64,000 nt of DNA. Origin: Leucoraja erinacea (lineage: Eukaryota). Position numbers and translations under genes: made by a program. How positions within the stretch are numbered: position 1 is the stretch's first letter; every line of letters begins with the position of its first letter. This document shows positions 1 through 64,000 of the stretch, one piece after another. Under the pieces are notes generated by a model. That model ran no database searches. It was not told where the DNA came from and saw only the letters and a list, made by a program, of their open reading frames with translations. Where the stretch lies: assembly GCF_028641065.1 (NCBI RefSeq), contig NC_073393.1:35216001-35280000 (forward strand), in the 5' to 3' direction.

Positions 1-59
1 ATAGAGAGAGAGGGAAAGCAAGGGCTACTTGAAGTTAGAGAAGTTTTGACCATGCCTGA

Positions 60-247
60 GGCTTTGCTTCTGTTTGTGGTGTTTTTGATGTTTCTTTATT
101 TTACATGTCTTTTCCTACTATTTCTTTTGATTGTTATTTTTGGTGTGTATTAACTTTTTTGTCAATGATTAGTGATGCACAGCACTTTGTTGCAGCTATG
201 TTTGTTTTTAAAGTGCTCTATAAATAAAATTATTATTATTATTATTA
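60..247 (+). mobile_element. LINE 3' tail (L2-like) ending in (ATT)n
   Basis: CAGCACTTTG...TTTAAAGTGCTCTATAAATAAAATTATTATTATT. A related tail lies in reverse at about 12329-12480. Confidence 0.5.
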
Positions 248-419
248 AGTTAGATGCTTAGTCCAGTGGCATATTAGTTGAAGATATATTCTATGGTTTC
301 ATGGATACTGCTTGTCAAAACGGGTCAGAAAATAACTTGAAGGACCCTCATCGTTTAATAAGTTTAATATCTCACTTGTTGCTTGCAGGCAAAGATACAT
401 CAGCTGATTGAAGGTTTTC

Positions 420-735
420 TCTCAGGGTAGAAAACGGTCAGACGTGGAATGTATAGCCTCAAGGTGAGAGGGGCAAAGTTTAAAGAAGATGCGCGTGTCA
501 AGTTATTTTACACCGACGAGGGATCGGTGCCTGGAATGAGCTGCCAGGGGTGGTGGAGGCAGATAAGATAATGGTGTTTAAAAGGCTTTTAGAGAAGCAC
601 ATTGATACACAGGGAATGGAAGGATGTGGATCATGTGCTAGCAGAGATTAGTTTAGCTTGGCATCATGTTCGGAACAGACATTGCGGCAGAAGGGCCTGT
701 CCCCATGCTGTACTTTTCTATGTTCCATGTTCAAT
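420..735 (+). mobile_element. CR1 LINE 3' fragment (old)
   Basis: CR1 ORF2 C-terminal sequence (AAGGTGAGAGGGGCAAAGTTTAAA...TGGAATGAGCTGCCAGGGG) and 3' UTR GAAGGGCCTGT...TGTTCTATG. Confidence 0.75.
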
Positions 736-849
736 GTTGTGGAAGTGGCACAAATGAGATGGTTTCCTCATGGAACTGGTTCTGAGCAGAGATGGAAAGA
801 AATGCCCATGTGTCACTACTCTCTTGGCATTAAGGCACAATTGCAATAA

Positions 850-3800
850 TTTTACTTCGGAGTCACGTGAGTGATTCCGTGAAGAACCCGCTCAGCATGC
901 ATGCGCGGCATTACGTTTCAGCAGGCAACAGCGGCAGGCGGAAGTCAGGCGCTCCCGCTACAAGCCTGAAAGAGGAAGCTTTAGGTAAGTACTTACCTTC
1001 AGTTTAACCAGCGACTCGCGTCTGTTTGTTGCTCCAGGTGGAGCAAAGCAGCAGACGCAAGCGGCCCCCGTTGGACTCCGGGCAAGGAGCGTTCCGTTCA
1101 CGGAAGGGGGAGAGACGCCACCAGGACCGCACACGCTGCGGTCCACAGACAGGTTGCTACTCCGGTGCCAGTCCAGACGCAAGCGGCCCCCCCTTGGACT
1201 CCGGGGGAGTCAGGCGCTCCCGTTACGGGGTGAAAGAAACGGACCGTCAGGTAAGCTCTGAGGTCGGGTTTTTCTTTCACAGGAGGAGCCTTCTGCTTTC
1301 AGGCAGAGAAGAAAGGCTCTAGAACAAACCTGTTCCCCAAGCCACGGAAGAGTGGGGGGGCAGCAACAAGGCGGTAGGACCGCTTACCCGGCCTCCGCTA
1401 TTCCCCGACACCGCGTCCGAGCCCAGCCCGCTAGCGCCTGAGCAGCGGGCTGGAAGTAAAGCCATGGAAGAGGCGTCCGGCCGGTGGCTTCCGACTTGTC
1501 GGACGGGGACGTCTCTCCACCCGCCCGGGGGAGAGACAGCCGCCTGAGCTGCTGGAGCGGCTCCTGGAGCAGGAGCTCCAGCGAGACGCGCTTCGTGAGG
1601 GGCGCTCTCGCAGGGGGGAGTTCAGGCACTCCCTCCACAGTGCCTTCTGCACTGTCCATTGCTTCCTCCTTACCCGAGGGTGGCTTTGGTGACCAGGACT
1701 GGGCTGGCTGAAGATCTCGGGAGTATGCAAGGGGTGCAGGAACAGGAAGAGCTGCTAGGTGTGGTGGACCGCTACGTGGCAACCCCACGTGCAGGAGGCC
1801 GTTCAAGGCCCTACAGGAGAGGTGGTCAATGAGGTATACAGCTCCAGAGAACTGTGAGTCCCTTAAAGTGCCGGCTGTAAACAGCCAAAAGTGGGGGCAC
1901 GTTGGGGCAAACATTCGGAACCAGGAGCTAAAACTGCAGCGGTCCTCAGGCTCCTGACGTCCGCCATCACATCGTCTGCTCGTTGCGTGGACCAATATGG
2001 AGATGACCACAACCTTCGTAAACAAATCATAAGACCTGCCATAAAATCCTAAATTTGCGGGGTTGTGCAAAACCCCAGCCACTGAGCCAGACCCACTGCT
2101 CTCTGGCAAAAACCTCACAAAGCATATGAAGGATATGGAGAGGCCTTAACAAGCTTTCGGTCTCATGAGGGCAGGCCCCGGGACGAGCAAAACCAAAAAC
2201 AATAAGCAGCAGCACCCCATCGTGTCCATCAGTCGACGTCTACATATGGGACTGATGAAAGCTCGGGGTCCGCATCTATCACCGAAAGTCTTCTTTAGAC
2301 CAGGGCCCAGAGCGGACCACATGGAAAATGTGCCACCCCCCAACGTCACCGCCACGTCAGACGACGTGCAACACTTGTTGGACCGGCAGGAAACAAGAAT
2401 ACCCATAACCATGGAGGTAGGTGGGTCTGGTTCCTACCAGCGTATAGTGTAATACTAACACACGGGAGTCTATCACGAGTGATCAGTATATACTCAATGG
2501 CATTAGTGGATACAAATACAATTCATACTAGAAAAATTGCCACCAGGTCAACATTCACCCCAGAGGGTATTTTCCCCTCTCCGTTAAAGAAACGAGAGGG
2601 ACAAGGTGAGACTAATTACAAAGGGTATCATGGGAAAACCTGAACCCTTGCAATATATTCACTAAACCCAAACAAGATGGTGGATTTTGGATTACATGTC
2701 ATGGAGTATTGGGAACCATGTAGGCCAATCGGGTACTATCAAAATACCTGAAGCAGAGTCCATTTGTATTGTGCGTAGTCCCCGACTGATGAGGCAGAAG
2801 GAAGGAAATGCATAGAAGAAGGATTTCCCCAATCCAGCGCGAACGCATCTACCGCTGCTGCCTCAGGTCTGGTTCCTAAGCGACATACATAGGTACCTGG
2901 TGATTTAGCCTTGATGCAAATAAATCGATATCTGGCGTGCCATATTGCTTGATAATTTTTTTTTTTTTTTGGGGGGGTTTTAACATCCATTCGATGTTGT
3001 CATTAAATTTACGTGGCCTGGTGTCTGCCACAGTATTTAGCTTACCTGGCAGGTAAGTTGCTGATAGCCAAATATGTCTTTCGACACACCATTGCCAAAT
3101 TGTGTTGACCAACTTGTCGCATGATACCGATTTTATGCCGTCCATATGGTTAATGTAGGCCACCATCGTAGTATTTATCTATTTGTAACCGTACATGCAA
3201 GTGATGCATATTTGTGCATATGCTTTAAACCATTAAAGTCACCCATCTCTAGATAATTAATGCCCAGTGTAAGTGGTAATGATGACTCTGGGTTAGTCCA
3301 TCTATTACCTGTGCTAGATATAGAGTTAGTTGCTCCCCAGCCTTGAGCACTGGCATCTGTTTAGATAACTAACATAGGGTTAGTGATGACAATAGGGCTG
3401 TAAACTAAGCCAAATGTTTTTTGCCCACCACTGTAGTTCTGATATTGCTTCAGTGGGTAACTTCATGACACAATCATAATGACCTGTATGTTGTTTTTGG
3501 TGCAAAGGTCCGAATTATGTAGCCGGAAAATGCTGCTACCATTTTTCCAATTACTCTGTTACTTGTTGAGTAGTTGGTAGTTTGTTGACCATTAAATTGT
3601 TGCATGATTGTGCCAATTCAACTATTTTGTCTCTTGGCAATGTTACAGTCACGTAGACTGAATTAATTGTGAAGCCCAAGTAGTCCATGATTGTGGATGG
3701 CTTAAACTTAGATTTATCTGGATGTAAGACAATCCCAGGGTTTCGAATAACTGTTTTGTAGCTGACACAGCTAACATAGTCAATTCCATGGTCTTGCCTA

Positions 3801-4016
3801 CCATTTAAGACATCGCTTTAAACTGCTATAGCTGCCCCATCCAGGTAAATTTCAGGTATCTGCGATGATCCTTGTGAATGGTACTAAATAGTAAACATCT
3901 TTAAGATCAATGCTTGCCATGAAGTATCCTTTGGAATGTAGTTGTTTGGCAGTAACAACTGTTTCCATTTTGAAATGTATATACTTAACAAACATATTTT
4001 GTTAAGATCCAAAATC
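850..4016 (+). mobile_element. DIRS-type tyrosine-recombinase retrotransposon, 3'-truncated, with internal inversion
   Basis: Starts at TTTTACTTCGGAGTCACGTG. GC-rich gag-like region on + (YTAPENCESLKVPAVNSQ near 1835-1890). RT start on + (NIFTKPKQDGG near 2652-2684). RT continues on - from about 4000 (FVKYIHFKMETV...GYFMASIDLKD). No tyrosine recombinase or 3' end is seen. Confidence 0.88.
2692..4006 (-). pseudogene. Frameshifted DIRS RT/RNase H/Dam-like methyltransferase coding segment
   Basis: ORF 2876-3166: VAYINHM...LSATYLPGKLNTVAD (RNase H) and PDIDLFASRLN. ORF 2739-2990: AVDAFALDWG, followed in another frame by GILIVPDWPT-WFP. These are typical DIRS RNase H and MT motifs. Confidence 0.85.
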
Positions 4017-4683
4017 TTTTGAGAAGAAGCATGGAGAAGAGTTCTAAGAGCAGGCATACAGTTAACATTTTAGGTCAGAGACTGTTTGCCAGAACTCTTT
4101 GACTTTAAACATTAACTCTATTACTCTTTCTATAAAATGCTGCCTGACTTGCTAAGTGTTTCCAGCATTTTCCTATTTTTGTTTCAGATTTCCATCATCT
4201 GCGTGTTTTAGTAGCTCCACTGAGGAGACACAGTTGGATTTTATCAGTTGTCTATAAATACACATTGCAAAAAAAACTAATTATTAAAATGTTAAAAGTG
4301 AATAATATTTATCAACCTGCCGTAAAAGTTTAAATGGCTGATTGTTTTGCATATTTGGTGAAATTCCTATGCTAAATAATGCTTATCCCACTCAATATCA
4401 CGGATTCCTAACTTGTTTGTATACATTTGGGACCTGCATGTGAAATTCAACCCAAACACAGAAGTTGAGTTCTAATTCTTTCCCATTCTGACGAGTTGTT
4501 AAAGATCTTGAGATATGTTGTGTCAATATCCATCATGTTCCCAGTGGATGTAAGTCCACAGGCCAGATACGTTCCCATGTTTGTAACTAATTGCCACTTT
4601 GCAAGATTTGCATCAAGATGAAAAAATAAACCTCCTGCTGATTACAGTTCCCCTCAGAATGCCTCAAAATGTGTAGTTTGGGA

Positions 4684-4898
4684 ACTTTTACGAACTAATT
4701 CACGACCTTTTTTACTCGTAGACATTTTTCATCATGTTGAAAAAACGCCCCAACCTACTTGATGCCACGAGTACCTACGACTAGCATCACGACCTACCTA
4801 CGACCTCCTACTATCTCATGACGACCATGCTGCGCGTATGAGTCAAGGGCAAACTCGGCAGAGGTCGTGAATTAGGTCGTGAAAGTGGGACTGGCCCT
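4684..4898. mobile_element. PIF/Harbinger-type MITE with degraded left end
   Basis: Left ACTTTTACGAACTAATTCACGACCT pairs with right AGGTCGTGAATTAGGTCGTGAAAGTGGGACTGGCCCT, followed by TAA. Internal ACCTACGA repeats. Terminus resembles the MITEs at 40917 and 55506. Confidence 0.7.
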
Positions 4899-5246
4899 TA
4901 ACGTGTATTCCATATTATCTTTTGTCAAAATTATGATAGAATTTCTAGTTTGGGTGCAATTGGGAAGTTGCACTAAAAATGCACTTGAAATCACACTGGA
5001 GATTGATCTTCAAGTCATTAAGTTGATTAGATTGGATATTCACAAAAGTAAAATATTTAACTGGTGCAATCAAGCAGTGTTTGGAATGTAATTGTTTCCT
5101 TTATTTTCTCTTTGTGTAAAAAAATATTCCTTGGTGTTTTTAAGAGTGGCAGCAGGGTGCTGTTAATGGCAACCATTCCAAAGCAAAATCCCACATATGT
5201 TTAAAATCCAAATAACAATGGCAATGGCAACAGTAGGGAGAGAAAG

Positions 5247-5928
5247 AGGAGTCAATGTTTTAGGCGGTCCATCTGAAACGGGAAAAGTTAGAGATAATGC
5301 AAAGTGTGAAGGGTCGAGAGAACAGAAGGAAGGATGAAGGAGGAAGGATGAAGGACAAGAGAGACAGAATAGCCCAAGTGGTGATGGAGCCAAGTGAATG
5401 GACATGTGAGAATAACAAAGTGGTTGTTAAGAGAAGCTGTGGAGTAGGAGAAAATGATGTTCCAACACTTCTAGTTCTACCTATTGTTGTTCAATCTTGA
5501 CCTTATCACTCTCCCTCAGCCAGTTCCATCTTTTGTCATCCAGTCACTGCTGCCTTCAAGAGTCAAGAGCCAAGAGTGTTTTATTGTCGTATATCCCAAA
5601 ACGGAACAATGAAATCTGTCTGTAGAAGGGTCCCAACCTGAAACATCACCCGTCCTTTTTCTCCAGACGTGCTGCCTGACCCACTGAGTTACTTTGTGTC
5701 TCTCTTTGATGTAAACCAGCATCTGCAGTTCTTTGTTTATCGATATATAACCATAGTACTCTGTAAACAAGATAATCATCAACAAAAATAAGTTCTGCAT
5801 GTACATAAATAAAACAATTATAATGTTTCATTCTATCACAGGAGTCAATGTTTTAGGCGGTCCATCTGAAACGGGAAAAGTTAGAGATAATGCAAAGTGT
5901 GAAGGGTCGAGAGAACAGAAGGAAGGAT
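5247..5928 (+). repeat. Identical 89-bp direct repeat (5247-5335 and 5840-5928)
   Basis: AGGAGTCAATGTTTTAGGCGG...AACAGAAGGAAGGAT is present twice with no mismatch seen. Confidence 0.9.
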
Positions 5929-8900
5929 ACCAGCTTTACCAGCTTATTCTTTCTGCACCTCTCACTATCTCTTTACCTTATCTTCATCTTATCTCTAATA
6001 TCCAGGTGTCAGGGGTTATGGGGAGAAGGCAGGGGAATGGGGTTAGGAGGGAGAGATAGATCAGCCATGATTGAATGGCGGAGTATACTTGATGGGCCGA
6101 ATGGCCTAATTCTGCTCCTATCACTTATGACCTTATGATCCCCAAATGCTGTCTGACCCACTAAGCATTTGCTGATTTATTATAATGGAAATGTTTGTAA
6201 GGCAAACCATTAATCAATCTAAATAGGGAAATGCAAACTAGGATCTAATTGTTAACTTTCTTAAATATTAGTGTCCTTTACCAGCTTTTTTTAATGTTTC
6301 CCTTCAGGTGGCTGTAGATTCAATCTTAATCTTGAATCGTAAGATTCTGACCACCTGTAGCGTTTTTCCCCAGCGTTCATAAGATAGTTTCTCTTTCATA
6401 CAACTTTGGTCATAATAACATGATCAATTGACTAATTTGCTCATGGTAGTTTGGGACATTTTATTTCCGTAAAAGCACTCTATAGATGAAAATTGCAAAG
6501 GTGGCAATAAGTAAATAATCCAACAACGTTCTTGGTTTTTTCACTTTTAAAAGTTAATTAATGATAATTTAGCGTGAACTTCCAGAAAGGTAGTTTTCCC
6601 TATTCTAAAAACTCTTTGCTACACATGACAGTTGGCTCAAGTTTTCCAGAAAACACTAAGTACTACCATAGGTGTGGAAAATATTGTTAAATTGTAGTAT
6701 TTCTGTATTTTCAATTTTGAGGCATGTTTGCCACTCATTTGATGGTACACAAGCAGAAATCAGATATTAGTGCAGGGGTAAGGCCGTAATACATACATTT
6801 TTTAAATGTTTATATTTACATTTTCAGAATAATTGCAGTTAGCTGGCATTTCTTTCTGTAGCAAGTCCCTAGAGAATGAAACAATAAGCAAGACATTGGT
6901 GGCTAATGCAAGGAACAGTGGTATGTTTTCCTCATTAATGCTTTCATTGTCATGTGCAACAAAATCTCAGGCAGTATTGACTTTTGTGTGTTTAGTACCA
7001 ATTGGTCTGAACTTCCTTGGCCTTTAGTTGTGTCACCGAGCTTGAGCTCCGTGAATTACTTGTGAGCTGAAACATCTTTTGAAAAGGAGGCTTAAAGCTG
7101 AAAGTGCTTTCTCCCTTTTCTTGCAATTTACCTGTCCATATCAGTCCAGTGAGGATAAGAGTAATCTTGGCCCAAAATCCAGATTTAGCTCAACTTTGGA
7201 GATTTTTCAGAACCAAGCAAAGATCAAGCTTCAGACCCACTATTTTTTTTTAAACTGCATAATTTCAACAGCGACGTGGAAAAGTGAAGCTGAGCTGATT
7301 CCGACTTAGATTGAACTAGAGGATAGAATGACAATTTAACTGACTCAGACCTGGATTTGACTTGATTTTGGTTGGATTTTGGTTCAGGCTCTATGGGAAA
7401 CAATTTGCCCCTCTCCAACAGCAAGTCATCTGTTTTCTTCAGCTGATTTTAGAAATATGTTCTTATAATGACATTTAATTGACTCCAGGAAGAGTAGGGT
7501 CAGTTAGTTCAGCCATCATATTTTTTGAAATCAATACTGATCTGTTTATGCAAAAATGTTCAAACTTGGAAACATTTTTAATGACTGCACCAAAACATTA
7601 GGATTGCTGTCTTCTAAAGGCCATCATCAGACTAGCAACATTGGTTGAAATGCACCATAGGTTTTGCAAAAAAACAATATTTACTTGTCACCAAGTAACA
7701 GAAAATCATGTTCAAAAAGTCGCTCTGGCAAAATTCAGTTATTTCATTATTGCATTATAATTGCAAATCTTTCTTCTCTGAGAATTGAACAAGTTGTTTC
7801 TCACTTGATCCCCAGCTATTTACCATTACTCTTCATGAAAAAAAAATCTCTTTCTCCTGAACATTCCAATATCTGGAGTTTTATTCCTACTGATGACAGG
7901 AACATTTTTCAAACATTTGAACTCTCATGGTCTGTCTACATTGAAGTGAAAGCCAGCTGTACTAGAGGTTTATAACCACATTACTTCTGAGGTCCAAATT
8001 CAATTAAATTGAATCTTGAATCTTGAATCTTGAAGAGGCCAAAGTAAAAAAACTCCAAGAATTAGATTGTGCTCTAATTGCAACTGTTAAAAGGTGAAAT
8101 GTTTGCAGTTGACAGTTAAAGAAAAGTTAGTATGTAATAAAAAAAAGATATTTGTGAAGGAACTGTAGATGCTGAACTCGTGAGGAAAACACAAGGTAGC
8201 GGGAGGGACTTTGTGCGTCATGCAACATCTATTGAGGGAACAGATACTACTTGGACCTATGAATAGGTGACATTTCGGGTCAGAAACCTTCTTCAGACTG
8301 ATTGCAGCAGGAGGAGAAAGCTGGGAAAAAGCTTTTTTTTCAAGTGTTTCTGAACATGGTATGTAAATAAAACAGAACGACAGAATAACAAGAGCTTCGT
8401 CAGCTTATAAAATAGGTGTTCTGCTGCACACTGACAGTATAATTATACTCTGCTTAACTAAATATAATACATTTTCCAATGTACTAATTGTAGCAAAATG
8501 AAAACATTCAGAACCCTGCCGAGATGCAAGTTAGTAGTTGAGTTGCAATTCTGTTTTATATATCTATCATTCTCTCATTGTCATTGGATTAAATGGCACA
8601 TCTCTAAGAAGAGTCTCAATTTTTTCCCCCCTCTTGGTTCAATATTACTTCATTTTAAATCATCTCATGGCCGTTGAGAGAGAGATAGGCCAACTGGGAT
8701 CTCTTGAACCAAATGTACAACTCTCACCTTCAAGTTGCAAGATTCACCTTCAAATGCATTTGGCTCCTCAAATATTATTACGTCAGATATCTTATCTAAC
8801 ATTTGCAAGGCCATCCCCATACCTCATGTTGCATCATCCAACTAATTAACAAGATACATTGTACAAAATTGTAATGGACACCAGAAATGACCTATGCTGA

Positions 8901-9846
8901 ATAAAGACCACTGACTGAAAGAAAATGGTAATAAATAACTGAATCAATACAGTTTGGATTTTAGTCTATATATTTTTTGTTAAACTAATGGAGTTTTTAT
9001 AACATAAACCCAGTTATCCAATTACAATAGATGAAATGGATTCCATGCTCATAGGTCTGTGATTTTTTTTTGGATGTGTATTTGATTTGCTTCAGATTAT
9101 TGAGAGTAAAATCCAGTCACCGGGTACTTTGCACTTTTTGTGTTTAGTGCAATGACTATTGGTACAGTGACTATTATGTACACTGGAGTATGGATTTAAA
9201 TTGATCGGACTTTGAAGTTAAATTATTTTCATGCTAGACACATGTGTTGAGTGCATGAACTCTTGGCTACCTACCATTGCCCTCTTGATCCCATTTTTCT
9301 TGATCACCCTTAGATATATATTTTTTATGAAAATGCTTTGCATCATTAAGCATATGAGATCAAAGCTGGTGCAGGCCTTTGCAAATGTGTCTGCTTGTAA
9401 ATGTTTTAAAGACACCATCAAAATACTATATTTGGCTGATCCAAGCTGCTTTATCATTACATGACTTAAATGGTAATTAAATAAATAATACAGAATGGAA
9501 AGTGGCTTATTTCCAATTTTAGTTTTTAGTTTAGTCTATGTAAGATGAAGGAAGATAATGATCATACGCCTTCAGAAAGTTTGCAAGGTTAAGTTTATCT
9601 TGTGTTAATTACAAAACACATGATCAGAAATGTGAAATTATCAACTGGATATATAAACAGTTTTCTCGTGTGGATTATTGATTACTGTATTTTTGAAATA
9701 CAAATTGGTCTAAATAGACAGCCATTCACGAATAACACATCACCAGGAATGCTTTTTTTCATGGGTGAAGCAAACAGTATCACAATTCATTGTTTTCCAA
9801 CTTTATTTTCTCATCAAGTGAACATTGCACAAATAGGCATTTGGTC

Positions 9847-10065
9847 TGAAGATATACCAAAAAGCTGGAGTAACTCAGCTGGTCAGACAGCACCTCTGGA
9901 GAAAAGGAATAGGTGATGTTTTGGGTTGAGACCCATCGGCCTCGACCCGAAACATCACCTATTCATCCTATTCATCTTCTCCAGAGATGCTGTTTGACTC
10001 ACGGAGTTACTCCAGCTTTTTGTGTCTATCTTCGGTTTAAATCAGCATCTGCAGTTCCTTCCGAT
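9847..10065. mobile_element. Fold-back Penelope-tail-derived element with 10-bp flanking direct repeat
   Basis: About 90-bp inverted arms (AAAAGCTGGAGTAACTC...GAATAGGTGATGTTTTGGGT / ACCCGAAACATCACCTATTC...GAGTTACTCCAGCTTTT). GCATTTGGTC at 9837-9846 and 10066-10075. Confidence 0.7.
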
Positions 10066-10514
10066 GCATTTGGTCGGATTATTTAAAAATTATCTGGTTT
10101 ATTGTGGTCACATTAAAAGTAGACTGCAGTGAAGTTTCATTCCAAGATTGTGTGATTAACTGTTTCCATTAACTACTTTCCTGAATAGCAAAAGCTGGGT
10201 GCAATAGTGGATTAGCGTCAGGTCTATTGGGTTTGTGCCAACCATATGTGGGGCCTCAGCCAGAGGGTAATTTAATGATTTATAAATGACTTTATTATTT
10301 GTGTGGTCCATGAACCTACTTCTTCACACAGTACAGAGTACAGTAGTATATTAGTTATGCTGCTGGGTAAGCAATCATGACAACTTGAGTTGGAATTACA
10401 CAAAAGCAGGTTGATATTTTGAATTCAGTTGAATTAAGTTGGTAAGTGTAGAAGTGATTATGGAGTTGGCAGTTTGTCATTAAACCCAATTATTTAGAAG
10501 AAATAAAGAATCCT

Positions 10515-10660
10515 TACGATACGATACAATAGAACTTTATTTATCCCAGGAGGGAAATTGGGAATATGGTTTGCAACAGTCATGAAACACAACAAGATAC
10601 ATGAAACATTAAATTGAAGAGATGAGAGGAAAGTCCAGGATTGGGAATTTGCAAAGATTG

Positions 10661-10697
<37 letters not shown>

Positions 10698-10916
10698 CTA
10701 CCCCTACCCCAGAAGAAGGAGGAGGAGTTGTACAGTTTGACAGGGAAAAATGACCTCTTATAGCATTCTGGAATGGAAGCTTGTCTGTTGCTGACGATGC
10801 TCCTCAGGTTGACCAGTGTGTCATGGAGGGGGAGAACTGTAATGTCCAAAATACTCCGCAGTTTGAGGAGCACCCTCCCCTCCGAGACCATCTCCAGTCC
10901 ATCCAACTCCAGCCTA
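10515..10916 (-). mobile_element. Rex1/Babar-type LINE 3' fragment
   Basis: LKLRSILDITVLPLHDTLVNLRS...YKRSFFP-KLYN, then AATAAA and a (TATCG)n tail. Homologous to 51165-51550. Confidence 0.75.
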
Positions 10917-11209
10917 GACATACATATGACTCCAGTCCTTTACCCATTTGATTAGGCCTATACTGTCATTTAAAATGGCCTAACCATCTTAAGTGTTTTA
11001 TTAAATAGAATGAAATGGTTCAAGCTGGCAACTTATCACCAGCTTTTCGTGGACGGTGGGAGAAGGACAATAAAATATTTGCCTCTACACACTTACTCCT
11101 AAATTTTATAATTACCTCTCAGATAATGGTCATACATTTTAAATGCTTGATGGCAGGTGATGTGATGAAAGTTCTGGCATCTAAGTGCCCACATTGTTCA
11201 TCTAACTAA

Positions 11210-11575
11210 TCGCACCCCAGCCGCTCCCTCTTCTCCCCTCTCCCATCAGGCAAAAGCTATAGAAGGGTGAGAACGCACACCTCCAGATCAGGGACGGTTT
11301 CTTCCCAGCTGTTATCAGGGCAACTGAATCATCCTACCACAACCAAAGAGCAGTGCTGAACTACTATCTGCCTCTTTGGTGACCCTCGGATTATCCTTGA
11401 TCGGACTTCGCTGGCTTTACCTTGCACTAAACAATATTCCCTCATTCACTGTAAATGGCTCGATTGTAATCATGTATTGCCTTTCTGCTGACTGGTTACC
11501 ACACAACAAAAGCTTTTCACTGTATGTCGGTATACGTGACAATAAACTAAGCTAAACTAAACTAAACTAAACTAT
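11210..11575 (+). mobile_element. Rex1/Babar-type LINE 3' fragment with (AAACT)n tail
   Basis: HP-SLFSPLPSGKSYR...RTSR...FFPAVI-like translation, then AATAAA and AAACT repeats. Confidence 0.7.
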
Positions 11576-11805
11576 AAACTATAATTGGGAAAAGGCAGAA
11601 TATTTTAGACAAGGCACATGAAGACAACATTGAAAATCAGCTCCTCCGAAGCCAGAACTGCAGACAACAAAGGAACTGAAGGGCATGAGGAGGGGAAAGA
11701 AATGGCTGACAAAAAATGTAACAATAAATGTTGTTTTTGTTCAAAGAAAGCCTGAAATTATTGTTTCAATTGTTCGATAGTACTTTATTGTCACATGTAC
11801 CTCCA

Positions 11806-12791
11806 TCTATATAATAAAAATGTCTCATCTTGACCACTTCCTGTCTGTGCTATATATTGATTTTTGAAAAATTGCTAGAATATATCGCTATGAATTTTGG
11901 TCATCTAACTCATAGTCCTCCTCCACTGAGGCAGCCCCAAGGATTTTTCCGATCGATGAAAAATGAATAAGTTATGAGTGTTTAAAAAATCTTGAGATCA
12001 GCTGATTGGTCCTCTCGCCTGTCAATCACCATGATGAAGGGTGGTTGGGGGTGTGGGGCAGTGGGGCAGAACTATAAAACCCCTGGTGCCTGGATGTGAA
12101 TCAGTCACTCTGGAAGATAGCAAGGGAGAGTCCACAAATGTGATTCTAAGCTGTGAATCAACTGAACTGTGAGTCAGCAATGTACTTGCAATAAATTATT
12201 TGTTAGCCCTTATGACAATGTAATGAATTGATTGGCAATTTGGTGGTCTGCACTCTGTTTGAAATGCTATGAAATTGAATTTGGTGGCCTGCACTCTGCT
12301 TGAAATGGAATTTCAAGGAATAGCCATATAATAATAATAATAATAATAATCTTTATTTATATAGCACTTTTCAACAAAACCAGTATTTGAACCAAAGTGC
12401 TTTACAGAGATTGATTAAATTAATTGAACAGATCAAATGTCAATAAATCCATAAAAACAAAAAAAGAGAAAAAAGAAAAAGAGTGAAGTGAAGTGAACTA
12501 CCATGAGTGAACTACCAGCCCACCAGCTCTGAGTGACTGACCGGCCAGCCCACCAGGCCTGAGTGACTGAGCTGCCAGCCCACCAGGCCTTACTGACTGA
12601 GCTGCCAGCCCAATAATCCATTCGGGCCACAATGTCCATACTAGCTCTCTGGAAACATGTCCCTTTGGCCCACAACACCCATACTAAAGCTCCAGAAAGC
12701 AATATTGGAATTGGTGGCGAGGTGGAATATTGCGTTGGGGGACCAGCGTTCCTGTGTGAACATGGTACCCAATGGGTCCCAATTAGTCTAG
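11806..12791 (+). mobile_element. Non-autonomous Helitron
   Basis: 5' A|TCTATATAATAAAA. 3' hairpin GGTACCCAATGGGTCCC at 12764-12780, then CTAG|T. Insertion sits between A and T with no TSD. Confidence 0.8.
12505..12612 (+). repeat. 30-bp minisatellite inside the Helitron (about 3.5 units)
   Basis: Variants of GAGTGACTGAGCTGCCAGCCCACCAGGCCT in tandem. Confidence 0.85.
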
Positions 12792-14004
12792 TAGAGTACA
12801 ATTATTTATTTTATAAGGCAGGGCTGCCAACATTGGGTGAGAGTTGGGAGTGATAAATTGCGAGAGACCAAGCCCGAGGGAGCATAGCACTCGGGGGGAG
12901 GAGGAGGGGGGGGGGGGGAGAGGAGGAAGGTGTCCCCCTCCCATTGGTATGGAACATTTGCATTTTTCAGCTTGAAATTGTACAATATGGTGCATACTAT
13001 AGCGACTCTTTTAACTTACACTTGAATGCAATATATATGCTTTAAATTGGATTGGAGCGTTTTTGAAAGGGGGAGGCTGTGCGATCACTGATCACTGGCC
13101 TTGGGGGTACCCGGTGAGGGAGTGGAGCAACCGAGTGGGGAGAGGGTGTGGAAGAAGGGTGTCCCCCCTCCCAGGGGAGGAACCTTTTGAAATTTGATGT
13201 ATTAAAATCATGTTGTACTGCACTGTAGAAATATGATTTCAATGTTTTTTGTATGAAGTATTTTTAAGAGGTAACTTTTTAAGGGGTAACTTTATCCACA
13301 CAAAGATGGAACAAGCTGCCAGAGGAGGTAGTTGAGGCAGGGACCATCCCACCATTTAAGAAAAAGTTAGACTGATACATGGATAGGACAGGTTTGGAGG
13401 AATGGACCAAAAGCGGGTGGCGTAGCTGGGACATGTTGGCGGGTGTGGGCAAGTTGCACCGAAGGGCCTGTTTTCACACTGTATCACCCTATGACTACAT
13501 TATGCCTCCACCATGCCTCAAAATCAAGTGATCGAGTTTTATTGATATATACTCAAGCATAGAAACATAGAAAATAGGTGCAGGAATAGGCCATCGGCCC
13601 TTCGAGCCAGCACTGCCATTCAATATGATCATGGCTATTCATCTAAAATCAGTACCTCTTTCCTGTTTTTTCCCCATATCCCTTGATGTCGTTAGCCCCA
13701 AGAATTAAATGTAACTCTCTCTTGAAAACATCCAGTGAATTGGCCTGCACTACCTTCTGTGGCAGAGAATTCCACAGACTCACAACTCTCTGTGTGAAGA
13801 AAGTTTGTCCTCATCTCAGTCCTAACTGGCCTCCCCTTTATTCTTAAACTGTGACCCCTGGTTCTGAACGCCCCCAACATCGGGAACATTTTTCCTGCAG
13901 TTACAGTAAGTGAAAATCTAGCAGGCAAGCAGGATGCTTTCTCCAACCACCCCCATTTGAAGTCCACTATCTTCCACCGTTTCTACCCAGTGCTTGGTAC
14001 TTAC

Positions 14005-14160
14005 TTCCAGCAGCCACCGGTTGTCCTCCAGGATGCACCGAGCCGCAGCCTGATCCATGCCGGTCACCTGGGCGAATTCGTCACAGAGATTCTCACGGCA
14101 GCGGCACAACGCTACCGATGCCTCCGATGGCCCGGGACTCTTGCACTGAGGCTGCTCCAT
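14005..14160 (-). pseudogene. TDP2: Orphan TDP2-like first coding exon (UBA-like N-terminus)
   Basis: ATG at 14160. The 52 codons end RENLCDEFAQVTGMDQAAARCILEDNRWLLE, followed by a phase-0 GTAAGT donor. This resembles the recalled vertebrate TDP2 segment RRLLCVEFASVASCDAAVAQCFLAENDWEME. No exon 2 was found. Confidence 0.72.
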
Positions 14161-14398
14161 GGCCGGAGCTGCAGTGAGCGACTCGCCAGCCCAGCAAACA
14201 CTCGCCAGCCCCGCTCCCCGTCCGCATCTGTCCCCGCTGCTGCTTCCAACACCCGCGGCCCATGCAGTTGATATGAGTTTAGAAATTTTCGTTGATCACA
14301 GAATTTCTCACAACAGAGCGAGAGAAATTTGTGATCAGCGTGAGAATTTGGTGAAATGCGTGATTCTCACGCTCAATGCATGGGAGTTGGCAGCCCTG

Positions 14399-14421
14399 CC
14401 TCTCTATCCCCCTCTCCCTCT

Positions 14422-14467
<46 letters not shown>

Positions 14468-15215
14468 CCATCTTTCCACTCTCTCCCCTCTCTTTCCCCT
14501 AACTCTCTCTCCCCCTCTCTTTCCCCTACCTCTCTCTCCCCCTTTTTCTTCTCTCTCTCCCCTCTCTTTCTCCTNNNNNNNNNNNNNNNNNNNNNNNNNN
14601 NNNNNNNNNNNNNNNNNNNNNNNNNNNNNNNNNNNNNNNNNNNNNNNNNNNNNNNNNNNNNNNNNNNNNNNNNNNNNNNNNNNNNNNNNNNNNNNNNNNN
14701 NNNTCTCCACACACTCTCCCTCTCATCTCTCTCCTCCTCTCTCTCCCCCATTTCTCCCTCCCACCTCACTCACCTCCTCCCCCTGTCTCTCTCCCCTCTC
14801 TCTCTTTCTCCTCTGTCTCTATCTCCTCTTACTCTTTGCCCCCCCCCCCCCCCCCCCCCATCTCTCTCTCTCTTTTCCCCTCTCCCCCTCTCTCTTTTAC
14901 ACCCCTCTCTCTTCCCCCTTTTCTCTCTTCTGTCCCTCTCCTCCCTCTCCACCCCCTCTCTCTTCCCTCTTTCTTCCCTCCCTCTCACCCCTCTCTCTCT
15001 TTCCCCCCCCCTCCCCCCACCCCTCCCCCCCCCTCCTCTCTCCCCCCCCCTCTCTCTCTCTCCCTCCCCCATCTCTCTCCCCTTCCTCGCTCTCTCCCTC
15101 TGTCTCTCTCCTCTCCTCTCACCCCCCTCTCCCCCTCTCCCCCCCTCTCTCTCCCCCCCCCCTCTCTCTCTCCCCCCCCACAGTCTCCCTGTCTCCTTCC
15201 CCTCTCTACCTCCCT
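14399..15215. repeat. CT-rich low-complexity tract containing an assembly gap (N 14575-14703)
   Basis: Almost pure C/T sequence flanks the N run. Confidence 0.95.
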
Positions 15216-15230
15216 TTGAGAGTCTGTCCC

Positions 15231-15312
15231 TTCGGCACAGAGACTCTCGCGGCAGCGGCACCTCCAATGCCCCCGACGGCCCGGGACACTCACGCTGTCC
15301 GGAGTGCTCCAT
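15231..15312 (-). pseudogene. Second, truncated and frameshifted copy of the TDP2-like exon
   Basis: MEHSGQRECPGPS.../RCRCRESLCAE. 15231-15440 aligns with 14075-14275, and both are followed by the same terminal sequence. Confidence 0.65.
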
Positions 15313-18049
15313 GGTCGAAGCTGCAGCGAGCGACTCACTAGCACCGCAAACACTCGCCAGTCCCGGCTCCCCACATCTGCTCCCACCGCTGGTTCTGCTC
15401 CCATCCCCCCCGCAGCCCCGGCTCTCTAACACCCGCGGACAGTGTTGTTGATCACAAACTCTCTCACCACTGAGCGTGAGAAATTTCTGATCAGCGTGAG
15501 ACCGTGAGAGTTTGCTTGAGGGCGTGAGTCTCACACTCAAAGAATGAGAGTTGGCAGCCCTGTAAAAGGTCATAGGGTTATGTGATTGGAGCAGAATTAG
15601 GCCAATTGGCCCATCAAGTCTACTTTTGTATGCAATTCAGAAAAGTTATTATTTATAGGCACTACCATACCCAAGTACAACAAGTTGCAACTAATGTAGT
15701 GTAAAAATAGAGTATATTGAGGCAGTACACATAGAATCGCTACACATCTGCCACCATCTTGTATCGTAGAAGATTCAAGGTTTTTAAAAGTATAGTCTTA
15801 TCTATGCCTCAAAGGCCAGTTGTCCTGTTGGAGGCACCGGACCAGAGTTGCAGGGGTTGGCCTGGCCTAATGATGCTGTCAATGCCTCCACCGCTGCTGT
15901 GTGTCGCTGCAGGCCACATCCGATCCACACATTCAGCCTCTGAGGGGCTTCATGCGGCACCCAATACACATGACCCTCCTCACCTGCTGCAGGGCCTCCG
16001 TCGACATGCAGGACTATCGACATATAGAACTAAATAGTCCTGTTCAGATCTGCTGATGCAAAGCAGAATGAGGAAACCAACTGTTAAGAAAAAAAATCGT
16101 CTTTTGTGTTACAGGTCCGATTGAGTGCGAGATCATTCTAAAATAACGAAGGAACTGTCGCTGCACTTCATTCTGGTGCCTCCTGCACACTGGTCCTCTC
16201 CCTCCTACTTCTGTGCCACTTCTTCAAGGTAGGTTATCCTGTTATATAATATTCACAAACACTGCATCATGTCTGTATGCTTCCCAGGGTGGAAATATCA
16301 AATACTAGACTGCCTAGATTTACGGTGAGAGGAGGAAAGTTTTGAGGAATTGTGCGGAGTAAGTTTTTCACCGAGGGTGGCAGGTGCCAGGAAAGTGCTG
16401 CCGCTGGTGGTGGTGAAAGTAGATAGGCACATGGACATGCAGGGAGCGAAGGGATATGGATCATGTACAGGTCGATAAGATTAGTTTATCACAGCATCAT
16501 GTTCGGTAGAGACCATGGGCCAACGGGCCTGCTCCTGTGATGTTTTATGTTCTTCAGTATGTTCTATGGTCTATATGTTCTATAGAACCATGTTCTATGC
16601 TCTATAATCTCTGTGACTACTTGTTAGATTGAGAGAGTATATGTACCATCTGAAATATGGTATTGAGTGCTTATTGCAGCAATGTTACAAAATTTTGAGA
16701 TTTAAAAAATCAAGTCTGCAATTTATCCCATCAGATAAAGCATAAAAAGAAGTTTAATTTGACACCTAATTCACTTTCATATCTCAAGTAATAAAAAAGT
16801 TATGGCCATTTTCATACTCGGAAATTAGCATCTTGTTCCCTATTGATTTTCTATGGACATAACAAAAAAGCTGTGATCGAGGACAGTCAAAAGCCCATAA
16901 CCTTCTTAAAAATTAAGGGGATGAGTGACAAAGATTCCATTCTGAAACAAATATAAAATAATCTTACTTGGAGGACCTGAAATTAAAGCATATAATTAGT
17001 TAGTTACCCAATTGTAGCTAATTTCAAACTTCAATTACTAGATTTAAACATCTATCCATTTCTTAATAAATGATTAACATTTTTAAATAGCCTGTGTCCA
17101 AATAATATTCACAATATAATTCACAATAAAACATTATTTTAAAATCTCATTTACACAATTTATAGGCCAACAAATTTAGACAATTGGTAAATTAAAGTCA
17201 ATTTAAATCAGCTTTCTAGTGGGTCATGTGAAGCGCTGGTTTAGAACATTTTTTTTCGCTGGATTTGTGCCCTCAAATGCCCAGAGTGGGGATATGACAG
17301 AAAAATGGTCTATGCTATAGATAAACTTTATATACAGGGTTCTGTAAGAAGCCCCTTTTAATGTACAAAAAGGTACATACCTTTAATTGTTGCTTTATAT
17401 TGGGGCTGCGAAGGTCAGGTTGAGAGAGTATTTTAGTTAAAATTATACAAGGCGTAAAAACTAATCATCAAATTTGCGACGGGGTCTTCCAGCTTTTTCC
17501 ATTAATGTTTACTGGGCTGAACATTTTCGATTGCGCCTAGTAAAAATCGCGTTTTATACCCGCCCCCTCTAAACAGCCAACCGAATCGCGCACACTGACC
17601 ATTGATCATCTACACGATTCAGTTAGGTTTTTATCCCACACAGGGCAATTTACAAAATATTGCCAATTAATCTACAAAAATATGCAGGTCTCCGGACAAT
17701 ATTAGGGGATTGTTTTTGGTCAATTGCAAACCCGCAAAACCTTGTTATTGATTGTGGGGAGGAAACCAGAGCACCCGTTTGAGAAAGAATAAAAACCCAC
17801 GTGGCTTGTACTTCAATAGAACGTTCAAATTGTCCTTGGAAATGTTTACTGTTTTTCACCTTAATATTTCCATTGTGTTCTCCTTCACACTTGTAGGACA
17901 GGTCGAAGTGGTTCCAATTCGGGTGCTGTGAGGCCAGCAGCTCTACGACTCTTCTGTGGAGTGGGGAATTGACAGTGGTATCATAATAGCTTCAGACTGT
18001 AATACTAAGTTGAAGTATCATGAGAATCAAATATTTTGTTAAATTCATG

Positions 18050-19190
18050 GAAACATAGAAAAACTTTTCCAGGTGCAGGAGTAGGTGAAATTTGGTCCTT
18101 ACGAGACCGAGCACCGCCATTCATATGATCATGGCTGATCATCCAACTCAGTATCCTTACCTGCCAATTCTCTCCATACCCCAGGTCTTCGGATTGTGGG
18201 AGAGGAAACCTTTAGCCACAAACCCCACAGGAGAACTAACTCCCTCTTAAATATACCCAATGAACTGGCCTCAACTACCCTCTGTGGCAGAGAGTTCCAG
18301 AAATTCACCACTCTCTGTGTGAAAAATGTTTTTCTCATCTCGGTCCCAAAGGATTTCCCCTTTATTCTTAAACTGTGACCCCCTTGTCCTGGACTTCCCC
18401 AACATCAGGAACAATCCCTTCGAGCTGCACCGCCATCAATATGATCATGGCTGATCATCCAAAGAATTTTGTAAGTTTCTCTATAGGTCCCCCACAAGGG
18501 CAATCTAACTCCCTCTAAATTAGCCAATGAGCGAGTACAAGCCGAGTGGCAGAGAGTTCCAGAGATTTACCACTCTCTGTGTGAAAAATGTTTTGACATC
18601 CCCCAAAGGAATCAGTTTATCCTGGTGACCCTTCTCTGGACTTCCCCTACATCAAGAATGTCTTCCTGCATCCTGTCCCCCCCTTAGATTTGGTAAGTCC
18701 TAAAGGAGTCCAAAACTGTACACTCCACAAAACTCCAGGTGTGGTCTCACCAATACCCTGTACAACTGCAGTAGAACCTCCCTGCTCCTATACTTAAATC
18801 CTTTTGCTATGAATGCTAACATACCATTTGCTTTCTTCACTGCCTGCTGCACCTGCATGCCTACTTTCAATGACTGGTGTACCATGACACCCAGGTCTCG
18901 TTGCATCTCCCCATTTCCTAATCGGCCACCATTTAGATAATAGGCTTCCTGTTTATAACAACTTTCCTGTTTTTGCCACCAAAGTGGATAACCTCACATT
19001 TATCCACATAATACTGCATCTGCCATGCATTTGCCCACTCACCCAGCCTATCCAAGTCACCTTGCAGCCTCCTAGCATCCTCCTCACAGCTAACACTGCC
19101 CCCCAGCTTCGTGTCATCCGCAAACTTGGAGATGTTGCATTCAATTCCCTCGTCCAAATCATTAATATATATTGTAAATAGTTGGGGTCC
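18050..19190 (-). mobile_element. CR1 LINE 3' portion (RT C-terminus and tail), garbled
   Basis: ISKFADDTKLGG...KCEVIHFGGKNRK, MQRDLGVMVHQSLKV and FFTQRVVNFWNSLP. Confidence 0.88.
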
Positions 19191-20211
19191 CTATTCATTT
19201 CTAGTTAACGTAGACATTTCTAGTAATGTAGACAAATCATTATTTTTGAGCCAAAGTTTGCTGAGTGCTGAGCAGTCACTGCTTGCTGTTGACTCGGGTG
19301 GTGTATATGGTCATAACTTCTTCTGGATACGCCTGTGTCCTGTTAGGCAAGGAACTGATGCCTTGCCGTTGTCCCAAGTGACAAATTTACAGCGCCTTGC
19401 ATGTTGTATTGAAGCCCTTGACAAAACCCACCCATGACACAACCAAGTTAAAAACGATAAACAATCATCTTAGCCATGCCCCCAGGTTTGGGATATTGCA
19501 ATGTATTAAATAATGTGGCTGATTTTAAATGCCTTTAAATGTTCAGAAACTTGCAAGAACTATTTAAAAGCAAGAAACAAGACAAGTTAGTCAGCATGCA
19601 CGTTGGAGTCCCCATGACCAGGAGTCCAAAAGAAGAGACGGCGGGTGTCACCTCATGCAAAATAATAAATCCCATGTGATGGAGCAATCTCCAGTGAAGT
19701 TTCATGTCCACCCAAACCTTCCCAATGTTACGATGACCAACAAACTTCTGGTCACAACAAGGAATGGAAATTCTCTCAGAAACTGATTTTCTAGGTGGTG
19801 ATCCGAATTATTTAATCCACTCGTCAGACAATACAGAAATGTTGTTATAAACGCTTGAATTAAGTGGAGCTATCCTCACCCTCTTGCTCCTGTTGTTCCC
19901 ATTGACCTTCATGCCTCATTGCAGTTGGCCTCCAGATCTCCCCTTGTTATCCCACCCCAGCATCATCTGCTGTCTTCACTTGCCAAGGTTTTACTGTTCA
20001 CAATTGGCTCATCATGCACTACAGAACACCGCCAGCCTGCAACAGGCAGTAATATCTCATCTTCAGGATTCCTTTGGTGGTTTCCGCTCCAATCCTGCTT
20101 TTTGACTGATTCTTAGTGAATCCGTTGTTCAGCTGTTGTTCAGTTCACATAGGTGTGCGCAGCCGGGGAAGAAAAGCTTATTCCTTGGCCCCACCATCCA
20201 TTCCTCCAGCT

Positions 20212-20600
20212 GCGAGGGGGGACCTCATTGAAACATACAGAATAGTGAAAGGTTCGGATAGAGTGGATGTGGAGAGGATGTTTCCATTAGTAGGAGGGTG
20301 TAGAACTAAAGGTCATTGCCTCAGAATGAAAGGACATTCTCTTAGGAAGGAGATGAGGAGGGATGTCTTTAGTCAGAGAGCGGTGATTCTGTGGAATTCT
20401 TTGCCACAGGCTGTAGAGGTCGTTAGTGTATATATTTTCAAGCATAGATAGATAGATAGATTCTTGATTAGTATGGGTGTCGGAGGTTATGGGGAGAAGG
20501 CAGGAGAATGGGGTTAGAAGGGGAGATAGATCAGCCATGATTGAATGGTGGAATAGACTTGAAGGGCCAAATGGCCTAATTTTGCTCCTATTCCTTATGA
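20212..20600 (+). mobile_element. CR1 LINE 3' fragment
   Basis: RGDLIETYRIVKG...TKGHCLR...FSQRAVILWNSLP, followed by the CR1 3' UTR. Confidence 0.85.
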
Positions 20601-21678
20601 CCTGTGCTGATGTCTTAATATGTGCAGCCATATAGGCTCCCTCAGGATGAAGAAATCTTGTGTCCTTTCCAGAATATGGCTTTCACCAGGAGATAATTGT
20701 GTGTTCCCGAAGGAATGGGAAGTTGTCCTGTTAAGCGTTTTTAAGGGAGGATCTTACTAGCACACAAATGCAGTCAATGGTCGCTGCATTTGGAGAGTGC
20801 CAGCAATACTGACTCATCCCCCATCTGAACTGGAAGTAGATGAAATTGTTGCTTTACACACACAGTGATTTCTCTGATATAGCAGTGGACTGGGAGACAT
20901 GCAGAGATCTTTGTTGGGGCTGCTTAGAAAGATCTTGTGGTGAGGAAGTTGAAAGCAAGCCTAGCTTTGTGTGGAGAGCAATCCATGACAGTGTGATCAA
21001 ACGTCGTTCTGCAGAGTGTATCACTTCATAGCGATGATAGCCTTAGAACAATTGAGCCCATGAATACTGTATATTGTTCATCAGAAAATGCGGAGTCTCC
21101 ACGTACTCTGTGGGAGTCGATTTGCCTTGTGAGATATTGACAAAAAGCCGGAGTAACTCAGCGGGTCAAACAACATCTCTGGAGAAAAGGAGTTGGTGAC
21201 ATTTCAGGTCAAGACCCTTCTTCAGACTGAGAGTCAGGGGAAAGGGAATCGAGAGGTATGGATGGTGATGTGGAGAGGTATAGCAAAAATGAGTGAAAGA
21301 TATGCAAAAATGGAACAATGATCAAGGAAACGGTCCATTGTTGGCTGTGGGCTAGGTGATAATGAGTGATACAGACAATGAAACTCACCAAGACAACAGT
21401 GTAACTAGTAAGACAAGAAATTGCCTTCTGAGAGAAGATTTCTGCCTCTTGCCTTGAGGTCTAGACCCATGCTGAGTGACCAGCCATGACCATTATATCA
21501 CCTCCCACAGAGCTGCCATTGGTGACACCATTGAAACATCCATTGAGGGAGTTACTCTGTAAGTGAATGCTAGGAAATTCGCATTCTGTTACTTCTGACA
21601 CAAAATGAAATATTGGAACATATTAAGCAGCCTGAAAGTTCAGCAGCCACTTGTGAGAATCATAGTCATGGATAAATG

Positions 21679-23716
21679 CAATGCATTCAGAAAGTATTCA
21701 GACCCTTCACTTTTTCCACATTTTGTTACAGCCTTATTTTAAAATGGATTCAATTCTTTTTTTTTTATCATCAATCTACACTCAATACCCCAGAATAAAG
21801 AAGCGAAAACAGGTGTTTCGAAATTTTTGCAAAGTAATTAAAAATAAATAACTCAAATATCACATTTACATAAGTATTATGACACTCAAAATTGAGCTTG
21901 GGTTCATCCTGTTTCCATTGATTATCCTTGAGATGTTTCTACATCTTGATTGGAGTCCACCAGTGGTAAATTAAAGTGATTGGACGTGATTTGGAAACCT
22001 TGTATACAAAGAAATACACACCTGTCTATATAAGGTCCCACAGTTGATAGTGCATGTCAGAGCAAAAACCAAGCCATGAAGCCGAAGCAATTGTTCGTAG
22101 ACCTCCAAGACAGGATTGTGTCGAGACACAGATCTGGGGAAGGGTATAAAACAATTTCTTCAGCATTTGCAGGTCCCGAAGAGCACAGTGGCCTCCGTCA
22201 TTCTTAAATGGAAGAACTTTGGAACCACCAGGACTCTTCATAGAGCAGGTCGCCCGGCCAAACTGAGCAATCGGGGGAGAAGGGCACTGGTCAGGGAGGT
22301 GACCAAGAACCCGATGGTCACTCTGACAGAGCTCTAGAGTTCCTCCGTGGAGATGGGAGAACCTTCCAGAAGAACAACTATATCTGCAGCACTCCACCAA
22401 TCAGGCCTTTATGGTAGAGTGGCCAGACGCAAGAGCGAAACTCGCTATCAACACATGGAGGGGACGGGGGACACAATTTGTTGGCGGCCACGCGCGCATG
22501 CGCGCACACTCACACACACGCGAGGCTTCGGAGGCTCAATCCAGCGCTAAATGCAGCTCAACTCTGCCTGTCTCGCCGGGTTAACTGCAGCCCTGCCTGG
22601 ACTGACGGGACACCAGCGCTGCTTCTCCGCGCTGGCCATATTTCCCGCATGTCCAGGAAGGTTGTAGGCTCACCTGGCGGGACAAGCAGAGTTAGCTGGG
22701 TTTAGCGCTGTTTCTCTGCACTGGCCGTCTGATTCCCGACCAAAGATCCTATAGTGGAGGATCTTTGCTGCCGACCTCTCTGGCCAGGAGTGGGAGGGGG
22801 GGGGTACTCGGGTACTCAGGAGGGGACGGGACAGCGCCGGATACTCGGCCAGGATCAATCCTGGCTGCGGATGAGGCACAGGTCTGTGCCACGTCTCCTT
22901 CCTCCAAAAACCGCACTCTATCCTCAATCCCACACCCCCCCCCTCACTCCTCCCTCCCCCAATCATCGCGCTGAATTATGTTCCGCCCCCATTGTCCGAC
23001 GTCTCTCTCGTCCAATCAGCACCCTTGATCATCAATCCCACCCCCACTGTCTCGCGGAAAGTGGAGATTTCACCGGGTTTTAAAATCCGGATTACAAAAA
23101 CTTGGGGGATATGTCCCCCACCTCTCAAAACATGGAGGGGACGTGTCCCCTCTAGCCCCCCCGGGTTTTCCGCCCCAGGCCACTCCTCAGTTCCAGAGCA
23201 TTCTGGACCTCAGACTGGGGTGGTGGTTCACCTTCCAACAGGACAAGACCAAGACAACGCAGGAGTGGCTTTGTGACAAGACTGTGAATGTCCTTTCATG
23301 GCCCAGCCCGGATTTGAACCCGATCGAACACCTCTGGAGGGACCTGAAAATAGCTGTGCATCGACGCTCCCCATCCAATCTGACAGAGCTTGAGAGGATC
23401 TGCAGAGAAGAATGGGAGAAATTACCCAAATACAGGTGTGCCAAGCTTGTAGCATCATACCCAAGAAGACTTGAGGCTGTAATCGCTGCCAAAGGTGCCT
23501 CAACAATGTACTGAGTAAAGGGTCTGAATACTTATGTAAATGTGATATTTCAGTTATTTCTTTTAAATTACTTTGCAAAAATTTCTAAACGCCTGTTTTT
23601 GCTTTTTTATTATGGGGTATTGTGTGTAGATTGATGATTTTTAAAAAAAGAATTTAAACCATTTTAGAATATGGCTGTAACGTAACAAAATGTGGAAAAA
23701 GTTTCTGAATGCACTG
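21679..23716 (+). mobile_element. Tc1-family DNA transposon (IR/DR type), internally deleted
   Basis: About 200-bp TIRs: CAATGCATTCAGAAAG... / ...TTTCTGAATGCACTG|TA, with AAGTATTCAGACC repeats. Transposase remnants from ATG 22076: GRPAKLSNRGRRALVREVTKNP, LHQSGLYGRVARRK, FQQD, WPSPDLNPIEHLW, ending at TGA 23514. Confidence 0.95.
22430..23178 (+). mobile_element. Non-autonomous hAT-type element nested in the Tc1 transposase
   Basis: Termini CAAGAGCGAAA / TTTCCGCCCCAG. Homologous along its length to 60891-61664. Interrupts the ARRKPLL codons. Confidence 0.85.
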
Positions 23717-24654
23717 TATGTCATAGTTATGGACCTTTCAGTGCCAACAATCACATACCCATGCACACTAATCCTGCATTGATTCTGTTTTATTCTCCCC
23801 GCTTTGCCATCATCTCTCCCAGATTCTACCACACCCCTACACATTGGGGCCAATTTATGTTGGCCAATTAACCTACCAATCTGCTCATCACTAGAACACA
23901 AGAGAAAGCCAGAGCACCCAGAGGAACCTCATGCGGGCACAAGGAGACCGTGCAAACTTGCACAGATACAGTGCTAAGGAGTCATGTCTCCCGATGTCAG
24001 CAGAGTGCCTCTGTAAATAGCAAGCAAGGCAACAATCAAGCCCGATATGATTCTAGTTCTACTGAGAATGCTGCACTGTGTTTATATGCTGTTCAATTTG
24101 TCGCTCTATTATATGTTGTTAAGAGCAGGACTGCGCGTCATGTAAATAATTACTCAATCGTGCGTGTACCTGATGCCGTGAGACACTCACTTGGAAATGC
24201 CCAGTCTAATTACATTCCTGGTCAGTTTGAACCTGGAAATTATCTCCAATTTGCGTTAGAAAATGGTGTGACATCCTAAAAACGGGTACTATGCAGTCCA
24301 ATGTTTAGGCTGATTAGATCTCCCATCCTTCCATATTATTGTTTATTGTGTTGCTAGAATATGAGAATGGAGATATCCACACAAGGTAGGCTGTTGCATA
24401 GATTGAGGGGTTAATCTAACAGCAGATGTGCCTGTTGCATTTGGTTAGTGGACAAAGGTCCTTCGCTTGTGACAAACAATTGGAAAAAACCTTGTCAATG
24501 CCGCTGAAACCATGATGCACGGGTGGTGGATGGAGAGGCTACTGAAGTCCTCTCCCCTGTTTTTTATTCTATTATGGATGTAGTTCTTTCTTTCAGAAAC
24601 ATAGACTGTGGCTGGGTGCACTTTCACCCCCCTGTACTCGGAGGGCGGAGGAGG

Positions 24655-24866
24655 CAGGTTCTCTGGATGCTTTCAAGAGAGAGCTAGATAGGGCTCTTAA
24701 AAATAGCGGAGTCAGGGGATATGGGGAGAAGGCAGGAATGGGGTGCTGATTGGGGATGATCATCCACGATCACATTGAATGGCGGTGCTAGCTCGAAGGG
24801 CCGAATGGCCTACTCCTGCACCTATTGTCTATTGTCTATTGTCTATTGTCTATTGTCTATTGTCTA
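24655..24866 (+). mobile_element. CR1 3' end with (ATTGTCT)n tail
   Basis: CR1 3' UTR followed by about 6 ATTGTCT units. The same subfamily appears at 41950-42170. Confidence 0.85.
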
Positions 24867-25244
24867 CTGGAATCTGCTGGACCTAGCTCACAGTCCACAG
24901 TGCCCACCAGCCCACACTTTATTAGAGCAGAGAGCTTGATGAGTTGACCCTATGAGGGACGTCACCAGTGTTGGAGCAGTCTCCAAGCTGTTTATAAGCC
25001 TCTGATAGTATATTCTGAAGCCTTGCCCCATGAACCTTCTAACAGTCTTTCACAAATCATCACCTCCGTAGGATTTTGTATTGGTTTGATAATCAGAGTC
25101 ACTTAACGCCCATTCAAATAGTTAAGAAAAACATTTAAAAGAGAAATAAAAATAGATTTTATTCACACCTTAAAATATAAATGAATGTTTCAAAGCAGCA
25201 AATAAAATAAACTAACTCAAAAACTTCACCACACTTTACCACCA

Positions 25245-26530
25245 GGAATTATTTTTTTCACCCAGAGAGTTGTGAATCTGTGGAATTCTCAGCCACGGAA
25301 GGCAGTGGAGGCCAATTCACTGGATGCTTTCAAGAGAGAGTTAGATTTAGCTTTTAGCTTTAATATTCAAGGGATATGGGGGGGAAAAGCAGGATCCGGA
25401 TACTGATTTTGGAAGATCAGCCATGATCATTGGGGGTTCAGTATTGATGTGGATAGAGAACTGGCTGGCAAACAGGAAGCAAAGAGTAGGAGTAAACGTG
25501 TCCTTTTCACAATGGCAGGCAGTGACTAGTGGGGTACCCCAAGGCTCAGTACTGGGACCCCAGCTATTTACAATATATATTAATGATCTGGATGAGGGAA
25601 TTGAAGGCAATATCTCCAAGTTTGCGGATGACACTAAGCTGGGGGGCAGTGTTAGCTGTGAGGAGGATGCTAGGAGACTGCAGGGTGACTTGGATAGGCT
25701 GGGTGAGTGGGCAAATGTTTGGCAGATGCAGTATAATGTGGATAAATGTGAGGTTATCCATTTTGGTGGCAAAAACAGGAAAGCAGACTATTATCTAAAT
25801 GGTGGCCGATTGGGAAAGGGGGAGATGCAGCGAGACCTGGGTGTCATGGTACACCAGTCATTGAAGGTAGGCATGCAGGTGCAGCAGGCAGTAAAGAAAG
25901 CGAATGGTATGTTAGCTTTCATTGCAAAAGGATTTGAGTATAGGAGCAGAGAGGTTCTACTGCAGTTGTACAGGGTCTTGGTGAGACCACACCTGGAGTA
26001 TTGCGTACAGTTTTGGTCTCCAAATCTGAGGAAGGACATTATTGCCATAGAGGGAGTGCAGAGACGGTTCACCAGACTGATTCCTGGGATGTCAGGACTG
26101 TCTTATGAAGAAAGACTGGATAGACTTGGTTTATACTCTCTAGAATTTAGAAGATTGAGAGGGGATCTTATAGAAACTTACAAAATTCTTAAGGGGTTGG
26201 ACAGGCTAGATGCAGGAAGATTGTTCCCGATGTTGGGGAAGTCCAGGACAAGGGGTCACATAAGGTAAAGGGGAAATCCTTACGAGGTTTAAACGGAGAT
26301 GAGGAGAACTTTTTTCACGCAGAGAGTGGTGAATCTCTGGAACTCTCTGCACAGAGGGTAGTTGAGGCCAGTTCATTGGCTAGATGTGGCCCTTGTGGCT
26401 AAGGGGATCAGGGGGTATGGAGAGAAGGCAGGTACGGGATACTGAGTTGGATGATCAGCCATGATCATATTGAATGGCGGTGCAGGCTCGAAGGGCCGAA
26501 TGCCTACTCCTTCACCTATTTTCTATTTTT
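25245..26530 (+). mobile_element. CR1 LINE 3' portion with 281-aa RT ORF remnant (25423-26268), preceded by another CR1 tail
   Basis: GVPQGSVLGP, KFADDTK, YCVQFWSP and TRGH motifs. Confidence 0.95.
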
Positions 26531-26649
26531 CTGTTACCATTTACGATGAGGCTGGCAATCTCATTCCCCTGAATCACGTTGCTGCCCCTCCATGGTGAAA
26601 GGTTACGAGGTGAATATCCTGCCTTTCCTTTCAACTGGACTGTGTTGGA

Positions 26650-27195
26650 ATATGGAACAATACAGCACAATAGCAAGCCCTTCAGCCCACAATGTCTGCA
26701 CCAAACATGATGCCAAGTTGAACTAATCTCTGTTGTTATCCCTTTCCCTCCATTCCCTGCATATTCATATGCCTATCCAAAAAACCCTTTAATGCCACAA
26801 TTGTCTTTGCAACCATCACCCCTGGCAACACATTCCAGGCACCCAGCAAAAAAATGTGTAAAAAATATTGCTCCACAAATCTACTTTAAATTTTTTCCCC
26901 TTTCATCTTAAAGATGTGCCCTCTGGTCTTTGACATTCCTACCCAAATATAAAAGGTTCTGATTGTCTATACTGTGGATGTTTCACATACTTCTATCAGG
27001 TCTCCACTCAGCCTCCGACACTGAAGAGAAAACAATCCAGGTGCATCCAATGTCTCCTTGTAGCTAATACCTTCCAACCAGGCAGCATTCTGGTAAACCT
27101 CTTCTGCACTCGGCATATCATTCTAGTAATGGAACGACCAGAACTGCACACAATGCTCCAAACGCAGCCTAGCTAAAGTCACATAAAGCTGTTTA
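26650..27195 (-). mobile_element. Old CR1 3' fragment
   Basis: LARLRLEHCVQFWS on - plus the reverse-complemented 3' UTR. Confidence 0.75.
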
Positions 27196-28919
27196 GCACC
27201 ACGGTATGTTGCCATCCCGACCTCCATCTCACCCCGTACTTTCACCTGTGGCCAAGCACGCCCATGATGGCCGTGTGGAACTGCACGTGTGGAACTGCAT
27301 TGTGATGGAACCGTGTGGAACTGCATTCAGTCAGTGAATTCGGACAAGGGTCTGTAATAATAAAAACAGCAGACCCAGGAATGTCCATTTATGTTTTTTC
27401 TGGACAATCTGCTCAACGACTGCTGATAGAAAATGCACAAAGTGACTTAAAGTTGAAAGATTTAGGCTTGTTCTTCACTTCCAGTTGCATCTCCGTTGTA
27501 TGGTGGGGAGAGTTCCAAGACGGAGAGGAATTTTAGGTTCATTAGCGGAGTCAATTGGTCTGAAAGGTTGTTCTCCGCCACTGATAACTCGCCTCTGTAT
27601 ACCCACGATGATTCAATATTCTTGGGGAGAATGTAATAGAGATATTTTTACACAAAGAATGGTGGGAGCCTGGTATGCATTGCCAGGGGTGGTGGTGAAG
27701 GCAGATATGATTTTGGTGCATGGAGGGAAATGTTGGATCATGTACAGGCAGGTGGAATGAGTTTAAGTAGGCATCATGTTCGGCACAAACATTGTGGGCC
27801 GAAGGGCCTGTAGCTCCTGTGCTGTACTGTACTGTTCTATGTTCCAAGTTCTATTCTCTCACTCTCCTCCCGTTGAGTTTACTGTTCTCAAAGCTGCTGC
27901 TAAACTACAAAGGATAGATTTTAACAAACAGGAGACTGAAGAAGGGTTTTGGCCTGAAACGTTGGCTATTTCCTTCACTGCCTCACCCGCTGAGTTTCTC
28001 CAGCATTTTTGTCTACCTTCGATTTTCCACCATCTGCAGTTCCTTCTTAAAGATTTTAACAAACAGCTCTGCAACTGAGTTCCCAGATTTCTCTGTGCGA
28101 GGGAACTATTCCCTTGAACAGTCCCATAGAATTGACCAATAATTTTTTATAGGCTACGAGTTTTATTTTAATCAGTGCAAAATATCAGTCTTAATGACAT
28201 TCTTTGTCAAATAATTATGGATGTACCCTTCACTGAACTTTACTGCTTTCTAACTGCTTTTCCTTGCAGAAAATTGATTTACAATGCCTACAGCTCTTGT
28301 AAATAAGTAACAAACACAGTGAAAATCATGTAACATTTATATTGATTACATTTTTGACAAGATGGCCCCCACATACCTGATGCACGTTGGGAATCACCGT
28401 GGATACACCCGGAAGATGTGATGCCCTGTACACTAATTTATTGCTTGGACCAGACAAGTGCCCAAGTGACCTGGATAATGTGTCTGTTTCAGAGCTTTTT
28501 GTGAGAAGGTAAAAGGTTCTGCTTTTCCAGGAGTCTTTCACTGCACTTTGAAAGGCCGTGACCAGTTTTGCCTCGGGCGCTTTTCACGATGTATGTTGGG
28601 AGGGAGGTTAAATTGACAGCATTCAAGTATCTTGCTTCGCCTGCACATCAGGGTTGTCCTGTAATCGTCTTCATAGAATAGCCTTTCATACATAACTATT
28701 CCCTCGCACAGAGTCCCAAGAGCAGCAGCTGATCGCGCATGATTTTAATAAAATGGTGCAGTTTCCAAACATGCCAACTCGTTTCTATCCCCTAAGACAC
28801 ACTAACGAGTCTGATACTCCTCAAATGTATTTGATGCCATTGCAGTGTGGGTGTTGTTGAACCTTTTCAAACCTCTGATCGTTTCCCCAGCTCCAATCAC
28901 TCTTCTAGGCCACACCTCG

Positions 28920-29325
28920 GCTTGGATGGAGCAGATGTGGAGAAGCTGTTTCTACTAGTGGGAGAGTCTAGGACTAGAGGTCACAGCCTCGGAATTAAAG
29001 GGCATTCTTTTAGGGAGAAGATGAGGACAAATTTCTTTAGTCAGAGGGTGGAGAATCTGTGGAATTATTTGCCACAGAAGGCTGTGGATTCAGATTCAGA
29101 TTCAGCTGTGGAGACAGTCAGAGACAACGAAATGCATTGGAGACAGTCAGTGGATATATTTAAAGCAGAGATAGAAATATTCTTGATTAGTACGGGGTGT
29201 CAGAGGTTATGGGGAGAAGGCAGGAGAATCGAGTTAGGAGAGATAGATCAGCTATGATTGAATGGCGGAGTAGTCTTGAAGGGCCGAATGGCCTATTTCT
29301 ACTACTATCACATGATCTTATGATG
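28920..29325 (+). mobile_element. CR1 3' fragment
   Basis: ESRTRGHSLGIKG...FFSQRVENLWNYLP. Confidence 0.85.
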
Positions 29326-29394
29326 AAATTCTGAATGATTTTGTTCGATCAGCTCCTGCTGATCTGGCCATGATCTTTCACAAACTTTTGGTTT

Positions 29395-29705
29395 TAGTTT
29401 AAGTTTTGGAGATATAACATTGAAACAGGCCCTTCGGCCCACTGGGTCCATGCCTACCATCGATCACCCGTTCACATTAGTGCTACGTTATCCCACTTTT
29501 TCATCCACTCCCAACACACTCAGGGCAATTTACAGAGGCCAATTAACCTACCACCCCTCTCATCTTTGGGATGTGGGAGGAAACTAGAGTACCTGGGAAA
29601 TAACCCACACCGTCACAGGGAGAACGTGCAAACTCCACACAGGCAGCACCCGAGGTCAAGATCAAACCCAGGTCTCTGCCACTGTGAGGCAGCAACTCTA
29701 CCAGC
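29395..29705 (-). mobile_element. tRNA-derived V-SINE (HE1-like)
   Basis: Reverse complement of the SINE at 34408: CACAGGGAGAACGTGCAAACTCCACACAGGCAGCACC. Confidence 0.8.
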
Positions 29706-30829
29706 TAGAAAATATAATCTTTCAACTAGTTCACATCAGTTGTGAAGTTGCACCTTCTGTGCAAGAACACAATTTCTTGCTATTTAATTGGACTGTCTGT
29801 GAATTGCTTTGATCTGGGAAGACATCTTCCTGCTTTAAAGTCAGAAAGTTTCAAAGAAATGAAAAGGCTAAAACAAGTAAAGGGTAAAAATTGCAATGAA
29901 ATTGCTGCTGATATAAATCAAAGCACATGTAACAAAATTGTACACTGCAAGCCCATGATTTGCCAACCACTAATGATGGAAAATCCTTAGGTGGAGAGTA
30001 CAATTTTATTTTATCCCGAGTATTTGCCAAGTGGGAAGATATAACCTGTGAATGACTACTTACATGCAGACATAGAAGGCGGTTTACACTGATTCTCTGT
30101 ACTGTACAGAAAAACATAAGCAAAGCAATGTTGGGGGAAAACCATTCAAAGAATATCTATGCTTAATCCTGGAAGTATGAAGTGTGTGTCAGATTGCTGC
30201 TCACATTTCTTATTTCAAATCCTGATTTATTTATTTCAACAGCGCATTTTGCTTCTAACTGGCATTGCAATGTTCGGAGCGTGAGAGTGCTCAGCCACAG
30301 ACATGCCACTGTTCATGCCATCGCCATTTGTTTGTGCCTTTCACATCAGCAAGCCATTGCGCCAAATTGTCTTAGTTCTGGCCAATGATTACAAAGAGCC
30401 CTGGCAGCGTTCAGCCCCATCGACGGAAACACACTAACTCATTCATGACATGAATTAGAGTGGTCGATGCAACTACATCTTTCACTGCACCACTGTACCC
30501 GACATCCCACCAAGCTAAGGACCAAGGTCTTTCTGCCAGTCCCTAGTATCATACTGGGAATTGCCAGCCATTTGCCAGATCATTTCAATTTCCAAATACA
30601 ATCAGTGTTGAGCCTTCACAACCCTCAGGGGTAGAGAATTTCAAAGATTTACCACCTTCTGAGCAAGAAACCTTTTCCTCATTTCAGTCCTAAATGAGGA
30701 TATGAACCCCAAGTTCTAAATTTCTAGGTCACAAGAGGAATATACTGTATATACTCCGCACAGACAGCACCCATAGTCAAGATCGTACCCAGGTCTCTGG
30801 CGCTGTAATGCAGCAACTCTAACGCTGCG

Positions 30830-30986
30830 CTGCCCTGCTGTGCCACCACTGTGCCACGCTCCTGTGCCAACATGCTGTGCTATACCGGGGTGCCACCCTT
30901 CTGTGCCACCACTGTGATGCCACTGTGCCATGCTGCTGTGCCACCACTGCGATCCCTGCTGTGCCACCACTGTGCTACCACTGTGC
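30830..30986 (+). repeat. Degenerate TGTGCCACCAC minisatellite at a SINE 5' end
   Basis: More than 10 variants of CTGTGCCACCA directly follow the SINE head (- strand) at 30755-30830. Confidence 0.8.
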
Positions 30987-33900
30987 AGGGGCTCTCTCTC
31001 ATTTAAAGAAAACGCACGCAAAGGCAACTTCCACTCCACCGTAGGATTGTAATAAGTTTAAATATTTTACATGGTTAGTGCTTTAATGTGATTCAATAAG
31101 CATTAACATTATATCATTTGAAAGTCATTTTTATTTTGTGCAATAATTTGCTTCAACTTTTAAGTTCTTTGAGTGTGAGAAATATTTGAGAGCTGCTTCA
31201 TTGCTTCGAATGAAGATAAAGCTCCATACTCAACTCAGCTGTCAGTATGAAGAAAGGTCCTGGTGTGAATGCACATGTCCATTCCCTCCATAGATGCTGC
31301 CTGACCCGCTGTTCTTCCAGCACTTTGCGTTTTATGCTCATGATTTCAGCATCTGCAGTTCCTTGCATCTCCTCAGCCATCCACATCCAGCATTAGCGGG
31401 TGGTGGCTAACTCACTTTGTCCATTACTATCCCTGTCCACCATATCCATATTCCAATTAAGCTGCTTCCCATTCTGCTTCAAAAGCCCTGTCCTCATCTT
31501 CCTTGCTCTAGCCTCTCTTTTATTGCATCGACACTCCTCATCTCAAGTAGTCCTTGTAGTAATATGTTCAAACATCCAGAATACCGGATAAAGCACTTAA
31601 TTCTGAATATTACATTGCCATTAACAATATATGTTTGATAATTATACTCTTCAGTTCTGGTCTTCCCCAGATGATATAAATACCGTCCCAATGTCTGCCC
31701 CATCAAACCCTTTTGTAATCTATTGGGATTTCTATTGGGTTAACATTCATTCACCTTCTTATCCAGAGAGCAGTAGTCCAGCTAAATCAGTCTTTCCTGG
31801 TGTTTATAATAATTTAGCTCCGTTATCATCCTGCCTTCCTTTTTTGTTACTTCTCACCATCTCAATAACCTTTTTTTATTATATTAAGACCATTATATAA
31901 AGAAGTGTACTCTGTACAAATTTAACACACCTCTGTTTTTTAGTTTCACTCCTCCCGGAATGAGTCAACCCTGACGCAATGTAATAGATAAACTTAGGAA
32001 AAAGGATCTCAACCCGAAACATCACCCATTCATTCCTTCTCTCCAGAGATGCTGCCTTAGTTACTCCAGCATTTTGTGTCTATCTTCGAGATAAACCTTG
32101 GAGTTGATGAGGTGAAAATGTCAAGCCTCACTCCAGGCAGATGTTCCAGGGCAATTGTTTGCAGCAGCACCAAGAGACTCTAATGCTTTACCTAATGCAG
32201 CATTTATCAATCTGCCATCTGAGGAAGGATTGTCTCATTGCTCATTGTTAATATTAATCCATCAACTATCGTCACTCAGATTCTGTGGTTACAAATGCCA
32301 TGGCAGGGATGTTGACGTGAACATATTGACTGCATTTCAAAAATTACATGGTGGTTGTCAAGAACGTTGGGGTTTGCAATGACCGTATCTCTATCCTTAC
32401 AAAAATCTCTTTGTTGTTCATCACCTTTCCCTCATTTTCCACCTTTTGAGTGGGAAACCTTTTCCTCATTTCAGTCCCAAATGAGGATATGGACCCCAAG
32501 TTCCAGATTTCTAGGTCACGAGGAATATACAGTACATGCTCTGCACAGACAGCACCCATAGTCAAGATCGTACCCAGGTCTCTGGCTCCACCAAGCAGCA
32601 ACTCCATCAATGTGCTGCCCTGCTATGCCACCTCAGAACAAGCACAATTGTTTTGCCAAGTAACTTGGTTTCTGAAGCTTTTGAGAGGTCCTATACCCTC
32701 TTTCCCTTTCCTCTCAGCAGCTAGGTGCTGCATAGGAATGAGGTGGCCCAGTGAGGTCTGCTTGTAGACTGTCTGCCTAATGTTATGCTTGTCTTTGTTG
32801 GACTGAACTTTGTGGAGACTGCTCATTGATCACTCTGGATGTCTTTCCACCCATTCAGACTTCATATAGGATATCTGTGGAAAGAAATATTTGTAAAATA
32901 AAGCTTTATTTTTTTGGGAAAATATACCAACAATGCAGATAAGAAATAATATCAAATGCATTTTGCATGTTCAAATGTCCATTTTGTTTGCCCCAATCTT
33001 TTTCCACCAAAATTAATTTTTGCGTAAAAAAAAAATTAATATTCCATTAAATAAGCTTAATGGGTTTTGCATTCTAATTTACTTTTCAATCAATAGTTCC
33101 CCTGTCTTTAAACATTCACATTCTTGTAGAATGGAATATGGGAGGCAATTGTTTGGAGATGAGCTCCATTCTCATTACATCTCTCTGCCTTTCGCTTCTG
33201 CTGCTGAATGTGACACTCTATCCATTATGTCGAATCGATAGAATCTATGCCGTGTTCCTGAGGATAGTGCTCCATCAGATTGTATCCATAAGTCACATGA
33301 TGAAGTCTCAGTGACTCTTGTAAGGATGTTAAACATGATCAGCTACAGAGAAAAAAAATCAAAATATCGGCAGAAGTGGACACCTCAGACTTTTTCGCAT
33401 CATTTGAGGACATCGGGGCAGGCAAATCATTTACAAGGAGCCACGGACTAACCTTTGGAATGTGTGGGAAGGAACTGCAAATGGTTTAAACTGAAGATAG
33501 ACACAGAAAGCTGGAGTAACTCAGCGGGACAGGAGGCATTTCTGGGAAGAAGGAATGGGTGACATAGAAACATTGAAAGCAGGTGCAAGATTAGGCCATT
33601 CGGCCCTTCGAGCCAGTACCGCCATTCAATATGATCATGGCTGATCATCCAGAATCAGTACCCCGTTCCTGCTTTCTCCCAATATCCCTTAATATCGTTA
33701 GCCCTAAGAGTCACATCCAACTCTCTTGAATACATCCAGTATAGATGTTTCGGGCCAAGACCCTTCTTCAGACTGAAAGTCACGGGAAAGGGAAGGAAGA
33801 GATATAGACAATGAAGTAGAGAGATATCGAATAAATAAATGAAGGATATGCAAAAAAGTAAAGATGATAAAAGAAACAGGCCATTGTTTTTCTTCGTTAA

Positions 33901-34407
33901 CTTTTGGAATGTTTTCTAACTTTGTCGACATGAAGCAAAATGACTTTGAGGAACATTTCCCACCATGAAATTTATAACTCCTACCCCATGTGTTTTTATT
34001 GCCTTTCTAAGTGCCTGGGAACTTGGCTGGTAAAGTTTTCACCCATTTCCAACTGACTTAGGTTTGGCCAATCACACTTCATGACAGAAAAGATTTTAGT
34101 TCCATTACTCTATCCAAACTCCAGAATTGAAAAGGTGTTATTCCTGACCTACTGCACCTCAAACAACAGAGCCTTTTTCTGTATTAACTTTCAGTAGGGA
34201 TTGCTATCATGGTTGAGAATCAATCAGGTTGTTGAGGAACTGGAATCACAAATGGGCCAGACAAGTGAAGATGAGTGGTTTTTACTCTGAAGCACATAAA
34301 TAAGCCAATTGGATTTATATTTTCATGTCTTTTAAAAAAAATCCACAACTACAATGGAGGGGTCTCACTTTTCATTCCTGCAACAATCACTGCATCAAGA
34401 ATCGGAG

Positions 34408-34712
34408 GGGCACAGTGGCACAACTGGTAGAGCTGCTGCCTCACAGTGCCAGAGACCCGGGTTCGATCCAGACCTTGGGTGCTGTCTGTGTGGAGTTTGC
34501 ACATTCCCCTTGTCATCGCATGGGTTTCTTCCAGGTGCTCCAATTTCCTCCCACATCCCACAGATTTGAGAGTTTGTAAGATAATTGGTCTTTGTAAAGG
34601 AAGTGGCTGGGGAAGTGCGATCACACAGAATTAGTGTGACTGGGTGATTAATGATCAGCTTGGACTTGGGGGCAGAAGGGCCTGTCTCCATGCTGTATCT
34701 CTAAGCTAAACT
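34408..34712 (+). mobile_element. Full-length tRNA-derived V-SINE (HE1-like)
   Basis: A box TGGCACAACTGG, B box GGTTCGATCC, central TGTGTGGAGTTTGCACATTC, CR1-like tail GAAGGGCCTGT...(CTAAA)n. Other copies at about 23740-23980, 37720-37945, 50295-50585, 54075-54370 and 60240-60520 (all -). Confidence 0.85.
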
Positions 34713-34919
34713 AAGGAAACTATTGAAGTATATGTCTGTGCGCATATAATGCACACATTTCAATATAACCCACACGAACTGCATTATTCAGCAGCATTAC
34801 CCATCTGGTCTTCAAGATTTAAAAAAAAAATATTAACATCAGATGGATTCATCCACAATTGCTCCACATTTGTGGGCAACGGTGTGTCATAAAGTTTGTC
34901 ACATAAAGTGTGTCACATT

Positions 34920-35170
34920 TCCTGCCTCTAGCGTGTCCAAACCCTTAATAATCTTATCTGTTTTAATAAGATCCCCTCTCATCCTAAATTCCAGAGTATA
35001 CAAGCCCAACCGTTCCATTCTCTCAGCATATGACAGTCCCGCCATCCCGGGAATTAACCTTTTAAACCTACGCTGCACTCCCTCAATAGCAAGAATGTCC
35101 TTCCTCAAATTTGCCAACCAAAACTGCACACAATACTCCAGATGTGGTCTCACTAGGGCTCTATACAACG
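34920..35170 (-). mobile_element. CR1 ORF2 fragment
   Basis: YRALVRPHLEYCVQFW...RGDLIKT. Confidence 0.85.
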
Positions 35171-35984
35171 ATCTGGGTTATTCTACGCTGAACCAGTGAC
35201 ACACGTATAAACCCAGAAAGAGAGACACAACAAACACTCCACTGGCAGAGCAAGTAGGTCCCCATCACACCTATCTTTAGTGGGGTCAAACATCTCTGTT
35301 AATTCTTTCCGAAACTCCAATTCCACTGAAGATCTTCAGTTTCCTCCCACACCCCAAAGACGTACAGGCTTGGTGTATGTGTACATTGTCCCTAGCGAGT
35401 GTAGGATAGTGTTGATGTACGGGGACGGTACGGACTTGGTGGGCCGAAGGGCCTGTTTCTGCACTGTATCTCTATACTAATCTAAACTAAACTGCAGGAA
35501 GCTCAAGTGTGCATGGCAATGGTCCGGTGCTTCATTGCCCTTTTGTCTTCCTTGCCGTCAGTGACATCAGGTTTAGCTACATTTTGCTAGGAGTGGCAAG
35601 ACCTGCCTCTTATCCTGTGCGTTGGAAGATAGACATTTGGCAAGAGATGAAGGAGCAATGAGACCACACTCGATGGTCTGCTCTGCCATAGGACTTGTGG
35701 CTGAGTTCAGAGTGGAGGTCTGAGCAACTGGCTGTCACCTGAGACAGCTAGACTGTGAGCAACAAAGTCATCCATTTGAAAGATGCTGACCTCCATATGA
35801 GTAAAGGCGAGGAAGTTGACCTATTTTCTTGTTTTAACTTTTGTCATGTTGTGGTGGGTTTATGATTTATTTATTTTCAAATGTTTTAATCATTCTTATT
35901 CATTAATTATATAAATCTATTCAAAAAACTTTTAAGTATCTCTGACATTCAGAGACTTTTAAGACAGAGATATGAAAGACAGAT

Positions 35985-36395
35985 AGAAACATAGAAATAT
36001 GGAAAATAGGTGCAGGAGTAGGCCATTCAGCCCTTTGAGCCAGCACCGGCATTCAATATGATCAAGGCTGATCATCAACAACCAGTACCCCGTTCCAGCT
36101 TTCTCCCCATATCACTTGATTCCATTAGCCCGAAGAGCTATATCTAACTATCTCTTGAAAATGTCCAGTGAATTGGCGTCCACTGTCTTCTGTGGCAGAA
36201 AATGCCACAGATTCACAACTCTCTGGGTGATAACGTTTTTCCTTATCTCAGTCCTTTTGTCCTACTCCTTATTCCCCCAACATCAGGAAAAATTTTTCCT
36301 GCATCTTGCCTGTCCAATCCCTTAAGAATTTAATATGTTTTTATAAGATTCCCTCTCATCCTTCTATATTCCAGTGAATATCAGCCCAGTCGGTC
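35985..36395 (-). mobile_element. CR1 3' fragment
   Basis: TAGAAACATAGAAA tail and 3' UTR matching 56912-57350. Confidence 0.85.
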
Positions 36396-37277
36396 CATAA
36401 GTATGGCGTAGCTGTGAAGATATCAAAGCACGTCAGGAGATGCTGAGGTCAGGAACTGAGTGGTGCTGCTCAGAGCTATGTCATGTCATTGTCCAGCGCA
36501 GTATGTCATCACATACACCGCTCAGCACGTGGAACAAATGAGCACAAACAGGCTGTGACGACCAGCAGGATATCTGGGCAGTCGGCCAGGTTTAGAACAA
36601 CCCGATCTTTTTTTGAGTAAACGTCGACTACTACAACTGAGTAATGAAAGTAAAATGTTTTTTGGACAACACATAGATCACATGTCCATTGATATGATAT
36701 AAGTTGAATAAATATCAACAGAAAAACATTTAATACAAAGTCGTGCTCACGTACATCGTGGGGAGTTGATGTGTAAATGGTGAGCATAGGTTGCAGTTAA
36801 CATAGTGGTGCAATGTGGTTGCTCTGTGGGGTGAAGTGGCCTCCTTCAATGAAATCAGGAAACATGGAAATATATTAAAATATGATATATACTTTACAAT
36901 ATTTCTATCCAAATATTTGTACTGTTAACTTTCCGTGCTAACTTTTTAGGTCCTTTTTGTTCAGCAGCAAATGTGTTAAGTTACGCTATTCATTACTTTA
37001 TTCAGAGTCAATTTCTAAAGTCTTAAAGTCTTGGTACGAACCTGTAAAGTTCTAGCTATAGAGTTTGAAGGATGGACTTTGTGGAGTCAACAATGATTCA
37101 GTGATATAGTGATCAAGGAGAATTATTTGTATTATCTGGTTACCGCAAAGATAGACTTAACAAACCAAGAAAATAATCCCACTGGAATATTCGCGTGGAG
37201 TCATAGGGACATTCAGCATGGAACTGAATCCTCCAGCCCACCACAACCATGCGAACCATCAACTCTCTGTCCACACT

Positions 37278-37665
37278 AAACCAAGCGTAGGCTTGGCGAT
37301 CGTTTCGCCGAACACCTCCGCTCGGTCCGCATTAACCAACCTGATCTCCCTGTGGCTCAGTACTTCAACTCCCCCTCCCATTCCGAATCCGACCTTTCTG
37401 TACTGGGCCTCCTCCATGGCCAAAGTGAGCACCACCGGAAATTGGAGGAGCAGCACCTCATATTCTGCTTGGGCAGTCTGCACCCTAGCGGCATAAACAT
37501 TGACTTCTTCAATTTCTGGTAGCCATTGACCTCTCCAATTTCCGGTAGCCCCCCCCCCACCCTACATCAGTCTGAAGATGGGTCTCGGCCCGAAACATTG
37601 CCTATTTCCTTTGCTCCATAGATGCTGCTGCATCCGCTGAGTTTCTCCAGCACTTTTGCCTACAT
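37278..37665 (+). mobile_element. Penelope-like element 3' fragment (GIY-YIG C-terminus and tail)
   Basis: TKPSVG/DRFAEHLRSVRINQPDLPVAQYFNSPSH...RKLEEQHLIFCLGSLHPSGINIDF, then the CTGAAGA...GAAAC motif. Confidence 0.85.
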
Positions 37666-40600
37666 TGTTTATTCTTCCCACATTCTCCTCCACACAGTTT
37701 CTACCTCTCACCTACCTGTTAGGGACAGTTTACAGAGGCCAATTATTCTACTAACATTATTAATATCCCACTAGCATAATTCTGCCCACCTTTGGAATGT
37801 GGGGTAAACGGTGGCAACCAGACCAAATCCGTGCCTTCACAGGGAGAACCAACAAACTCCATACAGACAGCGGCTGAAATCCGGATGAATGCAGGTCGCG
37901 GGCACTGTGGAGACAGAGACTCCACTGGCTGCACCACTGTGCAGCCCCTCTGCAGGAGTGCCTGACTCAACAAAGCTGCCGTGACGCCACAGAAGGTGGA
38001 AGACTGCAGTCAGCAACGTTACCTAAAATGGAATGCAGCAAAATATTCAGGCCACCGGGTCCTTTGGACGCCTACTGAAGATGTTTTAGATGTCAGTAAA
38101 GGTTGATACATATGATCGCTAATGTTTTTTTATTTAGCTTGACAATTTGTAAGTATCTTTAAACAAACGTTTAAATTTCAATGTGGACAACAGCGACTGA
38201 GCCTCCACGTTTTCACTTTCTCGGGCTAAGAAGGAAGCAGCTCCATTACAATGAGCAATATTTGCTTTTCCACTCTTCATAATGGTCTCAGTGTAGTTCA
38301 TGAGCCTACCAGTAGCGTACAGCCCTGTGGTGAGAGGGATTGCTTTCCCCTGAGCTACCACACACTCATTTTACATGAGATTCCACCTTTGTTCTTAATG
38401 GCCCTCCCTTTAAATGGATAAAATTATTGAATCATAACACCTCCGAGGAATAGGACAGCAGGCAACCCTGCCAGGTCATCAGTCCACCAACACTGTGTTA
38501 GTTTTGGCTACATGCTTTCTGGAGACTACAGTTTTAAATCAGTCCTCTCCTCCTTGGATCAAAGCCAGATTAAATAATAATACCAAATCAACTCTTTTCA
38601 TTGGAGATAGGAAGTCCACACAAAAATGTTTTTACAAGAATGAAATATATTTGCACGCGTATTAGCCAGAGCCTTTCTTACTGCTGTATGGGTCTGTTTA
38701 CCTTGATAATAAAAATACACTTTGTCATGGTGAATGACTCTAATAAATTACTATGTAGGTGCTAACCACTTTTCAAGTTTGCTAAAACAAACTTGGGAAG
38801 AAATTTCTGCAATGCTTTGATTAACTCTGGAGAGCCTGTATCACTGGGATACAGTCTGTTGTCTACAGAGGCCACAACCCTGTCTGATTTATTAGGTTCA
38901 GTACTGCGAGCTCCCCAACCAACAACAGTTGCTTCTTCAGGGACTTGCGTCCATTGAAAATCTTTCGGCAAAGGCATGAGTTCCGGCTGACTTGAAGTTA
39001 TTCCAGGGGCTCGCTTTTTCACGTGTTGCTTGACAAGATTTAAAAAAATATTTCTATATAAGCCTTTCGCTGAACAGCATTTGCTTCATGTGTTCTTTGC
39101 TCAGAGAATGTCACACAGCTGTATTGCTTTATTGATTGCAATAAAATGAAAATAGTGCCGTGCAAAACCTAAATAGAGGTTAATGCCATCCTGGAGGCAC
39201 TTTGTCCAAACCTAAACATGTGTCTATGCTAGTGAAAGTTAACTCTTTTAATACTGAATTAGAATGACATCTGTAGAACACACACTTCTCTTCCATCACT
39301 TAGGCTACAATTATACTGTCATTTCAGCAATAATGCAAAGTGGTTTTGAGTGCATAAGAATGGAAAATTGCAGTGTACTGTATTTCCTTGCATGTCTAAA
39401 AAAACATGGTAATGCCAAATTTTTATACTCCATTTATTAAAATACCCCCTGTCCATCCAAGTTGTATTCATCTGCTTTACACCAAATGTAGTCGAACTGC
39501 CGAATTATATTCTTCAAAGTTGCTACAGAATGTGTGGAGACCAATTTAAAGCCTTTAGTTTCTATAAGGTTGTGCTTATTAACTGTTTTGGGCGGATTAG
39601 CCACCAAACCGCAGTATCAGTACCTGTATTAAAGATTGTGGATTTTCAAGCGCAAATTTCATCTCGACCAAATTAAATTTCAGTGATCTTGTGAGATGAT
39701 TTCAAAAAGCATTTTGGCAGAAGATTGCCTTGCCCATCAATCTGGCCACATCTTAAATTAATCACCATGCCCAGTTGCCACTGATAGTGTCTATCTGGGG
39801 ACCTTCAGAGAGGGTCTGAAATGTAAGCAAGGTCACAAAGAAGCTCAAAGTGTAGGTTTTTAACTGTTAAAGGAAAAATAATCAGTTAAAATACTGACCT
39901 GTGGATACAAACAAAATCAGCATTGTCCACTCAGCCCTGAAATTCTGTTCCACCATTTGAAAAGATCAAGGCTGTTCTAATAGTAACATAATAGTTGTCA
40001 ATCCCAATTATTCCTGTAACCTTGTGCCCCGTAGACACATAGAATACAGCATGAAAACTAGTCACTCAGCCCATCCCCTCCATTCCATGCCAACCCTTTT
40101 ACCAACTACACTGCTCCCATTTGCCCCCTTTGGTCTGAATGCCTTGACCATATGGTTTTGAAATGTTGTGATTGTATCTGACTCTCATCTGCCAGTGAGT
40201 TCCAAATTGTAACCACTCTGGGTAAAATATTCAACCTTCAGGTTACCTTTAAAACTGTCTTCTCTCTTCTTAAGCCTCTGCTCTCTTGTTTTTAATAACC
40301 CTGCCATGAGTAAAATATTTTGATGAACTACTGTGTCTATGTTTCTTGTAATCTTACATATTTACCTATATTCTGCACTTTATATCTTCCCCTTTTTTCT
40401 ACCGATTGTACTTAAGTTTGTACTTGACTGTAACTATATACAACATTATCCAATTTGATTGAACAACATGCAAAAGGTGTCAGAGGTTATGGGGCGAAGG
40501 CAGGAGAATGGGGTTAGGAGATAGATCAGCCATGATTGAATGGCAGAGTAGACTTGATGGGCCGAATGGACTAATTCTACTCCTATCAATTATGATGTTA

Positions 40601-40916
40601 TGATGTTATGAAAACAAAGCTTTTCACTGCACCTCAGTACTCGTGACAATAATAAACCTAAAACTAAACCTTCTATCAGGTCACCTCTTTGCATCTATTG
40701 CTCCAGGGAAAACAAACCCAGCCTACCTTAATCAAGTAATGCTATGTTCAAAGTATTCAAAGGACATTACTTCCATTGACCATAGCAGAAGAGTGCCCCA
40801 AGACACATGATTCCTCGCGAGAAAGAAATGAGTCTATTCTCTGTTAAATGGCAAACCCTTATATTTTAATGTCCCCATGTTAAATCGTCCCATGTGGAAA
40901 CATCCTCTCCAAGTAA

Positions 40917-41246
40917 AAGCCCTGGCCCACGGTACGAGTTCATTCCAAGAGCTCTCCCGAGTTAAAAAAAAATCAAACTCGTAGTAAGCACGGAGAATGA
41001 ACGTACCGGGTTTGTCGGAGCTCGGGGACGTCTCTTAGCGGCTCATAACGCTAACCACAGGTACTCGGGGAAGACTCGCTAACGTCAGGTAAGCACGGGA
41101 AGACTCGTGAAGGTTTTTTCAACGTTGAAAAATGTCCACGAGAGCCCCGAGTACCGACGAGTGGCCATTACCGCAATTCTCCGAGTTCGAATCAGGGCAA
41201 ACTCGGGAGAGCTCTTGGAATGAACTCGTACCGTGGGACAGGGGTT
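40917..41246. mobile_element. PIF/Harbinger-type MITE
   Basis: About 47-bp near-perfect TIR: CCCACGGTACGAGTTCATTCCAAGAGCTCTCCCGAGTT / AACTCGGGAGAGCTCTTGGAATGAACTCGTACCGTGGG. TAA / TTA flanks. Confidence 0.88.
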
Positions 41247-44200
41247 TTAGGATCTTACAGATTTCAATCATACCACCTCTCACTTAGCTAAATTCTCATT
41301 AGTGCAATCTAGGCATTCCATCCACCTGCGGTATCTATCTACAGGGCACATTTTTTCATAAAAAATCTGTTTTCATCTGCATTAGCTAAACTGCAACAGG
41401 AAATACATTTTAAATATGTAAAATAACATTTTGTAGTGTACATTAATAACACAATTATGTCATAAAGCTGTGTCTAATCGTGATAGTTCTTTTCCATTTG
41501 GTGCCGAGTAAGTAAATTCAAAAATAATTCCTTTGCATATTTTGGAAAACCAATGCAATTTGAGTCAAAGTGACATATAGTTATTCAGCATAGAATCAGG
41601 CCCTTCGGCCCAACTCATCCACGCTGGACAGAATGCTCCGTATAAGCCCATTTGCCTTTTAGCCCATATCCCTCAAAATTTCTCTTGCCTGTCTACTTGT
41701 CCGCATGTCTTTTAAATGCTGTTGTAATACCTGCTTCAATGACCTCCTCTGGCAGCTCATTTTACATACCCACCACTCTCGGACTGAAATTTTTGCCCCA
41801 GGCTTTCGAATGTGACCAAGGCTGAATACGGATCTTGTAAAGCAAGATCGGTATTCTGGTGATTTTCCACAGGCACTGTGTGGGACTCTGTGCTGTGCAC
41901 AAACAGACCACTGCATTTCTCTCCATTGCTATCTGCACTTCAACGTTGCAGTTCTCTGCCTCAGAGGGCGGTGGAGGCCGGTTCTCTGGATACTTTCAAT
42001 TGAGAGCTAGATAGGGCTCTTAAAGATAGTGGAGTCAGCGGATACGGGGTGAAGGCAGGAACGGGGTACTGATTGGGGATGATCAGCCATGATCACATTG
42101 AATGGCGGTGCTGGCTGGAAGGGCCGAATGGACTACTCCTGCACCAATTGTCTATTGTCTATTGTGTATTGCATCATTGACAGTCAGGTGCTGTCGGATG
42201 TCCCCAAGTTATAACAGGAAATCTTAGTTATATTAACATTTATTTGGCAAACCAGGGGTATCTGGTGTGAGCCGATTATTTCATGATTATGTGTTTGAAA
42301 TCGGTCTTGACTAAAAGACGGATGTGGAAAATAAAGGTTTTTCTATTCTTTAAAGCCGGAATAATATTCGACTTATCCTGATAGTCAGATTGACCCAAAT
42401 TGATCATGGCAGAGTTCTGACAGAAATCAAGGACAGTACATTTGGGCTTTACATCGGGGCATTGGCTTCATTTGGACAGTTTTGTCCAAGGTTCAGCCAT
42501 TGAATCACGCAGCAGTCACTTTTTATCTTTGACTCGTATGTCTGAAACCTCTGAGTTCCCAAGGACTTGCATCAAAGTTCAATGGCCCTAGAGATCTACA
42601 TGTGATGAGGTGGATCAAGGTTTACCGAGTCAGAAAGGACCTGTTTTGCAAACCTTGTCTTTTGTGATTCAGCAAAGAATGTAGGACTGAACTAACGAAG
42701 GGGGAAAAAAACTGATAAACTGAGGGCAGAGTGGACAGCGGGAGATAAATCTGTGCACAAAGTTACGAGGGCCGACAATAAATACTACCCTTGGCACCAA
42801 AAGATATTGAAGTGTGCAAAGGCTTCTGCAATCCAACTGGACAATCCGACGGCAAACCGCTAGCCAGCAAGATAAATCACAAAGGTAACCTATTTTGTCA
42901 TTGATATTATTGCTAGTTGAGGGTTAATAATTGTTCTGAACTTCATGCACGACTCGGTATTTCTTCTAAGTATTAGAAATGGATGCACAAGTGGCCCATT
43001 CCATCCTTAGAGTCAATGAGATCATGGCTGAGTTTCAACCTCAACTCCATCTCTCGCTATCTTCCATGATTCCCTTTGCATCAAAAGAAAAACTGAATGT
43101 ACTGAACCACTGAGCAATCATAGCTGTCATGAAAAACACTCTAAAGACTCTAAATGTTTGCCACCCTTTGAGTGAAGAATCTGTATTATTGTAAAAACTT
43201 ACCTGTGACTTTACGCCTCTGCATAAGCGGTTTCAGAGTACTACTTTGCATAGCTTGTCAGGTAGAGATTGAATTCAATCCTGGACTGCTTTTTGTTCTT
43301 GATTTGTCTAGCTGATGGTTATCTGCGTTGTTTATTTGTTATTTAGCCAGGTTACATAGATTTACAACATCAAAAACCATGCTGAGCTTTAACGAGTTGC
43401 CGTTCTTTCGAAGGCCTGTCTTTGCAAAGAACTGTTAACCAAGGTTAACTTTTATACTTCAGTATTGTTTTCACAAAGTTTTTTTTTTGTCAGGGCTAAA
43501 TCAGCACCAGATTTATTTCCAAATATAACATACCATATTAACTGAACCTGAGATGTGTGGTGTCAGATAGCACCAACACTCTGCTGCATTGCTGTGTAAT
43601 GCTACACAAGATACTGCTTGCTTGAAGCAAATTAGCAGGTGAAGCTGTTTTATGCCATTTAACTGTTGTTATTGTAGCCAGTCACGTCACAGTGTTCTTG
43701 CCCGAGGGTGTCACAAATAATATTATTGCTTATCCAATGTAATAATTAGTTCATCCATAGTAAGTATGTCTTTGGAGTTGTTGTAAAATGAGCCAAAGGA
43801 CCCTTGTGAATCTATAAAACGTCTCAAGTTAAGCAGGAATACGAGTGGGCAGATTTGTAAATTAGCTATAAACTAGTTATGGTGATGTGGTGCAAGTTAT
43901 CACAAAGGTGAGTCCAGGAGACACAGACATCATTTTGTTCTGCTAGGTGGAGTTAGAATTATTAAACTAAGATCCACTCTATACTATGCATTATCCACAA
44001 GACTACAGTCCATATAAATCTTATTTATGTGCCTGTTTCATTAAATTAATTTTTAAATCCCTTTTTTAATTATCGTTAAAGAGGCAGTTAATGTTTTCAG
44101 CTCGGAAGTCATATTCTCTTAATGGTTTGTGCCAGTGCATTTTAAGGTGCAAAGATATCTTCAGTGTTGCTTTTGGTTATAATTTTACTGATAAAACCTA

Positions 44201-45142
44201 TCAAAGTATACAGCATTGGAAAAGGCTGCTTGGAGCTTTGTGCCAATGCCCATTCTACACAAAAGTAATCCAAGCATAATTCCATTGCCCCTTCTCACCA
44301 ATTGACCTTCACTCTCCATTTCTTCAGATATATTCATATCCTAATGAAATAACAATGTTCTCTTCAACTACTCCTTGTGTCAAAACATTCAGTGCTTCTG
44401 CAACAACCCCCCCTTCTCTCCCCTTCTCTCCCCCCCTCTCTCCCCCCCCTCTCTCCCCCCCTCTAAAAGATACGTTCTCTCCTCACTTCCAGTGTGATCA
44501 TTTCAAATGAATGATAATTCATCTTTGACTCCAGTGAGAGCAAATGATCGTAGCAGATCTGTTCAATCAAAATGGTTCAGAATTAGACACCAAACTCTCA
44601 GGTTTACCCCAATGTGTACGTTTCATCAATATCTTGTCATTTCTTCATTTCTGATGTCTTAATTTTAAGGTGTTAAAGTTTTAACCTTTTATAACATTTG
44701 ACCTCACCAAACACACGTACCAAATGAACAATACATTTTGCTACACCGATACTTTCACCATTGCCATTTAGAGGTAAACGGCGAGGACAAACGTGCATGA
44801 AGGAGGATGGGTGGGCTACATGGCTCCTCTAGCCCTCTTTTTCACCCAATAAGGTGACAGCTGATTGAATCTTTGTCATCAACCCTACTTTCCTATCTTC
44901 TCTAGACTCCTTTCATGAGGATAAGAGTCCAATAATCCATCTCAGCATTGCATAGATTAAAGCCTCGGCATTCTGGGGAAGTGTAATAGAAAGATGTAAT
45001 GTTCAAGAAGGAACTGCAGATGCTGGAAAATCAAAGGTAGAAAAAAATGCTGAAGAAGTGTTTCGGCCTGAAACGTTGCCCATTTCCTTCATTCCATAGA
45101 TGCTGCTGCACCCGCTGAGTTTCTCCAGCATGTTTGTCTACC

Positions 45143-45905
45143 TAATAGAATAGAATAGAATAGTTTCTTTATTGTCATTGTAACATGAACCATGTACAAC
45201 GAAATTTAAAATGTCAGCCAGTCAGTGCACCATTCAAACATTTCTAAAAGCTAATGATACATACAATTTAAAATAATAAAGATAAACAACTAAATAAATA
45301 TCACGAACAAAGCACGCATACACACCCAACCCTCCATCCTTCTGTCGATTCCACAGTTACCACAGTCCCTTAGTCTGTATCGCCCCTGCGTTCCTTGGCG
45401 GCTACATTTAGAGCTTTTATAGCAGTGGGGGTTTTTTAGTCTATTTGTCCTTGTCCTTGTAGATCTGTACCGTCTGCCTGACGGCAACAGTTAAGGTGAC
45501 AGGGAGTGAATCTGGGAAATGTCCTTTATGATATTCTGGGTTTTTTTTGCAGCGGGAACTGTGTAAGTCCTCCAAGGTAAGGATAGAGCAGTCGACAATC
45601 CTCTGGGCGTTGTCATTGGCCCTCTGGAGCGCTTTCCTCGAGCCGCTGTGGCTGAAGTGTACCACAGGCAACACAGTATGTTCAGTAAGGAACTGCAATG
45701 CTGCAAAATCAAAAGGACAGCAGCAGTGCTGAAGAGATGTTTTCTTCCTGAGCCCCTCAGGAAGTGCAAACTTTTTCAGCAGCGTAGTGGTTTCACGCTC
45801 CACGTCGTTTCCTCAATATGGATTCCCAGGAAGCGGAAATCCGCCACCCTCTCTACACAGTCCCCTCTGATAGTCAATGGTACCATGTCCGTTTTATTCT
45901 TCCTA
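45143..45905 (-). mobile_element. Rex1/Babar-type LINE 3' fragment
   Basis: RKALQR...AQRIV...LEDLHSSRC and LPSGRRYRSTRTRTNRLKN, with a (TTCTA)n tail. Confidence 0.8.
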
Positions 45906-46844
45906 ATAGAACTATATATAGATCCGTTCCAGGTCTAGGGGTGGAGAAATGGCAGATGGAGTTGACTCTGGACAAGTGTGCAGCCTTGTACTTTGGGAGG
46001 TCAAGCATAAAGGGAAAGTATACAGTTAATAGCAGGAGTCATTAGCCAATAGTGTTTTATTTGTCACATATGCAGCTGCACAGTGAGTTTCTTTTTGCAT
46101 ATATTACACATGCGCTGCTACCATTATTCAAAGTCCAAAGTCTGCTCGACCTGTCCTGCCACCTTTGTGTACCGGGGTGCCTCCTGCAGCTGTCATTTAT
46201 GGCACTGGGGGCATTACTCCGTTTCACCCTCCTACCAGCCCATGTGCCTCACGTGCGACCCCTCCAGCTCCCTCCTATTACGCCATCCAGCGTGAATGTA
46301 CAGAGTGATCTTGGGGTTCAAGTCCACAGCTGCCAGAAAGTAGCAACACGAGGAGATAGAGTGGTAAATAAAAGGCACATGGTTTAGGTATGTTCCAGGT
46401 CACTTTCAACCTCGCAATTCGGGCGGGAGAAGTCACCGTTGCCGGTGCCCCGCAAAGCAGTCTCCCACCGGGGACCGGCGAGCTCCCAGTGTCACCATCC
46501 ACCGGAGTCGGGTCGCAGCCCTCCACGCTCCGAACTCTCCACGCTCCGAAGCCAGCCAGCTCCACGATGGTAGGTCCGCAGCTCCGCAGGCTCCATGACT
46601 TGAATCCCCAGGTCGTTCCGGTTGGAGGCCGCTCCACAGTGCTAGGCCCCAACGACAACGGAGACCCGACATACACATTTAAAAGCCCACTACAAACTAC
46701 ACCCTCAACGGGATTGCCTCAAAGGCAAGTTTATCCTTCTTCGCATACATGTAACTTCTACAGTGGCCATGGCATCACAAAGTCCTGTTTGGTTATGGCA
46801 AGGTATCATTCCCCTTGTAACAAAAGCTAACATTCATTTATCTT

Positions 46845-47391
46845 CCCTAGTACATCAGCAACAGAAAGTAAGCATACAGGTACAACAGGCAGTGAAGAAA
46901 GCTAATGGCATGTTGGCCATCATAACGAGAGAAGTTGAGTATAGGAGCAAAGAGGTTCTTATGCCGTTGCACAGGGCCCTGGTGAGACCACACCTGGAGT
47001 ATTGTGTGCAGTTTTGGTCTCCTAATTTGAGGAAGGACATTCTTGTTATTGAGGGAGTGCAGCGTGGTTTTACAATGTTAATTCCCCGGGTGGCAGGACT
47101 GTCATATGATGAATTAATGGAGTGACTGGGCTTGTATTCAGGGGAATTTAGAAGGATAAGAGGGGATCTTATAGAAACATATAAAATTATTAATGGATTG
47201 GACACGCTAGATGCAGGTAACATGTTCCCGATGTTGGGGAAATCCAGAACCAGGGGCCACAGTTTAAGAATATGGGGGTAGGCCATTTAGAACAAGTGAG
47301 GAAAAACCTTTTGACACAGAATTGTGAATTTGTTGAATTCTCTGCCTCAGAAGGAATGGGGGCTAATTCAAAAGAAGTTAGATAGAGCACT
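46845..47391 (+). mobile_element. CR1 ORF2 3' fragment, interrupted by a solo LTR
   Basis: QVQQAVKKANGMLA...YCVQFWSP. The CR1 sequence resumes at 48175 (CTCTCAGGGCTAGCGGAATCAAGGG). Confidence 0.88.
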
Positions 47392-48174
47392 TGTAAATAA
47401 GCTCTTCTAAGCTTCCCCCCAGTCTAGTTCAGTTAATAAAACACTGATTCAAGCACTGGAACATCTAATCTTTATTTTTGGATTGCACAACAAATTATCC
47501 TATACGATATCTAAAGCACCGCGGGTTTGATCCTTGTATCTGCCTGGCCAAGCCCTTCAACCTCGTGCAAGCAGAAACACTTCAAAAGGTCAAGCAGTTC
47601 AAAGCGCTATTCCAGAAAATCGACAAAGGACCTTGTGGGGGGTGTCTTTTATAGGTCCCCGGACCTTGAGGGGCCGAACTACAGAGAGGCGGTCTGTTTA
47701 CAATCCAATCAAACATATTGATTACAACTATACATTATTGACAGTTACACAGAGCAATAACAGAATCCCCCTTACATTGTTGCAGGAGAAGCTTCCAGAG
47801 GAAGCTAACTTAACTTGAATAATGCAACATTTACCCTGGAATCCAAACAAACCTGCCAGGGGCTCAACACTTTAACCAATCAACAAACAGTAGGGTAAAT
47901 GTCTGGCAACATTATTTACAATATGTACACTTGGTTTGCATTCATCCAATCAGATGAATGCATTTTACACTTCCTTGGAGGTCCTCTGCAGAAATCACAT
48001 ACATTCTGTCAATTGATCTGCAACATTGATCTTGGCCCTAGACTTACTGGCACCATTCCGAAGCTTGTCTTATTTCTGCAGAGCACATCAGTCTTGACCA
48101 AAATGGTCTAACAATACATGAGTCCTTTAATAAATTTTGGTGCTATGGCTGCTCTGTTTTAGCCAGGATTTACA
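47392..48174 (-). mobile_element. Solo LTR (783 bp), ERV- or Gypsy-like
   Basis: Termini TGTAAAT...ATTTACA. 4-bp flanks CACT / CTCT. On -, TATAAAA near 47650 and AATAAA near 47473. It splits a CR1 tail. Confidence 0.72.
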
Positions 48175-48399
48175 CTCTCAGGGCTAGCGGAATCAAGGGT
48201 TGCGACTTCACACCAGGACCAGTCCACTCCACTCTGAGTTCTTCCACAGTTCTACTGTATTTCACACAGTAATTTCTTCACACAAAGTGTGGTGGGTGCA
48301 TGGAACGAGCTGCCGGAGGAGGTAGTTGAGACGGGTACTATCGCAATGTTTAAAAAACATTTAGACAGGTACATGGACAGGACAGGCTTAGAGGGATAT

Positions 48400-48732
48400 T
48401 GTTGGATTGACATAACTCACACAAGTGTTTCGAATCCAAAGTCTTTTATTAGCAATCCGCATTGGTAACTTCATCTTAACATGCAGCTCAAGATTGAGCG
48501 AGAAAAGGAAAAAGGCTTTCTATTAAGCCTGTGGGCGGAGCCACAGTATGACATAGCATGAGTGACACTGATCTACATCCTCCCTCTTAAAGAATTAAAT
48601 GTAAATACAAAACAATTGACTAATTAAACATACATAATAATCTGGAGGAAAGTCAAACGTAGCCCGGGTACTTTACGGTGGGCTTTCAAACACGACCAGC
48701 ACATGTGCGATATAAACCAGTTCCGTTCTACA
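48400..48732 (-). mobile_element. Internally deleted LTR retrotransposon (3' LTR, PPT and ORF end) with 5-bp TSD
   Basis: LTR 48400-48577 (TGTAGATC...AATAAAA...CCAACA on -). PPT AAGAGGGAGGA lies immediately upstream. TSD GATAT at 48395-48399 and 48733-48737, inside a CR1 tail. Confidence 0.78.
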
Positions 48733-51164
48733 GATATGGGCCAAACTCAGGCTGGTGGGACTAGTGCAGATTGGACATGTTAGCTGGTGTTGCCAAGTTG
48801 GGCCAAAGGGCCTGTTTCCACGCAGTATGACTTTATGACTATGATTCTCGTTGGTTTCTGCTTCAGATTCCAGCACCTGCAGTCCCTCATGTGTCCAGAA
48901 ACATTAACTGTTTCTCCTTCCACAGATGTTATCAGACTTTCTGAGGCTTTTCAGGGTTTTTTGATTTAAAAAAAAAATTCAGATACCCAGCATTTGCAGT
49001 TTTTTTTTTAACATTTAATAATTTCACATCATTCTTTCAGCCATTCTTTTCTCATCTAAATTAACCTGAATATATCTCTTACCACACATCTTGTGTCATC
49101 TGCACTATTTACTCCCCCCCTTGCCTTTTTTATTGTTAGTAAATTTGGTAAAAAATCTCTTTCCTTGTTTCTGTCCGAAAAGGTGCATTAACTAATGCTC
49201 ATCCATATTAACTTTTAACCTGTGCCTAATCAGTAATCTGTATCTCCCTGAAGGTTTCATAGCTCCCTTTCTCCTTTCCAAAATGTCTGTGTTTTTGTTG
49301 CCAGCATATATTGGAATCGAGATCTCTCAATCAAGTCCAAAAGATTTATGTATACTGAAAAGAAAAGTAAACTACAAAGATTCATGCAGCACTTATTTAA
49401 TTTCTCATTTGTCAATCTAATATTTGGCCCTGCAAATCCAACTTTCCTTTCATGCCAAGCAGCTGAATTCTACCACCAGGCAATTTGATTGCCTTCGGAA
49501 AATGTAAACTACATCTACCACCATTCCCTTGATTATTTCAATCAGTCATTTCTTCAAAACAAAATGCTCCCTTAAATATGTCAAAGATGACTGATTTTTA
49601 ACAAATCCAAGTAGAATGCCCTTGATTAAACTATCTGTTTGTAAATGCTTTCAATTTCTGTCTTAAATAATTTATTTTACCCATTTAGAAAGTGAAGTGA
49701 GTTAATTGTTAATCTTGCGACTGTGATCTCTGCACGTTCTAGCTGTCTAGATTCATGCTCGCAGGATGCTAGCTTTGTTGTCATAACTCCCAGGAAATAA
49801 CCAGATATCCTGTGTTAACTTCCGTACTCTCGATCACTTCAACACTGGGCAGTTTAATGCAGATGGAGAAAGTCTATTGATGAGAGGCACATTACTGTTG
49901 GATTACCCACTTGGATCACAGAGTTGATGTGGACAAGCTTTTCCCTTTGAGAATAGGGAAGATTCAAACAAGAGGACATGACTTCAGAATTAAGGGACAG
50001 AACTTTAGGGGTAATATGAGGGGGAACTTCTTTACGCAGAGAAATGGTGGTGGCACTTCCAGTGGAAGTGGTGGGCAGTTTCATGGTATCATTGGAATAA
50101 AGGATAGGCATATGGATGAGAAGGCAATGGAGGGTTACTGTTGGATTACCCTTTTGTTTCACGGACTTGTGGGCCGATGTGTTTCCTGCGGTAAGTTACA
50201 TGGTTATATACCCTTTGCTTCTTCTGAGGATGTACCTCGGGAAGACAGATGACTTTGCTTCCTGCCCATTTCGACTGTATGCTTTTAGATTTAGTTTAGA
50301 GATGCAGCCTGGAAACAGGCCCTTCAGCCCACCAAGTCTGCACTGACCAGCAACCACCCATACACTAGTTCAATTCTGCACACTAGGAAACAATTTACAG
50401 AAGCCAATTAACCTACAAACCTGCACGTCTTTGGAATGTGGGAGGAAACCAGAGCGTCCGGAGAAAACCCATGTCGTCACAGGAAGTACGTACAAACTCC
50501 ATACAGACGGCACCCATAGTCGGGATCGAACTCGGGTCTCTGGCACTGTAAGGCTGAAACTATACCGCTGCGTCACCATGCTGCCTTGTGTTCTGAGATG
50601 ACCGGTAAATACGATGTGACAATGGTTGACTCCTCTACAGATGGGACAGAAGGTTCCTGACGGGATAAGCAATTTGGTGGTGCGGGAGGTGGAATGCTCA
50701 TTCAGTCATTAATACTGGGCTTCTGTTTGTTCCCTATATTTGAACTCAGTTTTCTCAATTTCATCCCAAATATTCCTTCAATTTGAGCAGTCGTGGACCC
50801 AGCAATTCCCTGAAATCTGTGGGAATGTTACATTTTTTACAGAGGCTTTGACAGCATCCATGAATATTTTTCTCTCCAATGATTATCTGTTCCCATGAAG
50901 GAACTTATTACAGAGTGGCTGTCTTGGAAAACTGGTGTCAGAAATGACTTGGCCTGCCTATTGGAGTTGGCTAGATGAGGTTTCAGTGCTGCAGATGCTG
51001 GTCTTGGAGAAGATGCAGATATTGATTCGTATCCTTCTGGTGGATCTAGACTAGAATTCCATCTTTGGTGACTGCTTTGAGATGTGCGGGGTGGACCAGA
51101 GATGAGAAATATGATCCGTGCTTTTGAGGGCTTCGTCATGTACCTTTGTTGTCAGAGGAGTGTT

Positions 51165-51550
51165 ATACTATACGATATGATACGATACAATATAATTGTA
51201 TTTATCCCAGGAGGGAAATTGGTTTCCCAACAATCGTCAAACACAAGACACTTGAAACATGAAAGTAAAGTGATGAGTGGGAAGGATTGGGGATGTGTAA
51301 AGATTTGGGAGGGGGGGGATGGCGTGGAGGGGTGTCAGTCTACCCCACGACAGAAAGGGGAGTAGTTGTACAGTTTGATAGCCATGGGGGAAAAGGATCT
51401 CCTGTGGCGTTCTGTACAGCATCTTGGTGGAACCGGTCTGTTGCTGAAGCTGCTCCTCAGGTTGACCAGTGTGTCTTGGAGGGGGTGAGCTGTATTGTCC
51501 AAGATGCTCCGCAGTTTGAGGAGCATCCTCCCCTCCAAGACTTCCTCCCA
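51165..51550 (-). mobile_element. Rex1/Babar-type LINE 3' fragment
   Basis: LLKLRSILDNTAHPLQDTLVNLRSSFSNR...TERHRRSFSPMAIKLYN. Confidence 0.8.
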
Positions 51551-53589
51551 TGAATGCAATGCAGGTTGGATTGGTGGAGAATGTTTGCCTTACAGATGTT
51601 GAACATTCAGCCCATCCTCTTGTGCGATTCTGTGCAAGTATTGGCAGTGACAACTGTAAATCATACATCGACCGAAACTTGCATTTGGGCAGCAAGTTAA
51701 GGTAGAAGAATAACTATAGTTGTCTGATTACATAATGCAATTTAATGTTTTACTGAGGTGCCGGCATTGAATCTGAATTTATTTTGAGTGTTTCAGCGTC
51801 AGGAATCCCAATTTGCATGCTTGTCTCCACTCAACATACTTTTCCTTTAGCATTCCAGTTTTTGAAACCACCAAGAAGTCACCTGGGGTGATTTCAGGCC
51901 TGGTAAATAGCACAAAAAAAAAAGCAAACAACCTTGCTTCCACTACAGAATGGAGATTTCTAAGACGAATTGACTGTAAATGAGACATAAAATTGGCCCC
52001 GATTCTCTCTGAAGTCCCTGCTTGCGTGTAAAGCTGAGCCAAGCAGGAGAGGAATGCTGGCTTGGTGATGTGGTCACCACACTGGCACCTGTCCAACGTA
52101 CCTGTGTGGGCCAATCCTTTTCTATTGCTGTGCGAATGTGGAAAAATGTAGACCTTATGTTAACTGAAGCAAACTGAAGCGTGTGGAGTGACTCCATTTT
52201 GCTTCACATGAATGGGGCTTTTGTGTCAATTTAGTGCTTCAGCTCTTTGTAATTTCAGGCTGCCAGCTCTTTATAGGTGTAAATTGGATTCCCTCTTTAC
52301 TTCTAATGCTCTGAACTAAATAACCATGGAAATGCTGCATTAAGGTACCAAAACTAATTAGCTGTACTGATAAACAATCCACACAACGGAAGGATATCAC
52401 GTTAATAAACGCCCGCAAATATTAAAAAAAGAATCAAACAATGGGGGAAACAGCAGCCTATTTTAACAGCAGAGAATATTACTGAAAAATACTGATCAAC
52501 AAAATGGCTTTTGTAGAGCATTATTAATGAAGGAGGAAGCTGCCAGGGTATTAATAGTCAAATTAAATCCGCAAAGCTTAAGCAGTTACATAAAGAATTA
52601 GTTTGGACAAAGACCTTTCTGCTTTTCTTTTCACACATTGCCATTATCCCCATAGAAACTGTAAAATGATTCAGCCATTTAAGCTCCTACCCACTTCCTG
52701 ATCTAATTTGAAATGCAGTCAAGTTTGAAAAGCAAACCTGAGCATTTTAAAATACCAAGTACAGAGAGAATTCTAAAATCACATTTAACTGGAAATAGAG
52801 GAAATCAACGATCAGGTTTCCTCCACTCCCAGTTCAGTTTCGGCTTTTTTTTTTTTTTCATTTTAATTTGGTAAAGATATAGCTCTTGTTATAAGAATTA
52901 TAGGTAGCTAAATTGCCTCATTCATCATTATTAATATTATTTCCAGCTCTTTTTAATGAATTAATTAAAAATGACTTTATGGTGAACAGTGTTCCTATTA
53001 AATTGAAAATAAAACAAGAGGAGTAACAAAAACTTGACAATGTTATCAAATGCAATATTGGGCCAAAAATGGATTATCGTACAGAATACATAATATAAAC
53101 TGGAAGGTTGCAAATTGCAATTTAACCCATCAAAAATGCTCCATTTTGTCATTCCTAACAATCATTTTAATTTTCCTCAGCAACAGCCTTCAACCCTTGG
53201 ATCTCCATGGAACGAGTTATTATTTTCTTTTGAAACATTTGGTTGAATCATTTTTAACCACGCCAGGTTGCAATTACATTTAGCATGCGGTTTCCTTAGT
53301 TAATAATAATATCCTCTAGGTCTCATTTCCTGGTTAAACATACAAAGCATTGCCACATCCACCCCACTGATTCCATCTTCTCTGTTGAGAATAGTGTTAA
53401 CTGCCGTAGCCTCTTGTTACAGTTCACCGATTCTAGACATTAGACCATCCTTGTAGCTGCTCTTTGATCCTTCTTTCTTGCCTGTCTTCTTTATCTTTGC
53501 AAATGTGATTCCCAAATCTGGTCTTCAAATATCATGTCGCCAGAACCTTACAAAATATCACTGTAGACTTTATACATTGTTGTACACAT

Positions 53590-54600
53590 CCCGACCTACA
53601 AGAATGATGCTGAAGTGGAGATGGTCAAGAGCTTCAAGATTCATGGTAGAAATATCAACAATTTGACGTGGTCTAACCACATTGATGATTTGACCTTGAA
53701 AGCACATCAATCTCTCCAGAAGAATGAGGACATTTGACATCTCTTCTCCAAGTCTTACAGTTTCTATAGATGCATTCTATCACAGGATACATTGTAGCTT
53801 GGAATGGCATCTTCTCTGTCCACAGCTGCAAGAAATTGCAGAGAGTTGTTGATGAAGCCCAGTCCAGCAAGCAAGCCAGCCACCCACCATTGACGTGATC
53901 TTTCTAGAGAAAGCAGTCAACAAAATCAAGGACCACTCGTACCCAGCCATTCTTTCCTTTCCCTTTCCCTTTCCCTTAAGGCAGAAGATACAAATGCTTG
54001 AAAACATGCACCACCAGATTCAAGAATAGCTTATCCCCTGCTGTTACCAAACTCTTAAATGGACTTTAGGTTTTTAGTTTTAGAGATACAGCGTGGAAAC
54101 AGGCACTTCAGCCCACCGAGGCCGCGCCGACCAGCATTCCCCGCATATTAACATTATCCTGCACACACTATGGACAATTTACATTTATACAACCTACAAA
54201 CCTGTACATCTTTGGAGTGTGGGAGGAAACCGAAGATCCCGGAGAAAACCCACGCGGTCACGTGGCGAACGTACAAACACCATGCAGGCCGCACCCGTAT
54301 TCGGGATGGAACCCGAGTCTCTGGCACTAAAAGCGCTGTAAGGCAGCAACTCTACCACTGCGCCACCCGTGTCGTCCTATACTTCTTGTACACCAAAGAT
54401 GTATTTTCCAATCTACCTCATTGAAACCTTTGCACTTTTTCTTACCTGCACTTTCCCTGTAGCTGTAATATTATTTTCTGAACTTTGTGCAAAAAGAGAA
54501 AGGAAACAATCTGTTGTACTCATCTATGTATGATTGTATTCGTATATACAGTATCCCGATCTGCCTCTATTGCATGCAAAATAAATGTGTTCACTGTATC
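53590..54600 (+). mobile_element. Old Rex1/Babar-type LINE fragment interrupted by a SINE (about 54065-54370)
   Basis: CKKLQRVVDEAQS...KIKDHSYP...TTRFKNS-like translation. Confidence 0.65.
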
Positions 54601-55433
54601 TCAGTACATGGGACAAGAGTAAATCTATACCCATACCAAATACCAATGCCTTGTCCATTGTTGTCATCTCAATAAGGAAACATAATCCCTTCTGTGGTCT
54701 ATTTCATTTCATAGCAGACGCCTCACGGCATAATGTTGTTTGCTGTTTCCTTTACAGCCTATATTACTCGTTTCATTATTAAATGCTACTTGGTATTCAT
54801 TTGTCAGTTACTTAATGTCCACAAACCTCTTTGCTGAATATCCTTATCAAAACATCTCTTTCCTGCAAACAGGATATTATTTGCAAATCGGAATATCTTG
54901 CTAACAACAAATTCATTAGGATCCTTGGTTTCTAGTCTTAAAAGATCGAAATACGGACAAGCCCTTGATGAGACCACAATGTGAGCATTGTGTACAGTTT
55001 TGATCTCCTTACCTACAGAAGGGTATATTTGTTAGAGATGCAGGGGAATGAAGATTCACCAGACAGGTTCAAGAGATGATGGTATATGGTATATGAAGAG
55101 AGAATGAACAGCATAGATATTTGTACCTGGAGTTTAGAAGAATGAAAAGTGAACTCTTTCACGCACAAAATACTTCAAGTGTCAAGACAATTCTAACGTG
55201 TTTAATGTTCGTATGTACCGACAACAGAACAATGAAATTCTTCCATGCAGCAAGATAACAGGACCATATACACCATACACATAGATAATATATAAAATAA
55301 ACAGAACATCAACACAATACTAACTTCAGATAGCTCGTGCTTTCTCTCTCCATCCCCTTCCCAGTTCTCCCACTAGTCTTACTGTCTCCGCTTTCATTCT
55401 ATCTTTGTCCCGCCCCCCTTTCCTGACATCAGT

Positions 55434-55461
55434 CTGAAGAAGGGTCTCGACCTGAAACGTC
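55434..55461 (+). ncRNA. Minimal hammerhead ribozyme motif in a Penelope-like tail (best copy)
   Basis: CUGAAGA-A-GGGU-CUCG-ACCU-GAAA-CG-UC matches the CUGANGA / stem II / GAAA / NUH core described for Penelope-like elements. Confidence 0.65.
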
Positions 55462-55505
55462 GCCCATTCCTTCTCTCCAGAGCTGCTGCCTCGCCCGCTG
55501 AGTTA

Positions 55506-55702
55506 AGGGCCTGTCACACTTGGTGATTTTTTCGGCCACTGCCGGCATCATTGACTGATGTATCAAGTCACCGAAAAAGTTGCAGCATGAAGTGACACAA
55601 CTTTTTTTGTCACCGCTGGATTTTGAAATGTTCAAAATCTTTTGTCAACCCTGATATGACATCGGCAGTCACCGAAAAAAATCTCCAAGTGGGACACGCC
55701 CG
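55506..55702. mobile_element. PIF/Harbinger-type MITE with TTA TSD
   Basis: TTA|AGGGCCTGTCACACTTGGTGATTTTTTCGG...CCGAAAAAAATCTCCAAGTGGGACACGCCCG|TTA. It splits the Penelope-tail motif GCTGAGTTACTCCAGC. Confidence 0.88.
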
Positions 55703-56911
55703 TTACTCCAGCATTTTGTGTCTACCCCCAATGTTTTTAGTGCAATCAAAGACACGTCTTAGAAGTTAATAGTCGAGGTCGTATTGTGTAGCAAACAAGA
55801 GCCTGATGGTTGTTGGGAAGAAGTTATTCTTGAATCTGGTGGTCATGTTTATAAAACTCCTATACTTTCTTCACAATGGTAGGAGTCAAATGGCTTCCTT
55901 TTTGAGGTTGTAGGGAGGTCAGTACTTGTGATTGACTGGGCAGTGTCATAGAGGACTTCATGAGGTAGATGTGGAGAGGATATACCCTCAGGCTGAACAA
56001 TCTAGACTGGGAGATCATAGTCTAAAGAAAAGATTGGGCATCTAGAACTGAAATAAGAAGAAATTCCCTCACTTGGAGGGCATTGATTATGTTTTACTCT
56101 CTCTGCCAAATGGCTGTGGAGACACAGACATTGATTGCTTTCAACACTTCTTCTTCTTATCGAGTCCACATCACAAGATTGGAAATTGTTCAGCCAGAGT
56201 TGAACACAGTTCTCGGCATCTGCATACAATGATGTCTTGTGCTTCTTGCGCGTGGTGGTGGAAAGATTGGTGGAAACATGGCCGCGACGTGAATGCTCTT
56301 TCCTTGACCCTCTTTCAAAACTGAGATTGATGGATTTCTGAATAGAAGAGAAATCAAGGGATTAGTGGATAAAACACGGTATGCAGATAAAAGGTCAACC
56401 TTGATTTTACTGAATGGTAAGGCTGATTCAATGATCCAAATGGCCCACACTTGCTCCTCATAGAATCATACTGCATGGAGACAGACCCTTCAGCCCAACT
56501 TGCCCAAGCCGACCAACTTGCCCCATCTGCACTGGTCCCACCTGCATGCATTTGGCTCGTATCCCTCTAAACCTTTCATATCAGGTTCTTATATTCTTAT
56601 CCTCCTAGTTCTTATGTTTACTGTGTCCCAAATTGATCGCTCGTGGAAGTCCACTGATCTAAACTACCCAATTATGACTATTTATCTCCCAGTACTGAGA
56701 TCATTATTAATTCACATTTGGTATGATTTTCAAGCTGGAGATGAAGGGTAAAACTTAATAGCAAGAATTTAATTGTCCTATCTGGGACACATGACAATGA
56801 ACTCTCTTGAATCTTGAATCTACATGATAGAAAAGAGAATAGTCTGCAGTAGACAGGCCTATCCAACTCAGTTGCTGTATTTAGCTTAGTTTAGTTTAAA
56901 GATACAACACG

Positions 56912-59900
56912 GTATAGAAACATAGAAAATAGGTGCAGGAGTAGGCTATTCAGCCCTTCGAGCCTGCACCGCCATTCAATATGATCATGGCTGATCATCC
57001 AACTCAGTATCCTGTACCTGCCTTCTCTCCATACCCCCTGATCCACTTAGCCACAAGGGCCACATCTAACTCCCTCTTAAATATAGCCAATGAACTGGCC
57101 TCAACTACATACTGTGGCAGAGAATTCCAGAGATTCACCACTCTCTGTGTGAAAAATATTTTCCTCATCTCGGTCCTAAAGGATTTCCCCCTTATCCTTA
57201 AACTGTGACCCCTTGTTCTGGACTTCCCCAACATCGGGAACAATCTTCCTGCATCTAGCCTGTCCAACCCCTTAAGAATTTTGTAAGTTTCTATAAGATC
57301 CCCCATCAATCTTCTAAATTCTAGCGAGTATAAACCGAGTCTATCCAGTCTTTCTTCATATGAAAGTCCTGACATCCCAGGAATCAGTCTGGTGAACCTT
57401 CTCTGTACTCCCTCTATGGCAAGAATGTCCTTCCTCAGATTAGGAGACCAAAATTGTAAGCAATACTCCAGGTGTGGTCTCAGCAGGACCCTGTACAACT
57501 GCAGTAGAACCTCCATGCTCCTATACTCAAATCCTTTTGCTATGAATGCTAACATACCATTCGCCTTCTTCACTGCCTGCCGCACCTGCATGTCTACTTT
57601 TAATGAATGGTGTACCATGACACCCAGATCTCTTTGCATCTCCCCCTTTCCTAATCGGCCACCATTCAGATAATAGTCTACTTTCCTGTTTTTGCCACCA
57701 AAGTGGATAACCTCACATTTATCCACATTATACTGCATCTGCCATGCATTTGCCCACTCACCCAGCCTATCCAAGTCACCTTGCAGCCTCCTAGCATCCT
57801 CCTCACAGCTAACACTGCCCCCCAGCTTTGTGTCATCCGCAAACTTGGAGATGTTGCATTCAATTCCCTCGTCCAAATCATTAATATATATCGTAAATAG
57901 CTGGTGTCCCAGCACTGAACCTTGCGGTACCCCACTAGTCACTGCCTGCCATTCTGAAAAGGACCCGTTTACTCCTACTCTTTGCTTCCTGTCTGCCAGC
58001 CAATTCTCTATCCACATCAATGCTGAACACCCAATACCGTGTGCTTTAAGTTTGTATACTAATCTCTTATGTGGAACCTTGTCGAAAGCCTTTTGAAAGT
58101 CCAGATATAACACATCCACCGGTTCTCCCTTATCCACAGTTACATCCTCGAAGAATTCTATAAGATTCGTCAGATATGATTTACCTTTCATAAATCCATG
58201 CTGACTTTGTCCAATAATTTCACCACTTTCCAAATGTGCTGCTATCCCATCTTTAATAACTGATTCTAGCAGTTTCCCCACTACCGATGTTAGACTAACT
58301 GGTCTGTAATTCCCCGTTTTCTCTCTCCCTCTCTTTTTTAAAAAGTGGGGTTACATTAGCTACCCTCCAATCCTCAGGAACTACTCCAGAATCTAAAGAG
58401 TTTTGAAAAATTATCACTAATGCATCCACTATTTCTGGGGCTACTTCCTTAAGTACTCTGGGATGCAGCCTATCTGGCCCTAGGGATTTATCGGCCTTTA
58501 ATCCATTCAATTTACCTAACACCACTTCCCGGCTAACCTGGATTTCACTCAGTTCCTCCATCTCATTTTACCCCTGGTCCCCTGCTATTTCCGGCAGATT
58601 ATTTATGTCTTCCTTAGTGAGGACAGAACCAAAGTAGTTATTCAATTGGTCTGCCATGTCCTTGTTCCCCATGATCAATTCACCTGTTCCTGACAGCAAG
58701 ACTACATTTGTTTTAACTAATCTTTTTCTCTTCACATATCTATAAAATCTTTGCAGTCAGTTTTTATGTTCCCTGCAAGTTTTCTTTCATAATCTATTTT
58801 CCCTTTCCTAATTAAGCCTTTTGTCCTCCTCTGCTGGACTCTGAATTTCTCCCAGTTCTCTGGTAGGCTGCTTTTTCTGGCTAATTTGAACGCTTCATCT
58901 TTTGTTTTGATGCTATCCCTGATTTCCCTTGTTATCCACGGATGCACTACCTTCGCTGATTTATTTTTTTGCCAAACTGGGATGAACAATTGTTGTAGTT
59001 CATCCATGCAGTCTTTAAATGTCTTCCATTGCATATCCACCGTCAACCCATTAAGAATCAATTGCCAGTCTATCTTGGCCAATTCACGTCTCATACATTC
59101 AAAGTTACCTTTCTTTAAGTTCAGGACCCTTGTTTCTGAATTAACAATGTCACTCTCCATCCTAATGAAGAACTCAACCATATTATGGTCACTCTTGCCC
59201 AAGGGGCCACGCACAACAAGACTGCTAACTAACCCTTCCTCATTACTCAATACCCAATCTAGAATAGCCTGCTCTCTCGTTGGTTCATCTACATGTTGGT
59301 TTAGAAAACTATCCCGCATACATTCCAAGAAATCCTCTTCCTCAGCACCCTTGCAAATTTGATTCACCCAATGTATATGTAGATTGAAGTCACCCATTAT
59401 AACTATTTTACCTTTGTTGCACGCATTTGTAATTTCCTGTTTGATGCCATCCCCAACTCCACTGCTACTGTTAGGTGGCCTGTACACAACTCCCACTGAC
59501 GTTTTCTGCCCCTTAGTGTTTTGCAGCTCTACCCATATCGATTCCACAGCCTCCAAGCTAATGTCCTTCCTTTCTATTGCGTTAATCTGCTCTCTAACCA
59601 GCAACGCTACCCCACCTCCTTTCCCTTTCTGTCTATCCCTCCTGAATATTGAATATCCCTGGATGTTCAGCTCCCAGCCTTGGTCACCTTGGAGCCATGT
59701 CTCCGTGATCCCAACTATATCATAGTCATTAATAGCTATCTGCACATTCAACCCATCCACCTTATAACGAATGCTCCTTGCATTGAGACACAAAGCCTTC
59801 AGGCTTGTTTTTACAACACTCTTACCTCTTATACAATTATGTTGAAAAGTGGCCCTTTTTGATTTTTGCCCTGGTTTTGTCTGCCTGCCACTTTTACTTT

Positions 59901-60238
59901 TCACATTGCTACCTATTGCTCTACCCTCATTTTACACCCCTCTGTCTCTCCGCTCACACCTTTACGAAACCCTTTCCCTTTAACACCATCCTCAACTATC
60001 CCATTTGACACCCCACCCCCCTTATTCAGTTTAAAACCACCCGTGTAGCAGTGGCAATCCTGCCTGCCAGAATGCTGGTCCCCCACCTGTTAAGATGCAA
60101 TCTGTCCCTTTTGTAGAGTTCCCCCTTACTCCAAAACAGATCCCAGTGATCTAAGAATCTAAATCCCTGCCCTATGCACCAGTTCCTCAGCCACACATTC
60201 AGGTCCCGTATCTCCCTGTTCCTGCTCTCGTCAGCACG
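56912..60238 (-). mobile_element. Near full-length CR1 LINE: ORF1 esterase C-terminus plus frameshifted ORF2 (APE endonuclease and RT)
   Basis: ORF1 60026-60292 (FLDHWDLFW...LYKRDRLHLN). EN 58732-59904 (NARS, GITETW, YRPP, GDFN, SDH). RT 57004-58281 (QHGF, YLDFQKAFDKVPH, GVPQGSVLG, FADD). (CTATGTTT)n tail. Confidence 0.97.
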
Positions 60239-60890
60239 GACCAGGCCCTTTGGCCCACCGAGTCCGCACCGACCAAGGATCCCTGCACACATTTACACTA
60301 TCCTACACACACCAGGGACAATTTGCACACACACCAAGCCAATTAGTCTACAAACCTGTACATCTTTGAAGTGTGGGAGGAAACCGAAGATCTCGAAGAA
60401 AAGTCACGTGGTCATGGGGAGAACGTACAGACAACGTACAGACAGCACCCATGGTCGGGATCGCACCCAGGCAACCGGCACTGCAAGCGCTGTAAAGCAG
60501 CAACTGTACCGCTGTGCCGCCCAATTTCCATCATCATTTTGGTAAATGTACTATCCCTGTGTAGATAATAACTGTTGTTTTTGGTTGGTGGATGTTCCCA
60601 ATCAAAAATTACTGGGTAAATGAGGACTGCCTTTTGATCTTGAATTTTTTTAAACTTATTCTTCTTTTCAGTTTGTGGTTCTGGTTGGTTAGATATATTG
60701 CCCATCCCTAATTGCGAGTGAAGGTGACGGTGATGCATTTTCATGACCTGCTGCTGTCCTTTAGGTGAAGATGCGCTCATGAAGCTGTTGGATAGGGAGT
60801 TTGCGGATTTAAACTCGGGTCCACTGAAAGGTGAAAAAGGCAGAAATAATTACGTCAGGATAGAAAGAATCTTGGAGCGGACGTTCCATG

Positions 60891-60964
60891 CAAGAGCGGA
60901 ACTCGCTATCAAAACATGGAGGGGACCGGGGGACACAATTTTGTATGGCGGCCACGTGCGCATG

Positions 60965-61013
<49 letters not shown>

Positions 61014-61664
61014 GCACACACACACACACACACACACACGCGCGCGCGTGCGGCTTCGGAGGCTCAATCCAGCGCTAAATGCAGCTCAACTCTGCCTGTC
61101 TCACCGGGTTAGCTACAGCCCTGTCTGGACACCAGTGCTGCTTCTCCGCGCTGGCCTAATTTCCCGCAAGTCCAGGGAAGGCTGTAGGTTCACCTGGCGG
61201 GACAGGCAGAGTTGAGCTGGGTTTAGCGCTGCTTCTCTGCGTTGGCTGTGGGCCTGGGGGCACCGCTCGCGTCTGACTCCTGACCTCTCTGGCCACCCGT
61301 GGGGGGGGGGGGCACTCGGGACAGCGCCGGAGAGCCGGCCAGAGCGGATGAGGTGCAGGTCTGTGCCACGACTCCCTCCTCCAATCACCGCACTCTATCC
61401 TCAGTCCCACCACCCCAACTTCCGCCTCCCCATTCCTCCCTCCTCCAATCATCGCGCTGAATCATCATGTTCCGCCCCCATTGCCTGCTGACCGATGTCT
61501 CCCTCGATCATCGGTCCCACCCCCCACTGTCTCGCAGAAAGCGGAGATTTCATCGGGTTTTAAAAGCCGGATCGCAAAAACTTGTGGGGGATGTCCCCCA
61601 CCTCTCAAAACATGGGGGGGGGGGGGACATGTCCCCTCTGGCCCCCCCGGGTTTTCCGCCCCTG
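60891..61664 (+). mobile_element. Non-autonomous hAT-type element with perfect 8-bp TSD
   Basis: GTTCCATG at 60883-60890 and 61665-61672. Imperfect TIR CAAGAGCGGAAC / TTTCCGCCCCTG. Contains a (CA)n microsatellite at about 60971-61040. Confidence 0.9.
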
Positions 61665-61684
61665 GTTCCATGTCCCCACTGTCC

Positions 61685-62205
61685 TTTGGTTGAACACCTA
61701 TGCTCAGTCCGCCCAGGCCTACATGATTTCCGGGTTATTAAACACTTTAATTCCCCCTCCTATACTCATACTGACCTCTCCGTCCTGGGCCTCATCCACT
61801 GTCAGAGTGAGGCCCTACGCAAATTGGAGGAAGAACACCTCATATTTTGCTTGGGCAGCTTACAACCTAGCGGTATGAATATTGATTTCTCTAACTTCAA
61901 GTAACCTTTGCTTTCCCTCTCTCTCTGTCCCTCCCCCATCTTAGTTTCACTGTCCTCTTGATTAAATATTACTGATTGTGTGCCACGTTGCCACCTTTCC
62001 CTCAGCTAACAATGCACCATTCTACATTTCCTAGATTATCGTCCCCTTTGATCTGTGTTTTCACTCCGTACCCTTGTATTTCTCTATGTCCCTCTCCCCT
62101 AACTCTCAGTCGGAAGAAGAGTCTCGTCCTTAAACATTACCCATTCCATCGCTCTGGAGATGCTGCCTGTCCCGCCGAGTTACTTCAGCATTTTGTGTCT
62201 ATCAT
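61685..62205 (+). mobile_element. Penelope-like element 3' fragment
   Basis: EHLCSVR...KHFNSPS...RKLEEEHLIFCLGSLQPSGMNIDFSNFK (GIY-YIG end) and a tail with a degenerate hammerhead motif near 62110. Confidence 0.85.
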
Positions 62206-62229
62206 GGGTTTGGGAGGTGACCAGAGATG

Positions 62230-63620
62230 ACATAAAGTGCATTTTATAGATAACATACACTTAAGCCACTGTCTGTCAATGTGACTGTTTGGGTGAGGGG
62301 TGGGTGCAAATCAAGCAGACTGCTTTGGCTTGAATGATTTGGAGCTTTTTCAGTGTTGTTGGATTTGCACTGTTTGCTGCAGGGAGTGTTCCTGCGCTCA
62401 GCTGGTTTGATCCTTGTCGGTAGTGGAATGACTTTTGGCTGTCAGGAAGTAATTTACTCACCTCTGACATGGTTTTTGACCCATGGTATTCATGTGGCTG
62501 AGGTTCGACAAAATGCTGAGCTTCAGGATGATGATAGCAAGTGTTTCAGCAACCGTGGTGCCATCGAGTATATCAGAAGTAAGTGTTTGGACTCTCTCAT
62601 GGAAGTTGTCACTTTTGTGGCATGATTATTACTTGCCATTTGTCAGCTCATGCCCGAATGCTGACAAGATCTTGCCGCATAAAGAGATCGACAACTTAAT
62701 TTGCAAAGCAGTTTTAAGAATGGAATTGAATATTATACAATTGTCAACAGATATGATGGAAGGAAGGTCCTTGATGAGGCAGCTAAAGGGGCTGCCCAAG
62801 GATATTGCCCAGATGAACTCCAGCATTGTAGTCCTGAAATGTAAATGATGAACATCCAATAACTCCAACCATCTTACTTATATCTCCAGTGCCAATGTAT
62901 TCCCTTTGATGCCCATCTACTTCAATTTTACTCGAGCTCCTTGATACCATTATGTCAAATGTTTTTTTTTTGATGGGCAAGGGCAGTCAGCTTCTCATTA
63001 TCTCTCGTCCATAATTGGACAAAGGCAGCAATGAGTCCAGGAGCCAAGTGGTCACTGTGAACTCCAATGACCAGGGTTATTGCAGAGTAGGTACCACATG
63101 AGAGCACTGTGGACAACACCATCATCGTTTGCCTGATGACTGAAGGTAGATTGATTGGACAGTCAGTAATCTGATAGGATTTGACCTTCTGTTTGTGAAA
63201 AATAAACATGGATAAATTTAACTATTGCCAGGTGCCAGTGTTGCCACTGCCCTGGAACAGCATGGTAAGACGTGAAGCTAGTTCCAAAGCACAGGTTCTT
63301 CAGTACCACAGCTGGAACATTGTTTAGTTCCATTGCATTTGCTGTATCCAGCCATTCCAGAAATATCTTGATATCACATAGAATGTATCAGTTGGTTGAA
63401 AGCTGACTTTCCCCACGGTGGGTTCTCAGCAGAAGCCAAAGTGAATACTTCACGTGGTATTTTGGTTGAACATGTTCTGAATGCATCAGTCAAGATATAG
63501 CACTCCCATGCTGGCTACAGCCAACAATCAGGATGGTGATTTTCTTGGCACCACTTCCACCGCTTAGTTGTTTTATTTTCCACCACCAAACATAACTAGA
63601 TGTGGTGGGTTTCTGCTCTT
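62230..63620 (-). mobile_element. Old degenerate CR1/L2-group LINE; its 3' end probably lies at about 60690-60880
   Basis: Eroded RT-like peptides: PTTLKKLQIIQAKAVCLI, SLGSPFSCLIKDLPSII and ALAHQKKTFDIMV. Confidence 0.6.
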
Positions 63621-64000
63621 CAGTCGACCATAGTGGCACTGTTCCATTCACACGTTCCTTACTTGGGTTTGATGATGATATATTTCAAGTTAATGCCAGT
63701 CATCAACTTTAGTTCCCATCTTGAAGTCTGTTCATTTTTCTATAATACTCACCCAGATGTATAAACCCAGAGAGCATACAAAGCTTCCACCACATTCCTG
63801 ACAACTGGATAATCATCATTAGATGCCTTATCTCCTTCTTCCATTCTCCTCCATGACGCCAGCAACCACATCAAGGGAAACACAATCATCAGTAACCACG
63901 TCCATCTCTACTTTAGACGTGTCATGTCTCTCTTTGCCCATATTCACGCAGCATCCTTTTGTCTGAAGAAAGGTCTCAACCCAAATCATCAGCTATCCAT

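Follow-up and report, generated by a model that had tools for sequence, protein, structure and literature searches.

How did the beginning of a host gene come to lie inside a mobile element, and does it act there as a portable first exon? The question is raised by a 64,000-nucleotide stretch of Leucoraja erinacea DNA (the window), in which the first-pass annotation had placed an exon resembling the start of TDP2 just inside a 13-bp terminal inverted repeat (TIR). Translation of 14160-14005 on the minus strand confirmed 52 open codons followed by the splice donor GTAAGT in phase 0. The TDP2 origin was borne out, as the peptide matched Pfam UBA_4 above the cut-off (E 1.9e-5) and, in PDB 6q00, the UBA chain from TDP2 (E 7.8e-4), and was identical to full-length L. 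erinacea TDP2 at 41 of 54 positions (76%). It ends exactly at the junction of exons 1 and 2 in the G000 TDP2 gene, as had been expected. We consider it likely that a non-autonomous cut-and-paste transposon of high copy number is represented in the window by one copy, with the TDP2 5′ end on board, probably as unselected cargo. The element spans 12819..15562 and is built from an outer family with the 13-bp TIR (X), a second transposon family (Y), and pieces of TDP2 and of another gene, CDADC1:

12812..12818, plus strand: left 7-bp target-site duplication (TSD), sharing six of seven bases with 15563-15569; read with the TSD tally of the family
12819..13053, plus strand: left end of X, with the 13-bp TIR (12819-12831, inverted) and subterminal sequence; inner boundary approximate
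13054..13281, plus strand: remnant of one Y end, terminal bases lost; 77.5% to the free Y copy L097 over 13055-13269
13282..14004, minus strand: the first ~720 nt of intron 1 as captured from TDP2, aligning to G000:C2:37569498 onward
14004-13999, minus strand: splice donor GTAAGT, which is GTAGGT in the parent gene
14005..14160, minus strand: coding part of captured TDP2 exon 1, 52 open codons, the last 30 forming the UBA-like domain
14161..14256, minus strand: captured TDP2 leader, internally deleted and lacking the in-frame ATG that older copies have upstream
14253..14264, plus strand: Y terminal inverted repeat; the same 12 bases terminate free Y copies
14266..14297, minus strand: remnant of captured CDADC1 upstream DNA, 27 of 32 columns agreeing with G000:C13 near 33506450
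14298..14398, plus strand: inner of two X right ends, bearing subterminal repeats and the TIR at 14386-14398
14399..15230, plus strand: CT-rich low-complexity tract, part of the element and found in other copies; 14575-14703 reads N
15231..15440, minus strand: second copy of TDP2 exon 1 (5′ part) with leader, incomplete and further diverged than the first
15441..15562, plus strand: outer right end of X, the one that serves in transposition; it bears the TIR at 15550-15562
15563..15569, plus strand: right target-site duplication

With up to two mismatches allowed, a count of three TIR matches would not by itself exceed chance for 64 kb (19 of 100 shuffles); all three in the window are exact, and the same places recur in other copies. 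In copies having both right ends, the TSDs pair with the outer and not the internal one, which identifies 15441..15562 as the transposing end. The TIR that adjoins the exon is the internal third copy. This internal TIR, the second partial exon (at 15231-15399) and the fragments of Y and CDADC1 had gone unseen in the first-pass annotation. The second exon copy is 73% identical to the first and 72% to the parent over 15231-15399, and the window copy is a deletion derivative that includes this second partial exon. As had been noted, no transposase was found among the ORFs of the window element, in which 14575-14703 reads N.

The parent TDP2 gene is single-copy on contig C2, with all exons. A collinear alignment of 1038 columns connects the window copy to this parent across intron, exon and leader; about 1 kb of the TDP2 5′ end, intron included, lies inside a non-autonomous TIR element, and the intron breakpoint is identical across the 60 copies mapped. 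The captured intron keeps two SINE-like fragments common to the parent, which argues for capture at the DNA level, as first proposed, and a processed TDP2 retrocopy is ruled out because intron 1 follows the exon. The 26-nt exon/donor junction has 828 exact matches in the genome, one being the parent and 827 non-parental (control, 0). Could the window instead contain a true TDP2 locus, a paralogue, a retrocopy or a segmental duplication beside a chance TIR? Similarity of the exon, and nothing else, favours this reading, which we judge exceedingly improbable: exons 2-7 occur once only, on C2 and not near the window exon, the intron is kept, and there are hundreds of dispersed copies, each with TSDs of its own. 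The parental TDP2 and CDADC1 sequences are without a flanking element, similarity ends at the breakpoints, and the TIR-like motif closest to the parent TDP2 piece is 4 kb off, in TDP2 intron 1. The CpG-rich region reported upstream of the ATG is present but corresponds to ~100 nt of TDP2 leader, not to a full promoter; this leader stretch is coding in older copies, which carry a longer, 84-codon TDP2 frame, and in the A. radiata annotation.

Copies were sampled mostly from contig C1 and chosen by exact motifs. At 60 loci picked by the donor, an X right end lay within 3 kb in 56. The exact TSDs of 64 two-ended X elements measured 7 bp in 23, 6 bp in 15, 8 bp in three and less in three, with none in the remaining 20; every one of the 41 TSDs of 6-8 bp was different. 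The TDP2 piece also occurs in free copies of Y, a marker of which has 58 exact matches in the genome. Thirty free-Y loci were read: an X end was present in none, the TDP2 intron started at -805 to -822 in 11, and an exact 5-bp TSD flanked four of the seven copies in which both ends were found. Free Y copies hold a longer TDP2 piece than X-borne ones, and L097 keeps two parent-like indel states that no other copy shows in the donor-picked set of 90. These free copies with 5-bp TSDs, longer cargo and, in one case, parent-like indels indicate that the 13-bp-TIR element, correctly named as a carrier of the exon, is likely the second carrier and not the captor, Y having come first. A tree, with weak support, puts copies with the parental donor closest to the parent.

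Older X copies contain an extra segment, for which a transposase or an snRNA 5′ end was considered and dropped (Rfam gave only sub-threshold matches, on repeats). The segment is CDADC1 exon 1 (profile match, E 1.3e-10), whose parent exon lies at C13:33510506-33510601 with no X TIR adjoining. From CDADC1, X holds exon 1, intron 1 and upstream DNA, and the upstream piece left in the window aligns in older copies over 64-68 nt at 85-91%; the exon is uninterrupted in 40 non-parental copies, and X with CDADC1 and without TDP2 occurs at L358 and L363. In older X copies, the CDADC1 exon is split by Y with its TDP2 cargo, always at the same site, the two Y-CDADC1 junctions being found at 23 and 10 loci and both together in L335. 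The single site suggests that Y likely entered X once; it lacks an intact 5-bp TSD, so this entry may have been repair or recombination and not transposition. A third, TA-flanked family, Z, also carries CDADC1 exon 1; a TA target duplication and a short TIR, as a Tc1/mariner-type element would have, were read by eye in the majority line for its 13 loci and in copies L359 and L365. For M1, a module of sister elements, protein, atlas, pattern and DNA searches returned no parent; the M1 match that lies 26 kb away from TDP2 belongs to a further copy of the element, and an apparent match of module M2 near CDADC1 is a SINE.

We propose the following history. Y likely acquired its TDP2 cargo, which comprises ~820 nt of intron 1 besides exon 1 and the leader, by template switching or gap repair, and would then have been inserted into the CDADC1 exon that X holds. 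X spread the composite, copies of which have distinct 6-8-bp TSDs, likely mobilised by a hAT-type transposase in trans. Internal deletions would have taken most of CDADC1 and the ends of Y, the CT tract would have split the exon in one lineage, and recombination or end-bypass likely gave rise to the double-right-end structure observed in the window. Inserted copies were likely methylated and then drifted. Intermediates of each step survive, as free Y, X with an intact CDADC1 exon, the nested form and deletion forms; both parent genes are located, and the capture mechanism, the 5′-end bias and the fate of first exons are testable in one genome family.

Helitrons with captured genes are defined by the absence of TIRs and TSDs, and this class is ruled out by the presence of both. 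A Pack-MULE is likewise ruled out by the 13-bp TIR and the lack of any TSD above 8 bp; MULE-type elements have long TIRs and 9-10-bp TSDs in the available text of an animal survey (PMC8277862), unlike the 13-bp TIR and 5-8-bp TSDs seen here. The canonical 8-bp hAT TSD was found in only 3 of 64 X and 0 of 7 Y elements. A short TIR with a 5-, 6- or 7-bp TSD, the hAT5/hAT6/hAT7 criterion in the accessible part of PMC12730594, fits both families (Y with 5 bp, X with 6-7 bp) and makes them putative members; unlike those groups, X has TSDs of 6, 7 and 8 bp side by side, and hAT7 as described there is fungal. Families of hAT with 7-bp TSDs exist in Repbase, according to the portions available of PMC4455052 and PMC12905397. 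No X end was found near hAT-dimer loci, either at 30 of the 150 listed (±1.5 kb) or at 20 widened to 10 kb. Transposase searches were negative in 11 long or widely spaced X elements, where the ORFs listed belonged to nested retroelements, in six frames of the long copy L115 and downstream of M2 at 21 loci.

A minority of copies might be transcribed, splice from the captured donor, add a UBA-like N-terminus to exons in the neighbourhood and be kept by selection. Among the 90 donor-picked copies, 17 retain ATG, open frame and donor, the frame being broken in 35 and cut in 38, and this fraction would scale to ~150 intact copies among those with the exact donor. The 84-codon frame and GT are kept in 6 of 25 older copies, CpG o/e in the window-copy exon is still 0.80, and at least 30% of the animal Pack-TIRs examined form chimeric transcripts in the available text of PMC8277862. 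In 77 of 90 copies the donor has become GTAAGT, which looks stronger than the parental sequence. Against such a role, distinct non-CpG changes appeared neutral (33 of 141 synonymous versus 0.22 expected, p 0.68), and CpG transitions exceeded background by 4.6x in the exon and 4.8x in the leader, compared with 4.1x in the intron (p 0.85, 42 copies). Persisting CpG islands were rejected, as exon CpGs decay like those of the intron. When changes were tallied separately for each copy, synonymous ones were in excess (ratio 0.75, p 0.038 at non-CpG sites; 0.63, p 3e-6 at all sites), which we read, without a tree model, as inherited changes counted repeatedly together with CpG bias. Non-CpG divergence was lower in the exon than in the intron (0.046 versus 0.059, the latter including badly aligned rows). 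A single 1-bp deletion is common to 21 of 53 rows, a frameshifted form having been amplified.

In five sequencing runs guessed to be RNA, one of them flagged as probably DNA, contigs cross the donor unspliced, and the parental exon 1-2 junction was likewise unseen; of the loose ends listed, in one set the best of more than 550, none fell at 14005. A weak search for longer proteins returned, among nine candidates, only TDP2 and one unspliced read-through, with no chimera, and no host-gene domain was present in 150 of the window's 219 non-repeat ORFs. We consider it quite improbable that a minority of copies is kept as first exons, and a family-wide role as the portable first exon originally envisaged is not supported. 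Purifying selection on the frame was not found in family-wide tests; this neutral verdict describes family averages, and a few exapted copies may exist. The copies decay as DNA free of selection would, which makes the exon a likely passenger and not a working start for new genes. Also unlikely is a broader scheme in which first exons (TDP2, CDADC1 and up to three more exon-like modules) are relayed between unrelated TIR families as thousands of cassettes with ATG and donor, some of at least ~150 intact TDP2 copies acting as UBA-adding first exons.

The cargo might instead help the element and not the host: GC-rich 5′ ends of genes could raise the accessibility or transcription of young copies in the germ line, letting carriers out-transpose empty elements. 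Both named cargoes are first exons and three families carry them, sister X elements hold further exon-like, GC-rich modules, and bat Helitrons with promoters or first exons attain higher copy numbers in the available text of PMC4224331. We regard this idea as very improbable: CpGs decay at the methylated rate, split-exon and frameshifted forms amplified well, short X elements without TDP2 are common, and biased capture near open promoters gives the same pattern with no benefit needed.

We conclude that the skate element is a Pack-TIR variant whose two-gene cargo was passed between families, and that it is probably passenger DNA. Like plant Pack-MULEs and Pack-CACTAs, it combines fragments of several genes within a single TIR element, here in a vertebrate host. 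It encloses host sequence, has an unlinked parent, is multicopy with distinct TSDs and is non-autonomous, as Pack-TIRs are. Host-exon capture by TIR elements had been called rare in vertebrates; this holds for multicopy cases but not in general, since 370 Pack-TIRs, four of them multicopy in the reference genomes, are given for 100 animal genomes in the accessible text of the survey (PMC8277862). From the same text, the skate element shares with animal Pack-TIRs its non-autonomy, unlinked parent and distinct TSDs, and with the multicopy cases its GC-rich cargo; it differs in having more than 800 exact matches, a nested two-gene cargo and cargo in more than one TIR family. Multicopy examples given there are Pack-hAT-N8_XT (CAPSL 5′ UTR, frog), with three copies, and Ssk-FB4, with four, so that the skate copy number is hundreds of times that of the vertebrate example. 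Surveyed animal Pack-TIRs being nearly always single-copy in that text (PMC8277862), the skate has Pack elements of plant style at high copy. Bat HelibatN3 and its kin are rolling-circle Helitrons in the available part of PMC4224331, unlike the skate elements with their TIRs and TSDs; given this precedent, a high-copy first exon in a vertebrate is less novel. A literature search found no report of these skate families, for which names may already stand in Repbase or Dfam. Gene annotation, read mapping and probe design in skates can be led astray by the hundreds of exon 1 copies from TDP2 and CDADC1. These copies also preserve older states of the host exons, namely the longer TDP2 frame and six CDADC1 codons absent from the G000 gene. 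Two GC-rich repeats are also present in the window.

The open exon of 52 codons (14160-14005, minus strand), its reading frame, its phase-0 GTAAGT donor and the 13-bp TIRs of the outer carrier, family X (12819-12831, 14386-14398 and 15550-15562), all lie where the first-pass annotation had placed them. Its TDP2/UBA-like identity was borne out by matches of the exon peptide to Pfam UBA_4, the PDB chain of the TDP2 UBA and Leucoraja erinacea TDP2 (76%). The remainder of the Leucoraja erinacea TDP2 protein had a single placement in the genome searched, at C2:37548389-37564754; this genome is thus that of a skate, and the window, on contig C17, is not the TDP2 gene. First exons of two host genes were located.

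First exons of the parent genes in the genome searched (G000)
C2:37570402-37570241, TDP2 exon 1, parent; exon 2 identical to the Leucoraja erinacea TDP2 protein
C13:33510506-33510601, CDADC1 exon 1, parent; no adjoining X TIR

Intron 1, exon 1 and the leader of parent TDP2 are collinear with window 13282-14256 (79%, 1038 columns). Retention of intron 1 with SINE-like fragments shows capture from DNA, as had been proposed. In the parent gene an upstream ATG (37570497) and the annotated ATG (37570402) stand 95 nt apart and out of frame; the upstream ATG is in frame in older element copies and in the A. radiata protein. The arrangement on C2 reflects either a frameshift specific to this lineage or an error in the assembly.

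Older X copies, which have a parent-like donor, contained a whole 84-codon TDP2 exon whose upstream ATG agrees with the A. radiata annotation, and an extra segment adjoining the right end. Among 4561 candidates a profile of this segment hit one, Rhinoraja longicauda CDADC1 (E 1.3e-10), and genome comparison identified it as CDADC1 upstream DNA plus the 5′ part of exon 1. In long X copies, the AT-rich stretch on the left corresponds to the 3′ part of that exon and to intron 1 (80% and 87%). TDP2 sits between the CDADC1 exon halves, flanked by a second pair of inverted ends, those of an inner family, Y. Y-CDADC1 junctions were found 23 and 10 times, with both at locus L335. Six codons missing from CDADC1 exon 1 of the genome searched are present in element copies and in the R. 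longicauda protein, so that capture likely preceded the deletion.

Family Y also occurs alone. The free copy at locus L097 measures 1538 bp, has parent-like indels and is flanked by a 5-bp TSD. Of the 58 marker loci, 30 were read: none had an X end and 11 contained TDP2 intron from about -818; 5-bp TSDs flanked four of the seven two-ended copies. An uninterrupted CDADC1 exon was present in 40 non-parental copies, and 15 such loci, when read, contained TDP2 in no case, an X end in two and a third family, Z, in 13. Judged by eye, the ends of Z appear TA-flanked, and the CDADC1 donor is kept. Z loci (L359, L361, L362, L364-L373) measure about 1 kb or less and contain CDADC1 upstream DNA and all of exon 1, donor included, along with another GC-rich segment and a stretch similar to the subterminal region of X.

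The simplest order is one in which Y would have taken the TDP2 piece, X would have taken the CDADC1 piece, Y would then have entered X, and X would have amplified. Since the Y site within CDADC1 has no intact TSD, this entry may have been repair rather than transposition. A weakly supported tree of the shared intron-exon piece placed simple copies with the parent donor nearest the parent, on longer branches.

The CDADC1 exon and intron, as well as the outermost bases of one Y end, are gone from the window copy. Beside the internal X end it still has 12 bases of the other Y end and some 30 bases of CDADC1 upstream sequence. In 31 of 90 copies chosen by exact donor motif the exon is interrupted, usually by a CT tract, at one or the other of two fixed positions, and its 5′ part resumes further on. 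The window type presents, in order, whole exon, internal X end, CT tract and exon 5′ part, as though the whole-exon and cut-exon forms had been joined. Of the 219 non-repeat ORFs of the window, 150 were searched, and none carried a host-gene domain.

A first look with the exon region gave 3770 candidates; 40 of these were scored and proved 94-100% identical. Exact matches numbered 828 for the donor junction (parent included), 1049 for the X left end, 1995 for the X right end and 222 for the internal right end, with none for any reversed control. From 828 exact 26-mers at about 4-5% divergence per copy we estimate ~2000-3500 copies. An X right end lay within 3 kb in 56 of 60 donor-picked loci, and 41 of 64 two-ended X elements had exact, mutually distinct TSDs of 6-8 bp, most commonly 7 bp. 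These lengths (6 bp in 15/64, 7 bp in 23/64, 8 bp in 3/64) are unusually mixed for one family. Each of 14 sequencing runs, which represent seven coded organisms, matched at least half of the words sampled from a query that includes SINE DNA. In organisms G and H contigs cover the exon and the X right end, and in organism C they cover the exon-intron junction; the family is therefore common to several species.

The skate element falls under the Pack-TIR definition of PMC8277862, which records multicopy Pack-TIRs in only 4 cases among 100 genomes. The nearest precedent in scale (PMC4224331) is a bat Helitron, an element of different mechanism, through which the first exon of NUBPL reached a thousand copies. 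By TSD length, Y would fit hAT5 and X would fit hAT6/7 as these are set out in PMC12730594. No transposase for X or Y was detected in window ORFs, in the ORFs listed for long elements or downstream of one module of a sister X lineage at 21 loci. Of 150 hAT-dimer loci listed, 30 were checked at ±1.5 kb and 20 out to 10 kb, and none had an X end. No account of these skate families was found in the papers searched; repeat-database names may exist.

Function was assessed in 90 copies chosen by intact donor motif. The exon was whole in 52, of which 17 were open, and one frameshifting deletion common to 21 of 53 rows indicates that a broken template was amplified. Synonymous changes made up 33 of 141 distinct non-CpG changes (0.22 expected, p 0.68). 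Copy-by-copy counts gave a synonymous excess (p 0.038, non-CpG; p 3e-6, all sites), which we take as a probable effect of non-independence and CpG bias. CpG transitions exceeded background 4.6-4.8x in exon and leader and 4.1x in the intron, as expected for methylated DNA. With distinct changes neutral in pattern, a frameshift amplified and CpG decay like that of the intron, the suggestion of a portable first exon found no support across the family; the cargo is most plausibly a passenger, and a few copies may be exapted. No spliced junction from a copy was seen in contigs from runs presumed to be RNA, nor was the parent control junction.

A sister X lineage without TDP2 (L231:3232-6099, L190, L197, L207, L229 and L168, on C1) stacks as many as three modules, every one of them made of a segment and a right end. 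In two of the modules a donor-like site follows an ATG, the third is CpG-rich, and all point inward, as the TDP2 exon does. Its markers numbered 142 and 222; parent genes of the modules were looked for and not found. TDP2 exon 1 has an old copy of this lineage 26 kb upstream of it (C2:37596406-37601890), and TDP2 intron 1 contains an element with a related TIR (C2:37565513); with copies this dense, both placements may be coincidental.

Elsewhere in the window, two related copies of a GC-rich repeat occur at 22690-23150 and 60890-61690. Both have donor-like sites on the minus strand, and their subterminal G/C-run motifs resemble those of Y; they may represent another Pack-type family. Tc1-type transposase remnants lie at 22034-22334, a GC-rich stretch at 900-2300, and long minus-strand ORFs, presumably LINE-like, at 57007-59931. 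An exon-like segment at 16114-16229 (plus strand), flanked by a pyrimidine-rich acceptor and a donor, begins some 550 nt beyond the right end of the element.
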